DNA of 42,487 nucleotides from Nitrospiraceae bacterium (lineage in GTDB: Bacteria > Nitrospirota > Nitrospiria > Nitrospirales > Nitrospiraceae): NCBI GenBank assembly GCA_037442105.1, contig JBBIQV010000027.1:1-42487 (forward strand), given 5' to 3'. Positions 1-42,487 of this stretch are shown here, in pieces. Every line of letters begins with the position of its first letter. Position 1 is the stretch's first letter. Position numbers and translations under genes: made by a program. Below the pieces are notes generated by a model that was not told the origin of the DNA, made no database searches, and saw only the letters and a program-made list of their open reading frames with translations.

Positions 1-54
1 TCAGGGTCTAGCGCCCGCAAGGGTGTCCGGGTTCAAATCCCGGCTTCGGCACCA
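1..54 (+). tRNA. tRNA-Leu(CAG), 5'-truncated by window edge
   Basis: T-CAG-GG anticodon loop, 3' anticodon stem TCTAG, long variable arm CGCCCGCAAGGGTG, T-arm CCGGG-TTCAAAT-CCCGG, acceptor strand CTTCGGC-A-CCA. Confidence 0.9.
11..54 (+). repeat. att-like direct repeat copy 1 (tRNA 3' end, 44 bp)
   Basis: GCGCCCGCAAGGGTGTCCGGGTTCAAATCCCGGCTTCGGCACCA identical to 1484-1527. Confidence 0.95.
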
Positions 55-196
55 CAGCTCCTATCCTGCAGCGATTCCAGCATCTTGGCGATCGGCGTTC
101 TCACGCCGTGTTCTTAGCGTGTTCAGGCGAGTCCCAACGGCGTCCAACTTCTCCGCCTAGACGGTCGAGTTTTCGCACCCCAGCGTCTCCGATCAC

Positions 197-263
197 TTGA
201 CATACGTCCCGTTTTATATCAATTTGAGGCCTCGCATTTGACATAGCGGTTGGCCTACATCAA
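197..263. promoter_or_regulatory. Twin imperfect palindromes TTGACATA-N10-TA(T/C)ATCAA upstream of fic (putative operators/promoter)
   Basis: Copies at 197-222 and 238-263 with identical 10-nt spacing; each begins with a TTGACA -35-like hexamer. Confidence 0.55.
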
Positions 264-289
264 ATTCGGTGAGGAAGAGCCGGAGGTCT

Positions 290-1426
290 ATGAAAATCAG
301 TGCGTTCAAGTCCGGGGAGTACGAACAACAGTACGAATACCGGAGCTTCCTGCCGACCCCGATCAACCAGGAATGGATTGTTTCCGACCCACAGATTCTC
401 ACCCTTCTTGAAGAGGCCAATCGCCTGCTCGGGGAGTTAAACGCGTTTTCCCAGCTCATCCCTGACGTGGATTTTTTCATCCGGATGCACATCACCAAGG
501 AAGCCACCACCTCCAGCCGCATCGAGGGCACCCAAACCAACATTGAAGAGGCGCTGGTAGGCAAGCTCGACGTCGATCCGGAAAAACGTGATGACTGGCA
601 GGAAGTGCACAACTACATCCAGGCGGTCAATTTCGCCATCAAGCAGCTCAGTCAGATGCCCTTGTCCAACCGGCTCTTGCGCGACACCCACGCAGTACTG
701 CTACGCGGCGTGCGGGGCAAGCACAAACAGCCAGGAGAATTTCGCACCAGCCAAAACTGGATCGGTGTCAGTCTCAACCACGCCACATTTATCCCGCCGC
801 ACCACCAGCATGTGCCGGACCTCATGAGCGACCTTGAAAAGTTCATGCACAACGACCAGATCCATGTCCCGCACCTGCTCAAGATTGCACTCATCCATTA
901 CCAGTTCGAGACTATCCATCCGTTCCTCGATGGAAACGGCCGGCTGGGCCGTCTGCTCATCGTGCTCTATCTTGTCAACTTTGGCCTCCTGCATAAGCCC
1001 GCGCTGTATCTGTCAGATTTCTTCGAGCGGCACAAGGGCGAGTATTACGATCAACTGATGGCCGTCCGGACCACGCACAAGTTGGAACCATGGTTGCGGT
1101 TCTTTCTGCTCGGCATGCGTGAGACAACCGGCATGTCTATCCAGGTGTTCAAGGACATTCTGGCGCTGAAAGAGCGCGTCGAGCGCAAACACATGCCGAC
1201 CTTCCACGTGCGGCGCCAAGCCAATGCTCAGGCGCTCATGCGATCGCTCTACCGAGCGCCGGTGACTAACATCAAGATGGTGACCGATCTCATTCAAGCC
1301 CAAACCAACACCGCCGCTGCGCTCATCGACGATTTCGTCAAGCTCGGCATCTTGAAAGAGTTCACCGGTCAGAAACGCAATCGACTCTTCATCTTCGATG
1401 ACTACGTGCGCCTCTTCAAAAAGTAG
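290..1426 (+). CDS. Fic family protein (AMPylase) with N-terminal inhibitory helix and probable C-terminal winged HTH
   Basis: Canonical Fic motif HPFLDGNGRLGR; (S/T)xxxE(G/N) inhibitory motif SSRIEG; GGAGG RBS before ATG 290. Confidence 0.92.
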   Translation: MKISAFKSGEYEQQYEYRSFLPTPINQEWIVSDPQILTLLEEANRLLGELNAFSQLIPDVDFFIRMHITKEATTSSRIEGTQTNIEEALVGKLDVDPEKRDDWQEVHNYIQAVNFAIKQLSQMPLSNRLLRDTHAVLLRGVRGKHKQPGEFRTSQNWIGVSLNHATFIPPHHQHVPDLMSDLEKFMHNDQIHVPHLLKIALIHYQFETIHPFLDGNGRLGRLLIVLYLVNFGLLHKPALYLSDFFERHKGEYYDQLMAVRTTHKLEPWLRFFLLGMRETTGMSIQVFKDILALKERVERKHMPTFHVRRQANAQALMRSLYRAPVTNIKMVTDLIQAQTNTAAALIDDFVKLGILKEFTGQKRNRLFIFDDYVRLFKK

Positions 1427-1430
1427 CGCC

Positions 1431-1483
1431 ATGCGCAAATCCTACGAACAGTACAAAACCAGCGGCGTCAGCATATCGGTGAT
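1431..1483 (+). pseudogene. 5' stub of a type I restriction specificity subunit (HsdS-like), cut off at the att copy
   Basis: ATG 4 nt after the fic stop reads MRKSYEQYKTSGV, then after a frameshift HIGD; resembles the common HsdS N-terminus Y-x-x-YKDSGVEWIGEIP. Confidence 0.5.
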
Positions 1484-1527
1484 GCGCCCGCAAGGGTGTC
1501 CGGGTTCAAATCCCGGCTTCGGCACCA
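1484..1527 (+). repeat. att-like direct repeat copy 2 (tRNA-Leu 3' fragment)
   Basis: Exact 44-bp copy of 11-54, lacking the tRNA 5' half. Confidence 0.95.
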
Positions 1528-1545
1528 AACCAACCTTTGGTTGAG

Positions 1546-1587
1546 CCGCTGGCCTGTTTATCGCTGTATCGTGATTGAGGCCAGCGG
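1546..1587. terminator. Stem-loop just after the tRNA 3' copy (possible terminator/processing hairpin)
   Basis: Perfect 10-bp inverted repeat CCGCTGGCCT / AGGCCAGCGG with 22-nt loop; no strong U-tract. Confidence 0.35.
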
Positions 1588-1661
1588 ATAAGTGCTTCCA
1601 GTGGATCTCTGCTTCTCTTGTATTTGAACCACTACCTTGATCGGCTGAAAAGGATCGACCC

Positions 1662-1862
1662 ATGCCCACAGCGTTACGGATGGAAGTGGCTCCCGCCACC
1701 GTCATTCAGGTTGTAAAGAAGATGAAGAAGAAAGAACGGCTGATCTTTTTGGAGGATCTGATGGCGGCCACATCCCCCGAGTATCTGCGAAGCATTCGAG
1801 CGGCACGGCGCGACCATAAGGCCGGAAAAGTGAAATCCCACGAGGAAGTCTTCGGCCGGTGA
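1662..1862 (+). CDS. Antitoxin of a RelE-associated type II TA pair
   Basis: 66 aa; C-terminus SIRAARRDHKAGKVKSHEEVFG typical of RelE/ParE partner antitoxins; GTGA overlap with the toxin. Confidence 0.75.
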   Translation: MPTALRMEVAPATVIQVVKKMKKKERLIFLEDLMAATSPEYLRSIRAARRDHKAGKVKSHEEVFGR

Positions 1863-2113
1863 AATATCGGCTGACCTACACGCACCGAGCAGTCCGAGAC
1901 ATTGAGGCACTCGATCCTGCCATCAAACAGAGAATCGGCAAAACCCTCCTGCGTTACGAGAAAAGCCCGCTCGCATACGCGGAGCCATTAAAAGATTCTG
2001 ATCTCGGATCGTACCGGTTCCGCATCGGGGACTATCGAGTCATCTTCGATCTGGCGGGAGAGGAGATCGTTGTCTAGCGTGTCGGCCATCGATGAGACAT
2101 TTACAGACGCTAG
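1859..2113 (+). pseudogene. RelE/StbE-family toxin with two internal nonsense codons
   Basis: YRFRIGDYRVIF motif; the frame continues IVV*RVGHR*DIYRR* (TAG 2075-2077, TGA 2093-2095, natural stop 2111-2113). Confidence 0.85.
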
Positions 2114-2167
2114 CGCCGCGTCATCGCTTCCACATCTCTATCACGAAACCATCCCGGATTCTTTCGA

Positions 2168-2305
2168 GTGGTCCTCCAGATGAAGGCTCAAGGGAAGTCA
2201 GTCCGGGCGATTGCCGAGGCCGTAAAGGTGTCCAAGTCCTTTGTCCACAAAACCTGCAAGAATTCCAGTCCTCAAGCCCTCGAAATTCCAGCTTGCGAAA
2301 ACTAG
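2168..2305 (+). pseudogene. C-terminal HTH remnant of a resolvase/invertase-like (serine recombinase) protein
   Basis: VVLQMKAQGKSVRAIAEAVKVSKSFVHK fits the Hin/resolvase HTH pattern G-x-S-x-R-x-IA-x-x-x-x-VS-x-S-x-V; no catalytic domain upstream. Confidence 0.55.
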
Positions 2306-2485
2306 CCGTCCGGTGTCCCCAAAACAGAAGTTTGCGGGACGTTAAAGATATATAGGTAAAGGAATTAAGAGTGGGAGAGGCGACAGAATTTATGAATCAT
2401 TGCGGAAGAGCAACATTTACAATTATCAACAACATGTTGGGGATGACCTTGACACAACATACTTTTCGTGGCATATGGAGCACCA

Positions 2486-3112
2486 ATGTTCTATCGACCA
2501 TATCCCTTCAAAACCATATACGCTGACCCGCCTTGGCAGTTTCAGAACCGGACAGGAAAAATGGCTCCGGAGCATCGTCGTTTGCATCGCTACCGAACGA
2601 TGACCATCGATGAGATCTGTGCGCTTCCTGTGAAGGAAGTGACTGATCAGCCAGCCCACTTATACCTGTGGTGCCCGAACGCGCTATTATCTTGGGGTTT
2701 AAGAGTGATGGAAGCATGGGGCTTCACGTATAAGTCTAATTTAGTCTGGTACAAGATTCGAAAAGATGGTGGCCCGGATGGAAGAGGGGTGGGATTCTAC
2801 TACCGAAACGTAACTGAATTGTTGTTGTTTGGTGTCCGTGGACACATGCGGACCTTAAAACCGGGGCGTCGTGCCGTGAATCTCATCGCCTGTCAGAAGC
2901 GCGAGCATTCGAGAAAACCGGATGAGTTCTATAGTCTTATTGAACGATGCAGTCCAGGACCCTATCTAGAACTGTTTGCTAGACATCCTCGTAGTGGCTG
3001 GGCTCAGTGGGGTGATGAAATAGAGTTAGGCGAATACAGGCCTAAAAAGGAAAAACTACACCGAGCAAATGAGAAGAACAACAAACTTCTTTCATCTCCC
3101 ATGGACTTGTAA
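2486..3112 (+). CDS. MT-A70 family N6-adenine methyltransferase
   Basis: IYADPPW catalytic motif, HLYLW, WGFTYK, TELLLFG, HSRKP, YLELFAR, WGDE motifs; GGAG RBS before ATG 2486 (alternative GTG 2468). Confidence 0.92.
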   Translation: MFYRPYPFKTIYADPPWQFQNRTGKMAPEHRRLHRYRTMTIDEICALPVKEVTDQPAHLYLWCPNALLSWGLRVMEAWGFTYKSNLVWYKIRKDGGPDGRGVGFYYRNVTELLLFGVRGHMRTLKPGRRAVNLIACQKREHSRKPDEFYSLIERCSPGPYLELFARHPRSGWAQWGDEIELGEYRPKKEKLHRANEKNNKLLSSPMDL

Positions 3113-3245
3113 GCCTTTCAGGTTCCTCGAACTTTCTCACCGTCATCACGAAAAACGGGCACGCCAATGGTGCCTTTAGGCAAGACTAGACACTTCTCAA
3201 CAACCCATTGTCGATAGCGCTTAGCGCCGTATCCTGGAAATCGAT

Positions 3246-4454
3246 GTGGCAATGCCAGGAATCCGTCCTCTCAGCTTCACTCGAAATCTAGGTGGACTTG
3301 ATAAAGCCTACAAGGCTATTCGAGCGGGCTATGTTTCTGGTGTGTCAGTTGAAGATTTCCAAAAGAAATGCGGATTGTCTGACAGCCTGGCTTTCCTGGT
3401 CATAGAGTTTTTTCTGTGCACTCTTGTTCGATCAGGAAAGGAATATGTTCTTGAAGACACCCTGGTTAATCAAAGTCTGCTTCGCGACCGTTTCGACAAG
3501 ACGCTGGCCAGGCTCTATTTTTTTGCGCTTAATCTCAATATACCTGGCGAGAGATTAAGAGAAGAGCATAGGAATGCAGCCGCCCTACAAAACGTTGTCG
3601 TTCGGACGCATGCCTATGAGGGCGAGGGATGGAATGCCTCTAGATTTGAAAAAGACGGGTCACTCGACCCATTCATCGCACGAGTCGGTGAGTTCACATC
3701 GGCACATCGAAAATGGGTAAACAATTATTGGTGGATGTTCCATCAATGCGACTTTGTGGTTCGACCAGACGGCACTGTCGAAACCTTTCCCGATACTTGG
3801 GGCCTCTTGGCCTTGCGATTGTTCTTCGAGAGATACACCGCGGTCAATCCAAACGAGGACGTCGATTCCTTGGTTTCGGCTGCATACACCCACGAGATTT
3901 ACAAACTGATTGGTGTTCCCAGAACATGGCTCGATGCGCGAGTTGAAGGTGCCGCTAATATGTTTCTAACAGAAGAATTCTATGTTTTTGAGGCCGGGAA
4001 AGAGAGCACCGAGGAACGAAAGGCGGCTAAGAAGGGAGTTGAAGCTCCACCGCCAGGTGAGGAGGCCAAGCGTCGCGAAGTGAAGATAGGGCAGCTAATT
4101 CGTAGAGGCGACAATAGGAAGTTCTTGAAGGATGTATATCAGGGTGTCTGTCAGATTTCTGGTGTAAAGCTTAAACTGCCCGGAGATTGGTTCACTGTAG
4201 ACTGCGCTCATATCAGGCCATTGGGCTTACCTCACAACGGCCCTGATGACGTCAAAAACATGCTCTCCCTATCACCAACCATGCATCGTCTTTTCGATAG
4301 GAGATGCATCTTGATAGAGCCAGAAAGCCTGTCCATCAAGTTCTTGCATGGTAACGATCATCCACATCTGGCTAAGTTACTAGTCAAAGCGCCACACACT
4401 GTGTCAAGAGATGCTATACGGTATTTCAACTCCAAAATCCTCGGCGGTTATTGA
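3246..4454 (+). CDS. HNH endonuclease (restriction-type, C-terminal HNH_2) with unassigned N-terminal region
   Basis: C-terminal YQGVCQISG...CAHIRPLG..HNGPDDVKNMLSLSPTMHRLFD; start may be ATG 3252. Confidence 0.82.
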   Translation: MAMPGIRPLSFTRNLGGLDKAYKAIRAGYVSGVSVEDFQKKCGLSDSLAFLVIEFFLCTLVRSGKEYVLEDTLVNQSLLRDRFDKTLARLYFFALNLNIPGERLREEHRNAAALQNVVVRTHAYEGEGWNASRFEKDGSLDPFIARVGEFTSAHRKWVNNYWWMFHQCDFVVRPDGTVETFPDTWGLLALRLFFERYTAVNPNEDVDSLVSAAYTHEIYKLIGVPRTWLDARVEGAANMFLTEEFYVFEAGKESTEERKAAKKGVEAPPPGEEAKRREVKIGQLIRRGDNRKFLKDVYQGVCQISGVKLKLPGDWFTVDCAHIRPLGLPHNGPDDVKNMLSLSPTMHRLFDRRCILIEPESLSIKFLHGNDHPHLAKLLVKAPHTVSRDAIRYFNSKILGGY

Positions 4455-4669
4455 CACCTACTGCTCACTTTTCGGCGCAATTGTAACCAGCGAGTGATCT
4501 GGAAACCACCTCTTAACCTTTCACATGCCGTCTTGCCATTTCGCACTTCCGGCACACGCCTGAGACCCAGTTGGCCCATCGGTCGATTCAAGAGTAAGAT
4601 TGGCGCTCCACACAAGCTCGGAGAGCTCACGCGGATTCATCTGTTCGGCTTCGTCGAGACAAGGCTCCC

Positions 4670-5608
4670 ATGAAGATTGTGGTCGCTGGCGGCACGGGGT
4701 TCATCGGCCGGGCCCTGTGCCGGTCATTGTTGCAGCATGGGATGAGCGTGACGGTGTTGTCTCGCAATCCGCAACAGGCGAAGCCTAGGCTCGATCCTTC
4801 GATCAAGCTCGTCGCGTGGGATGCCGTCGCGCCAGGGCCTTGGGAGAACGAGCTGGACGGGGCTCATGCTGTAATTAACCTGGCGGGAGCCCCGATTGCT
4901 GAAGGGCGATGGACGCCGAAGCGCAAGCAGACGATCGTCGATAGCCGGGTCAATGCCACGCGCCTCTTGGTCCAAGCGATCTCCCGCCTTGCGACCAAGC
5001 CGCGAGTCCTGATCAGTGCTTCGGGCGTGGGGTATTACGGCACAAGCCGAGAAATACGGTTCGATGAAAGAAACGGATCGGGCTCTGATTTCTTGGCCCA
5101 ACTCTGCATGGCCTGGGAACAGGTGGCGCTGGCCGCTCAGTCCGCCGGCGTCCGGGTCGTCTGCATGCGCACTGGGATGGTGCTTGAAAAAGACGGTGGT
5201 GCCCTCGCTAAGATGCTGCCGCCGTTTCTGGCCTTCGTTGGGGGGCCGATCGCTCCGGGAACCCAGTGGGTGTCCTGGATTCACCGGGCAGACTTGATCG
5301 GCCTGATCGAATGGGCGTTGACGAATGCAACGCTCTCCGGCCCGGTAAATGCGGTGGCGCCGGAGCCGGTCACCATGAGGGAATTTTGTCGGATCTTGGG
5401 CAAGGTACTCCAGCGGCCATCTTGGTTGCCCGTGCCCGAATTTGCGTTGCGTCTGGCCTTCGGTGAGCTCGGCTCAGTCATGACCACCGGTCAGCGAGTC
5501 TTCCCGAAAATAGCTCTCGACGGCGGGTATCAGTTCCGCTTTCCCCAACTGGAGTCCGCGCTTCAGTCGATTTTGAGAAAGACTCCAACTTCCGAGGTGC
5601 TGCCCTGA
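4670..5608 (+). CDS. TIGR01777 family NAD-dependent epimerase/oxidoreductase (YfcH-like)
   Basis: GGTGFIG Rossmann motif, INLAGAPI, SASGVGYYG, SWIH, GPVNAVAP. Confidence 0.93.
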   Translation: MKIVVAGGTGFIGRALCRSLLQHGMSVTVLSRNPQQAKPRLDPSIKLVAWDAVAPGPWENELDGAHAVINLAGAPIAEGRWTPKRKQTIVDSRVNATRLLVQAISRLATKPRVLISASGVGYYGTSREIRFDERNGSGSDFLAQLCMAWEQVALAAQSAGVRVVCMRTGMVLEKDGGALAKMLPPFLAFVGGPIAPGTQWVSWIHRADLIGLIEWALTNATLSGPVNAVAPEPVTMREFCRILGKVLQRPSWLPVPEFALRLAFGELGSVMTTGQRVFPKIALDGGYQFRFPQLESALQSILRKTPTSEVLP

Positions 5609-6339
5609 AATCCCGACGAGTTCGAATTGGAATTAGCCGTTGTCTCCTCGGCGACCGCGTCCGCTACGACGGCGGCCACAAGCGAGACAGTTTCCTCGTA
5701 GATGTTCTTGGACGCCACGTTGAATGGGTACCGGTCTGTCCTGAAGTGGAACTAGGCTTGGGGACTCCGCGCGAGCCGATGAGGCTGACGGGCGATCCGC
5801 GCAAGCCTCGGCTCGTGACGGTCGAGACGGATCGGGATTTCACGAAGGAGATGGCGACGTTTTCCAAGCGAAAGGTCCGGGAACTCGACGTGCTCGATCT
5901 CTCCGGCTTTGTGTTCAAGAAAGATTCTCCGAGCTGCGGGATCGAGCGGGTCCGCGTGTTCAATCACATGGGTGCGCCACGTCGCACCGGCGTCGGCCTC
6001 TTCGCGCGAACGTTCGTGGAGCAGTTTCCGCTCATCCCGGTCGAAGAGGAAGGCCGCCTCAGCCATCCCGCGCTACGCGAGCATTTCATTGAACGAGTCT
6101 GGTGTTATCATCGATGGCGCAGTCTGGCGAAAGGACCGGCCACGCGAAAAGCCCTCGTCGCATTTTACACGGCGCATCAGGATCTTCTCCTGGCTCACAG
6201 CCGCGCGCACTCCCAGGCGCTTGAACGGTTGGTGGCTCACGCGCACCGCTACCGGCCGAAGGAGTTGATCGAGCAGTACGGGAAGCTCTTCATGGAGGCC
6301 GTGGCGGTCAAGGTAAGTGCTCGCAAGCAGTTTTCGTAG
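5605..6339 (+). CDS. DUF523 (2-thiouracil desulfurase-like) + partial DUF1722 (YbgA) protein
   Basis: IGISRCLLGDRVRYDGGHK, PVCPEVELGLGTPRE, KKDSPSCG, EEEGRL motifs; conserved N-terminus extends upstream of the listed 5746 start to a CTG at 5605. Confidence 0.85.
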   Translation: MKSRRVRIGISRCLLGDRVRYDGGHKRDSFLVDVLGRHVEWVPVCPEVELGLGTPREPMRLTGDPRKPRLVTVETDRDFTKEMATFSKRKVRELDVLDLSGFVFKKDSPSCGIERVRVFNHMGAPRRTGVGLFARTFVEQFPLIPVEEEGRLSHPALREHFIERVWCYHRWRSLAKGPATRKALVAFYTAHQDLLLAHSRAHSQALERLVAHAHRYRPKELIEQYGKLFMEAVAVKVSARKQFS

Positions 6340-6466
6340 CCACGGTCGTGTCACCGATTCCTTCCTGGACGGGAAGCGTGTAGAATCCCTCCTCGTTGCC
6401 GATCGATCAGAAGTCCGCTGAATGAAAATTATGGCCGCTGGTTCCGGCGGCAGACGAAGAGAGGCT

Positions 6467-7045
6467 ATGACGATCAAAGAAGAACTCGCAAGAGCGTTTC
6501 ACAGCACTCAATCTTTCCAGTGGGACCCAATGAAGGGGTTCACGTTAGCCTCAGGGGCGACGAGCCCATTTTACGTGGACTGTCGCGCGCTGATGGCACA
6601 TCCCTCGGCGAGGCGCCTGGTTGCCCAACTGGCATGGGAGGCGATTCACACGCTCGACCTCACCTGCATCGGGGGCTTGGAAATCGGGGCGATCTCCATC
6701 GCCACGACCATCTCGGATTACGGTTACGCGGCCACACCGAGACGAGACTGGCGGACTTTCGTGGTGCGCAAGCAGCCGAAGGATCATGGACTAGGGAAGT
6801 TAATCGAAGGGGCGGTCAGGCCAGGCGATCGCGCGCTGATCGTAGACGATGTGCTGACCAGCGGGGGCTCACTGCTAAAAGCCGTCGCCGCTGCGCGGGA
6901 GGCCGGATTGAACGTCCAGCATGCGCTGGTCATTGTGGATCGGCAGGAGCAAGACGGGCGGATGCGCGTCGAACAGGAAAAGGTGCAACTCGTGAGCCTC
7001 CTCACGATCCAGGACCTGCAGGCTGCGTTAGGCGTAAGGAGTTAG
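6467..7045 (+). CDS. pyrE: Orotate phosphoribosyltransferase
   Basis: FTLASG-x-x-SPFYVDCR, VRKQPKDHG, PRPP-binding IVDDVLTSGGS; GAGG RBS before ATG 6467. Confidence 0.93.
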   Translation: MTIKEELARAFHSTQSFQWDPMKGFTLASGATSPFYVDCRALMAHPSARRLVAQLAWEAIHTLDLTCIGGLEIGAISIATTISDYGYAATPRRDWRTFVVRKQPKDHGLGKLIEGAVRPGDRALIVDDVLTSGGSLLKAVAAAREAGLNVQHALVIVDRQEQDGRMRVEQEKVQLVSLLTIQDLQAALGVRS

Positions 7046-7087
7046 GCGTGGGAGAGGCTTTGCCCGACGCCTCATCCCTCTCGCTTA
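7029..7087. repeat. Heptamer hairpin, NAGGCGT/ACGCCTN family, between convergent genes
   Basis: TAGGCGT AAGGAGT TAGGCGT ... ACGCCTC ATCCCTC TCGCTTA; overlaps both stop codons. Confidence 0.55.
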
Positions 7088-7378
7088 TTTACACTGAAAC
7101 TGAATCGCCCACCGGCGCTCTCGCACGATCTCCTGCGCGCCTTCGACAGCCCCCGTCACGCGGGTCCGCCCCTTGGCTTCTCCCTCGCGCAAGATTGAAT
7201 AAGCGCCGCCACACTTCTTCACCGCCAGTCGTAACGCATCCTGTCGAAAGGAGGACAGCAGGGAGCCTTGTTCCCCCTTGTAGGGATACACCACAACACC
7301 GCCGTTTTCCGTCTCTTGGAGGAGCTTGGCGCCCTCGGCACATCCGCCGGCGACCAGACTGAGAGCCAATAGTCCCAC
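7085..7378 (-). CDS. Hypothetical lipoprotein (start uncertain)
   Basis: Hydrophobic LLALSLVAGG-C lipobox-like signal followed by ~85-aa domain; upstream part of the listed 247-aa ORF is antisense to the rhodanese gene. Confidence 0.65.
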   Translation of the reverse strand: MGLLALSLVAGGCAEGAKLLQETENGGVVVYPYKGEQGSLLSSFRQDALRLAVKKCGGAYSILREGEAKGRTRVTGAVEGAQEIVRERRWAIQFQCK

Positions 7379-7471
7379 CCTTGACCAGTATTTCTTACGC
7401 CCCCTATCATAAGCGGTGTGGAAAGTGTCTTCCGAATCAGCCAGTCTGTGTCGAGAAGAGGAGGGATCACC

Positions 7472-7900
7472 ATGAACCACCATCGGCTGACACAGTGGGG
7501 TCTCCTGGCTATCGCCGCGCTGCTTCTGGGAGGCAGCGTCACGTATGCCCATCATTCGTATCTCCTGACCGTCCAGCAACTTCGGGCCGGTCTCGCGAAA
7601 GCGGTGTCCCCGGATCAGAAAGGGTTCTTTCTCATCGACGTGCGATCGCCGCAAGAGCATATGACCGGTGTGATCCCGGGGACGGATAGGAATATCGAGT
7701 TTCGAGAAATCGGGGCGCGCCATCGGGAGATCGGCGCCAAACCGGACGATCACATTGTCGTCTATTGTCAGTCCGGTCACCGGAGCAACATTGCCGCCGA
7801 GACGCTGGCCGATCTGGGGTACAAGCACGTGTACAACCTTGAAGGAAGCGTCAACGCCTGGCTGGAAGCCGGTTATCCACTAGACCGCATTCGACGTTGA
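7472..7900 (+). CDS. Exported/membrane-anchored rhodanese-like domain protein
   Basis: LIDVRSPQE, active-site loop YCQSGHRS, VYNLEGSVNAW; N-terminal hydrophobic signal; purine-rich RBS. Confidence 0.9.
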   Translation: MNHHRLTQWGLLAIAALLLGGSVTYAHHSYLLTVQQLRAGLAKAVSPDQKGFFLIDVRSPQEHMTGVIPGTDRNIEFREIGARHREIGAKPDDHIVVYCQSGHRSNIAAETLADLGYKHVYNLEGSVNAWLEAGYPLDRIRR

Positions 7901-7911
7901 CCATGGGTCTC

Positions 7912-8841
7912 TTATCGGTCCGGTCCGCGTTGTGGTTTCCTGTTGTCGTCCTTTCCCGGTTTCGAGTCCGTACGATGTGCCACCCCAATCACTGCGGGAA
8001 GCGGGATGTGGCGCGTGGCAGTTCCATCGACGTGCGGTTGCCAGGGCAACGATCCGCCAGCGCGCCGGATCAGATCGGAGCTAAGCAGGAGATCGGATGA
8101 AGACCCACCATCCATGGCCATCGCGTGCCGGAGAGACGGGATGCCGGTGCGCAGGCACTGGGCGAGTCCGTAGAGCGACACCACGTCGGTCGGCCTGATT
8201 ACCAAAATGCGTCCCTCCGCGTCCTCGGCCACCACCGTTTGATAGGCGCGTTTGGCCGATACACGAACCCGCGGTTTCCCCGTGCGGTCGAACAGCATGA
8301 GGGATTGCGCCGCCTCCCGATAGACCGGATGTTCTTCATGAAAGGGATCGACGGCCAGATCGAGCACACGGGCCTTCCGCACTCCCGGCTCGACCGGCTC
8401 AGCTACGAATAGGCCTTGCCATGCGTGGTGCCGCTTTCCCGCTAGAAGCCGCCCTCCTTTGACCAGTAGACCGAGATAGGAAAAATCCTCCCGAAAGAGG
8501 CCGGCGTTGAACAACAACGGCATGCCTGTATGTTGTTGCCATTCTTGGATCGTGAGCGGGCTGGGGAGTCCTTCATCCTGGTACTGATAGACCGCAAACC
8601 GGAATCGCTCAGGATCGATGCTAACCATGAGCAACGGTGGCACATCCTGGCATGCACTGTTCGGCTGCCAGATGGTGATCACCAAACCCTCTTGCAGAGT
8701 ATCCCACTGCGGGGCTTGGGTCGCCCCCGGCGTGATGGAAAACAGCCACGTTGCAGCACAGGCGAGGATCAATACGGAGACGGAGTGCGGCAGCCCGGGC
8801 GGGAGGCGGTGGCGCACGAGTGCATCGAACGCGGACGGCAT
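7912..8841 (-). CDS. Phosphodiester glycosidase (NAGPA-like) family protein
   Basis: FNAGLF and AMAMDGGSSS motifs; N-terminal hydrophobic segment. Confidence 0.75.
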   Translation of the reverse strand: MPSAFDALVRHRLPPGLPHSVSVLILACAATWLFSITPGATQAPQWDTLQEGLVITIWQPNSACQDVPPLLMVSIDPERFRFAVYQYQDEGLPSPLTIQEWQQHTGMPLLFNAGLFREDFSYLGLLVKGGRLLAGKRHHAWQGLFVAEPVEPGVRKARVLDLAVDPFHEEHPVYREAAQSLMLFDRTGKPRVRVSAKRAYQTVVAEDAEGRILVIRPTDVVSLYGLAQCLRTGIPSLRHAMAMDGGSSSDLLLSSDLIRRAGGSLPWQPHVDGTATRHIPLPAVIGVAHRTDSKPGKDDNRKPQRGPDR

Positions 8842-9021
8842 GGAAGGCCTCGTCGTGGCTGGCTCAACGCAGTATAGAGACGCGAGGACCGGAGCGTCAA
8901 TCGATGTTCATCGGGGGGTTATGGTCACTAGGATGGAACGACTGCTTGGGAATTCCACTGAGGTTGTCAGGGGGTCGTATTTCGAACGGGGGGCTGCGGA
9001 AGTCGCCGGCGAAATTTTGGC

Positions 9022-10596
9022 CTAAGCCGCACCCTGATCTAAGAGCTCGCGGACTATTTTCGCCAACGCCTCCGGTGTGAAGGGCTTCTGCAGAAATGCC
9101 GTCTGCCGGCCTTTGAGCCCCGTGCCAACCCCAACATCGTCGGTATAGCCGGAGATGAAGAGCACCTTCAGGTCCGGCTTGATTGCGAGTAGATGCTGGG
9201 CCACCTCCCGCCCGCTCATGCCAGGCAGGACGACGTCCGTCAGGAGCAGATGGAAGAGGCCGGCCTGTTGCGTGGCTAACAGGCAGGCTTCGATGCCGTT
9301 TTTGGCTTCAAGCACGCGATAGCCGAGTTTGCACAGTTCATCCCGGACCAGATCGCGAACACTGGGCTCGTCCTCGACGAGCAAGATCGTTTCCGTGCCG
9401 CGCACCGGCTGTCTTGACGGTGCCGTTCCCGCAGTAGCCTCCGCTTCAGAGTCGACGATGGGGAGGTAGATCTCGAATCTTGTGCCGAGTCCGACTCGGC
9501 TGGCCACGTCGATCCCTCCGCCGCTTTGCGTGACGATCCCGAAGACCGTCGAGAGTCCGAGCCCTGTCCCCTTGCCCTCTTCTTTCGTCGTGAAAAAAGG
9601 TTCGAAGAGATGAGACTGGGTGCTGGGGTCCATTCCGCAGCCCGTATCCGTCACCGAGAGTTTCATGTACGGGCCGGGCGGCAAAGGGCGCAGATGATAG
9701 ACGGGTGTGCGGGCCAACTCGACCCGACCTGTCTGGATCGTCAGCTTGCCACCCTGCGGCATAGCATCGCGCGCATTGACAACCAGGTTCATGATCACCT
9801 GTTCGAGCTGCGCCGGATCGGCCTTGATACGTCCTTCCTGGGGATGAAGGTGGATCGTGAACGCGATATCCTCTCCGATCAATCTCCGCAGCATCCCTTC
9901 AACGCTCGTGACCACGTTGTTGAGCGAAAGAACTTTAGGTTCCACCGCCTGCTTGCGGCTGAAAGCCAACAGTTGGCGGATTAACGCCGCAGCCCGGTCA
10001 CCGGCTTTTTGTGTTTCCTCAATCTTGCCGCGCAGGGGATGGTCCGGTCCCAGCTCGCTCAGAAGCACCTGGCTGTACCCCATGATGACTGTCAATAGAT
10101 TATTGAAGTCGTGGGCGAGCCCTCCCGCAAGTCGCCCGACCGCCTCCATCTTCTGCGCCTGACGGAACTGCTTCTCGCTTTGCTGTAACGCCTCCTCGGC
10201 CCGCTTCCGTTCCTGCCGCGCTTCCAGCTCTCGCATCGCCCGTTGCACAGAGGGCACGAGACGGCCCATCCGTTGCTTGAGGATGTAATCCGTCGCGCCA
10301 CGTAACATGCTGTCGATGGCCTGTTCTTCGCCGAGCGTGGCAGAGACGAAAATGAACGGCACCTCCGGTCTCAGATCGCGGGCGAGCGAGAGGGCACTGA
10401 TGCCGTCGAACGTCGGAAGAGAATAGTCGGCGAGAATCAGGTCATACTCGCCGTGCTTGAGCGCGGCGAGAAAATCGACGCGAGTCTCCACACGGCGCGC
10501 CCGGCAGGCGATGCCGCCCTCGGCCAATGTTGCTTGGATGAGCTCGGCGTCGAAGGGGTTATCTTCGAGATGCAGCAGACGGAGCGGCGTCTTCAC
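9022..10596 (-). CDS. Hybrid histidine kinase (REC-HisKA-HATPase-REC)
   Basis: LHLED...LADY receiver, GGLAHDFNN H-box, NLVVNARDAM, DTGCG, GTGLGL, C-terminal LLVED..LTD..QKP receiver. Confidence 0.95.
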   Translation of the reverse strand: MKTPLRLLHLEDNPFDAELIQATLAEGGIACRARRVETRVDFLAALKHGEYDLILADYSLPTFDGISALSLARDLRPEVPFIFVSATLGEEQAIDSMLRGATDYILKQRMGRLVPSVQRAMRELEARQERKRAEEALQQSEKQFRQAQKMEAVGRLAGGLAHDFNNLLTVIMGYSQVLLSELGPDHPLRGKIEETQKAGDRAAALIRQLLAFSRKQAVEPKVLSLNNVVTSVEGMLRRLIGEDIAFTIHLHPQEGRIKADPAQLEQVIMNLVVNARDAMPQGGKLTIQTGRVELARTPVYHLRPLPPGPYMKLSVTDTGCGMDPSTQSHLFEPFFTTKEEGKGTGLGLSTVFGIVTQSGGGIDVASRVGLGTRFEIYLPIVDSEAEATAGTAPSRQPVRGTETILLVEDEPSVRDLVRDELCKLGYRVLEAKNGIEACLLATQQAGLFHLLLTDVVLPGMSGREVAQHLLAIKPDLKVLFISGYTDDVGVGTGLKGRQTAFLQKPFTPEALAKIVRELLDQGAA

Positions 10597-10623
10597 CGGT
10601 GTCTTTTCGAGGGACCGCCGTCA

Positions 10624-11097
10624 TCAGCGCGAGCGCCAGCGGTCGGCGGCCGGTCCCAGCCCTTCCGGCGGAGGTTCGTTGATCAAGCCCCAGAACATGC
10701 TGGATTCTTTGACGGCGTTGAGGAACTCGTGAAACTCGACGGGCTTCACCACATAGGCGTTCACCCCCAGCGCATAGCTCTGGACAAGATCGCGTTCTTC
10801 GCGCGAGGAGGTCAGCATCACGACGGGAATCGGCTTCAGTTGGTCGTCTGCCTTGATCACGCGCAGGACCTCCAGCCCATCTACTTTGGGCATCTTGAGA
10901 TCAAGGAACACCACCGACGGGTTGCCGTGGAGGCGCGTCTTGAATCGGCCTCGACAGTAGAGATAGTCCAACACCTCGGCTCCGTCGTGGCACAGCACGA
11001 CCTTGTCCGCCAGGTGATGCTCTTCCATCGCCGCCAAAGCCAGCTCGGCATCGCGGGGGTTATCTTCGGCCAGCAGAATGGATTTCGTGACCGTCAT
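10624..11097 (-). CDS. Single-domain response regulator (Rcp1-like)
   Basis: LLAEDN, FLDLKMP, LTSS, YVVKP, FW motifs. Confidence 0.93.
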   Translation of the reverse strand: MTVTKSILLAEDNPRDAELALAAMEEHHLADKVVLCHDGAEVLDYLYCRGRFKTRLHGNPSVVFLDLKMPKVDGLEVLRVIKADDQLKPIPVVMLTSSREERDLVQSYALGVNAYVVKPVEFHEFLNAVKESSMFWGLINEPPPEGLGPAADRWRSR

Positions 11098-12641
11098 GGT
11101 GACACCGTCTGGATCGGCAAGGTGAAGAAGAAGGTCGCACCTTGGTCCAAGGCTCCTTCGGCCCAGGTTCGCCCACCGTGCCGGTGGATGATGCGCCGGA
11201 CGTTTGCGAGGCCGATGCCGGTGCCTTCGAACTCGTCGGCCCGGTGCAGCCGTTGAAAAACGCCGAAGAGTTTCGCCGCGTATTGCATATCGAATCCGAC
11301 TCCGTTGTCTCGGACGAACAGCACCGCTTCGGACGGGTTACTCTGATCGCACCCAATTTCGATCTTGGCCAAGGAGCGCGTGCTGGTGAACTTGACGGCG
11401 TTTCGGATCAGGTTCGCAAGAACCTGCCGTAGCATCGCCGGATCGCCCTGAACCTGCGGCAACGATCCGATTGTCCAGGAGATTGAGCGGCCTTGCAAGT
11501 CATGCCGCAAATCGTGCAACACGTTTTTCACCAACTGGTCTAGGTTCACCACAGTACGCAGCATTTCCTGCCGTCCCATCCGGGAGAACACCAGCAGATC
11601 GTCGATGAGTTGGCCCATCTGTTTGGCGGATTCGGAGATCGTCGAGAGATAACGCCGGGCCTTCTCATTGAGCGATGCCGAAGCGTTCTTTTCCAGCAAG
11701 GCCGCATACCCGTCAATGTGGCGAAGCGGCGCCCGGAGGTCGTGCGAGACAGAATAGCTGAAGGCCTCCAACTCCTTATTCGCTGCCTCGAGCAATTCCC
11801 CACGCCGCTGCAATTCCGCCGCGACCCGCCGCCGTTCCGTAATGTCATGGTGGATCAGATAATACACCGTGGCAAGAAGGACGAACAAAAGCAACGCTCC
11901 GATGCCGAGCAGCACGATCGTGGACCTCGTGCTGGACGTCGATTCCCCCACCCGCCGGCGCAGGGCTTGGTTTTCTTCAGCGGCCATGCGGGTGATGATC
12001 CCGTGAATGGCCTCGATCTGTTTCTTTGCAGCTCCCTCCAAGGCCATCTGACGCACCGCGCCATAGCCCTTGGTTTTACGCGCTGTAGTCGCGGATGACT
12101 CCGCAACGACTTGTTGGGTGATCAATCGTTCGAGCTCATCGACCAGAGCCTGTTGGTTGGGGACCCCGGTCGCCAATTCCTTCATATAGCGGATATACTC
12201 CGGCGCTCGTTCGGCGATGGTCCGATGGGACGCGAGGTAGATCTCTTCCCCGGTCACCAAATACCGGCGGTGGCCGCGTTCGGCATCGTCCAGGGCGACG
12301 CCGACCCCATCCAACAACTGGATCAACTCGTGGCTCTTTGCATCGAGCCGGCTGTTTTCAATCAGCACGGTCGTGTTCCGGTAGGACACGGCGCTGATGA
12401 CGAGGATGCCGAAGAACACGAGTCCGAATCCGGCGAGGACCCGATGCTCGATCGGCCATCGTGAACCATGACTCCACACCCCAAGAGGCCCCGGGCCATG
12501 GGCAGATGAATCGGGCTCATTTGTGGGTAGCGGAGGCACCGCGGAGGGCAGGGGCGCCCGCTCTTCGGAGACGGTTTTAACCGAGAATCCCTCCGGGGAA
12601 CTCTCTGTGGGAACAGGCATGACGGTTGGAGAACCAGACAT
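11094..12641 (-). CDS. CHASE3-domain membrane sensor histidine kinase (start uncertain)
   Basis: TM - DAERGHRRYLVTG (CHASE3) - TM - FSYSVSHDLRAPLR H-box, DNGVGF, FQRLH, GTGIGL. Confidence 0.9.
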   Translation of the reverse strand: MSGSPTVMPVPTESSPEGFSVKTVSEERAPLPSAVPPLPTNEPDSSAHGPGPLGVWSHGSRWPIEHRVLAGFGLVFFGILVISAVSYRNTTVLIENSRLDAKSHELIQLLDGVGVALDDAERGHRRYLVTGEEIYLASHRTIAERAPEYIRYMKELATGVPNQQALVDELERLITQQVVAESSATTARKTKGYGAVRQMALEGAAKKQIEAIHGIITRMAAEENQALRRRVGESTSSTRSTIVLLGIGALLLFVLLATVYYLIHHDITERRRVAAELQRRGELLEAANKELEAFSYSVSHDLRAPLRHIDGYAALLEKNASASLNEKARRYLSTISESAKQMGQLIDDLLVFSRMGRQEMLRTVVNLDQLVKNVLHDLRHDLQGRSISWTIGSLPQVQGDPAMLRQVLANLIRNAVKFTSTRSLAKIEIGCDQSNPSEAVLFVRDNGVGFDMQYAAKLFGVFQRLHRADEFEGTGIGLANVRRIIHRHGGRTWAEGALDQGATFFFTLPIQTVSP

Positions 12642-12732
12642 AGCGCCGACGGAAATGTACCGCTGCTTGGTCAAATGCTGCAAGTACAATTTTAGCAGAA
12701 GAAAATGCCCGTCCAGGGCTTGGTCCGAAGGA

Positions 12733-14229
12733 CTATCCGCCGAATGGCAGAACAGGCGGGATTACCGACGCGGAGGGACCGGCAAGGTGTGAAAACTTGA
12801 GCGTCGCAGCCACGACCCAGTCGATGAACGGCTGGGGATAGATGCCGATGATCAGGGTGCCGGCTAACCCCGCATAGAGGACAGCCCTCATGGGACCGGA
12901 AATGGTCAACGGAGTCGGGTCGTGCGGTTCGTTGATGTACATCTTCTTCACGACGACGAGATAGTAATACATGGAGATAACGATGTTGATCAGACCGACC
13001 GTGATAAGGGTGTACAAACCTTCGTTCATGGCTGCGACGAAGATGTAGAGTTTGCCGATGAATCCGGCTAGTGGAGGCACTCCTGCAAGGGACAAGAGGA
13101 AGACCAGCATGGCGAAGGCCAGGAACGGGGATCGCCGGTTCAGACCGTTGTAGTCGTCGATCTCGTCGCTGCCGATCAGGTTGCTCACGGCGATGACAAC
13201 CGCAAAGGCGCCGAGATTGGCGAAGAGATAGGTCAAGAGATAGAACAGAATCGCATCGCTTCCCATCTTGGTTCCGGACGCCAACCCAATCAGCACGTTG
13301 CCGATCTGAGCGATCCCGGAATAGGCCAGCAGGCGTTTGATGTTCCGTTGCGCGATGGCCACGATGTTCCCATAGGTCATCGAGAGGATCGAGGCGGCTA
13401 CCAGCAACAACACCCACGTGGGCTTGAAGGTGGCCAGGGCCACATAGAACATCCGCAACAGGATGGCGAACGCCGCCCCCTTTGGCGCAATCGATAAGAA
13501 GGCGGTCACCGGCGTCGGCGAGCCGTGATAGGTGTCGGGAATCCAGGAGTGAAACGGCACCGCGCCGATCTTGAACCCCAGGGCTGCGAAAACCAGCAGG
13601 AAGCCGATCACCAAACCCGGTGTCATGGTTGCGTTAGTCATGTCCGAGAAAACCAGCCTGCCTGTTTCGCCATAGACGAGACTGATCCCGTAGGCGAGCA
13701 GCCCGGCGGCAAAGACGCCGAGGATGAAGAACTTCAGACCCGCTTCGTTGGAGGCGACGTCCTCACGCAAGTACGCCACGAGCACATAGAAGCCGAAGGT
13801 CGAGAACTCCAGCGTGATGAAGACCGACAGGAGGTCGTTCGCCGAAGCCATGAACATCATCCCCAAGGCCGACATCACGACGAGGAAGTAATACTCGCCC
13901 TTGAAGAAGGTGAAACGGTGGACATAATCGATGGAGATGAGGACGATCAGGGTGGTCGCGCCGACGATAAACATCTTGAAGAACAGCGCCAGGCGATCCA
14001 ACACGAACATGTTCCCGAACAACTCACCGGACAGCTCGGTGAGGTCGAACCAGGCCAGAATCCCCAGCGTCACCACCAAGCCGGCGACGCTCAGATAGGC
14101 AAGCTGTTCCTGCCTGATGCGGGGGAACGAGAAATCGGCGATCAAGACCACACAGAGCCAGCAGGTCAAGAATATCTCCGGCAGAAGGAGCAGAAGATCG
14201 GAGCCGGACATGGTGAGCGAGAAGGTCAT
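12733..14229 (-). CDS. nuoN: NADH-quinone oxidoreductase subunit N
   Basis: EAGLKFF, GFKIGAVPFHSW.PD.Y.GSP, KRLLAYSGIA, SLAGVPP. Confidence 0.96.
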   Translation of the reverse strand: MTFSLTMSGSDLLLLLPEIFLTCWLCVVLIADFSFPRIRQEQLAYLSVAGLVVTLGILAWFDLTELSGELFGNMFVLDRLALFFKMFIVGATTLIVLISIDYVHRFTFFKGEYYFLVVMSALGMMFMASANDLLSVFITLEFSTFGFYVLVAYLREDVASNEAGLKFFILGVFAAGLLAYGISLVYGETGRLVFSDMTNATMTPGLVIGFLLVFAALGFKIGAVPFHSWIPDTYHGSPTPVTAFLSIAPKGAAFAILLRMFYVALATFKPTWVLLLVAASILSMTYGNIVAIAQRNIKRLLAYSGIAQIGNVLIGLASGTKMGSDAILFYLLTYLFANLGAFAVVIAVSNLIGSDEIDDYNGLNRRSPFLAFAMLVFLLSLAGVPPLAGFIGKLYIFVAAMNEGLYTLITVGLINIVISMYYYLVVVKKMYINEPHDPTPLTISGPMRAVLYAGLAGTLIIGIYPQPFIDWVVAATLKFSHLAGPSASVIPPVLPFGG

Positions 14230-15905
14230 CGTGTACCTGTAGAGCCGTCAGCTTTCAGCCGGTCAGCTGTCAGCTCAGGAGTGGTAACCTCCGTCGCCGC
14301 AAGCTGATGGCTGATGGCTGATGGCTGACTGCTGTCCTGAGCCAGCGGGACCACGTGGGTGATCCGCGCCACCAGCGGGTCCACGCCCGACCGGACGACG
14401 GAGTACAGATGCCCAGGAAAGATGCCGTAACCGATGCTAACCGCGATCATCAACAGCAGCGGGAGTCGGTCGATCGTTGCCACGGCGTCATGGGAGTGGC
14501 TGTATTTCTGATCCATCGGACCGTAGAACAGTCCTCGCATCATCTTGAAGAGATAGGCCATGGTCAGGACGATGCCGAGCATGGCGATAATGACCTGGAA
14601 CGGATACTTGTTCCAACTGCCGACGATGATCATGACCTCGGCAATGAAGTTCACGGTCCCCGGCATGCCGATCGAGGCCATACAGGCAACGATGAAACAG
14701 GCTGAGATGAACGGCATCCGGTTGGACAAGCCACCCAGCGATGGAATGTCTCTGCTGTGAGTCTGGTCATAGACCCACCCGGCCATAGCGAACAACATGC
14801 CCGTTGCCATCGCGTGGGCAAACATGTAGATCACCGCTCCGCTCAAACTAATGTAGTCCAGCGCCGCCATCCCAAGAAACACATAGCCCATATGGCTAGA
14901 GCTGGAATAGCCGATGACATACTTCGTATCCTTCGCGTAGAACGCCACGAAGCCGCCATAGATGATGCTGAAGATGCAGAGGACGGCCGCAATGGGCATC
15001 AACTCTCGGGTCGTGTCCGGCAAGATCTCGAAGGCGACGCGGATGATCGAGAAGTGGCCCAGCTTCATCAGCACGCCCGCATGCAACATGCTGGTGGCGG
15101 CCGGAGCGGCGGCGTGCCCTACCGGCGACCACGAATGCAGCGGCCAGAGCGGGGCGATCGAGGCGAAGCCGAAGAAGACCAAGATCCAGATGATCGTGGC
15201 CAACGTGCCGGTGAAGTGCGCCTTCTCGCGCAGCACGAGAATGTCGAAGGTGTTCAGGCCTGAGAACTTGTAGATAAGGAGAATGCCCATGAGGGCAAAA
15301 ACGGCTCCCGCGGAGAGGAACAGGGTCAATTTCATCGCCGCGTATTCTTTGCTGTTGGAGGCGAAGTTGAAGATAAAGCCGACCGAGTCTCGCTTCTTGA
15401 GGCCTTCCGGATCGGTCATTTCCAGATACTTCTTCGTGTGACTCCCCCAGATGCCGAGCAGCAGGTACATGGGGATGACCGACATCTCGTAGAAGAAGTA
15501 GAGGAAAAAGAGATCCAAGGACATGAAGACGCCGATCGTGGCGGCAGCCAGAATCAACAGGAAGATGTAGAACTCTTTCGTACGGTCCTTGATATGCCAG
15601 GAGATAAAGATGCCGGCGAACAGCAGGATGGCTGAGGCTAACACGAGCGGGGTACCGATGCCGTCGACCCCGACATAAAGGGCGATGCCGAGCTGTTTGG
15701 ACCATTCGTACCGCTGGACGAACTGGAACCCTCCCTTGACGGGATCGTAGGCATAAAACACGTAGAAAGAAGCCAACAGAGAAACAAAGGCCGATCCGGC
15801 TGCGACTCCGCGGACCAACAGTGCCTGACGATTCGGCACGAAAATCAGCGCAATGGCTCCGACGAATGGGGCAAAGAGGATATAAATGAGTGTGTACTCA
15901 GCCAT
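14226..15905 (-). CDS. nuoM: NADH-quinone oxidoreductase subunit M (second copy)
   Basis: GVDGI, FFYE, PLHSW, AGVLMKLG, MASIGMPGT..F.AE; start ATG 15905 or GTG 15914. Confidence 0.93.
   Translation of the reverse strand: MAEYTLIYILFAPFVGAIALIFVPNRQALLVRGVAAGSAFVSLLASFYVFYAYDPVKGGFQFVQRYEWSKQLGIALYVGVDGIGTPLVLASAILLFAGIFISWHIKDRTKEFYIFLLILAAATIGVFMSLDLFFLYFFYEMSVIPMYLLLGIWGSHTKKYLEMTDPEGLKKRDSVGFIFNFASNSKEYAAMKLTLFLSAGAVFALMGILLIYKFSGLNTFDILVLREKAHFTGTLATIIWILVFFGFASIAPLWPLHSWSPVGHAAAPAATSMLHAGVLMKLGHFSIIRVAFEILPDTTRELMPIAAVLCIFSIIYGGFVAFYAKDTKYVIGYSSSSHMGYVFLGMAALDYISLSGAVIYMFAHAMATGMLFAMAGWVYDQTHSRDIPSLGGLSNRMPFISACFIVACMASIGMPGTVNFIAEVMIIVGSWNKYPFQVIIAMLGIVLTMAYLFKMMRGLFYGPMDQKYSHSHDAVATIDRLPLLLMIAVSIGYGIFPGHLYSVVRSGVDPLVARITHVVPLAQDSSQPSAISHQLAATEVTTPELTADRLKADGSTGTR
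14243..14334. repeat. AGCNNTC/GCTGANN heptamer hairpin inside the nuoM 3' end
   Basis: AGCCGTC AGCTTTC AGCCGGTC AGCTGTC AGC ... GCTGATG x3 GCTGACT GCTG. Confidence 0.88.
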
Positions 15906-15910
15906 CTCGT

Positions 15911-17527
15911 TCACTCAAGGCTAGAGCCTCGTGGCCTCGGGCCAGAGACCAGTAGCTCCCCCTCGCCTCGCGCTTCGCGCCCCTCGGCGGGCGGGAGCGT
16001 CGCGACCGCCAAACCCCGATCCAGTCTTTCGACCAGGGCCTGAACCGAGCCATTCATCATGCGGAGAAACGGCGAGGGATAGAGCCCGATCCACAGAATC
16101 ATGATCGACAGCGACACGGCGATGACCAGCTCGCCCGGCCGCAGGTCGGCCAGCTTGTGCGTCAGATTCTTCGTCAAAGGGCCGAACATCGCGCGCTCGT
16201 AGTACCAGAGGAAGTAGGCCGCTCCGAAGATGACACCCGACACCGCGATCGCGCCATACCACCACTTGGCTTTGAAGGCGCCCAGCAGGATCAGGAACTC
16301 ACCGACGAATCCGTTGGTGCCGGGCAACCCGATCGACGCCAAGCCGATGATCAAGAAAAAGGTGGCGAGCAGAGGAACCTGTTGCGCCAGCCCGCCGAAT
16401 GCCGTCATCGAAGTCGTCTGTCGTCGGGAGTAGAGGAAGCCCGCAATGAAAAAGAGCCCGGCTGTGCTGAAGCCCAGATTGATCATCGTCAGGAGACTGC
16501 CCTGCAAGCCCTGGTAATTCAGCGCGAAGAGCCCCACCACGACGAACCCGAGGTGGCTGATGCTGCTGAAAGCCAAAAGCCGGCGGAAGTCCGGCTGGAT
16601 CAACGCCATAATCGCGCCATAGAGAATTGCGGCGAGACCGAGGAGCATCACAATCGTCACCACCGTCTCGCTCTTCGATGCCTCCGGCAACAGCGGGATG
16701 CTGAATCGCATGAAGCCGAAGGTACCGAGCTTCAGGCCTCCAAGCACAACTGCCATGCCGATAGGGCCTTCCATCAGCGCATCCGGGAGCCAAGTGTGGA
16801 ACGGGAACACCGGCGCCTTGAAAGCAAAGCCGAAGAAGATCAGCCAGAAGATCAGCACCTGCTGTTCGACCGGCACCGGCACCGCGAGCAGTTCCAGTAA
16901 GTCGAAGGAATAGGTTGGTTCGACTTGATGGGTGACGGCCCAGTTGTGGTAGTTGATGTTCAGCAGCGCAAAGCCAACCAGCATGAAGACGGACCCGAGC
17001 AGCGTGTACAGCACATACTTCAGCGCGGCATACTGGCGCTCGGCCCCTCCCCCCCACAACTTGATCAGGAAATAGCTGGGGATCAGCATCAGTTCCCAGA
17101 AGACGAAGAACAGGATCAGATCGATCGATACGAACACGCCGATCGTGGCCGTTTCCAAAGCAAGCAGAGCCATAAAATAGAGCTTGATCTGGCTGCGCAC
17201 CGTCTCCCACGAATAGACGACGATCAGCACCGTGAGAAAGGCGGTGAGTGCCACGAACAGCACGCTGATGCCGTCCACCGCGAGGTGGTAGCTGATGCCG
17301 AGCGGAGGAATCCACCGTGCACGTTCCACGAACTGCATGGCCGCGGAATCGGGGACGAAGCGCAGCAGCACGACGATGGCAAGGACGAGTTCCAACAACG
17401 AAATCCCCAACGCACCGGTCCGGACCATGTCTTCATCCTCGATCAGCCAGAGCACCGCCGCTCCGACCAGCGGGAGGAAAAGGAGGCAGGATAGAATGGG
17501 AAACCCGAAGGCGAATTCTTCCAACAT
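15911..17527 (-). CDS. nuoM: NADH-quinone oxidoreductase subunit M (first copy)
   Basis: AVDGIS, FFVFWE, FKAPVFPFHTWLPDA, LKLG, SISHLG, LASIGLPGTNGFVGE. Confidence 0.95.
   Translation of the reverse strand: MLEEFAFGFPILSCLLFLPLVGAAVLWLIEDEDMVRTGALGISLLELVLAIVVLLRFVPDSAAMQFVERARWIPPLGISYHLAVDGISVLFVALTAFLTVLIVVYSWETVRSQIKLYFMALLALETATIGVFVSIDLILFFVFWELMLIPSYFLIKLWGGGAERQYAALKYVLYTLLGSVFMLVGFALLNINYHNWAVTHQVEPTYSFDLLELLAVPVPVEQQVLIFWLIFFGFAFKAPVFPFHTWLPDALMEGPIGMAVVLGGLKLGTFGFMRFSIPLLPEASKSETVVTIVMLLGLAAILYGAIMALIQPDFRRLLAFSSISHLGFVVVGLFALNYQGLQGSLLTMINLGFSTAGLFFIAGFLYSRRQTTSMTAFGGLAQQVPLLATFFLIIGLASIGLPGTNGFVGEFLILLGAFKAKWWYGAIAVSGVIFGAAYFLWYYERAMFGPLTKNLTHKLADLRPGELVIAVSLSIMILWIGLYPSPFLRMMNGSVQALVERLDRGLAVATLPPAEGREARGEGELLVSGPRPRGSSLE
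15960..15987. repeat. Degenerate 4x7-bp tandem repeat inside the nuoM 3' end
   Basis: CCCTCGC CTCGCGC TTCGCGC CCCTCGG, encoding the EGREARGEG tail. Confidence 0.5.
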
Positions 17528-17545
17528 CGATAACCTGTATGCCTC

Positions 17546-19540
17546 TTACCGTGCAGCCAAACCGAGGGGCGATGCGCCCGCCATCCAGATCAGGATGAGA
17601 TGCACTAAGATAAACAGCCCCGCCACAATGATGGCTGCGTAGTGATGCACCATGCCGCTCTGCAGCTTGCGCCAGGATCGGGCGGCCAGATGGTTGCTAT
17701 ATCCAATGACGTTCAGTCCCCCATAAATCACGTGCTTCTCGATCCACGTGCTGCCGGCAGAGCCCCACTCCGCCGCTTGCCCCACCATGCGCACGATCCA
17801 GTCGATGACATTCCGGTCGAACCATTCGAGCAGATGCCCAAGACGCTTGCAGGGTTCGACGAACAAGAAATCATAGAGTTCATCGACGTAGTACTTGTTC
17901 AAGAGCGTGGTATATGCTCCGGGCGCGCGCACAGCCCAGTTGTCCGCCGTACTCGGACTGATGCTGTAGAGGTAGTGCGCCAGCCCCCAGCCCAGCAGAG
18001 CGATCGCAGTCGCGGCCCCCATCAGCGTCAGGATCACCCCGATCCCTGCTTCATGCGCCTCCGCCAAGGCCCCGACCACCGGCTGCAGGAAGTGATGGAA
18101 CCACCCCTTCTCCGGAGGTACACCGGGGAACCCGCCGATGACCGAGAGCGTGGCAAGGACCACCAGCGGAGCGATCATGACGACCGGCGATTCGTGGATG
18201 TGCTCCGCCGTGTGGTGATCGACCCGCGATGAGCCGTAGAACGTCAGGTGCGTGAGGCGGAACATGTAAAAGGCCGTGAGGAATGCGCCGATCGCCCCCA
18301 TGGCATAGAGCACGTAGTGGTGATGCATGAACGCATGGCCCAGAATCTCATCCTTGCTCCAGAATCCGGCCAGCGGCGGAAGGCCCGCGATCGCCAGCGT
18401 CCCGATGAGAAACACTCGGTGGGTCCAGGGAATCTTCGCTCGCAAGCCCCCCATTCTTCGAATGTCCTGCTCGCCCGAGAGGGCATGAATGACCGATCCG
18501 GCCGAGAGGAACAGCAGGGCTTTGAAGAATGCGTGGGTCATCAGATGGAAAATGGCTGCCGTGTAGGCTCCGATCCCGCAGCCGAGGAACATATAGCCGA
18601 GCTGACTCACCGTGGAGTAGGCCAACACCCGCTTGATGTCCGTTTGCACCAGGCCGATCGTGGCCGCGAACAGGGCGGTGGCTCCGCCGACCCAGGCCAC
18701 CGTGGTCATGGCCACGGGCGACAGATCGTAAATGACGTGGTTGCGGACGATCATGTAGACGCCGGCGGTGACCATCGTGGCGGCATGGATCAAGGCGCTG
18801 ACCGGCGTGGGACCTTCCATGGCGTCCGGCAGCCAGGTATAGAGAGGGATCTGGGCCGACTTGCCGACGGCGCCGACGAGCAGGCACAGGGCGATGGCCG
18901 TGGCCATGGTCGGCGAGAGTTGACCGGCCTGCGCAAAGACCTGGGTGTAATCCAGGGTCTTGAAGTTGACGAAGACGAGGAAGATGGCCAGCAGAAAGCC
19001 GGCGTCGCCGATGCGGTTCACGACGAAGGCCTTGGTCGCAGCCTTCGCGGCCGAGATGCGGTCGTAATAGTACCCGATCAGGAGATAGGAGCAGAGTCCG
19101 ACGCCTTCCCATCCGATGAAGAGCACCGCGTAGTTGTTGCCCATCACCAGCAACAACATGGAAACCATGAAAAGATTCATGTACGTGAAGAAGCGCGTGA
19201 ACCCCGCTTCGCCGTGCATGTACCCCACGGAGTAGACATGGATCAGAAACCCGACACCGGTGACGACCAGGAGCATGATGCAGGTGAGGGGGTCGATCAA
19301 GAAGGCGAGGTTGATCGTCAGATCTCCGCCGAAGATCCATTTATAGGCTACGACTTCGCGGGCTTGGCCGGACTGGAGCGTGTCCGCGAAGACGGTAATG
19401 GCGCAGAGAAACGAGAGGAGGACGGATCCCCAGGCCAGCTGGTGGGCCCGGTCGTGCGAGTAGCGGCTCCCCAGCAGGCCGTTCAGCACGACGGCGATGA
19501 GCGGGAAGACAGGGATGAGGATAACCAGGAGATCGAACAT
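17546..19540 (-). CDS. nuoL: NADH-quinone oxidoreductase subunit L with elongated lateral helix
   Basis: GWEGVG, NRIGD, GKSAQ.PL..WLPDAMEGPTPVSALIHAATMV; 664 aa. Confidence 0.97.
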   Translation of the reverse strand: MFDLLVILIPVFPLIAVVLNGLLGSRYSHDRAHQLAWGSVLLSFLCAITVFADTLQSGQAREVVAYKWIFGGDLTINLAFLIDPLTCIMLLVVTGVGFLIHVYSVGYMHGEAGFTRFFTYMNLFMVSMLLLVMGNNYAVLFIGWEGVGLCSYLLIGYYYDRISAAKAATKAFVVNRIGDAGFLLAIFLVFVNFKTLDYTQVFAQAGQLSPTMATAIALCLLVGAVGKSAQIPLYTWLPDAMEGPTPVSALIHAATMVTAGVYMIVRNHVIYDLSPVAMTTVAWVGGATALFAATIGLVQTDIKRVLAYSTVSQLGYMFLGCGIGAYTAAIFHLMTHAFFKALLFLSAGSVIHALSGEQDIRRMGGLRAKIPWTHRVFLIGTLAIAGLPPLAGFWSKDEILGHAFMHHHYVLYAMGAIGAFLTAFYMFRLTHLTFYGSSRVDHHTAEHIHESPVVMIAPLVVLATLSVIGGFPGVPPEKGWFHHFLQPVVGALAEAHEAGIGVILTLMGAATAIALLGWGLAHYLYSISPSTADNWAVRAPGAYTTLLNKYYVDELYDFLFVEPCKRLGHLLEWFDRNVIDWIVRMVGQAAEWGSAGSTWIEKHVIYGGLNVIGYSNHLAARSWRKLQSGMVHHYAAIIVAGLFILVHLILIWMAGASPLGLAAR

Positions 19541-19553
19541 TCTCTTAATTCTT

Positions 19554-19620
19554 AGCTGTCAGTTTTCAGCCATCAGCTCTCAGCTCCTGCAGAAGCTGCT
19601 GACCGCTGACGGCTGATAGC
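19554..19620. repeat. AGCNNTC/GCTGANN heptamer hairpin, nuoK-nuoL spacer
   Basis: AGCTGTC AGTTTTC AGCCATC AGCTCTC AGC ... GCTGACC GCTGACG GCTGATA GC. Confidence 0.88.
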
Positions 19621-19628
19621 GGTTTTCG

Positions 19629-19931
19629 TTACCACTTCAGCAAGTTCATTTCGTCCACGTTGGTGGAAATCTTTCCACGGAACACGACGATGATAATGGC
19701 CAGCCCCACCGCGGCTTCGCCGGCGGCGATGGCGATCACGAACAGCGCCACGATTTGGCCCGCCATGGATTCCAGGTAATGGGAGAAGGCCACCAGGTTA
19801 ATGTTGGCAGCATTCAGCATGATCTCGACCGCCATCAAGACGATGATGAAGTTTCGCCTGATCAGGACCCCGAGCAGACCGGTCGCAAAGAGCACGGCGC
19901 TGACCGCGACGTATGCGCTTAAGGGAACCAT
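19629..19931 (-). CDS. nuoK: NADH-quinone oxidoreductase subunit K
   Basis: RRN..LMAVEIMLNA, AAGEAAVGLA, ends LLKW. Confidence 0.96.
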   Translation of the reverse strand: MVPLSAYVAVSAVLFATGLLGVLIRRNFIIVLMAVEIMLNAANINLVAFSHYLESMAGQIVALFVIAIAAGEAAVGLAIIIVVFRGKISTNVDEMNLLKW

Positions 19932-19943
19932 AAAATTACATCC

Positions 19944-20048
19944 GGCTATCAGCCACCAGCCGTCAGCTTTCAGCTTCGGACAACCGAACGAGCGATGGAT
20001 AACGACTCGCGGTCTTGGCTGAATGCTGAAAGCTGATCGCTGACAGCT
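19944..20048. repeat. AGCNNTC/GCTGANN heptamer hairpin, nuoJ-nuoK spacer
   Basis: GGCTATC AGCCACC AGCCGTC AGCTTTC AGC - 43 nt - GCTGAAT GCTGAAA GCTGATC GCTGACA GCT. Confidence 0.88.
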
Positions 20049-20052
20049 TCAT

Positions 20053-20574
20053 TTACTCCTGTTCCACATCCGCGGCCCTCGGCGTTTTCGCCAACACAAT
20101 CGCGCCGATAATGGCGCCCAAGAGAAAGATGCCCACGATCTCGAAGGCGAGGAGATAATCGCTAAACATCTTGATGCCGACCGCGTGCGTGTCTCCGTTC
20201 TGAAGCACCGCAGCCGCCGGCGCATCCCCTTTGGCGCCGCCGAAGGGCGACCGCACCATCAGCATGAGCAAATAGACCGTTCCGATCACGGCCGGAACCA
20301 AGAAGTAGGGATACTTCGAGTGGAAGTATCGTTCGTCGGTTTTCAAGTTGAGGAGCATCAGCACGAACAGATACAGCACAAGGATCGCGCCTGCATAGAC
20401 CACGACCTGGACTGCCCAGAGAAATTCCGCGTTGAGCAGCACGAACAGTCCGGACACGTGCAGCAGCAAGGCCAGTAACGCGAGCCCGCATTGCACGGGG
20501 TTCTTCAACGCGACGGTCAAAACCCCTGCGGCGATACTCACCAGCGAGAAGTAGGCAAAAAAGAACGGCACCAT
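20053..20574 (-). CDS. nuoJ: NADH-quinone oxidoreductase subunit J
   Basis: NPV, LNAEFL..VQVVVYAGAILVLYLFVLMLL, YLLAFE. Confidence 0.96.
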   Translation of the reverse strand: MVPFFFAYFSLVSIAAGVLTVALKNPVQCGLALLALLLHVSGLFVLLNAEFLWAVQVVVYAGAILVLYLFVLMLLNLKTDERYFHSKYPYFLVPAVIGTVYLLMLMVRSPFGGAKGDAPAAAVLQNGDTHAVGIKMFSDYLLAFEIVGIFLLGAIIGAIVLAKTPRAADVEQE

Positions 20575-20579
20575 CTGGT

Positions 20580-21167
20580 TCAGCTCAAATGTTTGGGTGG
20601 TGGTTGGGTGGATTTGAGCACCGACTGTGGAAAGTAGTAGCGGTACTCGCGGTTCTGCTCGGAGTCTTTTTCCTGGTTATGGGCCACCAGATATTTTTTC
20701 GCGTCCGCGAGATGGCGCTCGCCGATCTCGTAGAGCCGCTTCTTATCGAACAGGAGGGTGCGCTTGTCGTGGGTGGAAAACTCGTACATCTTCGTCATGG
20801 CCAGCGCATTGACCGGGCAGGCCTCGACGCAGTAGCCGCAGAAGACGCACTTGGTGATGTCGATGTAAAACTCGCTCGCGTACCGTTGAAGCGGAAGATC
20901 CTTCCGCTCCTGGCTGACCACTTTGATGCATCGGGACGGACAAGCCGCTTCGCAGAGGTCGCAACCCACGCAGCGCTCTCTGCCGTCGTCGTAGCGGAGC
21001 AGGCCGAGCGCCCCACGGTGCCCGTCGGGGATCGTGCGCTGTTCGCGCGGGTACTGAAACGTGATCGGCTTATGGAACATGTGCTTGAAGGTCACCTTCA
21101 TCGCGTCCCAGATTTCATAGAACAACGCGGCCTGGAGCACTTTCTTGGTCAGGACTGCGACACTCAT
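20580..21167 (-). CDS. nuoI: NADH-quinone oxidoreductase subunit I
   Basis: ITFQYP, CVGCDLCEAACP and CVFCGYCVEACP; GGAG RBS before ATG 21167. Confidence 0.96.
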   Translation of the reverse strand: MSVAVLTKKVLQAALFYEIWDAMKVTFKHMFHKPITFQYPREQRTIPDGHRGALGLLRYDDGRERCVGCDLCEAACPSRCIKVVSQERKDLPLQRYASEFYIDITKCVFCGYCVEACPVNALAMTKMYEFSTHDKRTLLFDKKRLYEIGERHLADAKKYLVAHNQEKDSEQNREYRYYFPQSVLKSTQPPPKHLS

Positions 21168-21189
21168 CGCTCGCTCCACAGCGCCTGCT

Positions 21190-23889
21190 TCATGCCTTCT
21201 CGATGCTGACCCACGTCAGCTTGAAGGACGGGACTCCGGTGGTCGGGTTCACGTCCACGGTCATCAGATCCTTCACGGGAGGATCGTTAAAATGCTCAGG
21301 GAAGAAGCAGGAGCCCGCCAGCACCGCCGGGTCCGCTTGCACACCGAGAAGCAGCGAACCGCGATCGGACGTGACCTTGACCATTGCACTCTCAGTCAGC
21401 CCCAGCCGCTCCATATCCTGCGCGTGCATCCGCAACCGCTGCGTATTGGGTGCCACTTTGACCAGCCCCGAAGCCTGGGTCGACAGCTTGCCGGAGTGAT
21501 AGAGAAGCTGGCCCATGATCAGGGCGAACCGATGCGCGACTGTTGACCATTGACGATTGACGATTGACGAATACCGACTTCCCACCTCGGCGACAAAACC
21601 ATTTGCAAGGTAGTCATCTGCTTTGGGCGTAATTTTCCGCGGCTGCCCCAGGTTGTAGTAGCCCGGAAGCAGCTTCATGATTTCGTTTTGGATGTTTTGC
21701 GGGGTTTCGTAGTTCCACTCGGAACCCAAGCCATTAGCCAGCGCGGTCATGATGTGCCAGTCCGGCAGGCTTTCTCCAACAGGGTCCATGGCTTGCCGGA
21801 CACGCAAGACCTTCCCTTCCAAGTTTGTGAAGGTGCCTTCTTTCTCCGCGTAAGTGCAGGCGGGAAGGACGACGTAAGCCAACTGAGCTGTTTCAGTCAG
21901 AAACGGATCCTGGCAGATGAGCAGATCAACCCGCTCCAGAGCCGCATGCACATCACAGGAAGCGGGAAGTGTAGCGAGCGGATTCTCTCCGATGAGATAA
22001 AGCGCCTTGATCTGACCGCTGCGGCAGCGGGAGAGAATGTCCATCAGGCTGGCGCCCGTCCCCATTGCCGGAAGGCTCGCGTCCCACGCCTTGGCGAACC
22101 GTTCGCGAGCAGCCGGGTCGTCGAACCTGGCTTGGCCTGGCAAGAACTCCGGCGCGACCCCCATGTCTACAGCGCCTTGTTCGTTGATCTCCTCCGTCAC
22201 CGTGTTCACACCGCAACCAGGTCGGCCGAGCTTGCCCGTGACCCAGGCTAGATCGATCAGTTTGAGTATGTTCTGGTACCCATCCGGGCGACGGACGATC
22301 CCTTCAGCGCAGAGAATGATGGACCTTGGGGCCTCGGCGAATATCGACGCAGCCTCGTTGATCGAGTCGCCAGAAATCCCGGTTTGCACAGACACCTGTT
22401 CCAGCGAAATATTCGCAAGCGCCTGTTTCAATGCCGCATAGGCCTGCGGGTGTTGTGTTGTCGCCTCCTCGTCCACCAGGTCTTGTTCGATCACCGCCTT
22501 CACCAGCCCGTCGATGAATACTCCCTCCGTTCCCGGTTTGACCAACAGGGGATGGGATGCCAGCTTGGCGATGTTGGTGTTGGCCGAATCGACCACGATG
22601 ACCTGCGACTTGTACACGCGGATCGATTCCTTCACCCGCACCGACGTGAGCGGATTGGTCTCGGTGATATTGGACCCGATCAAGAGAATGGCCTTGGCCT
22701 TCGTGATGTCTTCCCAGTCGTTCGGCATGCGGCCGATGCCGAAGGCGTGTTTGGCGGCACGCACAAAATTCGCATGCCCGTAGCGGGCACTGCTATCGAG
22801 CTGATTGGTCCCGATGACTGTTCGCATCAGTTTCTGGAACAGATATAGCTCTTCGTTGGTACAGCGGGCCGTGATCAACCCAGCAATGGCCTGTGACCCA
22901 TGCTTGGCCTTGATGGTGGAAAGACGCTCGATGACCTGCTGCATGGCCTCGATCCACGGCGTCTCGACCAATCTTCCCTCTCGCCTGACAAGAGGCCGCA
23001 TCAGTCGAGCGCCGCTATCGATGTACTGGAAACCGAACCGGCCGCGGACGCACAGTCCGCCGTGGCCCTTGACGGTTTCGGCGCGATCGCCCCATTTGTT
23101 TTTCCAGGAGAGGGGCGACGTCACGCGGACGACTTCCGAATCTTTCGTTTCCAGAAACATCTGGCAGCCGTCGCCGCAGTAGTTACACGTCGTCGCGGTT
23201 TTCTTCATCTGCCACGGCTTGTACTGATATTTGGAATACTTATTCGTGATCGCGCCGACGGGGCACACCGCCAGGCAGTCTCCGCAGAATTCGCAGGAGA
23301 GCGGGACATCGCCTTTGGCCACCACCTGGTTGAACCCGCCTTTCTTCATGAACTGGAGGGCATCGATCATCAACACGTCCTTGCAGACGTTGATACACTG
23401 GGCGCAGGCGATACAGCGATTCATGTTGAAGTCCAGCACCAGGCTCCGTGTGTCCTCCGGGATGAACTTCTGCTTGGCATTGGCAAGGTTTGTCACGCCG
23501 TGCAGGAAGGCCATGTCTTGGAGTTCGCAGTGGCCGTCCGCATCGCACACCGGGCAGTCTAATGGGTGGACTGAGAGGTGCTTTTCCACCGCTTTCCTTC
23601 TGGCCTGAAACAGGTCATCGCCTTCTGTGCGGATGACCATCCCGGCTGTGGCCTTCGCCGTGCATGAACGAACCGGCGCCTTCTTCCCTTCCTGTATCAC
23701 CAGACACATGCCGCAGGATCCGAATGGATCGAAGGTGTAGTGGTAACACATGGCCGGAATGACCTTGCCCGTGCTGGCCACCACGTCGTATAGAGAGACC
23801 CCATCCTTGGCCGTGACGGTCTGGCCGTCGATCGTCAGTTCGATCGTCGCGGCTTCGACTTCAGGATTGGTCGCCGGCTTCAGTCCCAT
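21190..23889 (-). CDS. nuoG: NuoG-like Fe-S subunit (formate-dehydrogenase-alpha-like scaffold)
   Basis: 2Fe-2S motif (CY..CGMC..C), HPLDCPVC..C, two CxxCxxCxxxC motifs, CNYCGDGC..C, molybdopterin-oxidoreductase-like body; position in nuo operon. Confidence 0.88.
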   Translation of the reverse strand: MGLKPATNPEVEAATIELTIDGQTVTAKDGVSLYDVVASTGKVIPAMCYHYTFDPFGSCGMCLVIQEGKKAPVRSCTAKATAGMVIRTEGDDLFQARRKAVEKHLSVHPLDCPVCDADGHCELQDMAFLHGVTNLANAKQKFIPEDTRSLVLDFNMNRCIACAQCINVCKDVLMIDALQFMKKGGFNQVVAKGDVPLSCEFCGDCLAVCPVGAITNKYSKYQYKPWQMKKTATTCNYCGDGCQMFLETKDSEVVRVTSPLSWKNKWGDRAETVKGHGGLCVRGRFGFQYIDSGARLMRPLVRREGRLVETPWIEAMQQVIERLSTIKAKHGSQAIAGLITARCTNEELYLFQKLMRTVIGTNQLDSSARYGHANFVRAAKHAFGIGRMPNDWEDITKAKAILLIGSNITETNPLTSVRVKESIRVYKSQVIVVDSANTNIAKLASHPLLVKPGTEGVFIDGLVKAVIEQDLVDEEATTQHPQAYAALKQALANISLEQVSVQTGISGDSINEAASIFAEAPRSIILCAEGIVRRPDGYQNILKLIDLAWVTGKLGRPGCGVNTVTEEINEQGAVDMGVAPEFLPGQARFDDPAARERFAKAWDASLPAMGTGASLMDILSRCRSGQIKALYLIGENPLATLPASCDVHAALERVDLLICQDPFLTETAQLAYVVLPACTYAEKEGTFTNLEGKVLRVRQAMDPVGESLPDWHIMTALANGLGSEWNYETPQNIQNEIMKLLPGYYNLGQPRKITPKADDYLANGFVAEVGSRYSSIVNRQWSTVAHRFALIMGQLLYHSGKLSTQASGLVKVAPNTQRLRMHAQDMERLGLTESAMVKVTSDRGSLLLGVQADPAVLAGSCFFPEHFNDPPVKDLMTVDVNPTTGVPSFKLTWVSIEKA
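21543..21570. repeat. (TTGACGA)n heptamer array inside nuoG
   Basis: TTGACCA TTGACGA TTGACGA TTGACGA; translated as SSIVNRQWST. Confidence 0.85.
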
Positions 23890-23900
23890 GCTCTAACTCC

Positions 23901-23960
23901 AGCTATCAGCCGTCAGCTCTCAGCAGTCAGCCTTTAGCTGAAAGCTGATCGCTGAACGCT
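23901..23960. repeat. AGCNNTC/GCTGANN heptamer hairpin, nuoD-nuoG spacer
   Basis: AGCTATC AGCCGTC AGCTCTC AGCAGTC AGC - 5 nt - GCTGAAA GCTGATC GCTGAAC GCT. Confidence 0.88.
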
Positions 23961-23966
23961 CCCTTG

Positions 23967-25211
23967 CTAGCGGTCGCACTCCCCCATCACAATGTCGTAG
24001 GTCCCGAAGATCGTGACGGCGTCGGCGATCATATAGCCTCTCGACATAAAATCGAACGCGCCCATGTGAATGAACGAGGGGGCGCGGATTTTCAACCGGT
24101 AGGGCTTGCCCCCGCCCGTGCTCACGATATAGAACCCGAGCTCGCCCTTGTGTGCCTCGGTGCCGCAATAAATTTCTCCCGGAGGAGCGTTGAAGCCCTG
24201 CGAGAAAAGTTTAAACTGCTGGATCATGGAATCGAGGTTGGTGAAGACCCGCTCCTTGGGCGGTAGAGTCACACTGGGCACATCCGCCATGATCGGCCCC
24301 TCTTGCATCTGATCGAGGCACTGCCGGATGATCTTCACACTCTCATACATCTCCTGGACGCGGATCCAGTACCGGTCGTACGTATCGCCGTTCTTGCCGA
24401 CAGGCACGCTGAACTCGCACTTGGGATAGGCCGCATAAGGCTCGTACTTGCGCAGGTCGTAATTCACCCCCGATCCTCGGAGCGTTGGCCCGCTCAGGCC
24501 GAAATTCACGGCATCTTCCGCGGAGATCACGGCAATCCCTTTGGTCCTCGCAAGCCAGATCCGGTTCTTTTCGAGGAACACGACGTACTCGTCGATCTTG
24601 GGAGGAAAGTAGTCCAGGAACTGGCGCAATTTGTTCAGGAGCGACGGGGTGAAGTCCCGCTCCACTCCGCCGATCCGGTACCAGCTCGTCGTCAACCGCG
24701 CGCCACAGAGTTCATCGAACCAGTCGAGCAGGATCTCGCGGTCGCGGAAGCAGTAGAAGAAGACCGTCATGGCGCCAATGTCGAGCGCCTGCGTGCCCAG
24801 CCAGAACTGGTGGCCGATGATCCGCTGTACCTCCGCGACGATCGTTCGCAGATACTCGGCCCGCTCCGGCACAGTGATGTTCATCAACTTCTCGACCGCC
24901 CGGCAGTAGGCAAAATTGTTGTACATGGCGCAGACGTAATCGAGGCGGTCCGTATGGGGAATGAACTGGTGGTAGGTGCCTTCCTCTGCGAGCTTTTCAA
25001 CCCCGCGGTGGAGGAACCCCATCACCGGCGTGGACTTGACGAGCCGCTCCCCTTCCAACTCGAGGATGACTTTCAGCACTCCGTGGGTGCTCGGATGCTG
25101 CGGCCCCATGTTGAGAAGTAGCTCTTCCGTACGGAGCGTCGGGAGCGTGGCGCTCTCCGGATGTTCAGGATCGACTTTGTAAACGGTGGTCCGTTGGTCG
25201 TGGAGCTTCAT
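23967..25211 (-). CDS. nuoD: NADH-quinone oxidoreductase subunit D
   Basis: LNMGPQHPSTHGVL, LHRGVEK, DRLDY, ends DIVMGECDR; ATG 25211 preferred because the listed upstream extension runs through a repeat. Confidence 0.96.
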   Translation of the reverse strand: MKLHDQRTTVYKVDPEHPESATLPTLRTEELLLNMGPQHPSTHGVLKVILELEGERLVKSTPVMGFLHRGVEKLAEEGTYHQFIPHTDRLDYVCAMYNNFAYCRAVEKLMNITVPERAEYLRTIVAEVQRIIGHQFWLGTQALDIGAMTVFFYCFRDREILLDWFDELCGARLTTSWYRIGGVERDFTPSLLNKLRQFLDYFPPKIDEYVVFLEKNRIWLARTKGIAVISAEDAVNFGLSGPTLRGSGVNYDLRKYEPYAAYPKCEFSVPVGKNGDTYDRYWIRVQEMYESVKIIRQCLDQMQEGPIMADVPSVTLPPKERVFTNLDSMIQQFKLFSQGFNAPPGEIYCGTEAHKGELGFYIVSTGGGKPYRLKIRAPSFIHMGAFDFMSRGYMIADAVTIFGTYDIVMGECDR

Positions 25212-25220
25212 CTTTATTTT

Positions 25221-25280
25221 TAGCGAACAGCGAGTAGCCGGCAGCAAATAGCTCTGAGCTGTTCGCTATGAGCTATTCGC
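25221..25280. repeat. (T/C)AGCNNN heptamer hairpin, nuoC-nuoD spacer
   Basis: TAGCGAA CAGCGAG TAGCCGG CAGCAAA TAGCTCT GAGCT GTTCGCT ATGAGCT ATTCGC. Confidence 0.75.
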
Positions 25281-25767
25281 GTTCATTCAAGAATTCAAAT
25301 GTGTCGCGCCAGCCCTTGCCACGAAGCGGGAAGTCCTTTCGCAACGGATAGCCCTCGGTGTACTCATCCGGCATGAGAATCCGGCGCAGGTCGGGGTGGT
25401 TGCGGAACCGGACCCCCATCATGTCGTACACCTCGCGCTCCATGAAGTCGGCGCCCTTCCAAATATCGGTCAGGGAATCCACCACACAGTCAGACTCAGG
25501 CACACGCGCCTTCAGCCTGATGCGATGCCGCCTCCGGATGGAATAGAATTCATAGACTACTTCGAACCGCATCTCATCATCCGGCCAGTCTACCGAGCTG
25601 ACGTGCACGATGTAATCGAAGTCCATCGTCGGGTCGTCATGAAGGAATCGGGCTACATCGTGCAGTGCCTCGCGTGTTACGGTCACGGCAACGTCCCCTC
25701 GCCATTCCACGGCTTTTACGAAGCCGGACGGGAACGTATCCTGAACTCGTTCGGCCAACCGATGCAT
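25273..25767 (-). CDS. nuoC: NADH-quinone oxidoreductase subunit C
   Basis: RFEVVY, EREVYDMMGVRF..HPDLRRILMP, YPLRKDFP. Confidence 0.96.
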   Translation of the reverse strand: MHRLAERVQDTFPSGFVKAVEWRGDVAVTVTREALHDVARFLHDDPTMDFDYIVHVSSVDWPDDEMRFEVVYEFYSIRRRHRIRLKARVPESDCVVDSLTDIWKGADFMEREVYDMMGVRFRNHPDLRRILMPDEYTEGYPLRKDFPLRGKGWRDTFEFLNERE

Positions 25768-25781
25768 CACCCTCTCACCCC

Positions 25782-26297
25782 TTACACTCTGACCTGCTCC
25801 GGCTGCTTGGTGAAGACCCGCTTCTGCATGATGCGTTCTTGCAGCTTAAGAATCCCGTCAAAGAGGGCCTCGGGAGTCGGCGGACAGCCGGGTACGTAAA
25901 TGTCCACGGGAATGAATCGATCGACACCCTGCACGACGCTGTAACTGTCGTAAATGTTGCCCGAGGTGGCACAGGAGCCCATCGCGATCACATACTTGGG
26001 CTCCGGCATCTGGTCATAGATTTTCCGGATGACCGGCGCCATGCGGCGGCACACCGTGCCGGCGACGATCATCAGGTCGGACTGACGCGGGGAGGCTCGA
26101 AACACCCCGGCGCCATACCGGTCCATGTCGTACCGTGAAGATACTGCCGCGATCATTTCGATCGCACAGCAGGCCAGACCGAACGTCATGGGCCACAGAG
26201 ACCCCTTGCGCGCCCAGTTGACCGCTTTCTCAACGGTGGTTGTGATGACGTCCGGCTGTCCATCCTTGTCGTGTCGTCCGAGTTGAATTAAACCCAC
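25782..26297 (-). CDS. nuoB: NADH-quinone oxidoreductase subunit B
   Basis: [30 protein letters not shown]. Confidence 0.97.
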
Positions 26298-26310
26298 AAC
26301 AACCTCCAGA

Positions 26311-26380
26311 AGCTCTCAGCATTCAGCGATCAGCTTTCAGCTCGAACCGACGGCTGATGGCTGAGAGCTGATGGCTCACA
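26311..26380. repeat. AGCNNTC/GCTGANN heptamer hairpin, nuoA-nuoB spacer
   Basis: AGCTCTC AGCATTC AGCGATC AGCTTTC AGC - 11 nt - GCTGATG GCTGAGA GCTGATG GCTCACA. Confidence 0.88.
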
Positions 26381-26381
26381 A

Positions 26382-26765
26382 TTAATCCCATTCCAATGCG
26401 CCCTTCCGCCAAGCATAGACGTAAGCGACTAAGAAGAGCGCGATGAAGATGAGCATCTCGACCAGGCCGATCAGCCCAACCTTGTCGAACACCACGGCCC
26501 AGGGATAAAGAAAGATCACTTCGATGTCGAAGATCACGAACAGCATGGCGAAGATGTAATACCGGACAGGGAACGGCATGCGAGCATCGGAGAAGGGCTC
26601 GCTCCCGCATTCGTATGCAGAGAGCTTTTCCGATTCGGGATACTTGGGCTGAACCAGATAACTGATGACTAAAGTAACGACCCCAAACGCGAGCGCGATC
26701 ACGATGAACAGCAAGATGGGAAAATATCTCGCTAAATAGTCAAGGAGCACGCCCGCACCGTCCAT
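26382..26765 (-). CDS. nuoA: NADH-quinone oxidoreductase subunit A
   Basis: AYECG, FVIFDIE..FLYPWA, ends KGALEWD. Confidence 0.97.
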   Translation of the reverse strand: MDGAGVLLDYLARYFPILLFIVIALAFGVVTLVISYLVQPKYPESEKLSAYECGSEPFSDARMPFPVRYYIFAMLFVIFDIEVIFLYPWAVVFDKVGLIGLVEMLIFIALFLVAYVYAWRKGALEWD

Positions 26766-26810
26766 CCCACCCCCCCACCCAACACCTTGACTTACCGTGT
26801 GGAGCTGGCA

Positions 26811-26840
26811 ATCTTAGGCTTTCAAGATTTCCAATAGCAA
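26811..26840 (-). promoter_or_regulatory. Candidate sigma70 promoter of the nuo operon
   Basis: Minus strand TTGCTA-N18-TAAGAT about 45 nt upstream of the nuoA start. Confidence 0.3.
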
Positions 26841-26969
26841 GCGAACAAAGGACCTACCGGACCAGACCCGAAAGTCCTAGCCTTCGCATTAAACTGACAG
26901 CTTTCAGCTAAACGCCGACTTGCGACAAGCCGGTATGTATGAATGCGGGCTAAAAGTACTATGCGCCGA

Positions 26970-27164
26970 TTACGATTGCCGGTCGCCGCGTCGCTGCATG
27001 AGATCCGGAGAGGTTCGCAAGCGGGTTGGAAATGGTTCTTTGCTGGCATCCCATTCGGCAACAAGAGATGAAAAGGCCTTCACCTTCTTTCTACGAGGAA
27101 TTTGGGTATCGATACGGCGTTTCTTTGGTGCCGGAACGGCGTCGGGACGATCGCTGTCGGGCAT
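26970..27164 (-). CDS. Possible small basic hypothetical protein (64 aa)
   Basis: AGGA RBS before ATG 27164; fills an otherwise empty gap; no recognisable motif. Confidence 0.3.
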   Translation of the reverse strand: MPDSDRPDAVPAPKKRRIDTQIPRRKKVKAFSSLVAEWDASKEPFPTRLRTSPDLMQRRGDRQS

Positions 27165-27308
27165 CGTATCCTGTCGCGTAGCCAAGGGCTGCTCTCCTTG
27201 TTCCCGATAAAACTCATCGCAGCGCAAAGGAGAATCGGCGAGGGTCTTTGGGGTACCTTACCATCCGAAAAAGAGACGAGTCAAAAGTCAGGACGCCCGC
27301 CAAATTCC

Positions 27309-27336
27309 TTGACAACCCAGCATGATTTGCTATGGT
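27309..27336 (+). promoter_or_regulatory. Sigma70 promoter for the OmpA/MotB gene
   Basis: TTGACA-N16-TATGGT with extended -10 TGn. Confidence 0.5.
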
Positions 27337-27355
27337 TTGCATGTTCGGTTATCTC

Positions 27356-28951
27356 ATGCCAACGACCAGACTGACATTCCTTGTAATCACCACGGGCGCC
27401 GCCCTCGTTTGGACGCTCGCCCCTGTCGACTTTTTTCCTGCTCATGCTCAAGATGCCTCCAGTGTCCGGCTGGGTGAAGCTGCCTTGACCTTTGCTGCTG
27501 GATCGATCCGTCAGACAATTCCTCAAGACGGGGTGGTGAACCCTGTTACAGGCGATAACCAGACGAGCGGTAATCGCATGCTGCTCGGGAGCGGGGACTC
27601 CCTCTATCTCAGGATGAAAAGCACCAGCGACGTGTCCGTGGGGGATCTCTACGCCGTTTTCAAGCGGGTCCACAAGGTCTTCCATCCGGCAACCAGCCAG
27701 TACCTGGGGTATGTGGTCAACGTCCTCGGCATCGTGCGTGTAACCCAGGTCGATCCCGATCTTCTTACAGTCACGATGGTTCGTGCGTATGGCCCGATTT
27801 CGCCCGGTGATCCGGTCGTGCGTTTTGTTCCACCGGCCCTGAGCGAGCCCGGTGAGGAGTCGCGGGTGGCGGGTGATGTCCACGGCATGGTCGTGGATCT
27901 TCAATCGGACAAGAACATGACCCTCATTGCACGGTGGAATATCGTCTATCTCGACCGGGGACGGGAAGATGGGCTGAGACCGGGCGATCTCCTTGAAGTG
28001 TTCCGGGTGAGTTCAGGGCTGCCGCGACGGGTCGTCGGGGAACTTAAAGTCCTGTCGACAGAAGACCGCTTGGCCACCGCGTTTGTCACCCGATCAACTT
28101 CGCAAATCCTGCGAGGGGACCGTTTCACATCGGTGATGAGCAATCCGAGCATGCTCAAGGCCGACCCTGGTACGGCGCATACAGGCGTGGCAGAAATCCG
28201 GGAAACACCGGCCACAACGCCGGCGTCTATAGCGCCGGCAAAAGTAACCTCTGGGCTCACCATTCAACGCATTGGCAGACAGACACGTATCAGCCTGGAC
28301 GAACTCGTCGACCAGCTTGAATACGAATCGGGTGAAGCAACCGTTAAGCCGCAGTCATACGGAATTCTGAGCCAGATCGCGGAATATCTCAAGACGGAAG
28401 TCGGCGTCGACGACAAGCTGATTCGTGTAGAGGGACACGCGGACAATGTCGAGATCGGGCCGTCACTCAAGTCGCTCTATCCGACGAACTGGGAATTGTC
28501 GAAAGCTCGTGCCACAGGCATCATTCGCTATCTGGTGGAGAAGGGTGGTATCGATTCCGCCAAGCTTTCCGCGGTCGGATATGGCGATACCAAACCGGTC
28601 GCGTCCAACGCTACCGAAGAGGGACGCCGGAAGAATCGACGAATCGAGATCGTCTTCTCGTCACCCGAACCTGTACCGAGCCCAAATACGGTGAACCAAC
28701 CAACAAGCCCGGAAGAGTCGGCCGTGAGTCTGTCTCGTATCGGTTCATCGCCAGTTTCGGAGTCGGCCATGCCACCGGCTCAGTCACCGGCTATTTCAGC
28801 CGAAGCGCCGGATACAGCGGCTGTCGGGTCCCCGCCCGCAGCAGATGTTGAATCGCCGAGGCCGGACGCAGCTATAGGAGCCGGAGAAAATCTTGCGCCT
28901 CAGCTTGATTCGAAAATAGAACAGCCTCCTGCTTCCCAGCCTCAGCCCTAA
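27356..28951 (+). CDS. Exported OmpA/MotB-family peptidoglycan-binding protein with N-terminal FlgT-C-like domains
   Basis: Signal peptide ending AHA; VYLDRGREDGLRPGDLLEVFR; OmpA_C motifs VEGHADN, NWELSKARA, GYGDTKP, NRRIEI; Pro/Ser-rich tail. Confidence 0.82.
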   Translation: MPTTRLTFLVITTGAALVWTLAPVDFFPAHAQDASSVRLGEAALTFAAGSIRQTIPQDGVVNPVTGDNQTSGNRMLLGSGDSLYLRMKSTSDVSVGDLYAVFKRVHKVFHPATSQYLGYVVNVLGIVRVTQVDPDLLTVTMVRAYGPISPGDPVVRFVPPALSEPGEESRVAGDVHGMVVDLQSDKNMTLIARWNIVYLDRGREDGLRPGDLLEVFRVSSGLPRRVVGELKVLSTEDRLATAFVTRSTSQILRGDRFTSVMSNPSMLKADPGTAHTGVAEIRETPATTPASIAPAKVTSGLTIQRIGRQTRISLDELVDQLEYESGEATVKPQSYGILSQIAEYLKTEVGVDDKLIRVEGHADNVEIGPSLKSLYPTNWELSKARATGIIRYLVEKGGIDSAKLSAVGYGDTKPVASNATEEGRRKNRRIEIVFSSPEPVPSPNTVNQPTSPEESAVSLSRIGSSPVSESAMPPAQSPAISAEAPDTAAVGSPPAADVESPRPDAAIGAGENLAPQLDSKIEQPPASQPQP

Positions 28952-29043
28952 CTCCCTGACCAGTCTCCCAGTCCCTCACCGGCAGTTCAAGACCCAAGAG
29001 GAAGGTCAGCATTCTCGTGAGTGACCCATGCTCTTCGTGCAGA

Positions 29044-29073
29044 TTGTCCGGGGCTGAGGTAGCTTGCTAGAAT
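29044..29073 (+). promoter_or_regulatory. Sigma70 promoter immediately before the priA ATG
   Basis: TTGTCC-N18-TAGAAT with TGn extension; -10 ends 5 nt before ATG 29079. Confidence 0.5.
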
Positions 29074-29078
29074 GGCGC

Positions 29079-31439
29079 ATGTCTCTGCCACAGACCGAGC
29101 TGCAGGGCCAGCCCCATGGGCCGTTGCCACCCTTGTATGCCGAAGTGATCGTACCGCGTCACCTGCGGCGGTCATTCACCTACCTTGTCCCACCGCACTT
29201 GCGGACATGCGACAGCCTGGTCGGTCAGCGAGTGCTCGTCCCTTTTGCGGGCAATCGGCTGCACGGTCTCGTGGTGGCGTTAAGCTCACGGCCTCCGGCC
29301 GGTCTTTTAAGCGGGCGACTGAGGGAGATCGTGTCGTTTGCGACGGGGCAGACCGGTGGAGAGCCCGATGCGCCCCTCCTCGAACTGTCCCGACAGATCT
29401 CAGAGAACTATCTGGTTCCCTGGGGACAATGTTTGAGGTTAGTGTTCCCACCACCACAACCTGCTAAGCCAGCGCGCCAGACTTACCTGCTGACCGACGC
29501 GGGGCACATGGCCCTGGGATCGGGAGATCGCTTATCCGCACCAGCGCAAGACCTCCTCAGCCGCCTGGCTCGGCGGAAGTCCGGTTTGTCACTGACCACC
29601 CTTCAGCAAGGAGGGGGGGCGAACCTCCGGAGGACTCTGGCGGTATTGAGAAAGAAGGGGTGGATTTCCGAGCGCGAAGCCATTGGCGCCGCTCGCCGGA
29701 TCGGAACGGAACGCGGCCGTAAATCCGATCTGGCTGACCCATCGTCTCAGAGAGACAGGGACCAGGAAGAAGGTCCATGTCCGATCACAACATCGCGCGA
29801 TCCTTCCCGGTTGGCACATCTTTCCCAATGGCTCGACCGCCGGAGGGACAGGCCCTTGCTACTCCATTCGTCGCTGGCTCATCGGATGGCTTGCTTGACG
29901 TATATGGTTAGAGAGGTTGTTGCGCGTGATCGAACCGTCTTGGTCGTGACGGGAGAGACGGCTTGGGCGGCCTGGATCGCTCGACAGTTCGAACACGCCT
30001 GGGGCAGCCGTCTTGCGCTCGTCCACAGTGGCCTGTCTCTTCAGGAAAGAGGCGATGCCTGGACGCGCATCGCCTCCGGCTCGGTACGCCTTGTCGTCGG
30101 GACCCGTTCGGCGGTCTTTGCTCCTCTCCGCAACCTGGGGCTGGTGTGGGTGGACGGCGAAGAAGATCCATCGCTTAAGGAAGAGCAGGAGCCGCACTAC
30201 CACGCGCGCTGGGTTGCCTGGTCACGCGCCCGGCAGGAGAGGACGCTGTGCGTGTTAGGATCGAGCCATCCATCGCTGGAGACACAAGACTGGGCGAAGA
30301 ACACGGGAGAAACCTTCACGTTGCCGGTGCCCCAGGAGACCCGACCCACGATCGAACTGGTTGATCTCCGACGATTCCCGCGCGGAACCCTCGTAACGCC
30401 GCCGATGGTCGACGGCATTCGAAGCGCATTGGACCGGCGAGCCGGTGCGGTGCTCTTTCTCAACCGCAAAGGTTATGCGGGAGCGTTGATCTGCCGCGAG
30501 TGTGGAGAGGTTCCTCGATGCCCAAGATGCAGCGTGACCTTCACGTATCACCGGCAAGCCGGTCGGCTTGCCTGTCGGTATTGTGGAAACACCGTAGCCT
30601 TGCCGGATACCTGTCCCGCCTGTACCGCACCCCGGCTTGAACCGGTGGGCGCGGGAACGGAGCGGCTGGAAGAGGAACTTGGGCGATTGTTTCCCACCGC
30701 GCGAATCGCTCGTTTCGATCGTGACACGGTCCGGCGTTCGTCCCAAAGCTCGGCACTCAGACGACGCCTCTGGACAGGAGAGATCGATATTCTGGTAGGT
30801 ACACAGATGCTGTTCCAGCAGGGGCCATTGCCGCGTGCGGGATTCGTCGGGGTGCCATTGGCTGATTCCGGCTTGCACGCCCCCGATTTCCGCTCTGCTG
30901 AACGTACTTACCACACACTCCTCGACGCCGTTGGCCTCGCCGGGTCTGAGGGGAACGTGGTCGTGCAAACGCTCTTGCCCGGCCACCATGCAATCCAAGC
31001 GGTCGCCACGGGTAACCCCGCGCTGTTCGCCGATGTCGAGCTGAGCTTTCGCGAGGCCTTGGGCTATCCTCCCTATGCACACCTGATCAGCCTCCTGGTC
31101 TCTGGAAAACATGCCGAACAGGTCGAGACAGCCGCTGCGCATTGGGTAGACCTCTTGCAGGCCGAAGCGGACGCTATTTCGGCATCCACAGACCCTCCAA
31201 CCGGTCAACGCAGATCATCCGTTCACGAAGGGGGCGCAGGTGCGGCCATCATCCTGGGGCCGGTGCCGGCCCCTGTGCCAAAGCTGCGCGGCCGACATCG
31301 TTGGCATGTGTTGGTGAAATCCGCACGACGAGAACTCGCTCACCGAGTGGTACGAGCAACGCTCGAACAAATCGAGAACCAATTCAGGCGGAAGGACCTG
31401 CGATTCGACGTGGACGTAGATCCGGTGGCGATCGGGTAA
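29079..31439 (+). CDS. priA: Primosomal protein N' (PriA) with degenerate helicase motifs
   Basis: 3'-binding domain FTY..P..VGQRVLVPF, VVGTRSAVFAP, FLNRKGYA, 8-Cys zinc region, YPPY, ILGP.PAP..KLRG, VDVDP. Confidence 0.92.
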   Translation: MSLPQTELQGQPHGPLPPLYAEVIVPRHLRRSFTYLVPPHLRTCDSLVGQRVLVPFAGNRLHGLVVALSSRPPAGLLSGRLREIVSFATGQTGGEPDAPLLELSRQISENYLVPWGQCLRLVFPPPQPAKPARQTYLLTDAGHMALGSGDRLSAPAQDLLSRLARRKSGLSLTTLQQGGGANLRRTLAVLRKKGWISEREAIGAARRIGTERGRKSDLADPSSQRDRDQEEGPCPITTSRDPSRLAHLSQWLDRRRDRPLLLHSSLAHRMACLTYMVREVVARDRTVLVVTGETAWAAWIARQFEHAWGSRLALVHSGLSLQERGDAWTRIASGSVRLVVGTRSAVFAPLRNLGLVWVDGEEDPSLKEEQEPHYHARWVAWSRARQERTLCVLGSSHPSLETQDWAKNTGETFTLPVPQETRPTIELVDLRRFPRGTLVTPPMVDGIRSALDRRAGAVLFLNRKGYAGALICRECGEVPRCPRCSVTFTYHRQAGRLACRYCGNTVALPDTCPACTAPRLEPVGAGTERLEEELGRLFPTARIARFDRDTVRRSSQSSALRRRLWTGEIDILVGTQMLFQQGPLPRAGFVGVPLADSGLHAPDFRSAERTYHTLLDAVGLAGSEGNVVVQTLLPGHHAIQAVATGNPALFADVELSFREALGYPPYAHLISLLVSGKHAEQVETAAAHWVDLLQAEADAISASTDPPTGQRRSSVHEGGAGAAIILGPVPAPVPKLRGRHRWHVLVKSARRELAHRVVRATLEQIENQFRRKDLRFDVDVDPVAIG

Positions 31440-31441
31440 GT

Positions 31442-31882
31442 TCAGCTATCGGCGCGACGACTCCTCGCGTGCTTCCCGTCCTTCTTCCCCACCGGCGGTG
31501 CGCTCGAGCTGGACGGCGCTGGCGCAGCCAGCCGGCGCGCCCTCTTGAACAGGCCGAACGCAAACGTTGTCCAGAAGACGGAGGAAAAGAGGCCGAAGAG
31601 GACGGCATTGAGAATCTCGCCCATCTGCTCATCGGTTGGTTGGGCCGTCGCCGCCCGAATCTGCGCCATCGTCACAATGGGCCACATCAGGCTCTCCAAT
31701 CCCAGCAACAGCGTCGACCATGCCCACACAAGGCCGATCGTCGTTCCCTGCCATACCAGAAGCCCTGCGATGGACAGGCCGATGGCCACGCTCCACCAAA
31801 TGGGCAGGGCGCCGCAGATGATCCAGAAGCCGACCGTGACTACAAGGCTGCCGAGTACGGCATTGAGCTGTGGAGTCCGCAT
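31442..31882 (-). CDS. Hypothetical membrane protein (~4 TM)
   Basis: 146-aa ORF with several hydrophobic segments and a basic tail; abuts the priA stop. Confidence 0.75.
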   Translation of the reverse strand: MRTPQLNAVLGSLVVTVGFWIICGALPIWWSVAIGLSIAGLLVWQGTTIGLVWAWSTLLLGLESLMWPIVTMAQIRAATAQPTDEQMGEILNAVLFGLFSSVFWTTFAFGLFKRARRLAAPAPSSSSAPPVGKKDGKHARSRRADS

Positions 31883-31892
31883 GGGGATTGGC

Positions 31893-31934
31893 TAGAGGTT
31901 AGTGGAAAGTGGTGAGTAGTGAGTGGCTGGTGGA
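31893..31934. repeat. One-sided NAGTGGN heptamer array
   Basis: TAGAGGT TAGTGGA AAGTGGT GAGTAGT GAGTGGC TGGTGGA. Confidence 0.6.
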
Positions 31935-31958
31935 AAGACGGCCGCCCGTCCAATTTCG

Positions 31959-32330
31959 TTAGGACGCCAACTCGGCTTGAGCAGCATCGAGCAAGGCTTT
32001 CATCTCGAACGGCTTCTGCAGTGTGCGGCGGGCACCGAGCATCTTGGCGACGTCGAGAAAGTTGAGGATGCCGATCATATCGCTGCCGCCCGTGATCGCG
32101 ATGATCTTAGCGGAAGGAAACTCGCGCCGCAACGTCATGATGCTTTCCAGCCCGTCCTGGTCCGGCATCAGGATATCCATGATGACAAGATCGCTTGGCC
32201 GCTGCCTATAGGCGTGCAACCCTTCCCGGCCATCACGGGCTTCGCTCACCTCGTATCCGGCCTGTTCGAGCGTGTCGCGGATCAGCTTGCGAATTTGATC
32301 TTCGTCATCAACCACCAGTATGGATGGCAT
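31959..32330 (-). CDS. Single-domain response regulator
   Basis: ILVVDD, VIMDILMP, AITGG, LQKPF - all catalytic residues present. Confidence 0.93.
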   Translation of the reverse strand: MPSILVVDDEDQIRKLIRDTLEQAGYEVSEARDGREGLHAYRQRPSDLVIMDILMPDQDGLESIMTLRREFPSAKIIAITGGSDMIGILNFLDVAKMLGARRTLQKPFEMKALLDAAQAELAS

Positions 32331-35283
32331 CAAGTTCCTCTACCTCTTGCACTACCAGCGAGCGACCATTAAGAGACGCACGACCGTTGGTCCGGACCGG
32401 ACCATCCAACACACGGCGGACGGCAAACGCCACGTCTTTCCGGACCAGCGGCCTCCCCAGGCATCCGCAGATGCCCGCCTGGCTGCCCCAATCTGCCGGC
32501 ACCGTCCGCAACGAATCTGAACACAGAAGAATGGGGAGGTCGGGCCTGATCTTCAGCAATTCATGCGTCAGCGCTTCCCCTGTCACGTTGAGCATGGTCT
32601 GAGCAGCGATGACCAAATCGAACCGCTGGGGAGCCGACCGAAACGCCCGAAGCGCGTCCTGAGGATGCGCGCGAACCACCACGTGGTACCCAAGTGAGTC
32701 TAGCATCTCGCATCCCAACCGGGCAAGCGACTCGTCATCTTCGACGAAGAGAATACATTCATGGCCGCGAGGGAGGGGTTCTTCGGTAGTAACCGCAACC
32801 GGTTCGTGGACCGGCAATGCCGGCAAGTACATCTCCACGGTCGTACTCTGCCCCGTACAACCCTCGATGCGCAGCGTGCCGCCATGGCCGATCACGATGC
32901 CGTGCACAACGGCGAGCCCCATACCGGTCCCTTGGCCGACCGGCTTTGTCGTGAAAAACGGATCGATGCCCCGGTTCTTTCCGTCGAAGTCCAGGCGGCG
33001 GCTTGTGTTCTTGACGGTGAGCCGCACATACCGTCCTGGCGCGGGCATGTCGGGGCCTGTGTGATCTTCCGGCGAAATGGATACATCATCGAGCCAGATA
33101 TCCAAGGCACCGCCCGTCATACGCATCGCCTGCTCCGCGTTCGTCCAAAGGTTCAGGAGCGCCTGATGTATCTGCGCCGGGTCCGCCGAGACCGGTGCGG
33201 TTGCCGTTGCAACGCGCTCGCACAGTTCGATCGTGCCCGGCAAGGTCGGTTTGAGCAGCTTCAGTGCCTCCTTGAGAAGCAGATGCAACGACAGTGGGCG
33301 CTTCGTCTGCTCGGTTTGCCGGCTGAATGTCAGCAATTGGCAGACCAGTTCGCGGGCTCGCCGTCCGGCAACCACGACCTGCTCGATCTGCGCGTGGGCT
33401 TTGCTGTCGGAGGGGATTTTCGGCAGCGCCAATTCGCTGAATCCCAGAATCGCCGTCAGGCTGTTATTGAACTCGTGTGCGATCCCCCCCGCCAGTGCTC
33501 CCATGGCTTCCATCTTCTGGAAATGGCGAACCTGCGCCTCCAGCCGAGCCCGTTCGTCTTCAGCCCGTTTACGCTCGGTGACGTCGGTGACCGTACCGAT
33601 GTAACCCGTGACCTCGTCGGCATGGTTGTGCAACGCGGTGGCTTGTCCGTGAAGCCAACTCACTTGTCCATCCGGTCGCTGGAATTTGAAATCGGCACAG
33701 AAAGCGCCGCCCTCGCGAGTGGAATGAGACCAAGCCTCGAGCACTCGCGCGCGATCATCCGGATGCACCGCATGAGCCCACCCCTGGCCGCTGGCTTCCT
33801 GTGGGGTGAGCCCGGCCAACTCACACCACCGTTCGTTCACATAGAGATAGTTCCCTTGCAGGTCGGTCGTGAAAATTCCGACCGGGACTTGGCTGGCCAA
33901 CGTACGCAACCGCGCCTCGCTGGTCCGCATAGCCTGTTCCATTTCGTGACGGTCCGAGACGTCGGTGAGAACCCAGATGAACTCCGTAACCGTGCCTCGA
34001 TCATTGCGGACCGGTGACAGCGTAACCTCGTTCCAAAACGAGGTCCCGTCCTTCCGATAATGGCGGATGATGGTCCGACAGGGCCGGCCCTCCCTGAGTG
34101 CGGCAGCCAGCTTGTCTGCTGCAACCGGATCGGTGTCGGGTCCGGCGAGGAAGCTCGGAGACAGCCCCAATACCTCGTCGGCCATATAGCGGGTCAGCAG
34201 GAGGAAGGCGGGATTGGCGAACAAGATCGGATGGTGCGGTCGGCGAGCGTCAGTGACGAACATGCCTTTACTCGTGGCGGCCACGGCACGCTCGCGGATT
34301 CTGGCTTGGGCCCGCTCATCGGCAAGACGGCGGCTCGTCCAGATCAGGGCCAGCAGAAGCGGCGCCGTCACGAAGGCCACGACGGGGCCCAGTTTCCGCA
34401 GGACCGTCCGGACCGGAGCCATGACATCTCGCTTGTCCATCCGCACCAATACCCGCCATTGCGGACCTTCGAATTGGCCGGTGCCTTGTGTCTGCGCATA
34501 GCCCGTAACGACCGGCACCCGCCGGTGAACGTGAGTTTCTTCCACGTAACCGGGTTGGCCGGACTCACTCAGACGCGTGGAGGGCAACCCCTTGTCTACC
34601 GGATTCGGGTTGCCTGTGAAAGACAAGGCCGAATCGATGAAGGCGTCTCCCCGGCGAGTCAGAATCTGGTATTCGATAGCCCCAGGCAAGCCATGGCTTC
34701 GTTGGAACTCATGAAGAGTCCTCGTCACAACCTCTTCCAGAGCGGGGAGCGCAACTCGCGTCGAGACGAAGCCCAACGTCTCTCCCTGCGTACCTCGGAT
34801 CGGTGCGGTGAACGCTACGGCATCGACGCCTCCTGCCGCGACGATATTGGGCACCACGTCACCGGCCTGCCCGGTCTCGCTCTTACGCAAGAGGGAAGGC
34901 CACATGGCGTTCAACTGTACACCGACCGTCGCAGGATCGGTAGCGACCGTGATCCTCCCTTGGGCATCCGTCACGCCCAGCCAAAGATAAACGGGGTACG
35001 CCCGCTTCAATGCAGATAGATAGCCGAGAATACGATCGGGGTCATTCGGAGATGAGGCGATCGCTTCCGTCATGACCTGGACATCGCCGTACCGCTCGAA
35101 GAGGACGAGGTCGAGTTTGTGCGCGATATCCGCCGCGGTCAGCGATAAGGCTTGCCCGGTGCGATCCACCAGTTGACCCTCCGCGTAGTAGAGCCCAATC
35201 ACACCTATAGCCAGCACGGCGACCATGACGGCGGAGATAAGCGCCACGACAAACTTGGAAGAAGCAATCCAGGATAGTCTCAT
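32308..35283 (-). CDS. Cache/PAS hybrid sensor kinase with degenerate ATP-binding and receiver motifs
   Basis: TM-Cache-like-TM, LOV-like PAS, PAS, GGIAHEFNN H-box, DPFFTTK/GTGMGL, C-terminal receiver; start ATG 35283 or upstream. Confidence 0.88.
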   Translation of the reverse strand: MRLSWIASSKFVVALISAVMVAVLAIGVIGLYYAEGQLVDRTGQALSLTAADIAHKLDLVLFERYGDVQVMTEAIASSPNDPDRILGYLSALKRAYPVYLWLGVTDAQGRITVATDPATVGVQLNAMWPSLLRKSETGQAGDVVPNIVAAGGVDAVAFTAPIRGTQGETLGFVSTRVALPALEEVVTRTLHEFQRSHGLPGAIEYQILTRRGDAFIDSALSFTGNPNPVDKGLPSTRLSESGQPGYVEETHVHRRVPVVTGYAQTQGTGQFEGPQWRVLVRMDKRDVMAPVRTVLRKLGPVVAFVTAPLLLALIWTSRRLADERAQARIRERAVAATSKGMFVTDARRPHHPILFANPAFLLLTRYMADEVLGLSPSFLAGPDTDPVAADKLAAALREGRPCRTIIRHYRKDGTSFWNEVTLSPVRNDRGTVTEFIWVLTDVSDRHEMEQAMRTSEARLRTLASQVPVGIFTTDLQGNYLYVNERWCELAGLTPQEASGQGWAHAVHPDDRARVLEAWSHSTREGGAFCADFKFQRPDGQVSWLHGQATALHNHADEVTGYIGTVTDVTERKRAEDERARLEAQVRHFQKMEAMGALAGGIAHEFNNSLTAILGFSELALPKIPSDSKAHAQIEQVVVAGRRARELVCQLLTFSRQTEQTKRPLSLHLLLKEALKLLKPTLPGTIELCERVATATAPVSADPAQIHQALLNLWTNAEQAMRMTGGALDIWLDDVSISPEDHTGPDMPAPGRYVRLTVKNTSRRLDFDGKNRGIDPFFTTKPVGQGTGMGLAVVHGIVIGHGGTLRIEGCTGQSTTVEMYLPALPVHEPVAVTTEEPLPRGHECILFVEDDESLARLGCEMLDSLGYHVVVRAHPQDALRAFRSAPQRFDLVIAAQTMLNVTGEALTHELLKIRPDLPILLCSDSLRTVPADWGSQAGICGCLGRPLVRKDVAFAVRRVLDGPVRTNGRASLNGRSLVVQEVEELDAIHTGG

Positions 35284-35451
35284 GTTTCGCGAATGTTCGC
35301 GGCTGAGATGAAATCGATTCCAGCGCACGGGCATGAACACGTGCTTAGGGTACTGCGAAGCTCTTCCTGGCGGAAGAGAAGAGAGTAAAAGAGAGGGAAA
35401 TATTTCAGCCCTGCAAGGATAGGGCTACTCGGACCTACATAAATGCTGGCA

Positions 35452-36108
35452 TTAGCCCTGGCGTTTCACGAAGAACGCTGCGGCCTGCGCCCGCCGGGTG
35501 ACGCGCAGTTTCTGAAAGACGTTGGCGAGGTAGTTCTTCACCGTCTTATCGCTGAGACTGAGATCGGTCGCGATCTCCTTATTGGTTTTGCCTTCCGCGA
35601 CAAGCGCCAATACCCGTTCCTCTTGCGCCGAGAGCGCATCGGTCTGGGTCGGTGAGACCGTACCGCGCTGCATCTTGATCCATGTGAGCGCCCGCTCGGT
35701 GACCGATGGATCGAGGATCGATCGACCGTCGGCAACGGTGTGGATCGCGCGGACGAGCGCGGTCGAATCAATCTCCTTCAAAAGGTAGCCCTGCGCGCCG
35801 GCCAACACGGCCGCCAGCAGGGAATCGTCATCGGCATACGAAGTCAGGAACACCACTCGTGTCTCGCGGCGCTGGGCCAGGATGTCGCGGCAAGCCTCGA
35901 CGCCTGACCCATCAGGAAGGCGGACATCCATCAGGACGACGTCGGGTTTGAGGCGGAAGGCTTCGCGCACGGCATCGGCCATAGTGGAAGCCTCGCCGGC
36001 GATAGTGATTCCGTTGGCCTTGGTCAGGACCGTGCGGAGGCCGACCCGCACCACCTCGTGGTCATCCACCAGCAGCACGCGGAGGGTTTTGGCTTTAGCT
36101 ACGGGCAT
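35452..36108 (-). CDS. NarL/DevR-type DNA-binding response regulator
   Basis: LVDDHEVVR, MDVRLPDG, FLTSY, YLLK; LuxR-type HTH GKTNKEIA..LSDKTVKNY. Confidence 0.95.
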   Translation of the reverse strand: MPVAKAKTLRVLLVDDHEVVRVGLRTVLTKANGITIAGEASTMADAVREAFRLKPDVVLMDVRLPDGSGVEACRDILAQRRETRVVFLTSYADDDSLLAAVLAGAQGYLLKEIDSTALVRAIHTVADGRSILDPSVTERALTWIKMQRGTVSPTQTDALSAQEERVLALVAEGKTNKEIATDLSLSDKTVKNYLANVFQKLRVTRRAQAAAFFVKRQG

Positions 36109-39100
36109 AGGAGTTCTCCTTCGGAAGGTCGAGCATCACGCAGGTGCCTTTGTTCGGCCTGGAGGACACGGAGAGGGTCCCGCCGACTTTGTGCGCACGC
36201 GAGGCCATGTTGGCAAGGCCGTGGCCGGTTCTTCCCATCTTGGTCGCGTTGAACCCCACGCCGTTGTCGCGGATGGTCAGGCGCACGCACCGTTTCAGCA
36301 AGCGCAGCGACACGGTCGCGCGCTTTGCCCGGCCATGGCGGAGGCTGTTGCTTACCGCCTCCTTCACGATGTTCAACAGGTGCAAGGCCTGTTCCTTGGT
36401 GACGGCGTGGCCCACAGCCGGGTCCACGGAGACATGGAATTTCGTGGCATAGGGTTGTGCCAGGGCCGCGACCATATTTTGGAGTATGCCGGGAAGATCG
36501 TCCGTCTGCCGCAACTCGGACTCCAAGCCCGTGATGAACGCACGGATCTCCCGCATCAGGCTGTTCAACTGCCTGATGGCATGGTCGAGCGCCATGGCAG
36601 CCTTTTTGCGCTGCTGTCCTAAAAGAGGTTTGCACGCTTCGAGACCCAGCCCGACCGCATAGAGCGATTGCAGGATGCCGTCGTGCAGATCCTGACCGAT
36701 CCGCTCACGCTCTTCGAGCGCCTTCCGGAGATCGGTCTCGCGTTGCACGAGCGCTTCGGCGGCTTGCTTGCGTTCGGTAATGTCCTCGGAGATCGAAAGG
36801 ATGTATGCGGGACGTTGGTCCGGTCCGGGAATGGCGATCTTCCTGGTATGAAACACGCGCGGGCCTCGGTTCTTGGTCTCTATCACCTGATCCGGGAGCG
36901 TCTTCGCGCCTCCTGCCGACAGCACATCAAGATCATCTGCGAATAAGGCATCGGCTTGGGCTTCGGGAAACAGGTCGTACACGGTCTTTCCGATCATGTC
37001 TGTTCGGGGAATGCCCAAGAACTCTTCGCTGGCCTTGTTCGCGCTGATGAATCGCAACTCTTTCGCTTCCTTGACGAGAATCATGTGAGGAATATTCTCC
37101 ACGACGGACTGGAGAAAGGCATAGGTGCGGCGCAGTTCCTCTTCCGCCTGCTTGCGGTCGGTGATGTCGCGGCAGACCACCACGCTGCCGATGATGTGGC
37201 CCTTGTCGAGCAGGGGAGCGCTCACATATTCGACCGGCAGGGGCGTGCCGTCCTTGCGCCAGAAAACCTCATTGGTGTGAAGGTGCGTCAGCCCATCCTT
37301 GAAGGCTGCGTAGATCGGACACTCCTCGACCGGAGAGGGGGTCCCGTCCGCGCGGGTGTTATGCCACCGCGCGTGCCCGGGCTGGCCGATCATGTCCTCC
37401 ACCCGCCACCCCAACATCTTCGCCATGGCGGGATTGGCAAAGGTCACTCTGCCGTCCAGGTCCAGGCCGAAAATCCCTTCGCCCGCCGAGGTCAGAATCA
37501 GTTCCAGGCGCCGCGCCAACTGGGCCAACGCCGATTCCGACCGGTGACGCTCGATGGCGATCTGCGTCAGGTGGGTCATCCGGTCGATCATCCGCAAATC
37601 GTCCGGCATCGGCTCGCTCGGTTCTCGGTAATACAGGGCAAACGTGCCGAGGAGAGCACCGGAGGCCGACACAATCGGCGTGGACCAGCAGGCCCCCAAT
37701 CCATACCGCCTGGCCACCTCGCGGAAGTCTTTCCATAAGGGGTCGGTGGCGATGTCGGACACGATCACTCGTTCCTTGCGATGGGCCGCTGTGCCGCAGG
37801 ACCCGACGGAGGGACCAATGGCCAGTCCGTCCACGAGTTGGTTATACGAGTCCGGCAGGCTGGGCGCTGCTCCATGCCGTAAGTGGAGCCCGTCGTCATC
37901 CATCAACAAAATCGAGCACAGCATCTTCTCGGTGAGCGTCTCGACTTGTCTTGCCAGAAGGTCCAGCACGTCGGCGAGAGGATTGCCTCGCGCGATCGCT
38001 TCGAGGATGCGCTTCTCCGCTTCCAAGAGTTGCTCCGCCCGTTTGCGTTCGGTCGCATCAAGCACATACCCCTCATAATGTGTGATACGGCCCTCCGCAT
38101 CGCGCACGACCACCGTGTAGTCATCCAGCCACCGCACTGCGCCGTCCGATCGCACAATTCGGTAGTGCTGTCCGAACCGGACCACACCCTCGGCGCTCTG
38201 TGCCGCCACTTCGCCGGCTACGCGCTTCAGGTCGTTCGGATAGACCACCGTGCTGTAGGACACGCGCCCGCTGGTGAAATCCTCACTCGTGTAGCCGAAG
38301 AGGCCCACGGCATTCGGCGAGGCATATTCAACCGGCCACCCTTCGCAGGCGATCCACCGAAACACCACCACCGGACCGCCGATGAACAACTGGCGCTCCC
38401 GCGCCAATGTCTGTTCACGCTTCTGCAACTCGGCGAGATGCTCCAGCTTTTGCAACCCCAGGGTCACGTGTGCGGCGGCCCTCCCGACAAACGCCAGTTC
38501 CTCTCCCGTCCACATCCGCCGCTGGGTGACTTGATTGAGAACCAACACGTGAAATCCGGCCGGGCGTTGATCGCCGGTTGGCCGAAACGCAAACGGATAC
38601 CACAGCAGGCTCTTGATGCTCATCTGCCGATGGAGGATCTCTCCCGACCCGTCGCGCAGGAAATGCGGGGTCATGTCGTCATCGTGACTGACCAACGGGC
38701 GGTGCGTCTCGTACAGGTAGCGGGCTCCGTCCCGGAACAACTCCAGGGGATAGGTTGCGACCGTCGGCGTCACCCCCGGCGATTCCGGATTGAGCCACTC
38801 GCAGAGGCCGATGGCCAGATCTTGAGCCAAGTCCACGTCATAGATGAGACAGCGGTCCACGTTCAGGGTCTTCCCCACAATGTCCACCATCCGTTGCAAC
38901 ATGCCGGTGCAGTCGTCCTCCTGGGCAATGGTCTGGGCCACTGCGTTGAGAGCCTGCACATAGGAGAGATGATCCCGCAGCGCCTCCTCTGCTTGTATTC
39001 GATCGGTGACATCGATTGCCACGCCGCCGAGCAGGGGGGAGGCCCGATCATCGAGCCGAACGGGAAATTTCGAGACGAGCCAATGGCGGACCTCGCCGTC

Positions 39101-40429
39101 GCGAACGGTCTTCTCGATCCTGTGCAGCGGGGCATTCTGCGTCAGGACGATCCGATCGTGCTCGACGAGCATGGCCGCCAACTCCGGCGGAAAGAGCTCC
39201 TCGGCGGTTTTCATGTACCAGTCGTCGTGTGTCAGGTTGAGGAGGTCTTCGAATCGCTGATTGACGTAAGTGTGGCGTCCCTCGGCGTCCTTCATGAAAG
39301 CGACGGCCGGCAGGTGTTGCATGAAGGCGGCGAATCGCGCTTGGCTCCGCCGGAGGGCCTCCTCCGTTTGCCTGCGCTCGGTTACGTCGCGCGAGTTGAT
39401 TACGATGCAGGGGTTGCCCTTGGGGTCCTGGGTCATCGTTCCGAAGGACTCGATCGCGCGCCACGATCCATCCTGATGGCGGAATCGGCATTCCATCGAG
39501 TGGGTGACGCCGGGATTCCCCAGGACGTTCCGCAAGACCTCCCGCGCGTGGGGCCCGTCCTCGGGGTGGAGCAATTCGAAGGCGCTGCGTCCGACGCGAT
39601 CGGACGGGTGCCACCCCAAGACTCGCTGGAGCGAAGGACTTTGGTACCGAACGGTTCCATCTGGTGCAAGGATGGTGATGATGTCCAGGGAATGTTCGAT
39701 GAGCGCGCGGAAATGTTCTTCGTTCTTCCGCAATGTGTTCTCGGCGCTCGCCCGATCCAAGGCGTTGGCGAAGATCGTTCCCACTAGACGGAGGAGGGTG
39801 ATCGTGTCCTCAGACCAGGTGCGCTCTGCCCGGACCGAGTCAAAGCCGACGAACCCGAGCAATTCGTTGCGCAACACGATCGGCACGCAGAGCATGGATT
39901 GGATTCCTTCGGCTTGGAACTCTTGCCTTTCCGCCGCCGCTTCGGGAGGCAGATCCATCACTCGCGGGATGTGCACCGCTTCATGGCGGCGGTAACGTTC
40001 CATGACCCAGGGAAATGCCGCGGTAGGAAGTTGTTGGAGCCGCTCGATCTGCGGGCTGATGCCGGGGGCGCACCACTCATGCGTGTTATCCATCGTGGTG
40101 CCGTGATTGCGAACTTGAAAAAGGTAGCTCCGATCGGCCTGGACGAATTCGCCGATCATCCTGAGCGCCCGGTTGAATCCCTGGTCGATCTCGGCGAGAG
40201 GCACGTTGATGAACTCGGCGGAGATTTGCGCGAGCAGGTTTTCGAAGGCCAGCCGATGACGCAATGATTCGGTCTGACGTTCCCGCTCCTGGATCGTCTC
40301 GTGCAAGCGATCGCTTTGATCCGCGACAATCTGCTCGTGCGTATCGAGGAGTTGTTCCAAGGCCACCACCTGGGCCTTGAGGCGCTCGATTTCCTTAGTC
40401 GCGTCATCGAGGGTCATGGTGGCTGGCAT
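36095..40429 (-). CDS. Cytoplasmic multi-sensor histidine kinase (3 GAF + ~5 PAS, HisKA_3)
   Basis: NTHEWC GAF, repeated PAS/PAC ends (D.T.R), GSCGTAA GAF, ERERIGQDLHDGILQ H-box, EAVSNSLRHG, DNGVGF, GHGL; GAGG RBS before ATG 40429. Confidence 0.93.
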   Translation of the reverse strand: MPATMTLDDATKEIERLKAQVVALEQLLDTHEQIVADQSDRLHETIQERERQTESLRHRLAFENLLAQISAEFINVPLAEIDQGFNRALRMIGEFVQADRSYLFQVRNHGTTMDNTHEWCAPGISPQIERLQQLPTAAFPWVMERYRRHEAVHIPRVMDLPPEAAAERQEFQAEGIQSMLCVPIVLRNELLGFVGFDSVRAERTWSEDTITLLRLVGTIFANALDRASAENTLRKNEEHFRALIEHSLDIITILAPDGTVRYQSPSLQRVLGWHPSDRVGRSAFELLHPEDGPHAREVLRNVLGNPGVTHSMECRFRHQDGSWRAIESFGTMTQDPKGNPCIVINSRDVTERRQTEEALRRSQARFAAFMQHLPAVAFMKDAEGRHTYVNQRFEDLLNLTHDDWYMKTAEELFPPELAAMLVEHDRIVLTQNAPLHRIEKTVRDGEVRHWLVSKFPVRLDDRASPLLGGVAIDVTDRIQAEEALRDHLSYVQALNAVAQTIAQEDDCTGMLQRMVDIVGKTLNVDRCLIYDVDLAQDLAIGLCEWLNPESPGVTPTVATYPLELFRDGARYLYETHRPLVSHDDDMTPHFLRDGSGEILHRQMSIKSLLWYPFAFRPTGDQRPAGFHVLVLNQVTQRRMWTGEELAFVGRAAAHVTLGLQKLEHLAELQKREQTLARERQLFIGGPVVVFRWIACEGWPVEYASPNAVGLFGYTSEDFTSGRVSYSTVVYPNDLKRVAGEVAAQSAEGVVRFGQHYRIVRSDGAVRWLDDYTVVVRDAEGRITHYEGYVLDATERKRAEQLLEAEKRILEAIARGNPLADVLDLLARQVETLTEKMLCSILLMDDDGLHLRHGAAPSLPDSYNQLVDGLAIGPSVGSCGTAAHRKERVIVSDIATDPLWKDFREVARRYGLGACWSTPIVSASGALLGTFALYYREPSEPMPDDLRMIDRMTHLTQIAIERHRSESALAQLARRLELILTSAGEGIFGLDLDGRVTFANPAMAKMLGWRVEDMIGQPGHARWHNTRADGTPSPVEECPIYAAFKDGLTHLHTNEVFWRKDGTPLPVEYVSAPLLDKGHIIGSVVVCRDITDRKQAEEELRRTYAFLQSVVENIPHMILVKEAKELRFISANKASEEFLGIPRTDMIGKTVYDLFPEAQADALFADDLDVLSAGGAKTLPDQVIETKNRGPRVFHTRKIAIPGPDQRPAYILSISEDITERKQAAEALVQRETDLRKALEERERIGQDLHDGILQSLYAVGLGLEACKPLLGQQRKKAAMALDHAIRQLNSLMREIRAFITGLESELRQTDDLPGILQNMVAALAQPYATKFHVSVDPAVGHAVTKEQALHLLNIVKEAVSNSLRHGRAKRATVSLRLLKRCVRLTIRDNGVGFNATKMGRTGHGLANMASRAHKVGGTLSVSSRPNKGTCVMLDLPKENSYARS

Positions 40430-40437
40430 GGGAATCC

Positions 40438-41313
40438 TCACTCTCTTGTCCGGCTGGTCTCGGTGAAGGCCTGAGTTTCGTGAAACGGAAGGAGGGCGAC
40501 CTTGGCGGCTAACGCGAGCGCCTTGAACGAGTCGGCCGTGTCCGGCGGCATCGAGACAGACGTGAATAAGAGCATCGCGTAGAGGTTGCCGCATGGCAGC
40601 ATAGCCCCGCCTCCGAGGACCGACTTGACTCCATAGCGGCGGACAAAGTCCTGTTGGATCGGCATGTGCGGGCTGCCCTCCGCTTCCGGTACATAAAAGA
40701 CGTTGTACGTGCGTGCCATCTCCACGCGCACCAAGTCGGGCGATGAGCGCAGCACCGCGCTGAACTCCACTCCAAATTGCGACATCATGTGCGCGATCAT
40801 CGGAAACTGCGAGGAAAACCCGGCTTCAACCATCGGGATCGCCTGGTAGCGGGCGGAGGTGCGGCGGTCGTTCCAGGTCGTTTCGAGGCCGGCTGAGGCC
40901 AGTAGCGTGAAACATTTCAGACCGGGGGGCGCCACGGGCTGCCCGATCCGGCCGAGGGCGAACTGTTGAAGTGACGCCGGTAGTTGGTCGTAGGGGTGCG
41001 TCTTGAAGAGCCGGACGAGGAGGCAGTGGCGTTCTCCGCTCTGCGGATCCGCCAGGTGGTCATAGAGGTAACGCACGATCCGTCCGGCTGCTTCTTCCAT
41101 CGTCGTCGCGTCACGTCCGCATTTGCGCAATGCTGCCGTGCACTGGCTCATGTCTTTCAACGAGAAGGATCGCAAATCGTGGTGGGGCGTAACCTGGGAC
41201 AGGCGCTTCATGGAATCGTCCGTGCGGGAACCGTTATCGTCTGGACGGGCTGCTCGGTCTGATGTGTCGGGTTGAGGAGGCGAACTGGCCAAGAAGGCAA
41301 TCGAAGCGTCCAT
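40438..41313 (-). CDS. Uncharacterised GAF-like protein (start may be 41211)
   Basis: Coherent ~240-aa globular region ending VFYVPEA.GSP..P.QQDFV..YGVKSVLGGGAML..GNLYAMLLF, which resembles a GAF C-terminal half; 8 nt upstream of the kinase. Confidence 0.75.
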   Translation of the reverse strand: MDASIAFLASSPPQPDTSDRAARPDDNGSRTDDSMKRLSQVTPHHDLRSFSLKDMSQCTAALRKCGRDATTMEEAAGRIVRYLYDHLADPQSGERHCLLVRLFKTHPYDQLPASLQQFALGRIGQPVAPPGLKCFTLLASAGLETTWNDRRTSARYQAIPMVEAGFSSQFPMIAHMMSQFGVEFSAVLRSSPDLVRVEMARTYNVFYVPEAEGSPHMPIQQDFVRRYGVKSVLGGGAMLPCGNLYAMLLFTSVSMPPDTADSFKALALAAKVALLPFHETQAFTETSRTRE

Positions 41314-41444
41314 CTCGGTCCCGCTGGAAGGTCTTCGTTGACAGAGTGTGCTACGAGGCGGTGAGAATGTCCAGACGGAAAATTGCCGAGCAGGGAAAGC
41401 GTCCCGCGTCTCCCGAAGCGGTCAACGTCGCGTAGAGAGAAATT

Positions 41445-41528
41445 TGGTGCCGAAGGCGGGACTTGAACCCGCACGGGTTACCCCACACGCCCCTCAAACG
41501 TGCGTGTCTGCCATTCCACCACTTCGGC
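41445..41528 (-). tRNA. tRNA-Leu(GAG)
   Basis: 84-nt cloverleaf GCCGAAG...CACGT-TT-GAG-GG-GCGTG...GCGGG-TTCAAGT-CCCGC-CTTCGGC-ACCA. Confidence 0.97.
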
Positions 41529-41540
41529 ACTTAGTGGTTC

Positions 41541-41593
41541 GAGCGAGTAGCCAATAGCTCACAGAGAGTAGCTCGGAGCTGTTCGCTACCGGC
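41541..41593. repeat. (T/C)AGCNNN heptamer element in the tRNA leader
   Basis: GAGCGAG TAGCCAA TAGCTCA CAGAGAG TAGCTCG GAGCT GTTCGCT ACCGGC; core 41569-41588 matches 25249-25268 at 19/20. Confidence 0.7.
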
Positions 41594-41615
41594 ATTTTTT
41601 CAGAGAGCGAACTGC

Positions 41616-41645
41616 ATTATAGAAGTGGGCCAAAATTCTTGTCAA
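41616..41645 (-). promoter_or_regulatory. Consensus sigma70 promoter for tRNA-Leu(GAG)
   Basis: Minus strand TTGACA-N18-TATAAT. Confidence 0.8.
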
Positions 41646-41667
41646 TGAAGGGCCCATCCGGTAGAAT
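41639..41667 (+). promoter_or_regulatory. Sigma70 promoter for the HAD gene
   Basis: TTGTCA-N17-TAGAAT. Confidence 0.6.
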
Positions 41668-41743
41668 TCATTTTGCATCCGGAATCGACCGCACGGTGAT
41701 CGGGACATACGTGTTGACCCCCGTCCTCGCTCCCCTGACATGC

Positions 41744-42412
41744 ATGACCGACCAAAGTGGCAGGAAAGTGGCCGCCTTTTTCGACCTCGATAATACGCTG
41801 CTTCCTGGAGAGCCCAGCGAGGTCGGCTTCTTCCGGTACTTGAGAGCCCGGCGCGTCGTCGGGTGGAGGGAGATCGGCCTCAGCATCGGGTGGCTCCTCC
41901 ATCAGGCCCCGCCGCTCTCGCTTCAGCCGTTGCGCGAACGCAAGCTGTATTTGGCCGGCAAGCAGCCAGCCGCGATCGAACCCCTGGCGGTGGAATTTTG
42001 TCACACCGCACTCATCCCGCGCCTGTCTCGAGAAGGAGTAGCGAGATTGGATGAGCACCGGCGGGCCGGCCATCAGGTGGTGCTGGTGACAGGTTCCCTG
42101 GATTTTCTCATTGCTCCAATCGCCTCGTTGCTGGACGTCGCGCTGGTGCTGGCTGCCATGCCGGAACAGACGCTTCGCGGCTATACGGGATGGCTGCGAC
42201 CACCCTTGCCGTACGGCGAGGGAAAGCGCCAATTGATTGTCAACCTGGCCCGTAAGGCCGGCCTCACGCTCCGCGAATCCTACGCGTACGGCGATAGTCC
42301 CGGCGATGTGGAGACGCTACAATCAGTGGGGCATCCGACGGTGGTGAATCCTATTCGGGGGATGGCACAGATCGCCCGTCGCCAAGGCTGGCCGATAGAG
42401 CGGTGGCGATAG
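41744..42412 (+). CDS. HAD-IB family hydrolase (SerB/PlsC-associated type)
   Basis: AAFFDLDNTL (DxD), VLVTGS, GEGK, YAYGDS.GD, VGHP.VVNP. Confidence 0.92.
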   Translation: MTDQSGRKVAAFFDLDNTLLPGEPSEVGFFRYLRARRVVGWREIGLSIGWLLHQAPPLSLQPLRERKLYLAGKQPAAIEPLAVEFCHTALIPRLSREGVARLDEHRRAGHQVVLVTGSLDFLIAPIASLLDVALVLAAMPEQTLRGYTGWLRPPLPYGEGKRQLIVNLARKAGLTLRESYAYGDSPGDVETLQSVGHPTVVNPIRGMAQIARRQGWPIERWR

Positions 42413-42431
42413 CCACCGCAATTTCTCATTT
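42401..42431 (+). terminator. Probable intrinsic terminator overlapping the HAD stop
   Basis: CGGTGGC-GATA-GCCACCG hairpin followed by T-rich CAATTTCTCATTT. Confidence 0.45.
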
Positions 42432-42487
42432 GAAATCAGTAGTGTCCCAACGTTGATGCCCTGTATCTCGCTAACATGCTGAGCACA

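Follow-up and report, generated by a model that had tools for sequence, protein, structure and literature searches.

The complex I (nuo) operon of a Nitrospiraceae bacterium contains five hairpins built of tandem heptamers, which on balance are probably gene-less, non-autonomous forms of a selfish cassette resembling the rRNA IVS and Avd, a cassette that in its filled form carries a PF05635 gene. Filled and empty forms bear the same arms, and filled, collapsed-empty and vacant states are found at one orthologous site; at given junctions empties are quickly gained, lost and replaced, and the heptamer unit covaries with the protein sequence. Since the hairpins share their arms with the cassette and are gained, lost and swapped between close relatives, they are likely to be selfish inserts that lack a gene, and not a conserved control signal. 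They have probably spread to stop/start junctions and would be tolerated there since they are predicted to fold out of the transcript as stem-loops.

Five hairpins in the nuo operon

The host operon, nuoA-B-C-D-G-I-J-K-L-M1-M2-N, lies on the minus strand at 12733..26765 of the window (the whole 42,487-nt stretch of DNA that was analysed) and has two nuoM genes; its identification as a complex I operon in an earlier, sequence-only reading holds, as do the nuo gene assignments. The five elements described in that reading are located and built as it claimed: all are empty hairpins of the TCAGC/GCTGA heptamer type, none is assigned to a strand, and on folding they form interrupted stems (z = -5.08, -3.95, -6.05, -4.59 and -3.16). 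They occupy 14243..14334 (four plus four cores around a 28-nt loop), 19554..19620 (nuoK/nuoL junction), 19944..20048 (nuoJ/nuoK junction, 43-nt loop), 23901..23960 (nuoD/nuoG junction, 5-nt loop) and 26311..26380 (nuoA/nuoB junction; missing from G002, a genome of the same genus). The units are less uniform than had been supposed, several being degenerate or 8 nt long.

Placement at the A/B, D/G, J/K and K/L junctions is correct, but the element at 14243..14334 is not intergenic: it lies within the nuoM2 ORF (14226..15914, minus strand), whose last ~35 codons it makes up, forming an in-frame C-terminal tail when translated, and it is also present in G002. The family had been seen nowhere else in the window. 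No further TCAGC array is indeed found, but solo arrays of other units are, at ~21543 and 31897, the former (21541..21570, no strand assigned) being of a related class and in frame inside nuoG. Rfam yields no match at E <= 1 between positions 14000 and 27000. Folding finds in all five elements the terminal complementary stem that is characteristic of 23S rRNA IVS; none is located in an rRNA gene, every one lying within or between protein genes, and their loops, of 5-43 nt, hold no PF05635 ORF.

Filled cassettes and their genes

The suggested link between such repeats and small four-helix-bundle genes is supported: all five TIGR02436/PF05635 genes of G000 (the genome carrying the studied nuo operon) are enclosed by inverted heptamer arrays, with a different unit for each gene, and these five units match the main families among the 166 inverted pairs of that genome. 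The filled TCAGC cassette, at C2:17957-18358, has the same inverted unit as the empties; the only ORF between its arms is a PF05635 gene (E = 4e-38), which ends within its arm. Inverted arms are present at 101 of 114 four-helix-bundle loci, with a similarity of 0.75 within a locus, 0.54 across loci and 0.47 in direct orientation. Protein identity and unit similarity are correlated (rho = 0.77 overall and 0.65 across phyla, terminal residues excluded), and the nearest proteins in Cyanobacteriota, Bacillota, Actinomycetota and Acidobacteriota go with an identical unit. (The protein tree is a quick tree, in which the branch of L005 is very long.) Plain co-inheritance would likewise give protein-unit covariation.

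The protein is modelled with high confidence (pLDDT 95.9; its single-sequence fold is poor, at 55) and resembles pentameric 2GSC (TM 0.92) and Avd, 4DWL (TM 0.78); its scores against the Avd family PF22296, 22 and 33 bits, are below the cut-off of 40. Against the preferred reading, no nuclease, recombinase or reverse transcriptase is found in the cassette. Searches of G000, which is 87% complete, found neither GxxExxY nor DUF559, and none of its three Y1_Tnp matches is enclosed by these heptamer arms; its RAYT-like gene has an inverted repeat of its own, unrelated to them.

At 30 loci orthologous to the filled site, five are filled and two have collapsed to a loop-less mini-hairpin (G105 and G092), the others being vacant or holding other inserts; collapsed empties and filled cassettes thus share one site within one genus. 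This would fit an account in which only the gene-bearing cassette moves and each empty marks a past insertion whose gene was deleted between the arms, and so would the persistence of empties in genomes that lack the cognate gene. In favour of the preferred reading, all seven genomes with that gene have at least 11 triple-core matches, compared with 35 of 114 others (kin among them are not independent); against it, the gene is absent, by protein search, from 7 of the 11 genomes with at least 60 matches, and inspection of 18 PF05635 loci in five high-match genomes without it found TCAGC arms oriented as in the family at none. The account in which only the filled cassette moves we regard as unlikely: there are 51 empties to one cognate gene, only 3 of 38 loops have a 10-11-nt word in common with any of seven filled cassettes, and no nuo junction is filled in 80 relatives (of 120 family genomes), though up to half have empties. 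The suggestion that the nuo hairpins are empty sites of a small cassette is supported by their arms, shared with the filled cassette; counting against the preferred reading, a gene is found in the loop at no nuo junction of those 80 relatives. Inserts of 300-390 nt at the J/K junction of relatives are not filled cassettes; we take them to be an SMR-like gene.

Turnover among relatives

Presence/absence variation, which had been predicted, is borne out. When 29 sites were compared between G000 and G002, 23 were syntenic, of which 11 share the element, 9 have another unit (one nested) and 3 are vacant. Some heptamer array is found at D/G in 41 of 77 relatives (the TCAGC unit in 4) and at J/K in 32 of 79 (the TCAGC unit in 2), while arrays are missing from K/L in 75 of 78 and present at I/J in only 2 of 78. 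Host selection could also explain this uneven occupancy (D/G 41/77 versus I/J 2/78). Orthologous hairpins differ in unit count and retain 346 of 370 cores and 50 of 104 variable sites identical; identity at the variable sites is 48%, versus 65% at four-fold sites, a comparison confounded by unit gain and loss, for which reason change faster than neutral is not claimed.

It is a natural thought that the host has selected these hairpins as signals for mRNA processing or stability: at some nuo junctions any stable hairpin, for instance by being cleaved by RNase III or by forming a 3' barrier, would adjust the output of subunits. Hairpins of many units have repeatedly occupied D/G, J/K and the M2 tail, and heptamer hairpins are found at 5 of 11 nuo junctions versus ~2% of junctions genome-wide; the variable positions have a weak strand polarity (P = 3e-4); and the genome has an RNase III gene, the enzyme that, in the available part of a study of Coxiella, cuts the 23S rRNA IVS at its first heptamer (PMC4990558). 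A conserved stoichiometry signal is not supported: three of the five are missing from G002, whose D/G junction holds another unit, and each junction is without a heptamer array in about half or more of the relatives. One copy is coding, G-U closure of the internal loops is largely tolerated, and no full hairpin is terminator-like. The proposed targeting of highly expressed genes is not supported either, the 79 flanking genes showing no high-expression codon bias relative to 2079 (ribosomal-protein codon usage, a weak proxy; P = 0.87). We consider a host-selected signal quite improbable, and the turnover of these intergenic hairpins within a genus is a warning against reading them as conserved regulation. 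Intrinsic terminators (a short GC stem followed by a U tract) were rejected as candidates, since the structures listed were no more than small sub-stems on the edge of J/K.

The genome-wide family and its avoided pairing

A search of the whole genome (2.8 Mb) finds 51 paired elements, whereas order-4 Markov sequence (2 x 1.4 Mb) contains none. Of their arms, 101/102 contain three to five units and, by a looser rule, array pairs of this genome face inward 54 times and outward once. The preference for gene boundaries is supported, in that 44 of the 49 non-internal elements are at same-strand junctions versus a background of 76% (P = 0.012); 30 of these 44 have a stop and a start each no more than 25 nt away. 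Loops have no common sequence (three loop pairs have 9-10 nt in common), and there are no target-site duplications (4 of the 51 elements have a common flank word of 5-6 nt). A MITE was rejected on the absence of target-site duplication and of a conserved interior.

That the stems would be punctuated by 2-nt internal loops had been predicted, and the effect is stronger than claimed: only 2 of 126 in-register variable pairs are complementary, versus 9.9 +/- 3.0 expected. In the empty hairpins the variable positions are fully Watson-Crick paired in 30 of 945 cases, versus 70 expected, and the deficit recurs in seven other genomes (33/818 versus 65 +/- 7.6, within-genome null) and in four viral contigs (28/409 versus 72 +/- 7, within-contig null). 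Empties thus avoid uninterrupted 12-bp Watson-Crick helices. The deficit is limited to full Watson-Crick pairs, G-U pairs not being clearly avoided, and it is absent from 21 filled cassettes (24/231 versus 19.9 +/- 4.2). Three of five other unit families lack significant avoidance. Against cross-genome nulls, pooled sets also show none, whether metagenomic (169/1282 versus 110) or viral (125/1149 versus 131); since within-arm identity is also far above that null, it evidently mixed genomes, and this failure led to the within-genome and within-contig nulls, the metagenome set standing on the pooled null only. Strand polarity was tested as the source of the deficit and ruled out. The rule, followed by empties and not by filled cassettes, amounts to a measurable selective filter on heptamer hairpins.

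Conserved cores with free spacers (the 346/370 and 50/104 identities above) could also mark paired double-stranded DNA sites for a nucleoid protein or global regulator, as proposed, in the portion of that paper available, for similar pairs in Geobacter metallireducens (PMC2700814). Against such sites stand the orientation, fixed inward 54 to 1, the avoidance of cross-arm pairing, the replacement of elements by unrelated units at one site, and a location between stop and start, away from promoters. We consider regulator sites very improbable. Local slippage with fold-back expansion of simple repeats, unaided by a dedicated protein, is largely refuted already and barely credible: some arms are homogeneous runs and unit number varies between orthologues, but neighbouring variable dinucleotides are no more alike than chance (13/196 versus 17 expected), fold-back copying predicts an excess of pairing where a deficit is seen, and one protein clade keeps one unit across phyla.

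A proposed model of gene-less selfish hairpins

If the nuo hairpins are gene-less forms of a PF05635 cassette, the following might be envisaged. The protein, probably a pentamer like Xcc0516 and Avd, would bind the single strand into which its arms fold, about one unit per subunit (the arms having 3-5 units), and the bound protein would mark the element so that a host enzyme copies it, and would act in trans on empties too. Folding of the hairpin would bring the upstream stop close again to the ribosome-binding site of the downstream gene. Perfect inverted repeats that lie near each other may be purged as unstable DNA palindromes, which would leave the pattern of 5-bp stems and 2-nt loops.

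More tentatively, and as a possibility that we would put below even, these may represent a class of enzyme-less mobile elements, in which an Avd-like pentamer reads a five-unit heptamer code on folded single strands and recruits host machinery to plant filled and empty hairpins at stop/start junctions, several protein-heptamer pairs competing, nesting and overwriting one another, and in which the long-unexplained bacterial heptamer repeats have their source. Two separate puzzles, the abundance of heptamer repeats in bacteria and a pentamer family, PF05635, to which no function is assigned, would then be joined in one testable unit. Five proteins with five arm codes in one genome allow specificity to be tested directly, in a 5 x 5 binding matrix; protein-guided mobility, if true, would constitute a short-repeat system that is programmable and has no known transposase.

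Relation to known systems

Separate publications already describe paired heptamer arrays and IVS heptamers; in the open literature (subscription journals being outside coverage) no paper was found that ties dispersed heptamer hairpins to PF05635 genes. As far as the accessible text of the Coxiella study goes, tandem heptamers stand just upstream of the S23p ORF in the 23S rRNA IVS (PMC4990558). The filled form described here, a terminal stem whose loop holds a PF05635 gene, is like such ORF-bearing IVS (S23p/PF05635). Unlike them, the present hairpins occur at junctions in mRNA and in coding tails, mostly lack the gene and number 51, and their stems are broken every 5 bp, in contrast to the 28-bp near-perfect stem of the Coxiella IVS.

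The available part of the G. metallireducens paper describes tandem arrays of 7-8-nt units that are species-specific and paired on opposite strands at variable spacing, read as IHF/HU or regulator sites, and, in the sister species, a different element at the same proBA junction (PMC2700814). The paired-array layout and the swapping at junctions are alike; the units differ, and that part makes no link to four-helix-bundle genes. For the GGGAATC repeats of Xanthomonas and the heptamer repeats (STRR) of Nostoc, the text at hand reports a preference for four units, 70-75 convergent inverted pairs per genome, and transcribed locations between aligned ORFs, near stop codons, and interprets the repeats as G-quadruplexes (PMC4692102). 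The TCAGC unit is unable to form a G-quadruplex, and where those units, as there described, are near-invariant, two positions here vary and avoid pairing.

These hairpins are also multi-copy extragenic palindromes in transcribed junctions, as are REP/BIME. REP/BIME with RAYT are high-copy extragenic hairpins in operons, with non-autonomous copies around a cognate gene, and in both respects our elements are alike. They differ in that their arms are tandem heptamers, their loops unique and their partner protein not an HUH transposase; no cognate RAYT with a conserved 20-40-bp unit was found in G000, Y1_Tnp being unenclosed.

From the Avd of diversity-generating retroelements the cassette is set apart by its sub-threshold PF22296 scores, by the lack of a reverse transcriptase inside the arms and by no template/variable repeat having been described. 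Yet the PF05635 protein and Avd have a common fold and, in the accessible portion of a recent account, all five protomers of Avd bind an RNA stem-loop, with flipped-out bases (10.1101/2023.10.23.563531).

Hairpins of the complex I operon

The five hairpins of inverted TCAGC/GCTGA heptamer arms are real and no artefact: all were found where the sequence-only reading had placed them, and all fold far better than shuffled sequence (z -3.16 to -6.05). Their host operon, nuoA-B-C-D-G-I-J-K-L-M1-M2-N, occupies 12733-26765 of the window on the minus strand; it has two nuoM genes and an 899-aa nuoG, and none of nuoE, F and H lies within it. Location at nuo gene boundaries, claimed for all five, holds for four, in the A/B (26311-26380), D/G (23901-23960), J/K (19944-20048) and K/L (19554-19620) gaps; the fifth (14243-14334) lies inside the tail of nuoM2 and is translated. 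Solo arrays (single unpaired arms) are also seen: one of another unit is inserted in frame in nuoG (21541-21570), and a degenerate one (31897-31925) lies near the end of a 146-aa ORF (31442-31882).

Gene-bearing cassettes

The suggestion that small four-helix-bundle genes are often flanked by such repeats is supported. All five TIGR02436 genes in the genome to which the window belongs (G000) are enclosed by inverted heptamer arrays, each of a separate unit; one cassette (contig C2, 17957-18358) uses the TCAGC/GCTGA unit, and the stop codon of its gene falls within an arm. A general detector finds 166 inverted heptamer pairs in G000 (mirror control, 4), and the units of the five cassettes match the largest families of these pairs; for some smaller families no cognate gene was found in this 87% complete assembly. 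Across the Nitrospiraceae and other phyla, 101 of 114 four-helix-bundle loci have inverted arms, and the more alike two proteins are, the more alike their units (rho 0.77 overall, 0.64 within the family and 0.65 across phyla, leaving out the 13 loci below the arm threshold). Close cassette proteins can have AGC- or AGT-type units (L089 and L095 versus L090, L091 and L093), both arms having changed in concert; L095 has its site in common with the AGT group. At four loci (L568, L569, L572, L582) the arm units around the gene are of 8 or 9 bases.

At the site of the filled TCAGC cassette, loci from 30 of the 94 genomes matched by the gene upstream were compared. Five are filled, two (in G105 and G092) carry a collapsed, loop-less mini-hairpin, one carries a remnant, and three (L200, L208, L223) carry a left-arm remnant and then a different repeat-flanked insert, which we take to resemble a DUF559 nuclease gene; the rest, same-genus G002 among them, have no insert. 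On balance, we favour the view that the five hairpins are non-autonomous forms of a selfish four-helix-bundle cassette. That empty elements are just leftovers of gene-bearing insertions has perhaps one chance in a handful. Collapsed empties at this site speak for it; against it, a four-helix-bundle gene, envisaged for the hairpin loops, is present at none of 80 family nuo loci.

Turnover between relatives

The anticipated presence/absence variation is seen. In 80 of 120 family genomes surveyed, orthologous nuo junctions are either vacant or occupied by hairpins built from many differing units, a crude count giving heptamer arrays at 41/77 D/G junctions, 37/72 M2 tails, 32/79 J/K, 15/71 A/B, 3/78 K/L and 2/78 I/J. 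At nuoJ/K of four relatives (L026, L080, L081, L083) there is a small inserted gene, presumably for an SMR/sugE-like transporter; longer palindromic inserts unrelated to heptamers also occur at nuo junctions (L017, L020, L024, L051, L068, L076, L078, L085). Of the window's nuo elements, G002 has the M2 element alone in common, with another unit at D/G and the other three missing. Classed by eye, 29 G002 elements comprise 11 shared with G000, 9 replaced there by another unit (1 nested inside), 3 vacant, 5 without synteny and 1 unreadable. Shared pairs are 94% identical in cores (a parse-biased figure), 72% in loops, 48% at variable sites and 65% at four-fold sites.

The triple-core pattern, whose count takes in a related unit, is found in 102 of 121 genomes (0 to 132 matches each). 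At least 11 matches occur in all 7 genomes with a cognate gene and in 35 of the 114 others, and by protein search that gene is missing from 7 of the 11 richest genomes; none of the 18 PF05635 loci examined in five of those seven has TCAGC arms oriented as in this family. Hairpins of the TCAGC family also lie on 102 viral-contig stretches (L365-L466), at up to ten loci per contig.

Copy number and placement

G000 (2.81 Mb) contains 51 paired elements and 39 solo arms; simulated sequence yields no pairs. By our own gene calls (2881 genes), the two neighbouring genes share a strand for 44 elements, while 5 elements occupy other junctions and 2 are within ORFs; same-strand junctions thus account for 44 of 49, against a background of 76% (P = 0.012), and for 30 of those 44 elements both stop and start are at most 25 nt away. 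The nuo operon is enriched, with 5 of its 11 junctions occupied as against ~2% genome-wide. Such placement would suit an mRNA signal selected by the host, a somewhat poorer prospect than leftovers; the suggested targeting of highly expressed genes was not borne out by a weak codon proxy, genes beside elements having no ribosomal-protein-like codon usage (P = 0.87). DNA binding sites are improbable for elements so placed. Slippage, which might extend arrays of 7-base units, is less likely still. Arms face inward in 54 cases and outward in 1, and 101 of 102 arms have 3-5 units. Two TCAGC solo arrays (C2:55454 and C2:136920) are translated in frame, one within the linker of what we take to be a dihydrolipoamide acyltransferase-like protein, the other within a presumed UvrA-like protein; thrH, recQ and the names of genes beside other elements are likewise presumptive labels.

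Variable positions

The predicted 2-nt internal loops are supported: in-register variable pairs in G000 are complementary in 2/126 cases (9.9 +/- 3.0 expected), and in any register in 9/411 (35 expected). The deficit is absent from pooled metagenome and viral sets under cross-genome shuffles; under within-genome shuffles it is seen in seven other genomes (33/818 versus 65 +/- 7.6; four of the seven individually at P < 0.05) and in four viral contigs (28/409 versus 72 +/- 7). In 122 oriented elements full Watson-Crick pairs alone are avoided (30/945 versus 70 +/- 7.7); G-U closures number 73 (85 +/- 8 expected) and their A-C mirror 77 (72 expected). Among other unit families the trend is significant in two of five, and 21 filled cassettes have no deficit (24/231 versus 19.9 +/- 4.2, pooled null). 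DNA palindromes are unstable. Since the deficit is limited to full Watson-Crick pairs and missing from filled cassettes, selective loss, at the DNA level, of perfect inverted repeats that lie close together fits better than a requirement for reading by a protein; a filter at the RNA level might instead be responsible.

The cassette protein

The protein of the C2:17957-18358 cassette is a PF05635 member by profile match, and its model (pLDDT 95.9) resembles pentameric Xcc0516 (TM 0.92) and Avd (TM 0.78). For the selfish cassette that we favour, covariation of unit and protein, arm length and the analogy with Avd suggest that a pentamer would bind the heptamer arms. Avd is reported to hold an RNA stem-loop with its five protomers (10.1101/2023.10.23.563531), and PMC10053308 likewise states homology. 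The cassette encodes no copying enzyme, no target duplications were found around elements, and in G000 none of GxxExxY, DUF559 and Y1 transposase is linked to them. A RAYT-like gene of G000 (C8:20075-20719) has a 22-bp inverted repeat of its own.

Relation to known systems

Published accounts of paired heptamer arrays concern Geobacter (PMC2700814) and Xanthomonas (PMC4692102), and PMC4990558 has heptamers adjoining the S23p ORF of an rRNA intervening sequence (IVS). Our literature search found no paper joining paired heptamer arrays with S23p/four-helix-bundle genes, a link on which the Geobacter supplements may bear. By membership tests the elements are neither IVS nor REP nor MITE; in their mode of action they would resemble an intervening sequence that has been transferred to mRNA junctions.
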